Of a stretch of DNA of 64,000 bases, positions 1 to 64,000 are shown piece by piece. The DNA is from an uncultured Chloroflexia bacterium (lineage in GTDB: Bacteria; Chloroflexota; Limnocylindria; QHBO01). Within the stretch, counting starts at the first letter, position 1. Each line of letters starts with the position of its first letter. The notes beneath the pieces were generated by a model. The model did not search any database and had not been told where the DNA came from. It saw only the letters and a list, made by a program, of their open reading frames with translations. The DNA lies in NCBI GenBank assembly GCA_963806695.1, contig CAWDYT010000002.1, forward strand, positions 3,968-67,967, read 5' to 3'. A program made the translations under genes and the position numbers.

Positions 1-1
1 C

Positions 2-1072
2 GCTCAATGGAGCTGGCGCCTGCTTCTGGCGATCGGGGTCATCGCTGTTGCGGTCTTCGTTGTCGCCCAGGCCCCGATGGTCGTGATCCCCGTGGTGATG
101 GCGCTGGTGGTCGCCGCGTCCGTGGCGCCCATCGCGCGTGCGCTGGGCCGCCGAGGCTGGGGGAACGGCCGGGCCGCCGCGGTTGCGACCGGAGGGACGT
201 TCCTGCTGATCCTGCTGCTGGTCCTCCTGGCACTCGCGCAGATTGCCGGCCCGGTGGTCGAGGCGGCCGATGCCGCGGTCGCGAGCGCGGCGCAGCTCAG
301 GGACGATGCGGGCGGGGGGCTGGCATGGGTGCAGTCGCTCGCCGAGACCTTCGGGGGCAACCTGCTCGCGACGATCGCGTCCGTCCTCGAGGCGATCGCC
401 ACCATCGGCGTGGTGCTGCTGCTTTCAGCCCTGCTCTCGTTCTACTTCCTGCGCGACGGATCGCGCGGGTGGGCGAGGGTCATCCAGCGCGCGAGCGATT
501 GGCGTCGGGAGGCGCTGGGTCGGGTCGGGCAGGATGCTGTCGGCATCCTGGGTTCCTACATGTTCGGCACTGCCCTGATCTCGGCGGTCGGCGCGTTCTC
601 GCAGCTCGCCATCATGCTCATCCTCGACCTGCCGTTCGCGATCCCGATCGCCGTGCTGTCGTTCATCGCGTGTTTCATCCCGTACTACGGCGGCTTCGTC
701 ACCACGGGGCTGGCGTTCCTGATCGCCGTCGGCTACGGCACGCCGACGCAGATCGTGATCATGTTCGTCTACACGATCGTGTTCAACCTTGTGCAGGGCA
801 ACATCGTCACTCCCCTCGTCTACAACCGCGCGGTCAACCTGCATCCGGCGGTCGTGCTGCTCGCGATTCCGGCCGGCGGCGCGGTGGCGGGGGTCGCGGG
901 CATGTTCCTGGCGGTGCCGGTCCTGGCCGTCATCTCCGCCACGTGGCGCACCGTCCTGCACGTGCTCGGCGATCGGCCAGCGGTCAAACCCGAACCTGCC
1001 GTGGCGCGGGCCGATGCGGCGAAGCTGCCCGAGCCGCCCGTCGATGCCCTCGGTGCCCAGCCAGCCGACTGA
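2..1072 (+). CDS. AI-2E (PerM) family transporter, 5'-truncated at window edge
   Basis: Multi-TM ORF with FIPYYGG and QGNIVTPLVYNRAVNLHP...GGAVAGVAGMFLAVP motifs; frame open from base 2. Confidence 0.85.
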   Translation, partial: AQWSWRLLLAIGVIAVAVFVVAQAPMVVIPVVMALVVAASVAPIARALGRRGWGNGRAAAVATGGTFLLILLLVLLALAQIAGPVVEAADAAVASAAQLRDDAGGGLAWVQSLAETFGGNLLATIASVLEAIATIGVVLLLSALLSFYFLRDGSRGWARVIQRASDWRREALGRVGQDAVGILGSYMFGTALISAVGAFSQLAIMLILDLPFAIPIAVLSFIACFIPYYGGFVTTGLAFLIAVGYGTPTQIVIMFVYTIVFNLVQGNIVTPLVYNRAVNLHPAVVLLAIPAGGAVAGVAGMFLAVPVLAVISATWRTVLHVLGDRPAVKPEPAVARADAAKLPEPPVDALGAQPAD

Positions 1073-1159
1073 TCACGCCTGGACCCTGACGGACGACCTG
1101 TCGGTCGGTCAGACATCTAAGCCCGGATGCTCGAGCGCACCAGCGACCGAGGAGCACCG

Positions 1160-1841
1160 ATGACCGAACGGATCTTCGCACGACAGTTCCACGCGACGGA
1201 GGGCGTCGAGGCGTGGCGCGTGCTGCCGGAGGGCGCCTACGCGTTCTTCCGGACCGAGCTCGTTCGCCGCGTCCGCCCGCTTCGTGGATGCGATCGGCAC
1301 GCTGGTGCATGAGGGCTATGCGCCGTCCGTCGACATCCGGGACGATGGCGTGACCGTTCTGCTCCGGGCATTCAAGGATGAGGGGTGGGGCCTGGTGCAG
1401 ATGGACCTCGACCTCGCGCGAGCGATCTCGACATTTGCCCGCGAGATGGGGCTTCCCACCGATCCGGCGGCGATCCAGAGCCTCCTGATCATCCCCGGCG
1501 CGACCGATCGGCCCGGGATCATGCCGTTCTGGCAGGCAGTGCTCGCATACGACCGTCGGCCGGACAGTCCTGACGAAGATCTGGTGGACCCGCACGACCG
1601 CCTGGCGCCACTCTGGATCGAGCAGATGGACGAGCCGCGCGCCGACGGCGCGGGCACGATGCATCTGGTGGTGTGGGTGCCGTGGGACGAGGCCGAGTCA
1701 CGCGTGGCGGCGGGCCTCGCCGCGGGTGGCCGGCTCGTCCGTCACAACGCCGAGGAGCTCTTCTGGACGCTGGCCGATCCAGCCGGCAACGAGGTGGACG
1801 TCGCGACGTCATCGGCGCCAGATCAGGCCAACTCCCAATAG
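1160..1841 (+). CDS. Pterin-4a-carbinolamine dehydratase-like / VOC (glyoxalase-like) fusion protein, frameshift near 1270
   Basis: GGAG RBS + ATG 1160; N-half MTERIFARQFHATEGVEAWRVL continues in another frame to ...FWTLADPAGNEVDV (VOC motif). Confidence 0.7.
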
Positions 1842-1942
1842 AGCAGCGCGATCGGTGGGCACGGCGCTTGCTGCCGTGCCTCCTGCATGCATGTGCGCCC
1901 GATCGGGCTCAGCAGCCACACAGGAAGGGGCACCACCTCTTG

Positions 1943-3452
1943 ATGCGAAGAATCAGGCTGACATCGGCGACGACGCTGGTCGTCGCCCTTGCAGTGGCAG
2001 TACCGGTCAGTGCGGCCGTTCCAGTCGACTCATCAGCGTTGGTCGAGGCGGTCGACGCTGCCGAGATCAACGGGTATCTCACGGATCTGCAGGAGATCGC
2101 GGACGCCGACCGGGGGTACGCGATCGAGCGGAACCCCTGGCTACGAGGCTTCGGTCGAATATGTCGAGGCCCAGTTGCAGGCGGCCGGGTACGACACGGC
2201 CAGGCAGCAGTTCGATTTCGAGTTCGTGGAGGTCCTGGAGGCGTCCATGGAGCAGCTCAGTCCCGTCGGCGGACCGACCTATGTGTACGGAGAGGACTTC
2301 TTCGAGGGGTTCGGTTCCCCGAACGGCACCGCCGAAGGCGACGTCATCGCAATCGACGTGGTGTTCCATTCCGGCGCGGACAACACCTCGAACAGCGGAT
2401 GCGAAGCGTCCGACTTCGAGGAGGCGGGATTCGAGGAAGGCGACATCGCGCTGGTCCAGCGTGGGACCTGCAACTTCACCGTCAAGGTTGCCAACGCCCA
2501 GGAGGCAGGCGCCATCGGCGTGATCGTCTTCAACGAGGGCAACACAGAAGAGCGGTCGGGCATCATCTTCCCGGACGTGACCGGGAGCACGGTCCCGGTG
2601 CTCGGCACCAGCTTCGAGATCGGTCAGGACCTCGTCGAGCTCAGCGAGGCCCCAGCGGGCCTGACCATGCGGATTGCGCTCGACATCTTCCGCGAGACGC
2701 GAACGACGTGGAACGTGCTTGCCGAGCTGCAGGGCGAGCGAGACGACCGCGTCACCCTGGTCGGTGCGCACCTCGACTCGGTGGTCGAAGGGCCGGGCAT
2801 CAACGACAACGGCAGCGGGTCGGCCATGATTCTCGAGTTGGCAATCGAGATGGCCGATCTGGGGATCGAGCCGGTCAACACCGTGCGCTTCGCGTGGTGG
2901 GGTGCCGAGGAATTCGGCCTGCTCGGAGCCGAGCACTACGTCGGCCAGCTCAGCAAGGCCGCGCTGAAGGACATCGCCGTCAACCTGAACTTCGACATGG
3001 TTGCGTCGCCCAACTACGTGCGCTTCGTCTATGACGGCGATGCCGGCCCGGTCGGATCGGGTGTGGTCGAGGACGTCTTCCTCGATTGGTTCGCGTCCCA
3101 GGGTCTTGCCACCGAGCCGACCGAGTTCGACGGACGCTCAGACTACGGCCCGTTCATCCTCCAGGGCGTCCCTGCCGGTGGGCTGTTCACCGGCGCCGAA
3201 GGCAGGAAGACGGCGGAGGAGGTCGTCATCTACGGCGGCGAGGTGGGGGAGCAGTACGACCCGTGCTACCACGCTGCCTGCGACACGATCGCCAACATCG
3301 ACCTCGAGGTGTTGGAGCAGATGGCCGATGCGGCGGCGCATGCCACCCAGACGTTCGCTATGACGTCGTCGGCGGTGTCCGGAACGGCAAAGGGCAACGC
3401 CAACGGGCACAGCAACGACATGGACTTCAAGGGCCCGCGAGCCATCAGGTAA
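1943..3452 (+). CDS. Secreted M28 family aminopeptidase with PA domain (frameshift ~2120)
   Basis: Signal peptide MRRIRLTSATTLVVALAVAVPVSA; GAHLDSV, GINDNGSG, WGAEEFGLLG, NFDM, YH motifs; PA domain IALVQRGTC. Confidence 0.88.
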
Positions 3453-3474
3453 CAACCTGGTCGGGACTCGATCC

Positions 3475-3508
3475 GAAGAGGAGCGGCGCACCAGCGCCGC
3501 TCCTCTTC
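3475..3508 (+). terminator. 15-bp perfect hairpin after the peptidase gene
   Basis: gaagaggagcggcgc-acca-gcgccgctcctcttc. Confidence 0.7.
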
Positions 3509-3591
3509 ATGAACTCGGATCCTGCACGCGTTTCAGTCGCAGGAAGTTGCCTCGAGTCACGGTGCAGGCACGGCGGACAGATAATGACCCC

Positions 3592-3909
3592 ATGGTGGAG
3601 GTACTCGTGGCCTGGCTGCGGTCGCTGGGCGAGGACTTCGGGGTCGACCCCGTCGTGTACGCCGTCATCTACATCGGCGCCGCGCCGCTATTCCTGGGTT
3701 CGGCGGCCTGGCTGGTTCGCAGCCTTCGCAGGCGCGAGCCGACCGGCCTGCCTCTGCTCTCGACCGTGTTCTTCTTCAGCGTCCCAACTCTCTACATCTT
3801 CTTGGCGGGGCGCAACCTTCCGGCGTGGGTCTACGCAGCGCTCGTGGGTCTGGCCGCCTTCGGCGCTCTCATGACCATCGAGGCGATCCGCCGTCAGCTA
3901 CGCCGGTAA
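3592..3909 (+). CDS. Small membrane protein (3 TM)
   Basis: Hydrophobic ORF with basic C-terminus. Confidence 0.6.
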   Translation: MVEVLVAWLRSLGEDFGVDPVVYAVIYIGAAPLFLGSAAWLVRSLRRREPTGLPLLSTVFFFSVPTLYIFLAGRNLPAWVYAALVGLAAFGALMTIEAIRRQLRR

Positions 3910-3976
3910 CGACAGCTCCGCTGCAGCGCGTCGCCTCAATCCACCGCGCCTTGACGAGGCTGCTAGGCTCCACCCA

Positions 3977-4126
3977 ATGTCGGTTGCGCAATTGACCACC
4001 ATGGCGATGCCCGGGCGGCCCCGCTCGAACGAGGGCCCCGCCCAGGAGGTCGTGCGCAGCACGTAAGCCGAGGCGAGGTTCGATTCGGGAGAGGCCGCGG
4101 AACAGACCGCGGCCTTCGCGTTTCTC
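3977..4126 (+). promoter_or_regulatory. Possible leader peptide (29 aa) plus hairpin upstream of thrC
   Basis: ORF 3977-4066 MSVAQLTTMAMPGRPRSNEGPAQEVVRST, then stem aggccgcgg/ccgcggcct (4092-4115) and a short T run. Confidence 0.35.
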
Positions 4127-4172
4127 AGCGAAGGCACCAGCTCACCCGAACGCCATTCACGAGGTCCTCGCC

Positions 4173-5447
4173 ATGACCACGATCACCGCCGAGCCCACCG
4201 CCAGACCTGCCACCGGCTTCGCCGGACTGCGCTGCTCCAATTGCGGGGCCGATGCGCCCCTCGGCCCGGTGTTCGTCTGCGACCGATGCTTCGGCCCGCT
4301 CCGGGCCACCTACGACTACGACCGCGCCCGCGCGACGCTGACCCGTGACGCCATCGCGGGCCGGCCGCGGACCCTGTGGCGCTACGCCGAGCTCCTGCCC
4401 GTCGACGACGTCCCGACCGACGGACTGTCGGTCGGCCTCTCGCCCCTCGTCGCCGCCCCGAGGCTCGGCCGGCGGCTGGGCCTGGAACGCCTGTGGGTCA
4501 AGGACGACTCACGCAACCCGACCCTGTCGTTCAAGGACCGCGTGGTGGCCGTCGCCGCGCAGCGAGCCCGCGACTTCGGCTTCCACACGTTGGCCTGCGC
4601 GTCGACCGGCAACCTGTCGGCAGCCGTGGCGGCGGCCGCCGCCGCGCTCGGACTGCGTGGCGTCGTCTTCGTGCCGGCCGACCTCGAGCCGGCCAAGATC
4701 GCGCAGGCGGCCGCGCTCGGGGCAACCGTGGTTCGCGTCGACGGCCCGTACGACGCGGTCAATCGCCTCTGCCTCGAGCTGACGGACGAGCTGGATGGCT
4801 GGGCAGTGGTCAACGTCAACCTGCGCCCGTTCTACGTCGAGGGCTCGAAGACGATCGCGTTCGAGATCGCCGAGCAGCTCGGCTGGCGCGCACCCGATGC
4901 GGTGGTGGCGCCGATCGCCTCCGGCTCGCTGTACACCAAGATCGCGCGCGGCTTCGACGAGCTCGTGGCGGTCGGGCTGATCGAGGAGCATGCCACCCGC
5001 TTCATCGGCGGACAGGCTGCCGGCTGCGGACCCGTGGCGTCGGCGTACGCGGCCGGCGCGACCGAGATCACGCCGGTGGACCGCCCCGACACGATCGTGC
5101 GCTCGCTGGCCATCGGCAGCCCTGCCGATGGGGTGCCGTCCCTGGAGCTGGCGCGGGGGAGCGGGGGCAGCATCGAGGGAGTCAGCGACGAGGCGGTCGT
5201 CGCCGCGATCCGCGACCTCGCCGAGACCGAGGGCATCCTGACGGAGACCGCCGGCGGGGTGACGGTCGCGGCGCTGCGGAAGGCGATCGAGCGCGGGGTC
5301 ATCGGCGCCGAGGACGAGGTCGTCCTGGTGATCAGCGGGAACGGGCTGAAGACGCTCGACGTGCTCGAGGCCGACGTCCGTGCGCCGATCGCGCCATCCG
5401 TGGAGGCCTTCGAGCAGTGGTGGGCGACATTCGGAGGTGCGGCATGA
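4173..5447 (+). CDS. thrC: Threonine synthase family PLP enzyme
   Basis: N-terminal CxxC...CxxC, NPTLSFKDR (PLP Lys), ASTGN, EGSKT, SGNGLK. Confidence 0.9.
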   Translation: MTTITAEPTARPATGFAGLRCSNCGADAPLGPVFVCDRCFGPLRATYDYDRARATLTRDAIAGRPRTLWRYAELLPVDDVPTDGLSVGLSPLVAAPRLGRRLGLERLWVKDDSRNPTLSFKDRVVAVAAQRARDFGFHTLACASTGNLSAAVAAAAAALGLRGVVFVPADLEPAKIAQAAALGATVVRVDGPYDAVNRLCLELTDELDGWAVVNVNLRPFYVEGSKTIAFEIAEQLGWRAPDAVVAPIASGSLYTKIARGFDELVAVGLIEEHATRFIGGQAAGCGPVASAYAAGATEITPVDRPDTIVRSLAIGSPADGVPSLELARGSGGSIEGVSDEAVVAAIRDLAETEGILTETAGGVTVAALRKAIERGVIGAEDEVVLVISGNGLKTLDVLEADVRAPIAPSVEAFEQWWATFGGAA

Positions 5448-5738
5448 GCGTCGTGCGCATCCCGCCCGTCCTTCGGCCCGTCGTCGACGGCGCGCGAGAG
5501 ATCCCGGCCAGCGGCGGCACGGTTGCCGCGGTGCTGGACGATCTGTTCGCTAGCCAGCCGGCCCTGGCCGAGCGGCTCCGTCCGGACGGCTCGCTCTTCG
5601 TCGTTCGTGAACGTGTACCTCAACGGCGAGGACATCCGTCACCGTCAGGGGCTCGATACGCCGGTCGGAACGACGGACGTCGTGATCCTGCTGCCGGCGA
5701 TGGCGGGGGGTGCGGGCGCACCGCGCCCCCCTGCTTGA
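5444..5738 (+). CDS. MoaD/ThiS ubiquitin-like sulfur carrier (frameshift ~5595)
   Basis: MSVVRIPPVLR...FVNVYLNGEDIR...ILLPAMAGG; ATG overlaps the thrC stop. Confidence 0.8.
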
Positions 5739-5899
5739 GACGCCGGAGTCAGAACGGGGCGCGGCCGCACCTTCGAAGGTGGCTGGATGCGTACACAACA
5801 CCTACGGCACGCTGGCTCGCGAATGAGCGCCGGCGGTGCGCACGCACGCTACGCGTCCCCGATGACTCTCGCGCGCTCCTGAGCGCGGTCGCCGCGGTC

Positions 5900-6466
5900 T
5901 CAGCCGGCGACGCTGCGCAGCAGACTGTACTCGCCGTTGTAGCGGACACCAAGCGCGTTGTTGAACAGGTTCAGCATGTTGATATAGCCGATCAGGAACG
6001 TCAGCTCGACCAGCTCCGGGTCGGTGAAGTGCTCGTGCAGTTCATGCGCGAGCGGCTCCGGGATGTGGTTCGAGTCGACCATGACAGCGCGCGTGTAGGC
6101 GATGGCGATGCGCTCGCGCGGCTCGAGCGATTCGGTGGCGTCAATGACGACCAGCGGATCCTGGACGATGTCCCAGATGTCGACGAGGTCGCAGTGCGAG
6201 TTCGTGCAGAACTGGCACTCGTTCGCCTTTGACGAGGTGATGATGACCAGTTCCTTGACCCGCCGCTCCAGCAGCCCGCCCGGGTAGACGCAATCCCCGA
6301 ACCCGGCGAACCCGCGCAGGATCTCCGGTCGCAGGCACATCGCCTGGATCATTTCGACCGGTGGTCGGCCGCGCTCCCAGAGACCGCGGCTTTCGTCGAA
6401 GGACGGGTCTTCCTTGACGGCCTCGAAGGCGGACTGAATCTGCTCGGGTGAAACAGTGACGCGCAT
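5900..6466 (-). CDS. Carboxymuconolactone decarboxylase / AhpD-like protein
   Basis: KELVIITSSKANECQFCTNSH motif; GAGGAG RBS. Confidence 0.8.
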   Translation of the reverse strand: MRVTVSPEQIQSAFEAVKEDPSFDESRGLWERGRPPVEMIQAMCLRPEILRGFAGFGDCVYPGGLLERRVKELVIITSSKANECQFCTNSHCDLVDIWDIVQDPLVVIDATESLEPRERIAIAYTRAVMVDSNHIPEPLAHELHEHFTDPELVELTFLIGYINMLNLFNNALGVRYNGEYSLLRSVAG

Positions 6467-6570
6467 AGGGGTCTCCTCGACGGGACTGACGGCGACATGC
6501 AGGCCGTCAGCGTAGCGCCGTGGTCCGTTGGTGAGCGAGCAGCGTCTTCTGGGAAGAACTGGGCACGCGG

Positions 6571-6852
6571 CTATTCGCTGTCGTCCTCGGCGTCCGTGTC
6601 ACTGAGGTCGGCCAGCAAGCCTGCGGCGTCCGTATTGCCGCTCGCGGCGAGGCGCCGAAGCTCACCCAGGTCCTCGCGCTCGCCCGCGAGCTCGACGAGC
6701 AGGTCCTCGGCGTCGGTATTGCCGCCGGCTGCGAATCGACGAAGCTCGTCAAGATCACCCCGCTCGGCAGCGAGCTCGATCAGCTGGGCAACGGCGTCGG
6801 GATCCCCGGCGGCTGCTTGGGCGCGCAGGTCGGCTAGTTCCTCGTCTGCCAT
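6571..6852 (-). CDS. Small alpha-helical repeat protein
   Basis: About three copies of ELRRxAxxGNTDA..LLxELA. Confidence 0.6.
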   Translation of the reverse strand: MADEELADLRAQAAAGDPDAVAQLIELAAERGDLDELRRFAAGGNTDAEDLLVELAGEREDLGELRRLAASGNTDAAGLLADLSDTDAEDDSE

Positions 6853-6991
6853 GGCTCACTCGCTATAGGCGGTCGTCATCGGCTCATAGGGTAGGCGCAG
6901 CAGGGACGCGACCGCGCTGGCCAGACGACGGCGGCCGGGTCCAATGGCCCGATCGGGAGAGCGGGGCCTGTCCTCGGGTACTCTGGTTTCG

Positions 6992-8203
6992 GTGAACGAC
7001 GCTTCGGAGTTGATCTCCTCATTGCGTACGGCGGTCGAAGCCCAGGTTCCGCAGGCTATCGCGCTGAGACGGGCGATCCACCAGCATCCCGAACTGGCGG
7101 GAACGGAGCAAGAGACGGCGGACCGGATCGTGACGGCCCTGGCGCCGCTGGGTCTCGAGATCACGACGTCCGTCGGTGGCCACGGAGTGGTCGCTGGGCT
7201 GGGCGGGGGACTGCCAGGCCCGCACGTCGCCTACCGGGCCGAGCTCGATGCCGTACCCGGGGATGAGGCTGCTGACCTTCCATTCCGGTCCGTGGAGTCA
7301 GGTGTCGGCCATCTCTGCGGGCATGACCTGCATGCGGCGATCGCTGTGGGAGTTGCCGGCGTGCTCGCCGCGCGGGCAGACACGATGCCCGGCTCGGTGA
7401 CCTTTCTCTTTCAGCCGGCCGAGGAAACGCTCGAGGGAGCGGCGGCGATGATCGCTGCGGGCGCAGTCGATGACCCTGTCCCGGACGCGATCTTCGCGCT
7501 CCACTCGTGGCCCATGCCCACCGGCCGCGTCGCGTGTGGCGAGGGCGTGGGATTCGCCGGACTCGACATCGTCGAGATCCGCGTGAGCGGCGCTGGCGCT
7601 GCCGCCACGCCTGAGACCGCGTCACATCTCCGTGCCGCGATTCAGGGCCTCGCGACGATCGCCTTCCCGACGACACCGGAGGAATTCGGAGCCCTGATGC
7701 AGGCATTCGAGGCCGAGAACGGCATCCTCGACGACGCCGTCTACATCGCCGTCGAGGAATCGTCCTCGCCTGAAGGGCTGGTACTCACCGCGGCGGTCAA
7801 GGCCAGTCGGCCAGAGCGGTACAGCGAGATCCGCGAGCGGATCAGTGAGATCGTGGCGCGCTTCGCGCCATCTGGGTCCACCCTGTCGGTCGGGGGCGAT
7901 CCGTTTCCCGCCATGCTCAACGATCCCGGTGAGGCGCGTCGAGCCATGGCTGTTCTGGACCGAGTGCTGGGACACGAGCACGTCGCGCGATATCGCGCCT
8001 CGTCCCCGTTCAACGGCGAGGACTTCGCGCTCTTCCTGCAGCGCACTCCTGGCGTCATGCTCCTCCTCGGCGTGGCCGATTACGCGCGAGGGCTCCTCGG
8101 GATCCCGCACCAGCCCGACTTCATCGCCGATGAAGCCGCGATCGAGGTCGGGATCCTCGCAGCCACGGCGGTGATCCTCAGTCGCCTCGGGATCGACATC
8201 TAG
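6992..8203 (+). CDS. M20 family amidohydrolase
   Basis: RRAIHQHPEL, RAELDAVP, HLCGHDLH, FQPAEE, GEDFA. Confidence 0.88.
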   Translation: MNDASELISSLRTAVEAQVPQAIALRRAIHQHPELAGTEQETADRIVTALAPLGLEITTSVGGHGVVAGLGGGLPGPHVAYRAELDAVPGDEAADLPFRSVESGVGHLCGHDLHAAIAVGVAGVLAARADTMPGSVTFLFQPAEETLEGAAAMIAAGAVDDPVPDAIFALHSWPMPTGRVACGEGVGFAGLDIVEIRVSGAGAAATPETASHLRAAIQGLATIAFPTTPEEFGALMQAFEAENGILDDAVYIAVEESSSPEGLVLTAAVKASRPERYSEIRERISEIVARFAPSGSTLSVGGDPFPAMLNDPGEARRAMAVLDRVLGHEHVARYRASSPFNGEDFALFLQRTPGVMLLLGVADYARGLLGIPHQPDFIADEAAIEVGILAATAVILSRLGIDI

Positions 8204-8219
8204 GGGTGGAGAGCTCCAG

Positions 8220-8888
8220 TCAACCGGGGTCGCGGTCCTCCAGCTCCCAGGCGTGATCCATCGCGTGCTGCGCCGTGCGGCGGATGAGGAAGCGCAGCGG
8301 CCAGCGGCGCGCCGGGCGGCCCTCGGCGTGGTATTCGCGGATCCCGGCGACGTAGCGCTCGCGCAGATCGGCGAGCTCCTCCGGCGTCAGCCGGCCCTCA
8401 TCCTCCTCGAGGATGGCCACCTTGCGCCAGAAGTTGTGCCGTTCCGATGCGTAGACGTGGCGGACGATCTGGTCCCGATCGCGCCCGCCGCCGCGCGGGC
8501 CTTTGGTGAGTGGCGCATCGGACGCGTCCACCGCATCGTCAAAGAACGCCCACGTTGCCCGCATGAGGCCGATCCGTCGCTCGAGCTCGTCATCGTTCAG
8601 CGCGTCCGCTTCGATGAGGGACGGCACGTGGGCAACGCCCCACCAGTCGGTCGAGGTGTTGCCCGGCGTGCGCTCCAGGACGTGCGGCTTGACGGACCGC
8701 TCGAATTCGGCATGGAGGCCGACGCGCTCCGCAACAGGCGCGTAGCGCGGAACGTAGGCGAGCAGCTTGTCGATGGCCTCGTCCTCGGTCCGGCCCCAGC
8801 GCTCCAGGCCCGGCCAGTCCATCGCGGCGGCCACGATCCGCTTGCCCTTCGGACCGATCTCGAGGAGGACGCGCAGCTGGTCCGTCAT
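8220..8888 (-). CDS. Hypothetical protein with DinB-like C-terminus
   Basis: GPRGGGRDRDQIVRHV...IRRTAQHAMDHAWELED. Confidence 0.65.
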   Translation of the reverse strand: MTDQLRVLLEIGPKGKRIVAAAMDWPGLERWGRTEDEAIDKLLAYVPRYAPVAERVGLHAEFERSVKPHVLERTPGNTSTDWWGVAHVPSLIEADALNDDELERRIGLMRATWAFFDDAVDASDAPLTKGPRGGGRDRDQIVRHVYASERHNFWRKVAILEEDEGRLTPEELADLRERYVAGIREYHAEGRPARRWPLRFLIRRTAQHAMDHAWELEDRDPG

Positions 8889-8971
8889 GCCCAGAGGCTA
8901 CGCCATGGATCCCGAGTCCACGCCAGCCCGACACGATGACGTCGACCCAGCGTCGGACCTAGGATTCCCCT

Positions 8972-9673
8972 GTGAATGCCCCTCTCGTTCTGCGTGCCGG
9001 AGATCTGGTGGCCGAGCGACCGGAGGGAACGGCGGACGACATCCACTTCACCGAGGCGCTGGCGGAGTCCATCGTGGACTATGCAAGTCAGCGCGGAGAC
9101 CTTGTCCTCGACCCGTTCGCGGGCTACGGCACGACCGTGGCGGTGGCTGTGCGGATGGGGCGGCGGGCGATCGGCATCGAGCTCATGCCGGAGCACGTCG
9201 AGATCGCTCGACGTCGTACGGCCGGGCGGGCGAGGCTGATCCTGGGAGATGCTCGGGAGCTATCCCGCCTCGTGAACGAGCCGGTGGATCTCGTGCTGAC
9301 CTCGCCTCCGTACATGCCGGCCACCGGTCACCCGGAGAATCCGCTCACCGGTTATGTGACCGATGACGGCGACTACGCCGACTACCTGGGCGAGCTCGGC
9401 TCGATATTCCAGCAGGTGGCGGCGCTGCTGCGGCCGGGTGGCCAGCTCGTGGTCAATGTGGCGAATGTCGTTGCCGCCGACGGCAAGGTCACGCCCCTTG
9501 CGAGCGACATCGCCGGCGTCATCAACGAGCACCTGCCGTTGCGGGGTGTGACGACCTTGCGGTGGGACCAGCCGCCGGCCGGCCTCGACGGCGACTATCT
9601 GCTCTGGTTCGCCCGCCCTGGCGCGGAATCGAACGTGCTAGATGGGCCGGGACCCAGGGAGTGCCCGGCCTGA
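8972..9673 (+). CDS. Orphan N4/N6-type DNA methyltransferase-like protein
   Basis: LDPFAGYGTT (SAM-binding) followed by LVLTSPPY (catalytic motif IV). Confidence 0.72.
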   Translation: MNAPLVLRAGDLVAERPEGTADDIHFTEALAESIVDYASQRGDLVLDPFAGYGTTVAVAVRMGRRAIGIELMPEHVEIARRRTAGRARLILGDARELSRLVNEPVDLVLTSPPYMPATGHPENPLTGYVTDDGDYADYLGELGSIFQQVAALLRPGGQLVVNVANVVAADGKVTPLASDIAGVINEHLPLRGVTTLRWDQPPAGLDGDYLLWFARPGAESNVLDGPGPRECPA

Positions 9674-9887
9674 AACTTGACAGTGGCGCAAGCGCCTCGG
9701 TTGAACGTTGACAGGAGGCGTCAACGGCGCCGTTGGGGACTCGCCGCGGCACGCGACCTGCAGCCTTGGAGTTCACCAACCCATCGCACAGCCTGCTTCG
9801 ACCGTCACCGGTGTTCCGCGACTCCGAGATCGCCACACCTCCCGACCACGGAACCCGACCCAACCAGGATGAGGAGATCACATACCG

Positions 9888-11181
9888 ATGACCCACCGAA
9901 CACTGCGCATGCCGGCCTCGATGGCCGTCGCCGCGCTCCTGCTCACCGCCTGTGGCAGCGGCTTCGAGTCCGATGCCCCAGCCTCGGACGCGCCGGAGTC
10001 GGAGGCACCCGGCGCGTCGACGGCCGCGCAGTGCCGCCGCCGAGCCCGGTGCCGACCTGACGATCCTCATCGGGTCGTCCGGCGACGCCGAGACGGACAT
10101 CGTGAACCAACTGGTCGCCGAGTGGTCGGCCGAGTCCGGCGTCGAAGCCGAGGTCGTCGTCGCGTCGGACCTCAACCAGCAGCTGTCGCAGGGCTTCAGC
10201 TCGAACAACCCGCCCGACCTGTTCTACCTGTCGACCGACCAGATGGCCGCGTACGCCGCCACCGACTCGCTCGAGCCGTACGCGGAGAACCTCTCGAACG
10301 CCGACGACTTCTATCCGAACCTGCGCGAGGCGTTCACCTACGACGGCCAGTTCATGTGCGCGCCGAAGGACTTCTCGACCCTGGCGCTCATCATCAACTC
10401 CGACATGTGGGCAGAGGCCGGCCTGACCGATGACGACATCCCCACGACGTGGGAGGAGCTCACCGCCGTCGCCGAGCAGCTGACCACCGACGAGCACGTC
10501 GGCCTGGCCTACGGGCCGGAGGTCCAGCGCGTCGGCGTCTTCATGGCGCAGGCGGGTGGTGCGTTCGTCGACGAGGACGGCACCACGGCCGTGGTCGACT
10601 CACCGGAGAACGCCGAGGCGCTCCAGTACGTCAAGGACCAGATGGCGGCCGGCATCGTTTGCGTTCTCGAACGACGAGCGCATCGACGCGGGCTGGGGCG
10701 GCGAGGCGTTCGGCATCGGCAAGGCGGCCATGGTGATCGAGGGCAACTGGATCGCCGGCGCCATGACGAACGACTTCCCGGACGTCAACTACGTCGTGGC
10801 CGAGCTGCCGGAAGGACCGGCCGGCCCGGCACGATCCAGTACACGAACTGCTGGGGCATGGCCGCGCTGTCGGACAACATCCCCGGCGCGACGTCCCTGG
10901 TCGAGCACCTGACGAGCACCGAGTCGCAGCTGGCCGCGGCCGAGGCCTTCGGCGTGATGCCGTCGGTGGCATCGGCGGCGGAGGACTGGAAGGCGGCGTA
11001 CCCGGAGTTCGCGGCGTTCATCGATGGCGCCGAGTACGCCATCAACCTCCCGTCGCAGCCGGGCACGGGCGACGTGATCGGCGACTTCAACGCCCAGCTC
11101 GCGACGCTGTCGTCGACGGAGCCCGAGACGATCCTGGCCAGCGTCAGCAGAGCCTGCAGGCACGCCCTCGACAGTCAGTAG
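9888..11181 (+). CDS. Sugar ABC transporter substrate-binding lipoprotein (several frameshifts)
   Basis: Lipobox LLLTAC; PPDLFY, PTTWEEL, GKAAMVIEGNW spread across frames. Confidence 0.85.
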
Positions 11182-11291
11182 GCTCTCCTCCACGGTCCGA
11201 GGTGGCGCGTCCGCGCGTCGCCTCGGACCGGTCCACCTCGGACCCGACGGCACCCGGATGGTGCTGACCTCGTTCACCGGTTGAGGGCGAG

Positions 11292-12330
11292 ATGGCTGGA
11301 ACGCGGCCGCGCGGCTCGATCCACGGCAATCGCGCCCTGGCGGGGTGGCTGTTCGTCACCCCGGCCATCGTCATCGTCGGCCTGTTCGTGCTCGTGCCGG
11401 TCGTGATGGCCGCGTGGGTGAGCATGTCGGACTGGTCGGGGATCGGTCCGCCATTCGCTGAGGGCGTGAACTTCGTCGGCGTCGAGAACTACGCCGAGCT
11501 GCTCGGCGGGACCGGCCTCGCCACGCGAGATCTCGGCACCGCGCTCCGCAACAACCTGTTCTACGTGCTCCTCGTCGTCCCGCTCCAGACGGCCGTCGCG
11601 CTCGGGCTGGCGATCCTCGTCAACCGGCGGGTCATGCGCGCCCGCGGCTTCTTCCGCACCGCGTTCTACTTCCCGTCGGTCACCTCGTCGGTCGCGATCG
11701 TCGTGCTGTGGCTCTTCCTGTTCAGCGCCACCGGACCGGTGAACAAGGTGCTCAGCTGGGTCTGGATCGAGGGCCCGAACTGGTTCCAGGACCCGCGCGG
11801 CATCTTCCACATCGCCCTCGGCGCCTTCGGCGTGACCGGCCAGGACAACCCGCTCGCAGCGGTGACGTTCCTGGGGATCAGCGGCTGGGACTGGATCGCC
11901 GGCCCGTCGGTCGCCATGTCGCGCATTCATCCTCATGGCGGTCTTCACCACCTCGGGCACGTTCATGCTCCTCTTCATCGCCGGCCTCCAGCAGATCAAC
12001 GCCGAGGTCGAGGAGGCGGCCATGACCGATGGCGCGAACGGCTGGCAGCGCTTCCGGTACGTCACGCTGCCGATGCTCAAGCCGATTGTCTTCACCGTGG
12101 TCACCCTCGGGCTGATCGGGACGTGGCAGGTCTTCGAGCAGATCTACACGGGCACGCAGGGTGGCCCGGCGAAGACGACGCTGACGCCGGCCTACCTGTC
12201 GTTCAACTCGGCCTTCAACAACCAGGAGTGGCCGCGCGGCGCGGCCATCGCCTTCATCCTGTTCGCGATCATCGTGGTCCTCACCGTGCTCCAGCGGCTG
12301 TGGCTCGGGCGGACGGAGGTGGGACGATGA
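11292..12330 (+). CDS. Carbohydrate ABC transporter permease 1 (frameshift ~11925)
   Basis: GWLFVTPA, FVGVENY, EAAMTDGANGWQRFRYVTLPML (EAA loop). Confidence 0.88.
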
Positions 12331-13164
12331 GCACTCGACGCGAGCGCGCTGCTGGCGTGGGCGCCGTTCGTCGTCCTCATCGTGCTGGCGATCATCTACA
12401 TCGCGCCGTTCCTCATCCAGATCGTCAACTCGTTCCGACCGGACGCGGATGTCGTTCGCGAGCCGCTGTCCCTCGGGATCGGGACCTGGACCGCGGCGGC
12501 CTACGAGCGGTTGTTCACCCGCAGTGACTTCCCGTTGTGGACGATGAACTCGTTCATCGTCACCCTCTGCGTCACGCTGGGCCGGGTCTTCTTCGTCAGC
12601 CTGGCGGGCTACGCGCTGGCGCGCATCCCGTTCCGAGGGCGTGGCATCGTGTACGCCGTGCTCATCGCGGTCATGGCGGTCCCGGGCGTGGTGCTGCTGA
12701 TCCCGAAGTTCCTCGTCATCAACCAGCTCGGCATGTACGACTCGTACGCGGGAATGATCATCCCCCTGCTGGCCGATGCCGCCGGCGTGTTCATCATGAA
12801 GAACTTCTTCGAGTCGATCCCGGTCGCCGTCGAGGAGCAGGCGCGGATCGATGGAGCGGGCGTGTTCCGCACGTTCTGGTCGATCGTGCTGCCGATGTCG
12901 CTGCCGGCGGTGATGACGATCGTCATCCTGTCGTTCCAGGGATCGTGGAACGAGCTGAGCCACTTCATCGTGTCGACCCAGAGCACCGAGCTGACGACGC
13001 TCACGAAGGGCGTCGCGCAGCTCGCGTCCGGGCAGCTGAGCCAGGGCTCGCAGTTCCCGATCAAGCTCGCCGCCGCGCTGCTCATGACCATCCCGGTCGC
13101 CGTCGTGTTCTTCATCTTCCAGAAGCGGATCATGAACGTCAGCGCCGGGGCGGTGAAGGAGTAA
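12327..13164 (+). CDS. Carbohydrate ABC transporter permease 2
   Basis: LAGYALARIPF, EEQARIDGAG, FQGSWNE. Confidence 0.9.
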
Positions 13165-16100
13165 GGCCCTCGGCCGTGGTTCGATCGAGGCCTGGCTCGG
13201 CAGCCACGTTCAGCCGGCTGGTCGGAACGCGCGGCACGTGGATCTCGCCGGCGATGATCTTCGCCTTGAGACCCTCGAGGTCAGCGCGAATGTCGTCGAT
13301 GTAGCCGCCGCTGTAGGACAGGTCCGACGCCCCCGACTCGAGGCCCCAATTCCACACGCCTGGCGTGAACTTGCCGTGCGCGTGCTCGGCCACCACGGCA
13401 TAGGCCAGCGCGTCGATTCCCTTCAGGACGGACGTAAGGATGTGTGCACGCCAGGCCTCGGCGTTCGTGGCGCCCGCCAACCGCGGTACGGTTTCGTATT
13501 GGTCCGTATCGACGCCGATCGCCCACAGCTGGCGGCCCTCCGCCTCCGAGTACTGGGTCGCCGCGTCGAACAGGCCGAGCCCGGCGTTCCCGGCTGCGTG
13601 GAAGATGACATCCGCGCCGTCCCGATACATCTCGAGCGCGGTGCTGCGCGCCACGTCCATGTCGTCGAAACCGCTGAAATTGGGCCAGGCGGCCAGGTAC
13701 TCGACGAGGATCGTGATGTCCGGGTCCACGGCCCGCGCCCCGGCCTCATAGCCAGCCTCGAACTGCCAGATGCCGACCGCGTCGACTCCCCCGATGAAGC
13801 CGATGATGCCGGACCGGGTCTTCATCGCCGCGGCGGCGCCGGCGAGGAACGACGGCTCCGAATCAATCGACGTGAGGTAGGCCACGTTTGGTTCCGTGCC
13901 CTCCTGCCCGATGAAACCGAGGGCAAAGTGCGTGTCGGGGTATTCGCGCGCGACAACCTCGACTGCCTCGACGGGAACGGTGTCCATGATGATCAGGCCC
14001 ACGCCTTTCCTCGCCAATCGACGCATCTCGTCCTGCTGGGCCTGCACCCGAATCGCCCGTCCTTCCTCGTCGGTCAACCCATCCCGCCAGCCATCGCCGT
14101 GCTGCTCGGTCAGCGTCGACACAAGGTCATCAATTGAGAACTTCTGGCCGACCAGGCCGAACTCGGTCACCGCGCGGTCGAAGCCAGTTACCGCCTGAAG
14201 ACTCGTCAACCACTCCTGATTGGTCCAGAGGTAGGCTACGGGCGCCTCGGCACGGCGTCGTTCCAGGCCCGCCGCGAGGAAGTCTCGCTCGCGGGTGGTG
14301 AGCTGCAGGCTTCCCTCGCTGCTCCACGTCTCGAACTCGGCGAGGCGGCTTCCGGTCAGCAGGTAATCGGCATTCCGCTCGGAAAGGTCCCACTCCTCGA
14401 CGGCGGCCAGCAGCGCATCGCGACGGCGCAGGGCGGCGCGGTGGCGGTCGATCCAGCCGGCCAGCCGCTCCCATTCGGTGAGCAGCGCCTCGTGCGCCAT
14501 CTCGACCGTCGCCTGCGCCGGTCGCCGGATCGTGGTCGAAGGTCATCAGCCGATGCCGCCCGAACGCCGTCAGCACCGTCGACAGGATGACCGCATCGGT
14601 GCCCAGATCCGTCAGCTCGGACAGGGTCAGCCATCGGCGGATGTCGGCGCGTGCCACGACCCAGGCGCACCATCCGCAGGAAGACCTGGGTGGCGATCTG
14701 CTGCTCATCGGCGCTCAGGGCCGAGGAAGGTCGCCTCTGCGCGACGCGACAGGACGCCGCGCAGGCCGCCGAGGGCCGCGTAGCCGGCACGGGTCAGCAT
14801 CGGCCCCGATGCGCTGCTCGAACAGCTCGGTCAGGGCGTACTGAAGCAGCGGCAGGCTGCCAGGGCGTGCCACCGACTCGGCGACCAGCTCGGCCAGCAG
14901 GGCCGGCTCGACCGTCACGCCAACCTGCTCGGCCGGCTCGACCACGGCCGCCTCCAGCTCGCCGGCCGTCATCGGCAGGACGTGAACCACGCCAGGAATG
15001 AAGGCCGCGCTGAACTCGGGGTGCTGAAGTGGGCGGTCGTAGAAGTCGGCGCGCAGTGTCAGGATGACGGTGAGCTGCCCGTCGGGGTCGCGAAGCTCCG
15101 CCGTCAGCGCCGCAGGAACTGGTTGCGCCGCGACTCTTCCGCGGCGGTGAAGAGCTGCTCGAACTGGTCGAGGACCAGCGCCACGCGCGCGGCGGTGCTT
15201 GCCGGGAGCAGCCGGCCCTCCTGCGGCTGCGTGCCCGTAGCACGTGTCACGGCGGCGCGGACCTCGCCCATCGGGTCCGCCGTCGAGCGTCAGCGGCACG
15301 ATCACCCACCGCTCCGACCCGGCGACCGCCCCTTCGCGCAGGCGGGGCGTCAGCCCAGCCGCGACGACGCTCGACTTGCCGGACCCCGATGGCCCGACCA
15401 GCGCGATCAGTCGTTGGCCGCTCGTCCAGCGACCCGACCAGCCGCTCGACGAGCGCCTCGCGCCCGAAGAAGTCGTCGGCGTCGTGCTCACCGAAGGGCT
15501 GCAGGCCCTTGTACGGGTTGCGCGTCGCGACGCGCTCTGGCTCGCCTTGGGGCATGGGCAGGAGAGAGGGGTCGTGCAGCAGCACCCGGTCGCGCAGCCG
15601 CTGCAGCGGCGGGGAGGGCTCCAGGCCGAGCTCGTCGACGCAGCAGCTCGCGCAGCTTCTCGTAGTTGCGCAGCGCCTCCGCGTGCCGGCCGGATCGGTA
15701 CAGCGCGACCATCAGCAGCTCGCGCGAGCGCTCGCGCAGCGGGTCTTCGCGGATCGCCGCCTCGAGCAGCGGGATGACCTCGCTGGTGCGTCCCAGCGTC
15801 GAGCTCCGCGGACGCGAGCGTCTCGATCGCGTCGAGGTGCAGGTCGTGCAAGCGCCGGACGTACGGCTGCGCGAACTCCTCGTACGCGAAGTCGGAGAGG
15901 GCAGGCCCCCGCCACAGCTCCAGCGCCGATCGAAGGGTGGCGATAGCCTTGTCGGGCTCACCACCGCTGAGGTGCGCCGCGCCCTGCTGGACCAGCGCCT
16001 CGAACTGCTTGGCATCGACCGTCTCGGGCGGCGTATCCAGCTGGTAGCCAGGCGGGCGCGTCAGGATCAGCCGTCGGCCGGCGAGCGGCCTCAAGGGACT

Positions 16101-16311
16101 TGCGCAGGTCGGAGACGTAGATCTGGATCGAGTGCGCCGCCGTGCGTGGCGGCTCCTCACCCCACAGCAGCTCGATCAGGCGGTCGACAGAGACGATCTC
16201 GCCCACGTGCAGCAACAGGATCGCGAGCACCGCTCGCTGCTTCGGCGGACCGATCTCGACGACCGTTCCGCCGGCTCCCGCCTCCAGCGCGCCAAGGAGT
16301 CGAAACTGCAT
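13139..16311 (-). CDS. SARP (wHTH+BTAD) - nSTAND1 NTPase - BMP/PnrA-like ligand-binding domain fusion (multiple frameshifts)
   Basis: MQFRLLGALE...KQRAVLAILLL (wHTH), LELWRGPALSD / DPLRER (BTAD), NPYKGLQPF, GPSGSGKSS, ILTLRADFY, LPLLQYALTELF, AHEALLTEWERL; C-terminal FLAGAAAA..GFIGG..ADVIFHAAG..IGVDTDQ (BMP). Confidence 0.8.
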
Positions 16312-16492
16312 CTGGGCGTCCCCTGATCCGGCAACCATCGTGGGGTGACCGCAGGCATCGGTCAAGAACTCTTGCCATCGTCGACCGTGCGCTCTAGGCC
16401 CGCTCTAGAGCCACGCGGCGGTCGTCGCGTTCGACGATTCTTCGACGAGGACCCAACGCAGGCTCATCGGCCGTCGTCTCTATGGTGTGGAC

Positions 16493-17041
16493 ATGACGGA
16501 GCGGATCGGCATTGCGACGGTTCGCGACGAGGATCTCGTGAAGCGCGCCGCAGCCGGCGACGTTGACGCGTTCGAAGCGTTGGTGGCGGCCCGGCTCAGC
16601 CGGGCCGTTCGGACTGCCTCCGCGATCCTCGGCGGTGAGGCCGATGCGCACGACGTCGTCCAGGAGGCCTTCGTGGCGACCTGGCGTCATCTTCCCAGGC
16701 TCCGTGACAACACCAGGTTCGACGCATGGTTGAACAAGATGATCGTGAACCGCTGCCGCGACATGCTCCGGCGCAGGCGGCGTTCTCGCGAGGTCGGCCT
16801 CGATGGCGCGCAGGACCTCCGGAGCCAGGACACGACAGGCCCTGCGGCCGACATGGCCGCACTGAACAGCGCGTTCGATCGGCTGAGCGTGGAGCACAGG
16901 CATCTCCTTGTGATGCATCACCTGCATCGGGTTCCCGTCGCGGATCTCGCGATTGAGCTCGGCATTCCCGAGGGCACGGCGAAGTGGCGGCTGCATGCCG
17001 CTCGAGCGGCGCTCACGCGCGCGTTGGAGGCGGACCGATGA
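16493..17041 (+). CDS. ECF RNA polymerase sigma factor
   Basis: GDVDAFEALV, DVVQEAF, FDAWL, LGIPEGTAKWRLH. Confidence 0.92.
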   Translation: MTERIGIATVRDEDLVKRAAAGDVDAFEALVAARLSRAVRTASAILGGEADAHDVVQEAFVATWRHLPRLRDNTRFDAWLNKMIVNRCRDMLRRRRRSREVGLDGAQDLRSQDTTGPAADMAALNSAFDRLSVEHRHLLVMHHLHRVPVADLAIELGIPEGTAKWRLHAARAALTRALEADR

Positions 17042-18918
17042 GCGAGCGTTCTGAACAGCTGACCGACGACGCGATCTCGCAGCTCCTGAGGACCCGCAGC
17101 GTGGATCCGGAGTTGGGCCTGCTGGACGACATCGTGCGCACGGTTGGAGCCACGCCCCAGGATCGTCCCTGGCTCGGGCTCCGGCCGATGCAGTTGCCGG
17201 GGAGGGCCATCCTGATCGCCACCGTCGTGTTGCTCGTCGCCACGATTGGAGCCATCGCCGTCGGTTCCGGACTCCTTCTGCCAAAGCCGGACCCTCTGCC
17301 AAAGGCGGACCTCGGGGTTTTCGAGCCGATCGCCGGCCGGATCGTCTACGAAGCCCAGGACGGCATCCGGGCGGTCGACCCAACCTCTTCCGATCCGGCA
17401 ACGACGGTCCAAGTCGACTTCTGAGCGAGGTACCCCCCTCGGATGGTCGAGCGACGGCACCCGGCTCCTCATCCAAAAGGGCGACGAGAACCTGTTCGTC
17501 CTGCACGCCGACGGGTCGGAGACGCAGGTGACCGAGCAGCTGTCGGGGTTCAACGAGATCCCTGGATCTGCTCGGCCAACTGGCGCCACGATCTCCCCCG
17601 ACGGGTCGCGCGTCGTCTTCGCGGGTCTGACCATGCCATGGGAAGAGGACGCTCCTGCCACGACGGCGCCCTGTTCGCCGTCGACGCTGACGGTGGCCCG
17701 GCCGAGGTGCTCTGGGAGTCTCAGGTACCGCAAAACGGCATCGTGAGGGATCCGACGTTCTCACCGGACGGGACGCAGATCGCGTTCGCCGACGGCTACT
17801 GCGATCAGCGCGCACAGCGTGTGGGTGATGAACGCCGACGGCAGCAACGCGCACCAGATCGTGACCGACGAGATCGACGCGGCGCGGTCACGTGCTACGG
17901 CCTTGCGTGGTCGCCGGCCGGCGATCGGATCGCGCTCGGGTTCGAAGAGGGTATCTATACCTTCGCGACCGACGGCTCAGACTTCACTTGGATCGCCGGC
18001 TTTGACTGGCTCGCCGTTTCCGAAGACGGCACGGGCGTGCCATTCGCGAGCATGGCCACCTCGCCCTACTGGTCGCCCGACGGCTCCCAGATCGCCTACA
18101 CGACCGGGTGCACTGGCGGAGACAACCGAGAGGGATGCACGCTCGCGATTGCCGACGCGGACGGCGCCAACGTGCGGACGTCCGGCGTCGGGATGTCGGG
18201 GCCCTGGCATCCGGGCACTCTGTCGCCTTCGGCCGGGTCGACGGTGGTGTCGTCGCCCTTGTTCGACGCCACGGCACCGCCCTCGGCGGGGCCCTCGTCG
18301 CCGGCCGGCTCCATGCGGCCGCAGTCGAGCCTCGAAGAGGTGCCCCAGTCCCAGGAGCCCGTTGCCGCGGAGTACGGCTTCCTCGACGGCGTCGTGACCT
18401 ACCGCGCGGCCGACCCGCTCGCGCCGAGCCAGGACGGGTACGGTGATGAGGATCGCCTCGCCATTGTCGGCATCCTCCCCGACGACGACGCGCCCCGCCG
18501 GGTCCTGCTGATGCTGGCGGACCCGCGGCCGATCGGACCGGACTGCGTGGAAGCCCCGGCTCCCACCGATGCTGAGGCGCTGGCGCGGGCAATCGGCTCC
18601 GACCCGGACTTCGAGGCTACTGCTCCAATACCGGTGACCATCGGGGGCATCTCGGCCCTGCAGATGGACGTGCTGCTGGCTCCAGGAGCGACCTCCTGCC
18701 CATGGTCGGAACCCGAAATGTCAATGACAAGCCCGCTTCTCCTGGCGCACGCCCCCATCGCTGCGGGGGCAGATCGGGCGCGCCTCTACCTGCTCGATCT
18801 TCCCGGAGGATCGGCCCGAGTCCTGGCGCTCGCGACCATCACTGACGAGGACAGCTTCGAGACCGTGCTGGGGTTCGCCGCGCCGATCGTGGACTCGATC
18901 GAGCTCCACGCGCGCTGA
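17038..18918 (+). CDS. Putative anti-sigma factor with TM and TolB/PD40-like beta-propeller (frameshifts)
   Basis: ATG overlaps the sigma stop; short cytoplasmic N-terminus, one TM, repeated WSPDG/FSPDG motifs. Confidence 0.7.
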
Positions 18919-19014
18919 CGAGATGGCACCTGGGTTCAACCTTCCGCCCAATCGACGATCGACAACTGGGCAACCAATCACGTGGAATCGGAATAACGGA
19001 GGACTCACCCCACC

Positions 19015-19635
19015 ATGAACAGAATCGTGACCGTCGGTCGCGGCCCGGTTGCCGCCGCAGTCATCGCCGTTCTCCTCGGCGCGTGCGGTGGGCCGGGCAG
19101 CCAGCCGACATCCAGCCCAGGGCCAACCGCGACGCCGGAAGCGCCCGCCGAGCCGACGTCGTCGCCGAAAGCCGCTCCGCCGCTGACCCAGAGCTTCACC
19201 TCGACGCAGCATGGGTTTTCAGTGTCGTATCCCGAGGGATGGGACGCTCAAGCGGCGACCGAGCCCTGGACGGATGACACGTTTCCCCTCTCCTTCCCGG
19301 TGCCCCAGGTCGACTGGCTGTCCGACCCGATCCTGACGAGTGACCTGTTCCTGGCCATTGCTTCACAGCCGATCGGCGATTCCACGCCCGAGGATTGGGT
19401 CGCCGAGCAGTTGGCCAGCGAGGAGGGGTGCGGCACGACCGAGCCGATCACCATCGACGGCGGCACTGGGCTGACCGGTTGCACCCTGGCGGCCGTCACA
19501 GCCGCTGGCCGCGGCTACTGGATCCAGCTCTATACCTCTGGCGACGATCCAAGCGCCGTCGCTCCCTACGACCAGACCTGGTTCGAGGAGGTCCTTGCCA
19601 CGGTGCAACTGCATCCCGAGGACGCCGTCGACTGA
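19015..19635 (+). CDS. Lipoprotein (PsbP-like fold possible)
   Basis: GGAGG RBS; lipobox LLGAC; Pro/Thr linker; HGFSVSYPEGW. Confidence 0.75.
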   Translation: MNRIVTVGRGPVAAAVIAVLLGACGGPGSQPTSSPGPTATPEAPAEPTSSPKAAPPLTQSFTSTQHGFSVSYPEGWDAQAATEPWTDDTFPLSFPVPQVDWLSDPILTSDLFLAIASQPIGDSTPEDWVAEQLASEEGCGTTEPITIDGGTGLTGCTLAAVTAAGRGYWIQLYTSGDDPSAVAPYDQTWFEEVLATVQLHPEDAVD

Positions 19636-19682
19636 GGGCCGAGGCCCTCACCGTAGCTCGTCCGTCTGCGGTCTCGTTTCCT

Positions 19683-20120
19683 CTAACGGTCAACCACCGT
19701 GCTGGTCACCGCATCGATGCTCTCGAGCGCGGCTGCCAGGTCGCCGTTGAGACCGAATCGGCGGGCGACCTCGGCGGGTGACCGGTAGCTGACCTTCGTT
19801 TGATATCCGTCCTCCCAGACAACCACTCGCAGGGGCAGGTCGAGTGCGGCCAGCGGTGCGGCGTCGATCGCCGCTGTCGAAACCGACGGGCTGCCGACGA
19901 TGAAGAGCTTCGTGTCCCTCAAGGCGAGCCCAACACTCCTGGCCTCGCTGCCGTGATCGATATCGGCGAACACCTCCATCCCCCGCGCCGCCAGAACGGC
20001 TGCGAGCCGAGCCACGGTGTCGGCGACCGACCATGGACTCACCTTTGTGACGACGGCCTCGTGGCCGGCTTCGGCGCGCTGGTCCGACTCATGTGCACCA
20101 GGGGATGTATCGATTGACAT
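19683..20120 (-). CDS. DUF302 domain protein
   Basis: FADIDH...ALDLPLRVVVWED. Confidence 0.8.
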   Translation of the reverse strand: MSIDTSPGAHESDQRAEAGHEAVVTKVSPWSVADTVARLAAVLAARGMEVFADIDHGSEARSVGLALRDTKLFIVGSPSVSTAAIDAAPLAALDLPLRVVVWEDGYQTKVSYRSPAEVARRFGLNGDLAAALESIDAVTSTVVDR

Positions 20121-20322
20121 CGCGATTCCTGCGTAGGCGTCCCACAGCAATCCTTGGTCGACGGGAGCGCGTCGTCTTGCGTCAGGTGACTCGATCACCC
20201 TGCGGACTCAGATCGCGATGGCCACACACGACGCCGCACAGCGCGCCCGGAAGCTGCGTCCGGATAGCGGCAGGCCCCTATGCTTGCGACGCCTATCGCT
20301 AGCGCCAAAGGGGGGGGACTCA

Positions 20323-20727
20323 GTGAACTGGGCGACCGTCATCCTCCACTGGCTGCACGTGCTGTTCGCCGTCACGTGGTTCGGCGGCCACATCTCGCGG
20401 GTGCTGCTGGTCGAACCGGCGGTACGGACGTTGCCGGAGTCCGCCCAGCAGCAGTTCAACCGCTACGTGGAACGCTATGCCACGCGCATCTACGTGCCGG
20501 TCATCATCGGCGTCGGTGTGACGGGCATCCTGCTCGGGACGATCTTCGGCCCGGTCAAGTCGTTCGAGGCGCTGTTCGGCACTCCCTATGGTCTCACGTT
20601 CCTCGCCGCCATCGCCTTCGGACTGTTGGCCGCCTCCCGCGTAAAACCGGCATGGATGCCTCACGCCGACCTCATTGCCTTCTTCGGCGCATTCACGGCG
20701 ATGATCCTGATGCACTTTGGCCTTTGA
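20323..20727 (+). CDS. Small integral membrane protein (DUF2269-like)
   Basis: LHWLHVLFAVTWFGG; 4 TM. Confidence 0.65.
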   Translation: MNWATVILHWLHVLFAVTWFGGHISRVLLVEPAVRTLPESAQQQFNRYVERYATRIYVPVIIGVGVTGILLGTIFGPVKSFEALFGTPYGLTFLAAIAFGLLAASRVKPAWMPHADLIAFFGAFTAMILMHFGL

Positions 20728-21017
20728 ACGCCGGCGGTATCGCTTGGGCATCGCTTGTGTTTGCCCAGGCCTCGCACACGTCCGCAAGACGACGGACGGC
20801 GAGCGCCTCAGCCGCGGGGGCGCGGAGGCCGCCGGCAGATCCACGCGGATCGTCGCCGACTCGGCCATTTCGGCCACCAGTCCGTACCTAACCATCATCC
20901 GTGCTCATTTCGCGACTTGTTGACGCGCAGTCCTACCATGGCTCCACCACGGGGCGCTGAGGGGTGCGCCGTCGAGAGGACCTGGAGAGGGGTGTCGGAA
21001 TGGTTGGGTCGAGGGTA

Positions 21018-21944
21018 ATGCCGCACGCTGCCAAACTCGCCACGGCGGCCGTGGTGCTCAGCCTACTTTCGCTGCTGGTGTTGGCTCGGCCGGTGGCGGC
21101 CGTGCAGGCTGACCTGTTCGTCGATCTTACCGGCGCCGCCGAGGTCCCCGGTCCGGGTGATCCCGATGGGGCGGGGACTGCGTTGGTCTATCTCGACTCG
21201 GATGCCGGACAACTCTGCTATGCGCTGTTCGTCGAGAACATCGCGACCGCCACTGTCGCGCACATCCATCCCGGCGCCGCAGGTGAGGCCAACCCACCGG
21301 TCATCACCCTAACGGCTCCGGCCGACGGCAGCAGCGGCGGATGCGTTGACGCCGATCCCGCGGTGCTGGAAGACATCGCGGCCAACCCGGCCGCGTATTA
21401 CGTAAACGTCCACAACGACGAGTTTCAAAACGGCGCAATCCGCGGGCAGCTCCAAGCAAGTGAGACGGCCGACCTGTGCTTCCTGGTCGCCGCCGTCGAC
21501 CCCGGCCCGGACACCGAGGGCAGCGTCGATCTCGACGTGACGGTGGGCCAAGAGCTGACGTTCTGGGGCTACTTCGTGCCCGATGCGACCGTGAACCTGA
21601 ACGTGTTCATCGACGGTGTCGAGTTCGGCGACTGGACGCCGGCCACTGCCGACGCCGAAGGCTACGTTGAGTTCCTGTTCACTCCGGATCGGCCAGGTGA
21701 TTGGGGCGTCGAGGCGGGTGTAGCGGACACCATCTGCGCTGCTGGGGTCGAACTCACGGTGTCTGCCGCCGCGGCACCGACACCGGCGCCCAGCCAGCCC
21801 TCAAGCGCGCCGCCTGCAGCCCCGGTGCTGCCGGACACCGCATCGCGCGGTGGCGAGGCACCGGCTGAGCCTGCGCTACTCGCGCTGCTGCTGGCGAGCG
21901 GGGTGACTGTCGTTGCGGTTGTGCGGCGACGGATACGGGGTTGA
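21018..21944 (+). CDS. Secreted CHRD-domain protein with C-terminal sorting-like signal
   Basis: LTGAAEVPGPGDPDG, AHIH, YYVNVHNDEFQNGAIRGQL; ends LPDTA + TM + RRR. Confidence 0.82.
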   Translation: MPHAAKLATAAVVLSLLSLLVLARPVAAVQADLFVDLTGAAEVPGPGDPDGAGTALVYLDSDAGQLCYALFVENIATATVAHIHPGAAGEANPPVITLTAPADGSSGGCVDADPAVLEDIAANPAAYYVNVHNDEFQNGAIRGQLQASETADLCFLVAAVDPGPDTEGSVDLDVTVGQELTFWGYFVPDATVNLNVFIDGVEFGDWTPATADAEGYVEFLFTPDRPGDWGVEAGVADTICAAGVELTVSAAAAPTPAPSQPSSAPPAAPVLPDTASRGGEAPAEPALLALLLASGVTVVAVVRRRIRG

Positions 21945-22399
21945 AGTGTTCTGGCGTGCAGAACGATCCGCCGGTTCTGAGCAACGCGGGGTAGGGGTAC
22001 CTTGAGGGAGTCGAAGCCCGCGCCCTCACCCCGCCAGCCATGAGTCCGTAGAGGTAGGCCCGACCGACGAGGACGGCGCGAGCGCCGCGAGGGTCGGTGC
22101 GTCGGGATAGCGGCGGCTTCCGTCTCCTTGCCGCTAGGCAGGACGGTGCGATCGCTCCTCCTTCGCCGGCGACGCTGACCCATGTATCGCGACCACGGCG
22201 AGGCCGTCACCTCGCCCGTTTGGTTCCGCGTGGCCAACCCATCGACGTCGTTATCAGCTCTCCTCGGTGGACCGTCCAGGCGCTACCGAGCTCGGAATGG
22301 GGCATCCCTGCGCAGACTGGGTGACTCGGTCATTTGGCCGATGACGGACAGCTCCGCTCGACCGACGATGGGCATCCCCGTCACTCATTTGAGGACCCC

Positions 22400-23557
22400 A
22401 TGCGCCTGCTGCGCGAGCTCTCCCGCCGAAAGCTGCGGACGACCCTCACGATCCTGGGCATCACGATCGGGATCTGGGCACTCGTCGTCTTCAGCTCGAT
22501 GGCAAACAAGATCAATGCCCTCGTCGAGGGCGGAAGCCAGTACTACGCCAACAAGATCCTCGTCACCGACGGATCCGCCTTCGGCACGGCACCGATGAGC
22601 CTCGAGTCGGCGAACTCGATTCGCGAACTCGACGGCGTGGCCGCCGTCGATGCGCAGATCCAGCTGCTCTTCGACGAAGAAGCTGGCATGTCGTTCGGCA
22701 TCCCGGACCTGATCATCGGCGCCGTCCCCGGTGCAGATCAGGGGCTCGAGGAGTTCAAGCTCGAGCTGGCTTCTGGGCGAATGCTCACACCAGAGGACGA
22801 CGGCAGGGTCGTCGTACTCGGCTCCACGCTGGCAACGGCGCGCGGTGTCGCTGCCGGCGACACGATCGAGATCCGAGGGCGTGAGTTCGAGGTAATCGGA
22901 ACGCTGCAGCCGACTCTGACAGCGCCCGACAGCACGGCCCTCGTCCCGCTCAGCGCAGCGCAGGAGATGTTTATCGAGTCACTTCCACCGCTCATCACCG
23001 ACTCGGTCGAACCAGGCGAGCTCGTCAACCAGGTGGTGGTGTATCCCGAACCCGGTGCTGACGTCGACGAGGTGGCTACACGGATCGAGGGTGCCGTCGC
23101 GAACAGCGCGACCCTGACTGGCGCCGAGTTCGACGAGCAGGTCGGTGCATCCACGGCCATCTTCAACGCGATCATTATCGGCGTCGCGGTCATCAGCCTG
23201 GTGGTCGGCGGCCTGTCGGTGATCAACACCATGGCGATGAGCGTCGCCGAGCGCACTCGTGAGATCGGCATCAAGCGCGCAATTGGCGGCTCGCGTGGCC
23301 GCATCATCCGGGCGCTGGTCGCAGAGGCAGGGCTGATCGGATTGATCGGCGGCCTGATCGGCCTCGGCCTGGGGGCGCTGGTGGTCGTGCTGGCCAACGA
23401 GGCCGGACGCGCCGGCGGCACCGTTCTGTTCGACCTGACGCCCGAGACGGCGATCTTCGCGGTCGGCTTCTCCACGATCCTCGGCATGCTCGCCGGGATC
23501 ATCCCCGCCTGGAGCGCAGCCCGGCTCGATCCGGTCACCGCGCTGCGATACGAGTAG
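22400..23557 (+). CDS. MacB/FtsX-like ABC transporter permease
   Basis: RTTLTILGITIG, SVAERTREIGIKRAIG, AARLDPVTALRYE. Confidence 0.92.
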   Translation: MRLLRELSRRKLRTTLTILGITIGIWALVVFSSMANKINALVEGGSQYYANKILVTDGSAFGTAPMSLESANSIRELDGVAAVDAQIQLLFDEEAGMSFGIPDLIIGAVPGADQGLEEFKLELASGRMLTPEDDGRVVVLGSTLATARGVAAGDTIEIRGREFEVIGTLQPTLTAPDSTALVPLSAAQEMFIESLPPLITDSVEPGELVNQVVVYPEPGADVDEVATRIEGAVANSATLTGAEFDEQVGASTAIFNAIIIGVAVISLVVGGLSVINTMAMSVAERTREIGIKRAIGGSRGRIIRALVAEAGLIGLIGGLIGLGLGALVVVLANEAGRAGGTVLFDLTPETAIFAVGFSTILGMLAGIIPAWSAARLDPVTALRYE

Positions 23558-23570
23558 GAGCGAACGAACC

Positions 23571-24293
23571 ATGGCGCTTCTTGAAGGCCGCAACCTGCGA
23601 AAGACATACCGCCTCGGGCGGCGAAACACAGTGGAGGCGCTCCGCGGCGTCGACATCGCCATCCAGGCCGGTGAAATGGTCGCAATCATGGGTCCCTCGG
23701 GTTCTGGTAAGAGCACCCTCATGCACCTCCTGGGCCTCCTTCACTCCCCGGACCGCAACCACGGGCCGGCAGCGGAGGTCCTGATCGACGGGCAGTCCGT
23801 CGCGAACCTGACCGATCGGGCACGCACGCAGATGCGGGCCAAGACGATGGGCTTCGTCTTCCAGTCTTTCAACCTGGTGCCGACGCTCACGGCACTGGAG
23901 AACGTCGCGCTTGCCGGCGAGTACGCCGGTGTATCGCGACGCAGCGCCACCGCGGCCGCGCGAGAGGCGCTGGCCTGGGTGGGGCTTTCCGAGCGGGCCG
24001 ACCATCGACCGATGGAGCTGTCCGGCGGCGAGCAGCAGCGCGTTGCCATCGCCCGCAGCTTGGTGAACGAGCCGGCGCTCGTGCTGGCCGACGAGCCGAC
24101 CGGCAACCTCGACTCGGGTCACTCCCACGAGGTGCTCGAGCTTCTGCGCCGATTCAACCGGGAGCGCGGCCAGACCGTGGTGCTCGTCACGCATGACGCC
24201 GAGGTCGGTGCGTTCTGCGACCGGATCATCCGGATGCGGGACGGGATTGTCGTCGTCGACGAGCCGGGTATGCCCGAGGCAGCCGCTGCGTAG
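23571..24293 (+). CDS. ABC transporter ATP-binding protein (LolD/MacB type)
   Basis: GPSGSGKST, LSGGEQQRV, LADEPTGNLD, VTHD. Confidence 0.93.
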   Translation: MALLEGRNLRKTYRLGRRNTVEALRGVDIAIQAGEMVAIMGPSGSGKSTLMHLLGLLHSPDRNHGPAAEVLIDGQSVANLTDRARTQMRAKTMGFVFQSFNLVPTLTALENVALAGEYAGVSRRSATAAAREALAWVGLSERADHRPMELSGGEQQRVAIARSLVNEPALVLADEPTGNLDSGHSHEVLELLRRFNRERGQTVVLVTHDAEVGAFCDRIIRMRDGIVVVDEPGMPEAAAA

Positions 24294-24370
24294 GCGCGAT
24301 TCGGCCGGAGTGACTCAAGCCTGGAACGTGATCCGCTGCGGCCCTACGCGATCTCGTCGCCGAGGAGACG

Positions 24371-24705
24371 ATGAACTTTGCGCTCGTCGCGCTCTTCAAC
24401 ATCCTGTTCGCCGGAGTGACGTTCATCCTCTACGGCCCGGCGGTCGCTTCGAGCAACGTCTACCCGCGCTGGCTTGGATGGCCGGTCGTGTTGGCCGGCA
24501 TCGGCTCGATCGCCGTGGGCGTGTCCAGGCGCAGGCCGGCGAGTCGACCGGCATCAGCCGAGTGGCATCGATCGTGTTCCCGACGATCATCACCGTGTGG
24601 GTGGCCGCGCTCGGCGTGCTCCTTCTTCGTCGAGCTCCCGGGCTTGACTCGAGTTTCATCGACGCCGGATCCGTCCCGCATGCGCATCGCGTCACGCCAT
24701 CCTGA
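24371..24705 (+). pseudogene. Membrane protein fragment (DUF4386-like C-terminal part), frameshifted
   Basis: YPRWLGW motif and TM helices with no N-terminal part. Confidence 0.4.
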
Positions 24706-24978
24706 CGAAGCTCGGCTCGGGACAACGTCGGAGCTCGTCGCACTTTCCGGGAGCCGAGCAGACCAGGTAGCCATCACAAAGGCGGCGGGGGATCGAGCTC
24801 CGCGGCAGCGATGCGGGATGGGGAAGCGCAGTCAAGGCCCGAGGCCTCGCTACCCGCAAGCCACGCCCGGATGAGGATCGGCCTGAGCCGACCCGAAGCC
24901 AGGCCGTAGCCCCGGTGTTACCGATGAATCCCGCGTCGATCATCGGTCCTTCTCTCGAACACTGCGTCGAGGTGAGCC

Positions 24979-25785
24979 ATGCCCATCGTGGAATCCCGAG
25001 ATGGAACTTCCATCGGCTACACACGCGTCGGGGAGGGACCGCCCGTCATCCTCGTCGATCCAGCGGGCGGCTTTCGCGGCCTTGGGCTGCTGACGCCGCT
25101 GGCCGAGCAGCTCGCGACCGACCTCACGGCGATCACGTACGACCGGCGCGGCCGCGGCAAGAGTGGCGACACGTTGCCGTACGCCGTCGAGCGCGAGGTC
25201 GAGGATCTGGCCGCAATCATCGACCTTGCCGGTGGCTCGGCGTGCGTCTACGGCTTCTCGTCGGGCGCGGTCCTGGCGCTCTGGGCGGCCGCCGACGGCC
25301 TGCCAATCGAACGGCTCGCCGTGCTCGAGCCACCGCTCGCGTTCGAACCGGAGCCCGAGGACGAGAAGCTCGGCGACGAGGTGGCCGAGCTCGTCGCAGC
25401 GGGGCGGCGGGGCGACGCCTTCATGCACTTCAATCGCACGATCGGCGTGCCCGAGGAATACCTCGAGGGCATGCGCGACGCGCCGTGGTGGCCGGCGGCC
25501 GAGGGCCTCGCCCATACGCTCGTCTACGACACCCGCATCTCGGCCGGCTTCGACGTTAGGCGGCTTGCGTCGATCACGACGCCGACGCTTGTTGTGGCCA
25601 GCACCGCCAGCGACCAGCGCCTCCACCGCTGGGCAGCCGCTGCAGCCGATGCGCTGCCCAACGGCGCGCATCGCACGCTGGAGGGCGAGTGGCACGGCGT
25701 CGCTGCCGAGATCCTGGCCCCGGTGATGCGAGACTTCTACCTCGCAGATCGACCATCGCTCAGAGCTACGCGCGTGACGACCTAG
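24979..25785 (+). CDS. Alpha/beta hydrolase
   Basis: SRDGTSI, YDRRGRGKSGD, GFSSGA nucleophile elbow. Confidence 0.9.
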   Translation: MPIVESRDGTSIGYTRVGEGPPVILVDPAGGFRGLGLLTPLAEQLATDLTAITYDRRGRGKSGDTLPYAVEREVEDLAAIIDLAGGSACVYGFSSGAVLALWAAADGLPIERLAVLEPPLAFEPEPEDEKLGDEVAELVAAGRRGDAFMHFNRTIGVPEEYLEGMRDAPWWPAAEGLAHTLVYDTRISAGFDVRRLASITTPTLVVASTASDQRLHRWAAAAADALPNGAHRTLEGEWHGVAAEILAPVMRDFYLADRPSLRATRVTT

Positions 25786-25974
25786 GGGACCACTGCGAGG
25801 CCGAAGGCGGGGACGTTACCTGCTGTGTTTCCGGTCGTCCAGCTCGACCGCTACTCCGTCGCGTGCCCCGCTATTGCCCCGGGTTTCCCTTAGGCTCACA
25901 GAGGCGCCTGGCGCCGCCCATTCAACCCTCTGCTCATCTGCGCCGTAACCGCGGCGCGGACCCGCACATGAAGC

Positions 25975-26032
25975 TTGACACGCCGCCACTATTCAGTGTT
26001 ACTATGCACCAGTAGTCGGTAACGCTGAGTAG
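25975..26032 (+). promoter_or_regulatory. Sigma70-like promoter with overlapping inverted repeat (probable PadR operator)
   Basis: TTGACA 25975-80, TGnTACTAT 25997-26005; IR ctattcagtgttac (25989-26002) / gtaacgctgagtag (26019-26032). Confidence 0.6.
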
Positions 26033-26047
26033 TCGAGGTGGTGATCC

Positions 26048-26377
26048 GTGGGCGGGCAGATGACGGAGATGCTCAAGGGGACGCTGGAGGGCATCGTCCT
26101 CGCGACCCTGGGCGTGCGGCCCGCCTACGGCTACGAGATCACGGCATGGCTGCGGGAGCAGGGCTTCTCCGACATCGCCGAGGGCACCGTCTACGCGCTG
26201 CTCATCCGGATCGAGCAGCACGGCCTCGTCGACGTGGAGAAGGTCCCATCCGAGAAGGGGCCGCCGCGCAAGGTGTACTCGCTCAACGCCCAGGGACAGG
26301 AATACCTCGACGAGTTCTGGAGAACGTGGAGCTTCCTCGCTGAACGGCTCGAACAGCTCCATGAAGGAGGCAGATGA
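26048..26377 (+). CDS. PadR family transcriptional regulator
   Basis: MLKGTLEGIVL, YGYEI, EGTVYALL, GPPRKVYSL. Confidence 0.93.
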   Translation: MGGQMTEMLKGTLEGIVLATLGVRPAYGYEITAWLREQGFSDIAEGTVYALLIRIEQHGLVDVEKVPSEKGPPRKVYSLNAQGQEYLDEFWRTWSFLAERLEQLHEGGR

Positions 26378-26746
26378 CCGTGTTCATCTCGAAGCTGATC
26401 GGCGGCAAGCGACGCTGGTGGGCCGTACCAGGCGCGCGTCAAGGCGCTCCCGGAGCCGTATCGCTCGGCGGTCGATGCGATCGAGCGCTACCTCATGTCC
26501 TTCGGTCGTGGAGACGGCACCGGATGGGCGGAGCAGCTCGAGGACCTCGCCGACCTGTTCGAGCAGGCCGCGGCGGACGGGACACCGATCCGCGAGATCG
26601 TGGGGGAGGACCCCGAGGAGTTCGTCGAGGTGTTCGTCCAGAACTACCCGGAGGGGCAGTGGGTCGTCCGCGAGCAGGAACGGTTGAGGAACACCATCGC
26701 GCGTGCCGCCGGTGAAGGCACCAGGAACGACGAGAGGGCCGTCTGA
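26374..26746 (+). CDS. DUF1048 family protein (frameshift)
   Basis: DLFEQAAADGTPIREIVGEDPEEF. Confidence 0.8.
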
Positions 26747-27107
26747 TGACCATGCTCTCTCGAAGTTCATCTCAAAGGTGATCGGCCCCAAGCAGGGGTG
26801 GCGGGAGTACAAGGCGCGCGCGCGACAACTTCCCGCGAGCTATCGCACCGCGCTCGATGCGCTGGAGCGGTACCTGAACTACTTGGGACCAGGCGGCGAC
26901 GGGGGTGCGATCCTCGCGGACCTCATCGACCTGTTCGAGCAGAGCGCGGCGAACGGAACCCCGATCCGCGAGGTCGTCGGGGAGGACCCGGTGGCGTTCA
27001 TCGAGGCATTCATTCAGAACTACCCGGAGGGGCACTGGAGAGCCCCGGAGCGGGAACGATTCATCAACGCCATCGAGCGCATCGAGCAAGAAGAGGAGAA
27101 CCGATGA
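26746..27107 (+). CDS. DUF1048 family protein, tandem paralog
   Basis: WREYKARARQLP...DLFEQSAANGTPIREVVGEDP. Confidence 0.8.
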
Positions 27108-27896
27108 CAACCACGCAGGTCCAAGGGCCCGCGATCCACGTGCAGGGCCTGGAGAAGTCGTACAAGGAGCTGCACGTGCTGCGCGGCGTGGACTTCGACA
27201 TCGCGCGGGGCAGCATCTTCGCCCTGCTCGGCTCGAACGGGGCGGGCAAGACCACGGTCGTGAACGTCCTGTCCACGCTGCTCAAGGCCGACGCGGGGAC
27301 GGCCAGCGTCAACGGCTTCGATGTCGCCAGCGAGGCTGCGGACGTGCGGGAGTCCATCAGCCTCACCGGACAGTTCGCGGCCGTCGACGAGATCCTCAGC
27401 GGGCGGGAGAACCTCGTGCTGATCGCCCGGCTGCGGCACCTCAAGGACCCGGGCACGGATCGCGGATGACCTGCTCGCTCGCTTCGAGCTGACCGACGCG
27501 GCCGCGCGGAGGGTGTCGACGTATTCGGGCGGCATGCGCCGCCGCCTCGACATCGCGATGAGCCTCATCGGGAATCCGCCGGTCATCTTCCTCGACGAGC
27601 CGACGACCGGGCTCGACCCCCAGGGGCGCATCGAGGTGTGGCAGGCCGTCAAGGAGCTCGCCGAGCACGGCACGACGGTGCTGCTCACGACGCAGCATCT
27701 CGAGGAGGCCGAACAGCTCGCCGACCGGATCGCGATCCTTCACGAGGGTCGAATCATCGTGAACGGCACCCTCGCCGAACTCAAGCAGCTGCTCCCGCCC
27801 GCCAAGGTCGAATACGTCGAGAAGCAGCCGACCCTCGAGGACGTCTTCTTCGCCATCGTCGGCGACAGCGGCCAGGGCACGGCGACGCGGCGATGA
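27104..27896 (+). CDS. DrrA-like ABC exporter ATP-binding protein (frameshift ~27460)
   Basis: GSNGAGKTT, YSGGMRRRLD, FLDEPTTGLDP. Confidence 0.9.
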
Positions 27897-27930
27897 CCGC
27901 AACAACGGCACGGGCAGGTAAGGAACAACG

Positions 27931-28696
27931 ATGAACACGTACTTCTTCGGCGACACCGCCGTCCTGCTGGGACGATCCCTGAAGCACGTCACGCGCAGCG
28001 TGGACACCATCATCACGACCGCGATCATGCCGGTCGCCATCATGCTGCTGTTCGTCTACGTGTTCGGCGGCGCGATCAACACAGGGTCGGATTCGTATGT
28101 GACCTACCTGCTGCCCGGCATCCTGCTCATCACGATTGCTTCGGGCGTCTCCTACACCGCATTCCGGCTCTTCGTGGACATGCAGAGCGGCATCTTCGAG
28201 CGCTTCCAGTCGATGCCGATCGCACGGTCGGGCGTGCTGTGGGCGCACGTGCTGACCTCGCTGGTCGCCATGCTTCGTCTCGCTCGCGCTCGTCGTGCTC
28301 GTCGCCGTCCTCATGGGCTTCCGCTCACCGGCGGGAGTGCCGGCATGGCTCGCGGTCGCCGGCATCCTGTTCCTGTTCACCCTGGCGTTGACGTGGATCG
28401 CTGTGATCGCCGGTCTCTCCGCGAAGTCGGTGGAAGGCGCGGGCGCGTTCGCCTACCTGCTCATCTTCCTGCCGTTCATCAGCTCGGCATTCGTGCCCAC
28501 CGATACCATGCCCGGCCCGGTGCGCGCCTTCGCCGAGAACCAGCCGGTGACGTCGATCGTCAACGCGATCCGCGACCTGTTCACACAGCAGCCGGTCGGC
28601 ACCGACATCTGGATCGCCCTCGCCTGGTGCGTCGGCATCCTCGTCGTCGCGTACGTCTTCGCGATGGTCACCTACCGCCGCAGGATCGCCGCGTAG
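27931..28696 (+). CDS. ABC-2 type exporter permease (frameshift ~28275)
   Basis: LLFVYVFGGAI, GIFERFQSMPI, SSAFVPTDTMP, ENQPVT. Confidence 0.9.
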
Positions 28697-28762
28697 GCGC
28701 CGAGCGGGCGTGGGTGGGGGAGCGATCCGCCCGGAGATCGCATCTGAACCAGCGCTCGCCGC

Positions 28763-28919
28763 GCGCTATGGCACAATGCGGAACGAGTTATCCGCTCTGT
28801 TTGAGCGTGAGCTTGCGCCCGTAGCTCAGTGGATCAGAGCAGCTGACTTCGGACTATCCCGGCCGATGCGGTGTAGCCCGAGCGTGGGAGGGCGAGCGTC
28901 GAGCGTCGAGTTATCTGCT
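28763..28919 (+). repeat. Junction J1: tRNA upstream flank + tRNA-Arg 5' half (28815-28853) + conserved arm
   Basis: 39-nt exact match to 43118-43156, then ctatcccggccgatgcggtgtagcccgagcg...gagttatctgct. Confidence 0.95.
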
Positions 28920-29024
28920 GTCTCTGTTGGCGAGAGGTGCAGGCTGGCGGGAGCCTACAGCCGGCACGCCTCGGCGCCGATCCGTTCGCCACGGGATCCC
29001 GCCCTGATTCGCGCCGGATCGGCG

Positions 29025-29264
29025 ATGGTCCCCGACGTCGGCCGCTTCTCGTCCACGCACCATGACTGGTACCGCGCCACGCTGACCAGGCTGTTCGACC
29101 TGCTGGCGCAGGGCACGATCAAGCCCGTCGTGGCCGAGCGGCTGCCGCTCGCCGAGGCGCGCCGGGCACACGAGCTGCTCGAGGCCGGTGGCATCGGCGG
29201 GGAGATCGTCCTCGTCACCGAGGGAGGATCGGTGCTTCGGAATAGCGGCGGCGACTCCACATAG
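29025..29264 (+). pseudogene. 3' fragment of a zinc-type alcohol dehydrogenase / quinone oxidoreductase
   Basis: LFDLLAQGTIKPVVAERLPLAEARRAHELLEAGGIGGEIVLV (MDR C-terminus) with no N-terminus. Confidence 0.7.
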
Positions 29265-29447
29265 CGAAGCCCCGTCGACGTGACATCGAACGCCTGGCGG
29301 GGCCGCAAACCAGCCTGGAGGAGCGGCACTTGCATGCCGTCCGCTCCGGACCGCACCGCTCCCGGTCCCGCCGGAATTCGAGATTCGCGATTCGCTAATC
29401 TCCTGATCGACCTATCGATTGGAATCGGCTTCAGAAGTGCGAGGCAT

Positions 29448-30083
29448 ATGAAGCTCCTCGTCCTTGGCGCAACCGGCGACATTGGCTCGGCGGTCGTGCG
29501 CGCTGCGCTCGCGAACGGCCACGAAGTAGTCGCGTTCGTCCGCTCGCCCGACAAGCTCGGCGAGCTGCGCGACGCCGTCCGCGTCGTCCAGGGCGATCTG
29601 GCCGATGCCGAGGCCATATCTGCGGCCGTGGCAGGACATCACGCGGTCATCAGCGCCGTTGGCTCAAGTCCCGACAAGTCCCAGCTGGACGTTCCCGCGA
29701 ACGCCACGCGACACGTGGTCGCCGCGATGAAGGCCGCCGGTGTCCGGCGGCTGGTCGGGCTAGCCGGCGGAGCCGTCGACGTGCCCGGCGAGAGGAAACC
29801 GATGAGTGGTCGGATCACGACGGCTTTCGTGCGGCTGATGGCCCGGAACGTCGTGGAGGCGAAGCAACGCGAGTTCGAAGTAGTTCGCGCCAGCGGCCTG
29901 GACTGGACAATGGTTCGTCCTCCTCGCGTCGTCCCAGGCGAGCCAACTGGAAGGGTGGATATCGGCGACAAGCTCCACGGATTCCAAGTCGCGAGCGGCG
30001 ATGTCGGTCAGGCAATGGTCTCGTTAGCGACCGGGAATGATTGGCTGCACATGGCGCCCTACGTTTCGGAGCGACGCAGCTAG
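29448..30083 (+). CDS. NAD(P)H-binding oxidoreductase (flavin reductase / BLVRB-like)
   Basis: MKLLVLGATGDIG, LDWTMVRPP. Confidence 0.88.
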   Translation: MKLLVLGATGDIGSAVVRAALANGHEVVAFVRSPDKLGELRDAVRVVQGDLADAEAISAAVAGHHAVISAVGSSPDKSQLDVPANATRHVVAAMKAAGVRRLVGLAGGAVDVPGERKPMSGRITTAFVRLMARNVVEAKQREFEVVRASGLDWTMVRPPRVVPGEPTGRVDIGDKLHGFQVASGDVGQAMVSLATGNDWLHMAPYVSERRS

Positions 30084-30170
30084 ACGCGAAGCGGCTTGGC
30101 CGAACGCCGGCTTGTAGGCCTCGGTGAGAGACAGGGGCCCACAAGGCGGGCGCCAGGGGTGGCACAACGC

Positions 30171-31447
30171 TTACCGCGGACTGGGTGCACTCAGCAGCCG
30201 GATCAGCTCGTAGACGGCGACAGGCTGCGACTTCCCTTTCAGGCCAGGCGACCCCAGCGGTCGAACGACCGCCTGCTCCCGAATGTGGTCGTAGGTGCTG
30301 GCACCGATTACGACGCTCCCTTCGGCGGCGTAGGTTTGCAGGCGCGCCGCTACGTTGGTCGTGTCTCCAATGGCGGCGAAGTTGCGCATTTCGGCACCGC
30401 CGATATTGCCCACCAGTGCTGGGCCGCTGTTGAGGCCGACCCGAAAGTGAGGGCGCGTGCCCCGTCGGGCAGCTCACCCACGGCTTGCTGCATCGCCAGG
30501 GCCGCGCGTGCTGCCCGCAAGGCGTGGTCCGGCTGAGGGTGGGGAGCGTTGAATATGGCCATGAGAGCGTCGCCCATGAACTGCACCACCGTGCCACCCT
30601 CCGTGAAGACGATCGGTACCACCACCCCGAACGCAGCATTCAGCATCGCCACAACCTCGGTGGGCGCTCGGCGTTCGGCGAAGGCCGTATATCCGCGCAG
30701 GTCGGCGAACAGGACCGTCACGTCGACCTCCTCGCCGCCCAGCGCCGCGCGTCGCGGATCCTCGATCAATGCGCTCGCCACCGCCGGCGATAGGTACCGG
30801 TGGAGCAGCTGGTCGACCTGATCACGGAGCGCGCTTACGAGCCGGCCCTGTGCGAAGGCAGCACGTTGCGACAGTTCCAGCGACATCCGCCCACGCAAGC
30901 GGCCACCACCGCGAGGGCGAGGATGAGGACCTGCAGGGGCAATTGCGACGCCAGCCCAAGCGCCAGGGCGAAGACCACGAACAGCACGCAATAGGCACTG
31001 CCCATCACGACCGCGCCGGTGAAGGGGTGCCGCGTGATCGAGAAGCCGAACACGGCGGTGACCATGACGCCGGGTAGCGCGTACACGGCGAAGGTGCTCG
31101 GTGACAGCCGCTAACGCGAGCACCGCGATGCCGGCCGCGAGCTGTTGCCCCATGCCAATCGCGTCGCGCCGGCGCTGGGTCGTCGCCCACCGGCTCACGC
31201 CTGCACTTGCGAACAGCAAGATGATCATGAGGCCCGAGATCAGCCAGGTTTGGCCCGGCGCAACGTCGAGCACCGGAGGCCCGATGAGGGCCACCAGCAC
31301 CCAGGCTCCGACAGCGACGAGACTTGTGGTGCGGAGGCGCCGCACCCCCTCCGCGTGATCCGCGTGCTGGTACGACTCCTCCAGATCCCGGTCCAAGAAG
31401 CGCAGCGTCCAACGGTCGCGCCGGTCCCAGCCAGCGGGAAAGATCAC
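30171..31447 (-). CDS. Membrane class III adenylate/guanylate cyclase (frameshifts)
   Basis: TVLFADLRGYT, QFMGDALMAIF, GDTTNVAARLQ, LKGKSQPVAVY; N-terminal TMs. Confidence 0.85.
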
Positions 31448-31650
31448 GGCGTCAGTCTATGGCGTCACCCCTGTTCTTAGGGACTCAGGAGGCAGCGCAC
31501 GTAACCCACCTCCCGATCGCATTCACGGTGGGTTCCCCCGGTCCTTCGGGCCGTGCTAAGCGCCCTCGCGTGGATCGACGCCTCGCTCCGGCGCTGGAAA
31601 TCGGCATGGCGTGACGTGCGGCACTTTCCCAAACGGCCGGCCCCTGGTGA

Positions 31651-31730
31651 GCGCTGTGGCACACCGGCGAGCGGCTCTGTTGCTCCGCTCGAGCGTGAAC
31701 CGGCGCCGGTAGCTCAGTGGATCAGAGCAG
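31651..31730 (+). repeat. Junction J2: degenerate copy truncated before the anticodon loop, with no arm
   Basis: gcgctgtggcaca...ccgctcgagcgtgaacc-ggcgccggtagctcagtggatcagagcag, then unrelated sequence. Confidence 0.8.
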
Positions 31731-31915
31731 GTGCGCCCAAGAGTCCCGTCGCAGCTTGAGCAACATCCGGACACACCGGCCTCTTGCGATCGGTCTCTGC
31801 CCATCGCGCGCTGCGATCGATGCCAGAGCACCGACACTTGTCGCAGTTTCGAGTCGCCTCTGAGCCGCAAACAGAGAACCACTCAGACTTCGGCATTGCC
31901 GCTACAGTGCGCGCC

Positions 31916-33028
31916 GTGGCGTACGAAACGGTTGATTGTGTCGTGGTCGGTGCTGGAGTCGTCGGCCTGGCGGTGGCGCGGGCGCTGGCGATGGCCGGGC
32001 GGGAGGTGATCGTACTTGAAGCCCACGAGACCATCGGCACCGAGACGTCATCCCGCAACAGCGAAATAGTGCACGCCGGCATCTACTACCCCAAGGCCAG
32101 CAACATGGCGCGGCTCTGCGTTCAGGGTCGGCGCATGCTGTATCGGTACTGCGACGACCGCGGCGTGCCCTACAACAAGTGCGGCAAGCTGATCGTCGCT
32201 ACGACAGAGCCCGAATCCGAGACGCTCGTCTCGATCAAAGCACGCGCCGAGGCGAATGGCGTGGAGGGCATGCGCCTCCTCGATGCCGCCGACGCGACGG
32301 CGATCGAGCCGGAGCTCAGTTGCACGGGCGCCTTGCTATCGCCGGCCACCGGCATCGTCGACAGCCATCGCCTCATGGTAGCGATGCGCACCGACGCCGA
32401 GGACGCCGGCACGATCATCGCCTTTCACAGCCCGATGGAGCGCGGTCGCGTCGCCGACGGGGGCCTCGAGATCGACGTCGGCGGCGGGGCTCCGATCACT
32501 TTGCGCGCGCGCCTGCTGGTGAACAGCGCAGGGCTGCGTGCGCCCGAGCTGGCACGCCGGATCGACGGCGCCATCTACGACACCCTCCCGACGGCCTACT
32601 ACGCCAGGGGCAACTACTTCCGTTTGAGCGGTGCATCGCCCTTCTCGAGGCTGATCTACCCGGTGCCGGTGCCCGGCGGCTTGGGGGTGCACATCACGGT
32701 CGATCTCGGTGGCCAGGCGCGGTTCGGCCCCGACGTCGAATGGATCGACGAGATCGACTACGCCGTCGACCCCTCGCGCGGCGACGGATTCTACGCTGCG
32801 GTGCGCCGGTACTGGCCGGGCCTGAAGGACGGTGCACTGCACCCCGACTTTTCCGGCATCCGGCCGAAGATCGTGCCACCAGGTGCGCCGGCGCAGGACT
32901 TCACCTTCCACGGTCCCAGGAGGCATCACATCCCGGGCCTGATTCATCTCTTCGGCATCGAGTCGCCGGGCCTCACCGCGTCTTTGGCGATCGGCGAGCA
33001 TGTGCTAGCGATGACACGCGCGTCATGA
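31916..33028 (+). CDS. L-2-hydroxyglutarate oxidase family FAD-dependent oxidoreductase
   Basis: [50 protein letters not shown]. Confidence 0.88.
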
Positions 33029-33207
33029 CGGGCCGCGGCCGGCAGCGGTCCCGGCCTCGTCGATGACCGCTGGCCGTGCGGGACCGGTTGGCCATGGGCC
33101 CGTCGGCGCTGGGCGATCGATGGTCGGGTTTCCGGTACAGCTCATCAATCGGTCTCAATCGGTACCATGCGTCCGATTGGCCTACTGGCATGGTCCGGGG
33201 GCGCCCC

Positions 33208-33364
33208 GCGTTGTCGCACAATGCCGTACGGGTTATCCGCTCTGTTGAGCGTGAATTCGCGCCCGTGGCTCAGTGGATCAAAGCAGCTGACTTCGGACTA
33301 TATCGGCGCGATGCGCTGTAGCCCGAGCGTGGGCGGGGGAGCGTAGAGCGTCGAGTTATCCGCT
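33208..33364 (+). repeat. Junction J3 (tRNA half 33259-33297, 2 substitutions)
   Basis: gcgcccgtggctcagtggatcaaagcagctgacttcgga + ctatatcggcgcgatgcgctgtagcccgagcgtgggcgggggagcgtagagcgtcgagttatccgct. Confidence 0.93.
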
Positions 33365-33446
33365 CCGTTCCATCCGCCTATCAGTCGTTGCCTGGTTTCC
33401 CGCGGTGAAAGGCCATGAGTAGAACCTCTCGCCCACGGGCGATTAA

Positions 33447-34642
33447 TCACGACCCGGGCCCCAGCGGTTGCCATTCGCCCCGGGCGGATCCTGGGACGAG
33501 AAGCTGCCGGTCAGAGCCGTCGAGCACTGATGCTCCAGAGCCCCGTCGGGTCCCCGTTGACGTCGCGTGTCGCAAAGAGAATCCGGTCACCGTCGGGCGA
33601 GTACGCGAGCGGCCTGATTCCCGGCTCCGCCGCAATCGTCGCCTCGATTCCACTGGAAATGTCCAGCACGCGAAGCTCGGCGGCCGGCGAGCCACCGTTA
33701 GCGCTCCACGTGTAGGCAAGTCGATCGCCCAGGGGTGACCAAACGAGGTTGTGCCAGCCCCCGACTACGTCGGACCCATCGTCGCTCCGGTCAGTCAGGA
33801 CCTGAAGCTCCGTGCCATCGGCGTCGGCGATCACAAGGGAGGTGGTCCGCACATAGGGCTCGTAGGATTCGGAATCGGTGATGTAGGCGACACGCGTTCC
33901 GTCGGGCGAATACCCGAGATGGGGATGTTGGAATTGGGAAGGCCAATATCGGGGGTCGCCCATCGCGAGACGCCGTGGTCGTTGACCGTCGATCGGCATC
34001 AGGCAACCACCGGCGGCCACGACGGACCGCCCATCGAGCGACCAGATCGGGTCGTGATCGCCAAACGCCACGCAGCCACCCGGCGGAGAGAGCACTGCCT
34101 GGAGGTCGCCGTCGATCCCGTAGATCCCAACCGTCTCGAACAGCTCGATCCAGGTGGCCACCCGGGTGGAGTCGGGCGACCACGAGGCGAACCAGCCATC
34201 GCCCGGGAATGACGCGACCGGGTGGCCGTCCGCGTCGCTTATGCACACGCCTTCTCCGGATCGATAGGCAAGGTACCGACCGTCGGGTGACCACATCGGT
34301 CCTTCGCCGCCGAAGCCGGAGCACTCGCCGTCCTCGCCGTCGGCGATCCGGACCGGGTTCTGGCCGTCCGCGTCGGCGAGGTAGCCGTGCTCGTCGAGTT
34401 CGTAGGCTAGCTGGAACTGTGAGCTGTCCGGCGCTCCGGCCAGGAGGGCCGCTGCCCCGCCGGCGCCGATCAGCGCGGCAACCGCCAGGACCCGGAGGGG
34501 CCATCGGCGGCGGCGGCGGTCGAGTTCCGGCCGCGCGCTGCGCCGCAGGCGACTCGGCCCAGGATGGATCCGGGCCCAGCTCGTGATCGAGCGTCTGTCG
34601 CAAGGCGTCCCGCAGCTGGCGTTCGAGTTCGTCGGTCTGCAT
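33447..34642 (-). CDS. Putative anti-sigma factor with TolB/PD40-like repeats (frameshifts)
   Basis: MQTDELERQLRDAL N-terminus, TM, WSPDG/YSPDG repeats; directly downstream of an ECF sigma. Confidence 0.7.
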
Positions 34643-34645
34643 GGC

Positions 34646-35162
34646 TCAGCCTCCCGTCGTGGCCGCGGCGCCCGGTTCGGGTTCCAGGGCATCCTTGAGT
34701 CGGTCGAGGGCACGAGAGAGCATCGCGCCGACGTTGGTCGACGTGGTGTTGAGGATCTGCGCGATCGTCGTGTAGTCGTAGTCGTGGTAGTAGCGGAGGA
34801 TCACGGCGGCGCGCTGACGCGCCGGCAACACGTCGAGCGCCTGGAGGAGGGCCATGCGCGCGACGGTGATCACCCGCCGCGTCGGGCGCCGTCCAGGGCG
34901 ACAGGTCACCTACCGGCGAGGTCGTGCGACGGCGGCGCAGCGCCGCCAGCGCCTGGTTGACGACGATGCGGTGCAGCCACGCCGTCGAGGGCGCATCTCC
35001 TCGGTAGCGACCGCGGTGGCGGTAGGCTGCGACGTAGGCGTCCTGAGTGACATCGGCAGCGAGGGCCGGATCGCGGACGACGCCCAGCGCCGTTCGATAG
35101 GCGACGTCGTAGGTCCGCTCGTAGAAGGCGCCGAAGTCCGCGATCTCGAGGCGGAATGCCAT
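34646..35162 (-). CDS. ECF RNA polymerase sigma factor (frameshift)
   Basis: FGAFYERTY, DVTQDAY, WLHRIVVN; LPARQRAAVILRYYHD...IAQIL. Confidence 0.85.
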
Positions 35163-35448
35163 CGATTCGTTCCTCCAGCCGCCGAGGTCAAGGCCTTCGG
35201 TCATTACCCTAGAGATGCACCGAGGGCAGAATTCCTTACGCCTCGCGGCATCTTGGCCGAAAGATTGCGAGGAAGCGACCCGCCGCAACCCTCGGCAACG
35301 GATCCGCGCGAGCCCGGCCACCTCCGCCTCGGAGCTCGCAGGGAGGATCGGTGCGTCGGCAAAGTGGGCAGCTTCAGGACTCGGCTCGCCTTGCTCGACG
35401 CCGCTGCTGCGACGGCTGATTAGACAGATCCTCGAGACCAGTCCGAAG

Positions 35449-35604
35449 GCTGTGGCACAATGCGACGAGGAATTATCCGCTCTGTTTGAGCGTGAATCGT
35501 GCGCCCGTAGCTCAGCGGATCAGAGCAGCTGACTTCGGACTATCCCGGCCGATGCGCTGTAGCCCGAGCGTGGATGGGGAGCGTATCGCGTCGAGTTATC
35601 CGCT
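35449..35604 (+). repeat. Junction J4 (tRNA half 35501-35539, 1 substitution)
   Basis: Same three-part structure as J1. Confidence 0.95.
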
Positions 35605-35790
35605 CTCTTCCGGAGGTGCCTCCGCCCACCCTGGTCACCTTGGAGCGAACTCCTGCCCTGCTCACTCTCCGGCGGTGCGTCATCTGGTTGTCCAAGGACG
35701 AATCGGCTGTTTGACCGATGAGTTGCGCATCTGGCTGCAGTCTTCTGGATAGCGCCACCCCATGAGGGCGGCGAGGCAGAGGAGGCCCAG

Positions 35791-36036
35791 ATGGCCACGC
35801 AACGACGACTCGCGCGGGTGTTCGGAGTGACCGGTGACGTCCCCGCGACGCGCACGGTTCCGGACCTGGACGCGGCCCTCGGTCTCGTCCGCCGGCTGGG
35901 CGGGGCGATCGTGTCGGAGACGCGGACGGCGCCCGGCATCGGATCGTGGGCGTTCGTCTGCGACAGCGACGGCAGCGAGCTTGTGCTGTGGCAGAGCGCG
36001 CTCTCGGTCGCCCACCGCGGCGCTAACCCGGCCTAG
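35791..36036 (+). CDS. Small VOC/glyoxalase-like protein
   Basis: GAGG RBS; VPDLDAALGLVRRLGGAIV...PGIGSWAFVCDSDGSELVLWQ. Confidence 0.65.
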   Translation: MATQRRLARVFGVTGDVPATRTVPDLDAALGLVRRLGGAIVSETRTAPGIGSWAFVCDSDGSELVLWQSALSVAHRGANPA

Positions 36037-36224
36037 GCGGGGCCGAACCACGTGGTCAGCGCGTCAGCGAGACTCACCTGACGCTGAGCCGGTGATCCAG
36101 TCCCGCACCAGCTCGACGTAAGTCTCCGGCGCCTCCACTCCATGAGCCCGTCGACGAGGCGGCGTGGGTCGGTCAGCGTGCCGGTGCGAGCGCTCGGGCG
36201 CGGTGGCACCGCGATGGGCCGGCG

Positions 36225-36752
36225 CTACGGCCCGAATTCGATGCCCCCGCGAAGAACGTCGTAAGGCGAGCCCATCCTGAGGCGGTTCTGCCACATGCGG
36301 TCCAGGTTGGTTAGGCAGTCCGGTGTCTTGAGTGCGGGCTCCCCAGGCGCAATCTCGACAGTCCCTTTGTCGGGGGACCCGCGCTTGATAACGACCCATG
36401 CGGGATCGCCCACCTCCATGAACTCGCCCCCAACGGTGGTTGAACCGCCGATGATGACGATGCCGTCATCGGTCTCCCAAGCGCACTGCAGATCGACGGC
36501 GAAAGTGTTGGATCCTGACCAATTGGGGCCTACCGTCATGCGCCCCATCACGCTGGATCCCACTCGACTCGCTTCGAATTCGACCGGACCAAAGTCGTGT
36601 TCGACGAACTCGCCCCGGGCGATCAGCACCGGGCTCGGCGCTGGGATCGCGATGGTCCCGCCGAGCCCGGCCGGGCCGACCGTGAAGATTGCGGCAGCGC
36701 TCCCGATGACGATGAATGCGAGGACGGCGGCTACGCGCAGGTATGGCGTCAT
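36225..36752 (-). CDS. Exported protein, single-domain paralog of the ectodomain of 36875-37957
   Basis: MTPYLRVAAV...SPVLIARGEFVEHDFGPVEFEASRVGS, closely similar to the internal segment of the neighbour. Confidence 0.75.
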   Translation of the reverse strand: MTPYLRVAAVLAFIVIGSAAAIFTVGPAGLGGTIAIPAPSPVLIARGEFVEHDFGPVEFEASRVGSSVMGRMTVGPNWSGSNTFAVDLQCAWETDDGIVIIGGSTTVGGEFMEVGDPAWVVIKRGSPDKGTVEIAPGEPALKTPDCLTNLDRMWQNRLRMGSPYDVLRGGIEFGP

Positions 36753-36874
36753 GGCTGCTGTCCTCCAGGGGCCCGCCCCACGACCGGATCGGCGACGTGA
36801 CTCGACTGGCTCATGCGTTGCCTCCGTGTCTCGGTCATGGCTCGGGCGCGGTCGGCCTCACCGACGGCTCGTCG

Positions 36875-37957
36875 TTACGGACCAAGCTCGATGGTTCCGT
36901 CGACCGGATCGGCGAAATCCACCGGTTCCAGATGCGTGCTGCGCTCCCACATCAACTGCTCGTCGAGAAACTCGACGCATTGGCCGCCTCTGACTCGCCC
37001 GGACGGCCGTGGCCAGACGGACGCCTCCACGGGCGATCCGCGCTCCAGGTAGATCCCGGCCCAGTGGCCCTCTTGCGGGGCCTCCTCGCCCGACCTGTCT
37101 ATCACGACGCCACCGATCATGATCAGTCCATCCCGGGTCTCCCGGACGCACTGCAGATCGACGGTGCCCGTCCACGGCTCGTTCTGCCCTTGGCCCGACA
37201 CGGTCATGTGCCCCGTCACGTCGGAGCCTTCTCGAATCGCCTCGAATTCGACCTCACCGCCGATGGTCGCGAAGTTGCCTCGGGCAACCAGCACCGGGAT
37301 CGGCGGTCCGAACTCGATGCCCCCGTCGAGAACGGCGTAAGGCTCCGAGTCGTCTCCCATGTTCGCCAGGCAGTCCGTTGTCTGGGTCGCGGGCTCGCCA
37401 ATCGGAATCAAGACCATCGCTGCGGAGGGGTTCCCTCGCTTGATGACGACCCATGCAGGGTTGCCGACGTCCACAATCTGGTTCCGGACCGTCACGAAGC
37501 CGCCGATCATGACTCTGCCGTCGTCGGTCTCTCGAACGCACTGGAGTCCGACGGTCACCGGCCCCCATCCTTCCTTCGCGGCTATCGTCATGTATCCCGT
37601 CACGCCGGAGCCCACTCGACTCGCCTCGAATTCGACCCGACCCCAGTCGTGTTCGACGAAGTCGCCTCGGGCGATCAGCACTGGACTCGGCGATGGCGTG
37701 GCGTTCGTTCCGCCGAACCCGGCCGGGCCGAGCGTGAACATTGCGGCGGTGCTACCGATCGCGACGAGCGCGATGACGGCTGCGACGCGCAGGTATGACG
37801 TCATGGATGTGGTCCTCCACGGCCCTCGGAAGTCCCGTTCCTGTGGCGTGCTCCTGGCGGCCAGCAAGACGGCGTCGATCACCTCGGGCGGTGTCGCGTC
37901 CGAGCCGTCGTTCAGCCAACGGTCGACGGCTCGATCGAAGTCACGCTTGTCGTTCAT
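36875..37957 (-). CDS. Putative anti-sigma factor with two tandem extracytoplasmic domains
   Basis: Overlaps the sigma stop; short N-terminus (DRWLNDG...STPQER), TM, two copies of a PVLxARG..VEFEA..LQCVRET..IEFGP domain. Confidence 0.75.
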   Translation of the reverse strand: MNDKRDFDRAVDRWLNDGSDATPPEVIDAVLLAARSTPQERDFRGPWRTTSMTSYLRVAAVIALVAIGSTAAMFTLGPAGFGGTNATPSPSPVLIARGDFVEHDWGRVEFEASRVGSGVTGYMTIAAKEGWGPVTVGLQCVRETDDGRVMIGGFVTVRNQIVDVGNPAWVVIKRGNPSAAMVLIPIGEPATQTTDCLANMGDDSEPYAVLDGGIEFGPPIPVLVARGNFATIGGEVEFEAIREGSDVTGHMTVSGQGQNEPWTGTVDLQCVRETRDGLIMIGGVVIDRSGEEAPQEGHWAGIYLERGSPVEASVWPRPSGRVRGGQCVEFLDEQLMWERSTHLEPVDFADPVDGTIELGP

Positions 37958-38550
37958 GCCGGTCGTCCTTCTCTGAGATCCTGCGTCGCCTGCGCCTGCT
38001 CGAAAGCGGCGCGCAGCGCTCGGGTTGCATAGTGCAGACGAGATCGCGCAGTCCCGTCCGGGATGCCGAGCGTTTCGGCCACCGCCACCAGGGGCAGGCC
38101 CACGTGGTGATGCAGGACGAAGACCGCGCGCTGGTCGAGGGGGAGCCGGCGAAAGGCCTGCTCCAGCTCGTCACGGTCCACAATCTTCTGGATGTCGTCG
38201 GCGTCGCTCGCAACGCTGGAGTGAAGCACACGAATGGTCGATGCCCACCGGCGGTTGCGCGGTGCGTCCGCGTAACAGGCGTGGACAAGGATTCGGAAGG
38301 CCCATGCCTCGAAGCGGTCGGCGTCCCGCAGGTGCGGGAGCTTCCGCCAGATCGTCACCAGGGCGTTCTGCAGCACGTCCTCGGCGAGCGTGGGATCTCG
38401 GAGGATCCGCCTGGCGACACCCAGCAGCGTGTCACTGACCTGGTGCACCAGATCGGCAAACGCTTCCTGGTCGCCGGAGCGGGCTCGCTCCACCACATCT
38501 CTGTCCAAGACACCCTCGGTGCGGTGGTCATTCGACCTCCGTCTACCCAT
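37954..38550 (-). CDS. ECF RNA polymerase sigma factor
   Basis: GDQEAFADLV, EDVLQNAL, FEAWAFRILV, LGIPDGTARSRLHYA. Confidence 0.92.
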   Translation of the reverse strand: MGRRRSNDHRTEGVLDRDVVERARSGDQEAFADLVHQVSDTLLGVARRILRDPTLAEDVLQNALVTIWRKLPHLRDADRFEAWAFRILVHACYADAPRNRRWASTIRVLHSSVASDADDIQKIVDRDELEQAFRRLPLDQRAVFVLHHHVGLPLVAVAETLGIPDGTARSRLHYATRALRAAFEQAQATQDLREGRPA

Positions 38551-38725
38551 GATGAGGGTCGTGATCGGCGAAAACGTTCAGTGCGTCCCAAGATCCTCAG
38601 CGCGCACGCGGAGCGAGCGGTGGCTAGCTGTAGCGGCGGCTGATCGTCCGCCACAGGAACGTTTCGATGGGGCAGGGCCCGCTCGTAGGTTGGACCACTG
38701 GATTCGTCGGCTCGCAGCCAACACC

Positions 38726-38887
38726 GAGCGCTGTGGCACAATGCGACGACGAGTTATCCGCTCTCTTTAAGCGTGAAATCGGCGCCCGTAGCTCAGTGGA
38801 TCAGAGCAGCTGACTTCGGACTATCCCGGCCGATGCGCTGTAGCCCGAGCGTGGGCGGGGGAGCGTAGACGCGTCGAGTTATCCGCT
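38726..38887 (+). repeat. Junction J5 (tRNA half 38782-38820)
   Basis: Exact 39-nt half; flank gagcgctgtggcacaatgcgacgacgagttatccgct closely matches the flank of the intact tRNA. Confidence 0.95.
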
Positions 38888-39049
38888 GTCGCGCGTCCGC
38901 TTTCGCTGCCACTCCGGGCCTGTGAACCCGCAACGGGCCGCTCTGGGAGCGTCGCCAGGCGAAGCGGGAAGGCGGCCGCAGGGGCGGGAGGGCCTCCTGG
39001 CAGGTGCGATCTGAAGCAGTGCCGAAGCACTCGGTCGGAGTCAGCTCGG

Positions 39050-40048
39050 TCACGTGGCGATCCAGGCGTCGATCTCGCTCAGCAGCCCCGTCTTCCGCCC
39101 CTCGGGCAGGAAGCTGGCCGTGACCGAGTTGCGCGCCAACCGGGCCATCACCTCGTCGCTGAAGCCGAACGTCGCCCGCAGGGCCTCGTAGTTCGTGTCC
39201 GCGTAGCCCCCGAAATAGGCCGGGTCGTCGGAGTTGACCGTGACCAGGACGCCCGCCTCGAGGAAGGCCGGCAGCGGATGGTCCGCCAGCGTGTCCACGC
39301 ACCGGAGCCGTACGTTGGACAGCGGACACATGGTCAGCGGGGTCCCGGCGCGCGCCAACCGATCCATCAGGGCCGGGTCATCGATCGCCTGGATGCCGTG
39401 GTCGACCCGCTCGATGTGCAGCAGGTCGAGCGCCTCGGTCACCGATGCGGCCCCGCCCTCCTCGCCCGCGTGAGCGACCCGGTGGAGTCCCAGTTCACCG
39501 GCGCGGGCGTACACGCGTTGGAACTTGGCGGGCGGGTTGCCGACCTCGGCCGAGTCCAGACCGATCCCGATGATCGGCGCACCGGCCTCCTCCAGAGCGG
39601 CCAGCATCGCCAGGGCCTCCTCCTCGGAGCGGTCCCGGTGGAAGCAGGCGATCAGCTCGACGGTCGTGCCGTGGTCGCGTTCGGCGGCGGCGATGCCCGA
39701 CGCCAGCCCGTCCAGGACCCGCTGGAGCGGGATGCCGCGGGCGACGTGGGGCTGCGGGTCGAAGAACGCTTCGACGTGACGTACGCCGCCGGCGGCCGCC
39801 CGGGCGACATAGGCGGTCACCAGGTCGCTGAAGTCCTCCTCGGTCTGCAGCACGGTGAGGTTCGCGTAGAGCAGGTCCAGGAAGCTCTGCAGGTCGGTGA
39901 ACTCGTACCGACCGCGCAGGTCCTCCAGGTCGGCGTAGGGCAGCTCGACCTTGTTGCGGCGGGCCAGTTCCAGCACGGTCTCCGGCTCCAGGGTGCCTTC
40001 GAGATGGAGGTGCAACTCGACCTTGGGAAGGGTGCTCAGATCGCGCAT
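39050..40048 (-). CDS. add: Adenosine/adenine deaminase
   Basis: LPKVELHLHLEGTLE, AHAGEEG, CPLSN, VNSDDPAYFGGY. Confidence 0.9.
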   Translation of the reverse strand: MRDLSTLPKVELHLHLEGTLEPETVLELARRNKVELPYADLEDLRGRYEFTDLQSFLDLLYANLTVLQTEEDFSDLVTAYVARAAAGGVRHVEAFFDPQPHVARGIPLQRVLDGLASGIAAAERDHGTTVELIACFHRDRSEEEALAMLAALEEAGAPIIGIGLDSAEVGNPPAKFQRVYARAGELGLHRVAHAGEEGGAASVTEALDLLHIERVDHGIQAIDDPALMDRLARAGTPLTMCPLSNVRLRCVDTLADHPLPAFLEAGVLVTVNSDDPAYFGGYADTNYEALRATFGFSDEVMARLARNSVTASFLPEGRKTGLLSEIDAWIAT

Positions 40049-40304
40049 CGGGTTCCCTTCTGGACGCTGCCGGTCACGGTGCGGTGACACCGAGGCTACA
40101 TTCGGATATTGCAGTGCGGGCAGATCACGTGGGGGATCGTATCGGCTCCCCACCGTGAACGTCACATGTGTGATAGCGATACACTTGCGGAGAGCGAACG
40201 TTACGACCCTGGGATGGAAGGCGCGCCAGAGGGGCGGGCTGCTCGGGCCAGCGTCATCTCGCAGGGACCAGGTTCCTCACTCGGCGCCTACTTCGTCCAG
40301 AATC

Positions 40305-40439
40305 GACTTTTCCGCTCTCTTTGAGCGCGAATATGCGCCCGTAGCTCAGTGGATCAGAGCAGCTGACTTCGGACTATCCCGGCCGATGCGCTGTAGCCCG
40401 AGCGGGGATGTGGGAGCGAAACGCGTCGAGTTATCTGCT
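40305..40439 (+). repeat. Junction J6 (tRNA half 40335-40373; TGGCACAAT motif absent)
   Basis: gacttttccgctctctttgagcgcga + exact half + arm ending gagttatctgct. Confidence 0.93.
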
Positions 40440-40567
40440 CTCTTCGCAGGTCTTTAGGGTCCGGGCCTCCGACGACGCCGCCACGAAACTCGTGTGCCCG
40501 TGGCTAATTAGCCACACTAGGTTGCCGACGGCCGCCCGTGACCCGGGCGCCCCCGCGATGACGATCC

Positions 40568-41022
40568 TCACCCTGGCTTGACGACCATCAAGACGATGAT
40601 CGTGACGACGATTACGGCGAGGATGATGCCGACCAGGCGAGCGCGAGCGCCGAGCGCAGCGAACTCGGCGGTTCCTGCCCCACTCGCTTCGTACGCCGCG
40701 ATCTGGCGTTTCAGGGTCGGGGAGTAGAAGAAGAAGGCCACCGTGCCCATCACCAGATACAGCCCGATGGCGGCATAGATCCAGAACTGGGTGAACTCCC
40801 ATGGGCCGAGCAGCACCAGCAGGATGCCGACGATGAGAAGGCCGGCGTAGGAGGGATTCGCCACCCGATCGTCCAGGAACTTGATGCCGCGCAATGCAAA
40901 GCCGGTGTTGCTCAGACTCCCGCGTCGCACGCGCCTGCCAGACTCCCGTAGCTGATGTTCACACCGACCGCCACAATCGCGAACAGGATGTGCAGCGTCT
41001 TCAACCAGGGATACCAGTCCAT
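40568..41022 (-). CDS. DUF2269-like membrane protein (frameshift)
   Basis: MDWYPWLKTLHILFAIVAVG ... IIVLMVVKPG. Confidence 0.75.
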
Positions 41023-41189
41023 GTCGCCCTCCTGAGCCCAAGCGTCTTAACCCAACGCCGCTTACGAAGCGTTCGCCACCGTTCACCCACTGCAACGTGG
41101 AGATCCTGGAAGTTCGATGTTGGGGATCACTGCCACCACGCCGCTTGGTCGGGACGGAATCTGTTGACATGCCGGACGTCACCTCGCGT

Positions 41190-42844
41190 TCGGCGAGATA
41201 CTCGTGCACCCGACGGATCACTGTTGAACCCTCACCGACGGCAGCGGCTACGCGCTTCAGTCAGCCACCCCGAACGTCGCCTACCGCGAAGACGCCGGGC
41301 ACACTCGTTTCAAGGGCGGACGGTGGTCGGGCAGCCCCGACTTTCGGCCCTACCGAACGGAGTCGGTCAGGACGTATCCCCGATCGTCGCGCTCGATGTC
41401 GGCCGGCAGCCAACCGGTGCGTGGCGAAGCACCGATCATGATGAAGACGGCCGCGGCGGGGACTGCCTCCGTGTGATTGGCGGCGCCGTCGTGGATGGTC
41501 AGGCTGCGGAGGCGGAAGTCACCGGCCCCCTCGACAACCACGGTGTTCAGGCGGATCGCGATGTTGTCGCGGGCCTCGAGGTCGCGGACCAGGTAGTCGG
41601 ACATCTCGGTCAGCGACGGTCCCCGAACCAATACCGTGACGCGGGCGGCGAACCGGCTGAGATAAAGGGCTGCTTGGCCGGCCGAGTTGGCGCCGCCTAC
41701 CACGTATACGTCCTCGTCAACCATGCCGGGAGCTCCACGCCGGCGCCATAGAAGACGCCGCGGCCGACGAGTGCCTCGAGGCTGTCGATGCCGATGCGCC
41801 GGTAGCTGACGCCCGTTGCCAGGACGATCGCTCGGCTGCGGACTTCGGAGCCGTCATCGAGTACCAGCACGCGAGGATCCGGCTCCACGAGTAGGCCGCT
41901 GTAGCGGCGCGGCCGATGAGAAACCGAGCGCCGAGGATCCAGGCCTGGAGATAGGCCCGGTTGGTCAGCTCGGCGCCACTCAGCCCGCGCGGGAAACCGA
42001 GGTAGTTGCGGATCCGCGAGCTGGTACCGGCCTGACCGCCGAGCGCCTCGTTCTCGAGTACCAGCACCCTGAGGCCCTCGGATGCGCCATAGACGGCTGC
42101 TGCCAGACCGGCTGGGCCCGATCCTACGATGGTGACGTCGAAGACCTCAGAGCCGGGATCCGTATTCACGCCCAGAGCGTCTGCTACGTCCGCTGGAGTT
42201 GGCTTTGACAGCACTCGGCCGTTGAAGAGGACCGCGACCGGTAGAGGGGCCGGGAGCCCGCTCCTCTCCAACAGCCCGCGGCCTTCGTCGCTGTCGGCAT
42301 CGTAGTAGCGGAACGGGACGTTGCTGCGCTGCAGAGCATCTTGCAGCCCGTGGGTGTACGGGTCCCACCGGTCGCCCACGATGCTCACCGCTTCGAACGG
42401 TGGCCGGTGGCTGCGATCCCACTCGTCCAGGAGTTCGGTGACGGCATGGCAGAACTGCTCATCGGCATCGCGCCAAGGGCGGTCGATGTAGGTGTCGATC
42501 TGTCCCAGCGCGGATGCCTTGATGATCGAGTCGGCTGTCGAGCGATCACCCCAGTTGATCAGCAGCGCCCGTTTCGCGTCGCGGTGGATCGAGCTCACCC
42601 GCGCCAGGAGTTCGGTGCCGGTCATGTCGGGCATCGATTGGTTAGCCAGGACCAGCGCGACGTCGGTGCCGTTGAGACGCAGCTCGTCGAGCGTCTTCAA
42701 GGCCTTCTGCGGAGAGGCCGGAGTGAGGACTTCGTAGTCCGCGCCGAACCTGCGCTCCAGGATGGTGCGAAGTCGCGCGCCGGAATCCGCCTCATCGTCC
42801 ACCGCGACGATCGCGGCCGGCTCGGTTGGAGGTTTGCTGCTCAT
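41190..42844 (-). pseudogene. Receiver domain + thioredoxin-reductase-like FAD oxidoreductase (frameshifts and an in-frame TGA)
   Basis: IVAVDDE receiver; GSGPAGLAAAVYGASEGL, GGQAGTSSRIRNYLGFP, GGANSAGQAA, GDVRGG*LKRVAAAVGEG. Confidence 0.75.
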
Positions 42845-42899
42845 GTGGCTCGTATCGCGGCCCGGGGTCGGTGGGTTGCTGCTTCATGATAAGCCCGGC

Positions 42900-43047
42900 A
42901 CCTTCACCGACCGGTGTGCAGAACTGGATCATGCTGCCCGAGCCGTTCTTCGACCCGTTGCGGCAGGAACCGCGATTTCGGAACGTCATGCGGCGACTTG
43001 GGTTGCCGGAATGGACGCCGCCCGCAGGAGGCCTGCCGCATCAGTGA
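42900..43047 (+). pseudogene. 3' fragment resembling the C-terminal tail of TPR-containing proteins
   Basis: EPFFDPLRQEPRFRNVMRRLGLP, ending just before the tRNA flank. Confidence 0.55.
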
Positions 43048-43060
43048 GACCGGGTCATCC

Positions 43061-43117
43061 GAGCGCTGTGGCACAATGCTGGCGACGAGTTATCCGCTCA
43101 GTTTGAGCGTGAAATCG
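43061..43117 (+). promoter_or_regulatory. Conserved tRNA upstream flank with putative extended -10 (TGGCACAAT), GAGTTATCCGCT box and CGCTC/GAGCG palindrome
   Basis: Shared with junctions J1-J6 (degenerate in J2; partial in J6). Confidence 0.6.
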
Positions 43118-54150: not shown

Positions 54151-56847
54151 TCAGGCGTGGAGGGGGTTCACCCGCTCGGGGTCGATCCCCAGGTCGCCGA
54201 TCGCCCGCTTCAGCTCGTCCGGGGTCGACTTGCCGTCGAGGCACAGGCCGTGGAGAGCGGCGTAGGCGATGTGCTCGGCGTTGACCTCGAAGTGGGAGCG
54301 CAGCGCGTCGCGGGTGTCCGACCGCCCGAAGCCGTCGGTCCCGAGCACCGTGTACGGCCGGTCCACCCAGCGGGCGATCATGTCTGGCAGCGCCTTGAGG
54401 TAGTCCGTGGCCGCGATGATGGGGCCGGCGGTCGGGTCCAGGCACTGCCGCACGTAGGGCATGCGCTGCTCGGCATCCGGATGAAGCCGATTCCATCGCT
54501 CGACGTCGAGCGCCTCGTTCCGCAGCTGCTGGAACGACGTCGCGCTCCATACGTCGGCCGCGACGTCGTACCGCTCGCGGAGGATCTCCTGCGCCTTCAA
54601 CGCCTGCAGCAGGATCGGGCCTGACGCGAGGAGCTGCATCGGCCGCGAGCCGCCCTCCGCCGGCCGGAACCGATACAGGCCGCGCAGGACGCCGTCCTCG
54701 ACCCCCTCCGCCTTGGCCGGCTGCGGCCAGTTCTCGTTATAGAGCGTGATGTAGTAGAAGACGTCCTCGCCGCGCTCGCCGTACATGCGGTCGATCCCCT
54801 CGCGGATGATGATCGCCAGCTCGTAGGCGAACGCCGGGTCGTAGGCGACGATGTTCGGGACGACGCTGGCCTGGATGTGCGACTGCCCGTCGTCGTGCTG
54901 CAGCCCCTCGCCGGTGAGCGTGGTGCGCCCGGCCGTGGCGCCCATCATGAAGCCTCGCCCGCGCGCGTCGCCGAAGGCCCACACCTGGTCGCCGGTGCGC
55001 TGCATGCCGAACATCGAGTAGAACGTGTAGAGCGGCACCACCGGCTCGCCCCACGTCGCGTACGCGGTGCCGGCCGCCTGGAACGAGCCCATCGAGCCTG
55101 CCTCGGTGATGCCCTCCTCGAGCAGCTGGCCGTCGGTCTTCTCGACGTAGGAGAGCAGCAGCTCCTTGTCGACCGCCGTGTAGCGCTGGCCGAGCGGGTT
55201 GTAGATGCCGACCTCCTTGAACAGCGGATCCATGCCGAAGGTGCGCGCCTCGTCCGGGATGATCGGCACGATGCGCTTCCCGATCTCCGGGTCGCGCACG
55301 AGGTTCCGGACGAGCCGGCTGAAGGCCATGGTCGTGCTGGCCGGGCGGTCGGAGCCGGCAAAGAACTCCGTGAACGACTCGTCCTTCGGCTTCGGCAGCG
55401 TCCTGGGCACCACGACACGGCGCGGGAGCGAGCCGCCGAGCTGGCGCCGCCGATCGAGCATGTACTGGATCTCGGGCGCGTCCGGGCCGGGGTGGTAGTA
55501 CGGCGCCTCCTTGAGCTTGTCGTCGGGGATCGGCAGCTCGAGACGGTCGCGGAAGATCTTCAGCTCGTCGGTGGTCAGCTTCTTGGCCTGGTGGGTGACG
55601 TTGCGACCCTCGATCCCGGGGCCAAGGGTCCAGCCCTTCACGGTCTTCGCCAGGATCACCGTCGGCGCGCCGGTATGGGCAGTGGCCGCCGCGTAGGCCG
55701 CGTACACCTTGCGGTAGTCGTGGCCGCCGCGGCGCAGCTTGGCGAGGTCGTCGTCGGAGAGGTGGTCGACCAGCGCGCGCAGGCGCGGATCGGGACCGAA
55801 GAACTGCTCGCGGATCGTGGCGCCGTCGCTGACGGCCATGCGCTGATAGTCGCCGTCCAGCGTCTCGTTCATCTTGTTGACGAGCACGCCCCCCTTGTCG
55901 CGCGCCAGGAGGTCGTCCCACTCGCGGGCCCAGATGACCTTGATGACGTTCCAGCCGGCGCCGCGGAACACCGCCTCCAGCTCCTGGATGATCTTGCCGT
56001 TGCCGCGGACCGGGCCGTCGAGGCGCTGCAGGTTGCAGTTCACGACGAAGGTGAGGTTGTCGAGCCCCTCGCGCGCGGCCAGCGTGAGCGCGCCGACCGA
56101 CTCCGGCTCGTCCATCTCGCCGTCGCCGAGGAAGGCCCACACCCGCCCGGAGGACGTATCGGCGATCCCGCGGGCCGCGAGGTAGCGGTTGAAACGCGCC
56201 TGGTAGATCGCCGCCATCGGTCCGAGGCCCATGCTCACCGTGGGGAACTGCCAGAACTCGGGCATGAGCCGCGGATGCGGATACGACGAGAGCCCGACGC
56301 CGGGGCTCAGCGCCTCGCGTCGGAAGTGGTCGAGGTGCTCCTCCGTCAGCCGGCCCTCGAGGAATGCGCGGGCGTACATGCCGGGGGCGGCGTGGCCCTG
56401 GAAGTAGATCTGGTCGCCGCCGACGCCGTCTCCCGGCCCGCGGAAGAAGTGGTTGAAGCCGACCTCGTACAGGCTGGCGGCACTGGCGTAGGTGGACAGG
56501 TGGCCGCCGATGCCCTCGTACTTCGTGTTCGCGCGCAGCACCATGGCCAGCGCGTTCCAGCGAATCATGCGCCGGATGCGGAGCTCCATCGCCTCGTCGC
56601 CGGGGAAGTAGGGCTCCTGCTCGGGGCTGATCGTGTTGATGTACCGGGTCTGCGTGAGGCTCGGCAGGCCGACCTGGAGCTGGCGCGCGCGCTTCAGCAG
56701 CTTGTAGATGAGGTATCGCGCGCGATCCGACCCGGCCGACTCGACGACCGAGTCGAGCGACTCGAGCCACTCCTCGGTCTCGACCGGATCGATGTCCGGC
56801 AGCTGCTGCTTGAACTGGTCGAAGATCTCGCGGATCGGCTGCTCCAT
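54151..56847 (-). CDS. aceE: Pyruvate dehydrogenase E1 component (homodimeric)
   Basis: DIDPVETEEWL, GGHLSTYAS, FQGHAAPG, GDGEMDEPES, NLQRLDGPVRGNGKIIQELE. Confidence 0.96.
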   Translation of the reverse strand: MEQPIREIFDQFKQQLPDIDPVETEEWLESLDSVVESAGSDRARYLIYKLLKRARQLQVGLPSLTQTRYINTISPEQEPYFPGDEAMELRIRRMIRWNALAMVLRANTKYEGIGGHLSTYASAASLYEVGFNHFFRGPGDGVGGDQIYFQGHAAPGMYARAFLEGRLTEEHLDHFRREALSPGVGLSSYPHPRLMPEFWQFPTVSMGLGPMAAIYQARFNRYLAARGIADTSSGRVWAFLGDGEMDEPESVGALTLAAREGLDNLTFVVNCNLQRLDGPVRGNGKIIQELEAVFRGAGWNVIKVIWAREWDDLLARDKGGVLVNKMNETLDGDYQRMAVSDGATIREQFFGPDPRLRALVDHLSDDDLAKLRRGGHDYRKVYAAYAAATAHTGAPTVILAKTVKGWTLGPGIEGRNVTHQAKKLTTDELKIFRDRLELPIPDDKLKEAPYYHPGPDAPEIQYMLDRRRQLGGSLPRRVVVPRTLPKPKDESFTEFFAGSDRPASTTMAFSRLVRNLVRDPEIGKRIVPIIPDEARTFGMDPLFKEVGIYNPLGQRYTAVDKELLLSYVEKTDGQLLEEGITEAGSMGSFQAAGTAYATWGEPVVPLYTFYSMFGMQRTGDQVWAFGDARGRGFMMGATAGRTTLTGEGLQHDDGQSHIQASVVPNIVAYDPAFAYELAIIIREGIDRMYGERGEDVFYYITLYNENWPQPAKAEGVEDGVLRGLYRFRPAEGGSRPMQLLASGPILLQALKAQEILRERYDVAADVWSATSFQQLRNEALDVERWNRLHPDAEQRMPYVRQCLDPTAGPIIAATDYLKALPDMIARWVDRPYTVLGTDGFGRSDTRDALRSHFEVNAEHIAYAALHGLCLDGKSTPDELKRAIGDLGIDPERVNPLHA

Positions 56848-56942
56848 GTCCCGCCTATCGTACAGACCGATGGGGTGACGGGCCATCAGCTCGATTGCCG
56901 GCCTCCGGTCGCGTCCCGCATCGCGTGCGATCATCGACACGA

Positions 56943-58316
56943 ATGCGCACGATCTACCGATCCGAGCCTCCGTGGCCGCATCGGGTCCTCGTCCTGGGCG
57001 GCGGCTTCGCGGGTGTCGAGACGGCGCGCCACCTCGAGAAGCTCAGCGGCCGTCGTGACGACATCGAGGTCTGGCTGGTCAGCCGCGAGAACTTCACCCT
57101 CTTCACACCGCTCCTGCCGGAGGTGTGCTCCGGCAATCTCGAGGCGCGCCATTGCGTGACCGCCCTTCGTGCCCAGCTGCGAAAGCCCTCGAGCTGGGCC
57201 GTCACCGCCGAGGTGGAGGAGATCGACCTCGACGCGAAGCAGGTCGTCGTCATGGGTGGAGACGGCGATCTGCACCGGCTGAACTACGACAGCCTGGTGA
57301 TCGCATTGGGCGGCGAGACCGCCACGTTCGGGATCCACGGCATCACCGAGTTCGCGGTCGGCATGAAGACGCTGGCCGATGCGTTCGCCCTCCGCAACCG
57401 CCTCATCGAGATGCTCGAGCGCGCGGACCTCGAGACCGATCCGGACGAGCGCAGCTCCCAGCTCACGTTCGTGGTGGGTGGGGCCGGCTTCAGCGGGGTC
57501 GAGACGGCGGGGGAGATCGAGGACTTCGTCCGTCGCGTCCGGCGCCGCTTCTACCCGAAGATCCGCGCCGACGAGCTGCGATTCGACATCGTCGAGCTCA
57601 AGGAGCGGGTCCTGCCCGAGATGCCGGCCGACATGGGCGACTACGCCGCCCGCCGGTTGCGTCAGCGGGGCTACGAGATCCACCTCGGCACGCCGATGAA
57701 GGAGGTGCGGGCCGACGGTGTCGTCATCGGCGAGGGCACCTTCATCCGGACGCGGACCGTCGTCTGGACCGGTGGCGTGCAGCCCTCGCCGGTCGTGGGC
57801 GAGGCCGGTATCGACGTCGACCGCGCCGGCCGTGCGCTTGTGGACCCGACGATGCGGACGAGCCGCGAGGGCGTGTGGGCGATCGGCGACTGTGCGCTGA
57901 TCCCCAAGCTCGAGGAGGAGGGCACCTTCCACGCGCCGACGGCCCAGAACGCGGTGCGCGAGGCGAAGCGCCTGGCGCGCAACGTCCTCGCGAGCATCGA
58001 CCGGCGCCCGGCCGAGGTCCAGCCATTCCGGTACACCGTCATCGGGACGCTGGCCAGCATCGGCCACCACACCGGCGTCGGCGTCGTCTTCGGCGTCAAG
58101 GTGCGCGGCTGGATCGCCTGGTTCATGTGGCGCGGCTACTACTGGAGCCGGGTGCCGGGCATCGGCGGCAAGCTGCGGGTGGCGCTCGACTGGTTCAACA
58201 ACGCGCTCTTCGGCTCGGATCCGGTGCAGCTGAAGGTGGACTACCCGGGCACCGGTGGCATGGGCCCGTCCGGCACGCGCCGCCCGGCTCCGCGCTCGGT
58301 GGACCCGCGAGCCTGA
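56943..58316 (+). CDS. ndh: Type II NADH:quinone oxidoreductase
   Basis: VLGGGFAG, FTPLLPEV, VVGGAGFSGVETAGE, AIGDCA, PTAQNA. Confidence 0.88.
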   Translation: MRTIYRSEPPWPHRVLVLGGGFAGVETARHLEKLSGRRDDIEVWLVSRENFTLFTPLLPEVCSGNLEARHCVTALRAQLRKPSSWAVTAEVEEIDLDAKQVVVMGGDGDLHRLNYDSLVIALGGETATFGIHGITEFAVGMKTLADAFALRNRLIEMLERADLETDPDERSSQLTFVVGGAGFSGVETAGEIEDFVRRVRRRFYPKIRADELRFDIVELKERVLPEMPADMGDYAARRLRQRGYEIHLGTPMKEVRADGVVIGEGTFIRTRTVVWTGGVQPSPVVGEAGIDVDRAGRALVDPTMRTSREGVWAIGDCALIPKLEEEGTFHAPTAQNAVREAKRLARNVLASIDRRPAEVQPFRYTVIGTLASIGHHTGVGVVFGVKVRGWIAWFMWRGYYWSRVPGIGGKLRVALDWFNNALFGSDPVQLKVDYPGTGGMGPSGTRRPAPRSVDPRA

Positions 58317-58337
58317 CGCTGAGTAGACTGCGAGGCG

Positions 58338-58670
58338 ATGTCACGTGAGGAGCGGCGCGCCTACCAGCGCCAGATGAAGGGCATGGACCGCGGCGCGGCC
58401 CTCCCGCCCGCGGCGCGCGCCCGTGCCGAGCGCAACGCCGCGCGACGGGCCCGGCGGGCGTCCACCACGCCTCCCGGCGAGTTCACGACCACGTTCTGGA
58501 TCCGGTCCGGGCTGATCGCGCTGGCGGCCGGGTTCATCGGCTTCAGCCTGCGGTGGGACAATGGAAATGGCATGCCGGCGGCCATATATGTCGGCCTCGC
58601 GGTCGGCGTGGTGGTGCTGCTCCTCCTCGTCGGCTTCCGTTACCTGCAGCGGCGGGCGGCCGCAACCTGA
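58338..58670 (+). CDS. Small membrane protein with basic N-terminus
   Basis: Two TMs; GAGG RBS. Confidence 0.6.
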   Translation: MSREERRAYQRQMKGMDRGAALPPAARARAERNAARRARRASTTPPGEFTTTFWIRSGLIALAAGFIGFSLRWDNGNGMPAAIYVGLAVGVVVLLLLVGFRYLQRRAAAT

Positions 58671-58696
58671 CGACGCACCAGAGGAGACCCTGACCC

Positions 58697-58993
58697 ATGG
58701 GCGACGAGCACGGCCACCACGATCACGAGCACGACCATGACCACGACCACGGTCACGACCACGAGCACGAACACGAGCACGCCGGGTTCGCCGAGGGCCA
58801 GGAGAAGGAAGGGGAGCACACGCCCGAGAAGGAGCATCGCGGAGACTTCGCCGAGGGCCAGCAGGCCGGCCACTCCGCTGTCCACGACGAGCTGAAGGGT
58901 GACTTCGCCGACGGCCAGGAGCAGGAGCCCCACGAGCACGCCGACGAGCTCCAGGGTGACTTCGCCCGCGGCCAGGACCGAGACTCCGACTAG
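58697..58993 (+). CDS. His-rich acidic small protein with GDFAxGQ repeats
   Basis: GAGGAG RBS; HGHHDHEHDHDHDHGHDHEHEHEH plus four (G/D)FAxGQ repeats. Confidence 0.65.
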   Translation: MGDEHGHHDHEHDHDHDHGHDHEHEHEHAGFAEGQEKEGEHTPEKEHRGDFAEGQQAGHSAVHDELKGDFADGQEQEPHEHADELQGDFARGQDRDSD

Positions 58994-59013
58994 CCGTCAC
59001 ATCCACCCGGTCC

Positions 59014-59607
59014 GTGATCGGCACGACCAGGCCAGCCGTCGGGGAGTTCGTCGCGCGCCTGCGCGACGATCCGTGTTGCGCAGCGATCGTCGCCGAGAGC
59101 CAGCTCGCCGGCGCGCTCGTCAGTCGGGCGCCGATGATCGTTCTTCTGCGCGGGAACGGGCTCGCCATCGGCCCGACCGTCGAGCGCATCCAGGCCGCCG
59201 GCAAGCTGGCGGCGATCCATCTCGATCTGATCGACGGAGTCCACGCTGACGTCCAGGGAGTTGCGTGGCTGGCCAGGTTCGGCGCGGACGCGATCATCAC
59301 CTCCCACGGCCGTCTGATGACCGCGATCCGCGAAGCGGGTGTCATCGCCATCCAGCGCCTCCTGCTGTCGCGGCGCACACACCTCGACACAGCGTTCACG
59401 GCCGTCGCCCGCGCGCGGCCCGACATCGTCGAGGTCCTGCCGGGCGTCCTGTTGCCGTCGCTCGCCCACGTCATGCCGCGCTTCGACGTGCCGCTCCTCG
59501 CTGGCGGGTTCATCCGCACCGATGACGACCTGCGGGCCGTCCTGGCCGCCGGGGCGGCAGGGATCACCACCAGTGCCGAGAACCTGTGGAGCTGGGATGT
59601 GGGATGA
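59014..59607 (+). CDS. glpP: Glycerol-3-phosphate-responsive antiterminator GlpP
   Basis: IHLDLIDG, IQRL, PDIVEVLPG, LAGGFIRT, ITTS. Confidence 0.85.
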   Translation: MIGTTRPAVGEFVARLRDDPCCAAIVAESQLAGALVSRAPMIVLLRGNGLAIGPTVERIQAAGKLAAIHLDLIDGVHADVQGVAWLARFGADAIITSHGRLMTAIREAGVIAIQRLLLSRRTHLDTAFTAVARARPDIVEVLPGVLLPSLAHVMPRFDVPLLAGGFIRTDDDLRAVLAAGAAGITTSAENLWSWDVG

Positions 59608-60218
59608 CCCGCGTACCGGACGCCCGTTCCTCCCACGCGTCCTGATTGCCGACGGAGGGGGCGACCCCGTGCGCCGACCGTCCGGCATTCCATCGGGCAC
59701 CCTTCTTCGCGATATCGACCTCCTCGCGGTGGTCGGTCGGATGGCGACCCGCGAGTGCCAGGTGGCCATTGACCTCGACAGCGTGCGGGGCCTCGGCGGC
59801 GACGAGGCCGCGGCAGACTTCGTGATGGACACCCTCGGCATCGGCATCGTGCTGTCGCGGCGGGCGCACGTCGCCGCGCACGTGGCCGCCCGCGGCGGGC
59901 TCGGCCTCCTCCACGCCCACGCGTTCGACTCCACCGGGATCGCCCGCAGCCTGGCGGCGGCGCCGATGGTGCCCGGCATCGGCACGGTGGTGTCCCCGGC
60001 ATCCGTGCTATGTCACATGCGAGCCAGCGAGCGCGCGGCGCTGCGCCGTCCCGTCATCGGCTACGGCCTGCTCGACCGACGCGGATGCCGTCATCGCCTG
60101 CCTGGGCGTGGCGGATGCGGTGGTCGTGCGCCAGGACGTCGCCGATCGGCTGCCGGTCGGGCCGGAGGCGTCGGCGTCGGTGGAGCAATCCTTGACACCG
60201 GTCGCCGTGGAGGAGTAG
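59597..60218 (+). CDS. Divergent second GlpP-like protein (frameshift ~60080)
   Basis: IDLDSVRGLGGDEAAADF, AFDSTG, PVIGYGLL parallel the GlpP motifs. Confidence 0.6.
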
Positions 60219-60253
60219 AACAGGCAGGCTTTTCGCGGGACGATGAGTGAAGG

Positions 60254-60294
60254 AAAGTCCCGTCTTGGCGGCTGCCGAGGCGTGGGCTTTTTTT
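60254..60294 (+). terminator. Intrinsic terminator in the glp leader (probable GlpP target)
   Basis: aaagtcccgtcttggc-ggct-gccgaggcgtgggc followed by a T run; TTGACA at 60192 upstream. Confidence 0.75.
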
Positions 60295-60429
60295 GATGCT
60301 CGTTTTTCGGAGAAGGGAGAGAGGAGGACGCCGGAGGGAACCGGAACGTGGCCGGCGGCGCGCGGGCCACTGCGCGTCGTCATGGGCATCGAGGGGATGC
60401 ATCCGCTCGCACTGAAGAGGACATGACCA

Positions 60430-61168
60430 ATGCTGACCGAAGGAGTTCCCATTGCGGCAGCCGAGACGATCGGCACCGCGATCCTGATCATCCTTGGCGA
60501 CGGCGTCGTCGCCGGCGTCCTGCTGAACCGGTCCAAGGCACAGAACTCGGGCTGGATCGTCATCACCACCGGATGGGCACTGGCCGTGGCGGTCGGCGTG
60601 TACGCGATCGGTGCGGCTCACCGGCGCGCATCTGAACCCGGCCGTCACGATCGGGCTCGCGTCCATCGGCCTGACCCCGTGGGACCTCGTGCCGTACTAC
60701 CTCGTCGGCGAGTTCCTCGGTGCCTTCATCGGCGCCGTGATCGTCTTCCTGCACTACCTGCCGCACTGGGGCGTGACCGAAGATCCCGGGCTGAAGCTGG
60801 CGGTGTTCAGCACCGGCCCAGCGGTCCGCAATACCGCCGCCAACCTGGTCAGCGAGATCATCGGCACGTTCATGCTGGTGTTCGGCGTGCTGGCGATCAC
60901 GGCGAACGAGATCGCTCCCGGTCTCGCTGCGCTCCTGATCGGCTTCCTGGTCTGGTCCATCGGCCTCTCGCTGGGTGGACCGACCGGCTATGCGATCAAC
61001 CCCGCCCGCGACCTGAGTCCTCGCCTCGCGCATGCCGTCCTGCCGATCGCCGGCAAGGGCGACTCCGACTGGGGATACTCGTGGATCCCGGTGATCGGAC
61101 CGATCGTCGGCGGCGTGCTGGCTGCATTCGCGTTCCAGGCGACGTTCACGAACTGGCTGATGGTCTGA
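60430..61168 (+). CDS. glpF: Glycerol uptake facilitator (MIP family), frameshift ~60612
   Basis: GAHLNPAVT and [12 protein letters not shown] motifs. Confidence 0.9.
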
Positions 61169-61172
61169 CGCG

Positions 61173-62171
61173 ATGAAGAAGCTGATCAACGACCCCGACG
61201 CCGTCGTCGACGAGGCGCTGGCCGGCATGGTGGCGGCGCACGGTGACCTCCTGAAGGTCATCGAGCCAAACGTCATCGTTCGTGCCGATGCGCCGCGCGA
61301 CGGCAAGGTCGGGGTCATCTCCGGCGGTGGCTCCGGCCACGAGCCGATGCACGGCGGGTTCGTCGGGCGCGGGATGCTCGACGCCGCCTGTCCGGGCGCG
61401 GTATTCACCTCGCCGGTCCCCGACCAGATGCTGGCCGCCACGAAGGCGGTCAACGGTGGCGCCGGGGTCCTCCACATCGTGAAGAACTACACCGGCGACA
61501 TCATGAACTTCGAGCTGGCCGCCGAGCTGGCCCAGGGCGAGGGAATCGAGGTGACGAGCGTCGTCATCGCCGACGACGTCGCCGTGCAGGACTCCCTCTA
61601 CACCGCGGGCCGCCGCGGGGTGGGCGGCACTGTCCTGGCCGAGAAGATCGTCGGGGCGGCCGCGGAGGAGGGGCAGGACCTCGCCGCCGTGACCGCGCTC
61701 TGCCAGCGCGTCCAGGACAACGTGCGCTCGATGGGCATGGCGCTCACCAGCTGCACCGTCCCGGCCGCCGGCAAGCCGACCTTCGAGATCGGCGACGACG
61801 AGATGGAGGTCGGGATCGGAATCCACGGGGAGCCAGGGCGTGAGCGGCGAAAGCTCGCGAGCGCCGACGAGATCACCGAGTTGCTCCTGAACCCGGTCCT
61901 CGACGACGGCGGCTTCGGCTCGGGCGACCGTGTCCTGGCCTTCGTGAACGGCATGGGCGGCACGCCGCTGCTCGAGCTGTACGTCGTCTACAACAAGGTG
62001 GCGGCGATGTGCCGCGACCGGGGCGTGACGATCGAGCGCAACCTCATCGGCTCCTACATCACCAGCCTCGAGATGGCCGGCTGCAGCATCACCGTGCTGA
62101 AGCTGGACGACGAGATGGTGCGGCTGTGGGACGCACCGGTGCACACCGCGGCCCTGCGCTGGGGCGTGTGA
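61173..62171 (+). CDS. dhaK: Dihydroxyacetone kinase subunit DhaK
   Basis: [41 protein letters not shown]. Confidence 0.95.
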
Positions 62172-62181
62172 CGGCGACGCG

Positions 62182-64000
<1,819 letters not shown>

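Follow-up and report, generated by a model that had tools for sequence, protein, structure and literature searches.

Why should a 12-bp sequence hold its place on both sides of a broken tRNA gene? The locus considered here is a 64,000-nucleotide stretch of DNA from an uncultured Chloroflexia bacterium (hereafter the window), and it raises this question in five places. In each of them a copy of the box lies upstream of the 5' half of a tRNA gene, and a second copy lies at the end of the arm that follows the half. The sequence-only reading took these boxes for arm-type integrase or accessory-factor sites of a lambda-like intasome that define the functional limits of attP. That proposal makes claims about anatomy, about conservation and about the protein that reads the boxes, and they do not all fare equally well.

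Boxes and tRNA halves in the window

The window has 11 matches to GAGTTATCCGCT when up to 2 mismatches are allowed, and all of them are on the + strand. Shuffled sequences have a mean of 3.13 matches and 0 of 100 shuffles reached 11. The matches form five pairs, four with a spacing of 123 bp and one (at junction J5) with 125 bp. All five pairs of start positions that had been reported earlier were recovered, together with a copy that was absent from the earlier list. This eleventh box is unpaired and starts at 43087, 31 nt upstream of tRNA-Arg(TCG). ARAGORN finds this tRNA gene (43118-43194, + strand) and no other in the window. By its prediction, the alignment and the search for half copies it is intact, and it is the target gene at the attR side of the array.

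The 5' half of this gene, 39 nt that run through the anticodon loop, is repeated at 28815, 33259, 35501, 38782 and 40335 with 0-2 mismatches, where none are expected by chance. The five displaced halves are all on the + strand and all upstream of the intact gene. When the junctions and the gene are aligned their identity stops after tRNA nt 39, the end of the anticodon loop CTTCGGA. Beyond this point the gene goes on as tRNA, and the junctions instead have a common arm of ~55 nt that closes with the second box. On the other side the five junctions and the gene have ~53 nt of upstream sequence in common, which consists of GCGCTGTGGCACAATGC, a spacer, the box and CGCTC-N5-GAGCG. The order within a junction is a promoter/leader with or without a left box, the tRNA 5' half, a conserved arm of ~55 bp and the right box. 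The alignment also bears out three finer points of the sequence-only reading: the left box overlaps the palindrome, GAGCG(T) is repeated in the arm, and similarity between junctions is lost a few bases past the right box.

All of the junctions are on the + strand. J5 begins with a P arm (38728-38781) that forms the right-hand end of the preceding cassette. Within this arm are GCGCTGTGGCACAATGC (38728-38744), the left box (38751-38762) and a palindrome in degenerate form. The displaced half follows (38782-38820, 39 nt, 0 mismatches), and then the P' arm (38821-38887), which is the left end of an adenosine-deaminase cassette. It contains the blocks CTATC, GCGCTGT, CGAGCGTG and AGCG, with the right box (38876-38887) as its terminal element. 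J1 (28785-28919) has its left box at 28785-28796, the half at 28815-28853, the arm, and the right box at 28908-28919. J3 (33230-33364) has a left box with 1 mismatch (33230-33241), a half with 2 mismatches (33259-33297) and a right box at 33353-33364. The left box of J4 (35470-35604) also has 1 mismatch (35470-35481), and its half and right box are at 35501-35539 and 35593-35604. J6 (40305-40439) has a degenerate left box with 2 mismatches (40305-40316), its half at 40335-40373 and its right box at 40428-40439. A sixth junction, J2 (~31649-31733), is degenerate. It retains class-A-like upstream sequence and ~28 nt of the tRNA half, and both the arm and the boxes are absent. The intact tRNA is itself preceded by a class-A P arm (43065-43117, + strand) with GCGCTGTGGCACAATGC, a left-type box at 43087-43098 and the palindrome as CGCTC at 43095-43099 and GAGCG at 43105-43109. 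The rest of this 2.14-Mb genome, which is 57% complete, has no further junction-like sequence.

Conservation of the junctions

We compared 220 distinct junction-like sites from the Limnocylindria (Chloroflexota). They comprise all copies of the tRNA half in the window, in regions of related genomes, in 54 GTDB stretches and in 80 metagenome loci, where the GTDB and metagenome stretches had been chosen by a 20-mer that spans the half and the arm. Records with this sequence belong to Chloroflexota, mostly Candidatus Limnocylindria, apart from a few short contigs with a different binning. The anatomy seen in the window and its conservation can both be observed directly in this set. The right box is found in 193 of the 220 sites and is at +91 to +95 from the tRNA start in 188. 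The left box is found in 103 (at -29 to -33 in 100). The spacing from left to right box is 121-126 in 88 of the 91 sites that bear both. As expected of homologous junctions, the right box and the spacing are conserved; the left box, however, occurs in only about half of them. The left box is absent from 117 of the 220 junctions, and these retain the half, the arm and the right box. It is dispensable for the existence of a junction, and crossover at the boxes themselves is ruled out.

Information profiles resolve the conserved sequence into the blocks CTATC, GCGCTGT, CGAGCGTG, AGCG and CGAGTTATCyGCT with variable spacers between them. The blocks GCGCTGT and GAGCGTG sit between the core and the box. 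Conservation drops to zero ~6 nt beyond the right box, both in 157 non-redundant junctions and in 194 that were picked with no box requirement. The earlier claim that the boxes define the limits of attP is supported on one side, where the right box is the outer limit of the conserved P' arm, but the left box is no universal left limit, given the sites that lack it.

The left and right boxes are not interchangeable. At position 9, 101 of 102 left boxes have C and 147 of 189 right boxes have T. The C in the left boxes means that the CGCTC/GAGCG palindrome is kept, and it is kept in 91 of 102. One can imagine that the left box is simply the native chromosomal promoter of the tRNA. This is ruled out by two congeners in which no junction was found (L053 and L054), whose intact genes are preceded by unrelated sequence with TAnnnT and no box, so the left box was brought by the elements and is not chromosomal. 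Junctions without a left box have unrelated upstream sequence too. A promoter-like TAnnnT precedes the half by 5-22 nt in 54 of 118 junctions that lack the left box vs 2 of 102 that have it, which fits arms that have to drive the restored tRNA. Several of the regions upstream of the half that lack the box (e.g. L040 ~12894 and L146:1951-2205) are the first 20-85 codons of the integrase gene, fused no more than ~10 nt from the half. TACGAT within this coding remnant occupies the place of a -10 element. Deletions seem to have taken the P arm and most of the integrase there, and to have left a promoter for the tRNA.

Boxes at other tRNA genes

Related elements occur at other tRNA genes, and this makes it possible to ask whether the two boxes of an element change together. 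For elements with both ends we took the longest direct match between 150 nt of P arm and 120 nt of P' arm and compared it with 200 shuffles. In 6 of 7 comparisons this match is 13-17 nt long and is the box. It is 13 nt in the window type, a length that 1 of 200 shuffles reach. It is also 13 nt in the Arg-TCT type and in the Thr-GGT type, where 0 of 200 reach it in either case. Three Arg-TCG elements of f3, another family of the class, have matches of 17, 15 and 13 nt (0 of 200 shuffles each). The exception is an integrase-bearing P arm from genome G022. Against the window arm it gave a 9-nt match to GCTGTAGC-type sequence, which 15 of 200 shuffles reach, and the box was not recovered; its box-like copies have 2-3 mismatches.

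The P' copy of the box is 51-58 nt past the tRNA half in each element type, and the P-arm copy is at -32 to -143. The f3 P arms have 2-3 direct copies. The box sequence itself differs by element type (CGAGTTATCCGCT, GTTAGTTGCTCAG, ACGTAAGCGGTCT and GAATCAGATGCTCTA). It is specific to the type and the same in both arms, so both copies change together and the distance to the crossover is kept. This co-variation is an observation. Together with the fixed positions it favours the sequence-only reading insofar as the boxes are probably functional, position-constrained elements of the attP arms. Two further motifs, GCGYTGTRG and GAGCGTG, are common to all element types and are present in both arms. 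The element types are related, so part of the shared architecture is common descent.

The box sequences follow a pattern of their own. When each box is aligned without gaps to its own tRNA, the best match is the inverted one in 4 of 4 types, with its start at nt 20-22. The matched region comprises the 3' strand of the D stem and the anticodon stem's 5' strand, and it adjoins the crossover on the left. The f3 Arg-TCG box matches its tRNA at 13 of 15 positions (shuffle p <0.0005) and the Thr-GGT box at 11 of 15 (p 0.019). The Arg-TCT box and the window-type box each match at 10 of 15, with p 0.076 and p 0.10, so the window type is weak taken alone. Summed over seven types, the local score of the inverted box against the cognate tRNA is 57, which is above all 1854 derangements, in a test where the boxes were picked by eye, the tRNAs share AGAGC and the two Arg-TCG types are related and not independent. 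The majority T at position 9 of the right box extends the tRNA match to AGAGCAG. Each box thus resembles an inverted copy of nt ~20-36 of its own tRNA, which would be the left half-site of the core.

The candidate integrase

The window cassettes encode no recombinase among their 17 ORFs (Pfam). The only PF00589 matches in the window's genome are C2:209082 and C2:245411, and both are far outside the window. Five well-assembled congeners likewise have only the two Xer-type genes, ~160-200 kb away from the array. The window genome and the best-assembled arrays hold nothing but these two distant genes, so we infer the acting enzyme from relatives.

The first relative is in f3 (L044). There a junction and the intact tRNA-Arg(TCG) flank a 3-kb element whose tyrosine recombinase, 288 aa long, is encoded divergently from the tRNA. 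The C-terminus of this protein looks damaged. Homologues of this recombinase in the window's genus are 38-50% identical to it. We examined 10 of the 12 matches with E below 1e-49, and all 10 are oriented towards the 5' end of a tRNA gene. Their targets are Pro-TGG, Lys-CTT (three places), Arg-TCT, Leu-TAG (two places), Arg-CCG, Thr-GGT and Arg-TCG. The distance from the end of the integrase ORF to the tRNA start is 72-129 nt in nine measured elements, namely eight of the ten places and the f3 element of L044; in L242 it is ~750 nt. Another of the ten places, L239, is from an unpublished genome (G033), lies outside the distance measurement and has no conclusion resting on it. One f3 integrase (L046) is an exception and lies just 3' of the tRNA instead of on its 5' side.

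The second relative is an intact tyrosine recombinase of the Arg-TCG type (G072:C24; L252:11204-12208, - strand). It is 334 aa long, is divergent from tRNA-Arg(TCG) and lies 72 nt upstream of it, and the catalytic motifs are visible in its translation. Its P arm has a box-like GAGTTTTACGCT, an GCGTTGTGGTCAATGC element and the palindrome in the compensated form GTGCTC...GAGCAC. A match at C13:2140-2226 may be the attL of this G072 element. N- or C-terminal remnants of this integrase are seen by tblastn to abut tRNA halves in array loci, among them L146, L020, L048, L037, L078, L082 and L040. The L146 remnant is 82% identical over aa 27-110 and the L020 remnant, broken off by the contig end, is 69% identical. 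The same search finds none in the window. Remnants that abut the halves argue that the arrays are accretions of elements of this integrase family whose integrase genes have been deleted.

The domain content of the G072 integrase is simple. Pfam finds only a SAM-like domain (41-121) and Phage_integrase (144-317), with at most 40 residues before the SAM-like domain. The best NCBIfam models are XerC, XerD and XerA, aligned over aa 41-315 and all below the cut-off, and the nearest solved relative is XerD. The likely integrase of these elements is an Xer-like two-domain tyrosine recombinase that lacks an arm-binding domain.

Two other kinds of gene lie near these elements. A small basic ORF of 85-96 aa that belongs to no Pfam family is common to 5 of 9 integrase-bearing elements (for example L255:1402-1659 on the - strand, and L253:10151-10420 and L249:4305-4571 on the + strand). 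It lies ~400-600 nt past the integrase stop in four elements and ~4.4 kb off in L250, and it may be an accessory or directionality factor. Directly 3' of tRNA-Arg(TCG) there is, in two relatives, a different element (L095:9682-12868 and L245:581-2397) with two convergent tyrosine recombinase genes. Those of L095 are only 27-35% identical to P0001/P0002 and are followed by a 339-aa ORF. Since this element is on the 3' side, tRNA-Arg(TCG) is targeted from both sides by unrelated elements.

What the boxes may do

We argue that the boxes are accessory core-type integrase-binding sites that set the limits of attP, and that the array is an accretion of degenerate elements that replace the 5' half of the tRNA. 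Judged from these comparisons, this explanation has about an even chance of being correct. In the proposed scenario small integrative elements accreted in tandem at tRNA-Arg(TCG). Each would have crossed over within the anticodon loop and supplied a promoter and a tRNA 5' half of its own, so that insertion leaves a whole gene and displaces the older 5' half upstream. After successive insertions each junction would combine the P arm of the left cassette with the P' arm of the right one, and the two would meet at the crossover. The 12-bp boxes would then be the outermost conserved cis-elements of the arms, in direct orientation and ~60 bp to either side of the crossover. They are most likely bound as accessory sites by the elements' own Xer-like two-domain tyrosine recombinase. 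Because each box resembles the inverted left half-site of the core, the same domains would read boxes and core. For an integrase with no separate arm-binding domain the simplest reading is that extra protomers read the boxes as core-type sites. The attP has a poor right core half-site, CTATCCCGG, and bound protomers may help the synaptic complex to assemble on it. The cassettes would later have lost their integrase genes by deletion.

The best-supported reading remains that the boxes are intasome arm sites marking the limits of attP, where the binding is a prediction from sequence. The earlier description does not survive in all its parts, however. "Lambda-like" is a poor name for sites of a candidate integrase family that is Xer-like, with SAM-like core-binding and catalytic domains and no domain for the arms. 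The boxes, too, look more like inverted copies of the left half-site of the core than like a separate arm-type motif. We infer that a protein binds the boxes, which protein it is, and that it has a role in synapsis.

It is worth considering whether some other protein reads the boxes. They could be recombination-arm sites bound by a separate accessory protein, either a directionality factor of the element or a host nucleoid protein, and not by the integrase. An integrase that has no arm-binding domain is in line with this, as is the small basic ORF in 5 of the 9 integrase-bearing elements. The presence of GCGYTGTRG and GAGCGTG in both arms of all element types also speaks for it. However, the small ORF has no Pfam family, and it was not found beside the Arg-TCG integrase of G072 or in the 3-kb f3 element. 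The box sequences follow the cognate tRNA, which is expected of an enzyme that reads the core and not of a general factor. We consider a separate protein unlikely.

A role in transcription or RNA processing is improbable. Under this reading the left box would belong to the promoter/leader of the restored tRNA. The right box would serve as a promoter, a terminator or an RNA-pairing element for read-through from the displaced half. The left box does lie between an TGGCACAAT-like element and the tRNA, and it overlaps a palindrome that is kept in 91 of 102 copies and is compensated in G072. The boxes, as inverted copies of tRNA nt 20-36, could also pair with the half, and the f3 junction folds better than shuffles (z -3.1). 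Yet positions 38650-38950 contain no intrinsic terminator pattern and no sigma-70-type promoter, in a promoter scan that used the sigma-70 consensus only. Half-plus-arm segments (three window junctions on the + strand, J5 on the - strand) fold no better than shuffles, with z of +0.4 to +1.9, and the segment from the left box to the half of J5 has z -0.65. Pairing of the leader with the tRNA body would hinder the folding of the tRNA. Cargo genes run in both directions, and the distance of 51-58 bp from the crossover is constant across element types with differing cargo. The same five folds (z -0.65 to +1.9 against shuffles) reject a folded single-strand model, whether attC-like or RNA, for the window type.

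It is still less probable that the boxes have no present function and were carried along as part of a ~180-bp junction module that homologous recombination or shared descent has recently multiplied, with the likeness of left and right as a relic of an old duplication: cassettes without integrases, the common ancestry of arrays within one genus and decaying junctions such as J2 and the leftmost one in G036 suit this, but conservation is block-wise with variable spacers between the blocks, position 9 differs between left and right boxes, and the architecture and spacing recur at other tRNAs with different box sequences.

The explanation by core-type integrase sites can be taken a step further, to a scenario that we find conceivable but doubtful. 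An Xer-like two-domain recombinase might build a lambda-style higher-order attP with no arm-binding domain, by means of displaced inverted copies of a core half-site ~55-60 bp either side of the crossover. Since the P' arm and the box stay conserved on cassettes that have no integrase, such cassettes could still be excised and captured in trans. The tRNA-Arg locus of the Limnocylindria would then be an integron-like platform with up to 16 junction-bounded cassettes, where the tRNA 5' half and its promoter are swapped at each capture.

Comparison with known systems

A lambda-type attP has arm-type sites, unrelated in sequence to the core-type sites, that are read by a heterobivalent integrase. 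The attP proposed here is similarly long, with sites repeated in each arm at defined distances from the core, and one of its core half-sites is likewise weak. It differs in that the integrase has no N-terminal arm-binding domain and the arm boxes seem to resemble the core half-site instead of a separate motif. In a lambda-type attP, sites for bending or directionality proteins (IHF, Xis) are found between the core and the arm sites; in the junctions this interval contains the conserved blocks GCGCTGT and GAGCGTG. Simple tyrosine recombinases can also read accessory direct repeats, namely DR1/DR2 of the integron attI site (IntI) and DR1/DR2 of the Tn4430 resolution site (TnpI). There, as here, a two-domain recombinase would have extra core-like motifs beside the core as accessory sites. 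Those repeats are one-sided and close to the core, whereas the boxes are on both sides at ~60 bp and the target is a tRNA gene. The array is unlike an integron in other ways. In an integron an intI gene adjoins attI, and the cassettes end in attC sites, which fold into single-strand hairpins. Here no integrase lies beside the array, the half-plus-arm and left-box-to-half segments fold with z -0.65 to +1.9 against shuffles, and the cassettes carry their own regulators and have genes on both strands. Xer-exploiting elements (IMEX, dif modules) recombine at a dif-like XerC/XerD site through the Xer enzymes of the host. By eye the boxes do not resemble the E. coli dif sequence; the host does have Xer-type genes.

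A close likeness is to tRNA islands with a crossover centred on the anticodon. In the part of the Islander survey that treats them, islands with a displaced 5' fragment are rare (159 of 3919), and there are only 4 tandems of three or more, with an own integrase required in each (PMC4383910). The likeness to these islands, as that part describes them, lies in a displaced fragment of the same orientation upstream, a restored gene, a tyrosine integrase and tandem arrays (PMC4383910). The displaced tDNA fragment is of the same orientation and on the correct side in the window, with its five + strand halves upstream of the gene. An integrase in each island is not seen among the 17 ORFs of the window, and it is seen in the relatives L252, L044 and L020. 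The arrays depart from the islands so described in that the window has 5 junctions plus one degenerate and G036 has 16, and that the cassettes are free of integrases.

In the tycheposon model from Prochlorococcus, as outlined in the portion of the preprint used here, islands next to tRNAs grow by repeated integration and are left with partial tRNAs and fragmented integrases (bioRxiv 10.1101/2020.12.28.424599). Those islands and the Limnocylindria arrays are alike, on that outline, in integrases specific for single tRNAs and in cargo of niche genes (bioRxiv 10.1101/2020.12.28.424599). The likeness is one of description, and the arrays differ in that they belong to the phylum Chloroflexota (Ca. 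Limnocylindria), that no replication hallmark genes were seen in them and that the outline used here gives no arm-site anatomy for those islands.

In a narrow literature search, the Xer-like integrase family of the Limnocylindria that replaces the 5' half, the length of integrase-free arrays and the core-like boxes at fixed distance appear to be new. The comparison yields a concrete site map, one that experiments can test, for a seldom encountered way of integrating into tRNA genes, which replaces the 5' half and the promoter, in an uncultured class of soil Chloroflexota. It hints at how a simple Xer-like recombinase could acquire the control of a complex attP, and it would account for the organisation of long integrase-free arrays of signalling, transport and metabolic genes. 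The box rule (an inverted copy of tRNA nt ~20-36, ~55 bp past the crossover) could be used to locate the limits of elements at other tRNA genes.

Cargo and make-up of the arrays

Six cargo cassettes lie between the junctions of the window (28920-43064). By Pfam their 17 ORFs, which are on both strands, include a cyclase-domain protein, a DAO-type FAD oxidoreductase, an adenosine deaminase, a DUF2269 protein, a receiver-FAD protein, a sigma-70 region 2 protein that adjoins a PD40-repeat protein, and unknowns. The junction is genus-wide, and 32 of 36 congeners sampled match the junction query, some by the tRNA part alone. The array of G036 has 16 displaced halves across ~85 kb with the intact gene at its end, and no recombinase or transposase was found by Pfam among the 73 ORFs of this region. 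Scans of 145 ORFs from GTDB loci and of 90 of the 180 ORFs extracted from metagenome loci found no recombinase in the arrays (Pfam), with exceptions only in L074, which has one DDE transposase fragment, and in L095, where the tyrosine recombinases are 3' of the tRNA.

The 20-mer spanning half and arm had 0 matches in viral contigs. A check of public reads gave short Logan contigs only, which covered no more than 24% of the sampled words; joints were few, with 21-33 letters on a side, and lay inside repeats.

Cargo is rich in signalling and regulation across the window (28920-43064), loci L031-L035 and the metagenome loci, with cyclase domains, ECF sigma factors adjacent to PD40-repeat proteins, and two-component systems. 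The adenylate/guanylate cyclase cargo often has AAA_16 and LuxR-type domains, and transporters and hydrolases are also found. At L034 ~1925, L040 ~6115, L041 ~4090 and L052 ~10577 one and the same cassette end is seen, made up of the 3' end of a PEMT-family gene and TAGAAT ahead of the half. It adjoins the tRNA in G021, is internal in G036, and is the leftmost in both G008 and G019. Its differing ranks in four genomes show that cassettes are gained, lost or reshuffled in the arrays. Just downstream of the tRNA in G050, a genome of f3, lies the gene for a protein of 813 aa (L044:12783-15224, - strand). This protein has AEP-TOTE primase and ResIII/DEAD helicase domains and is a member of a TOTE conflict system. 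The adenosine-deaminase cassette of the window is found again beside the intact tRNA in L095, with 94% identity over 1674 nt.
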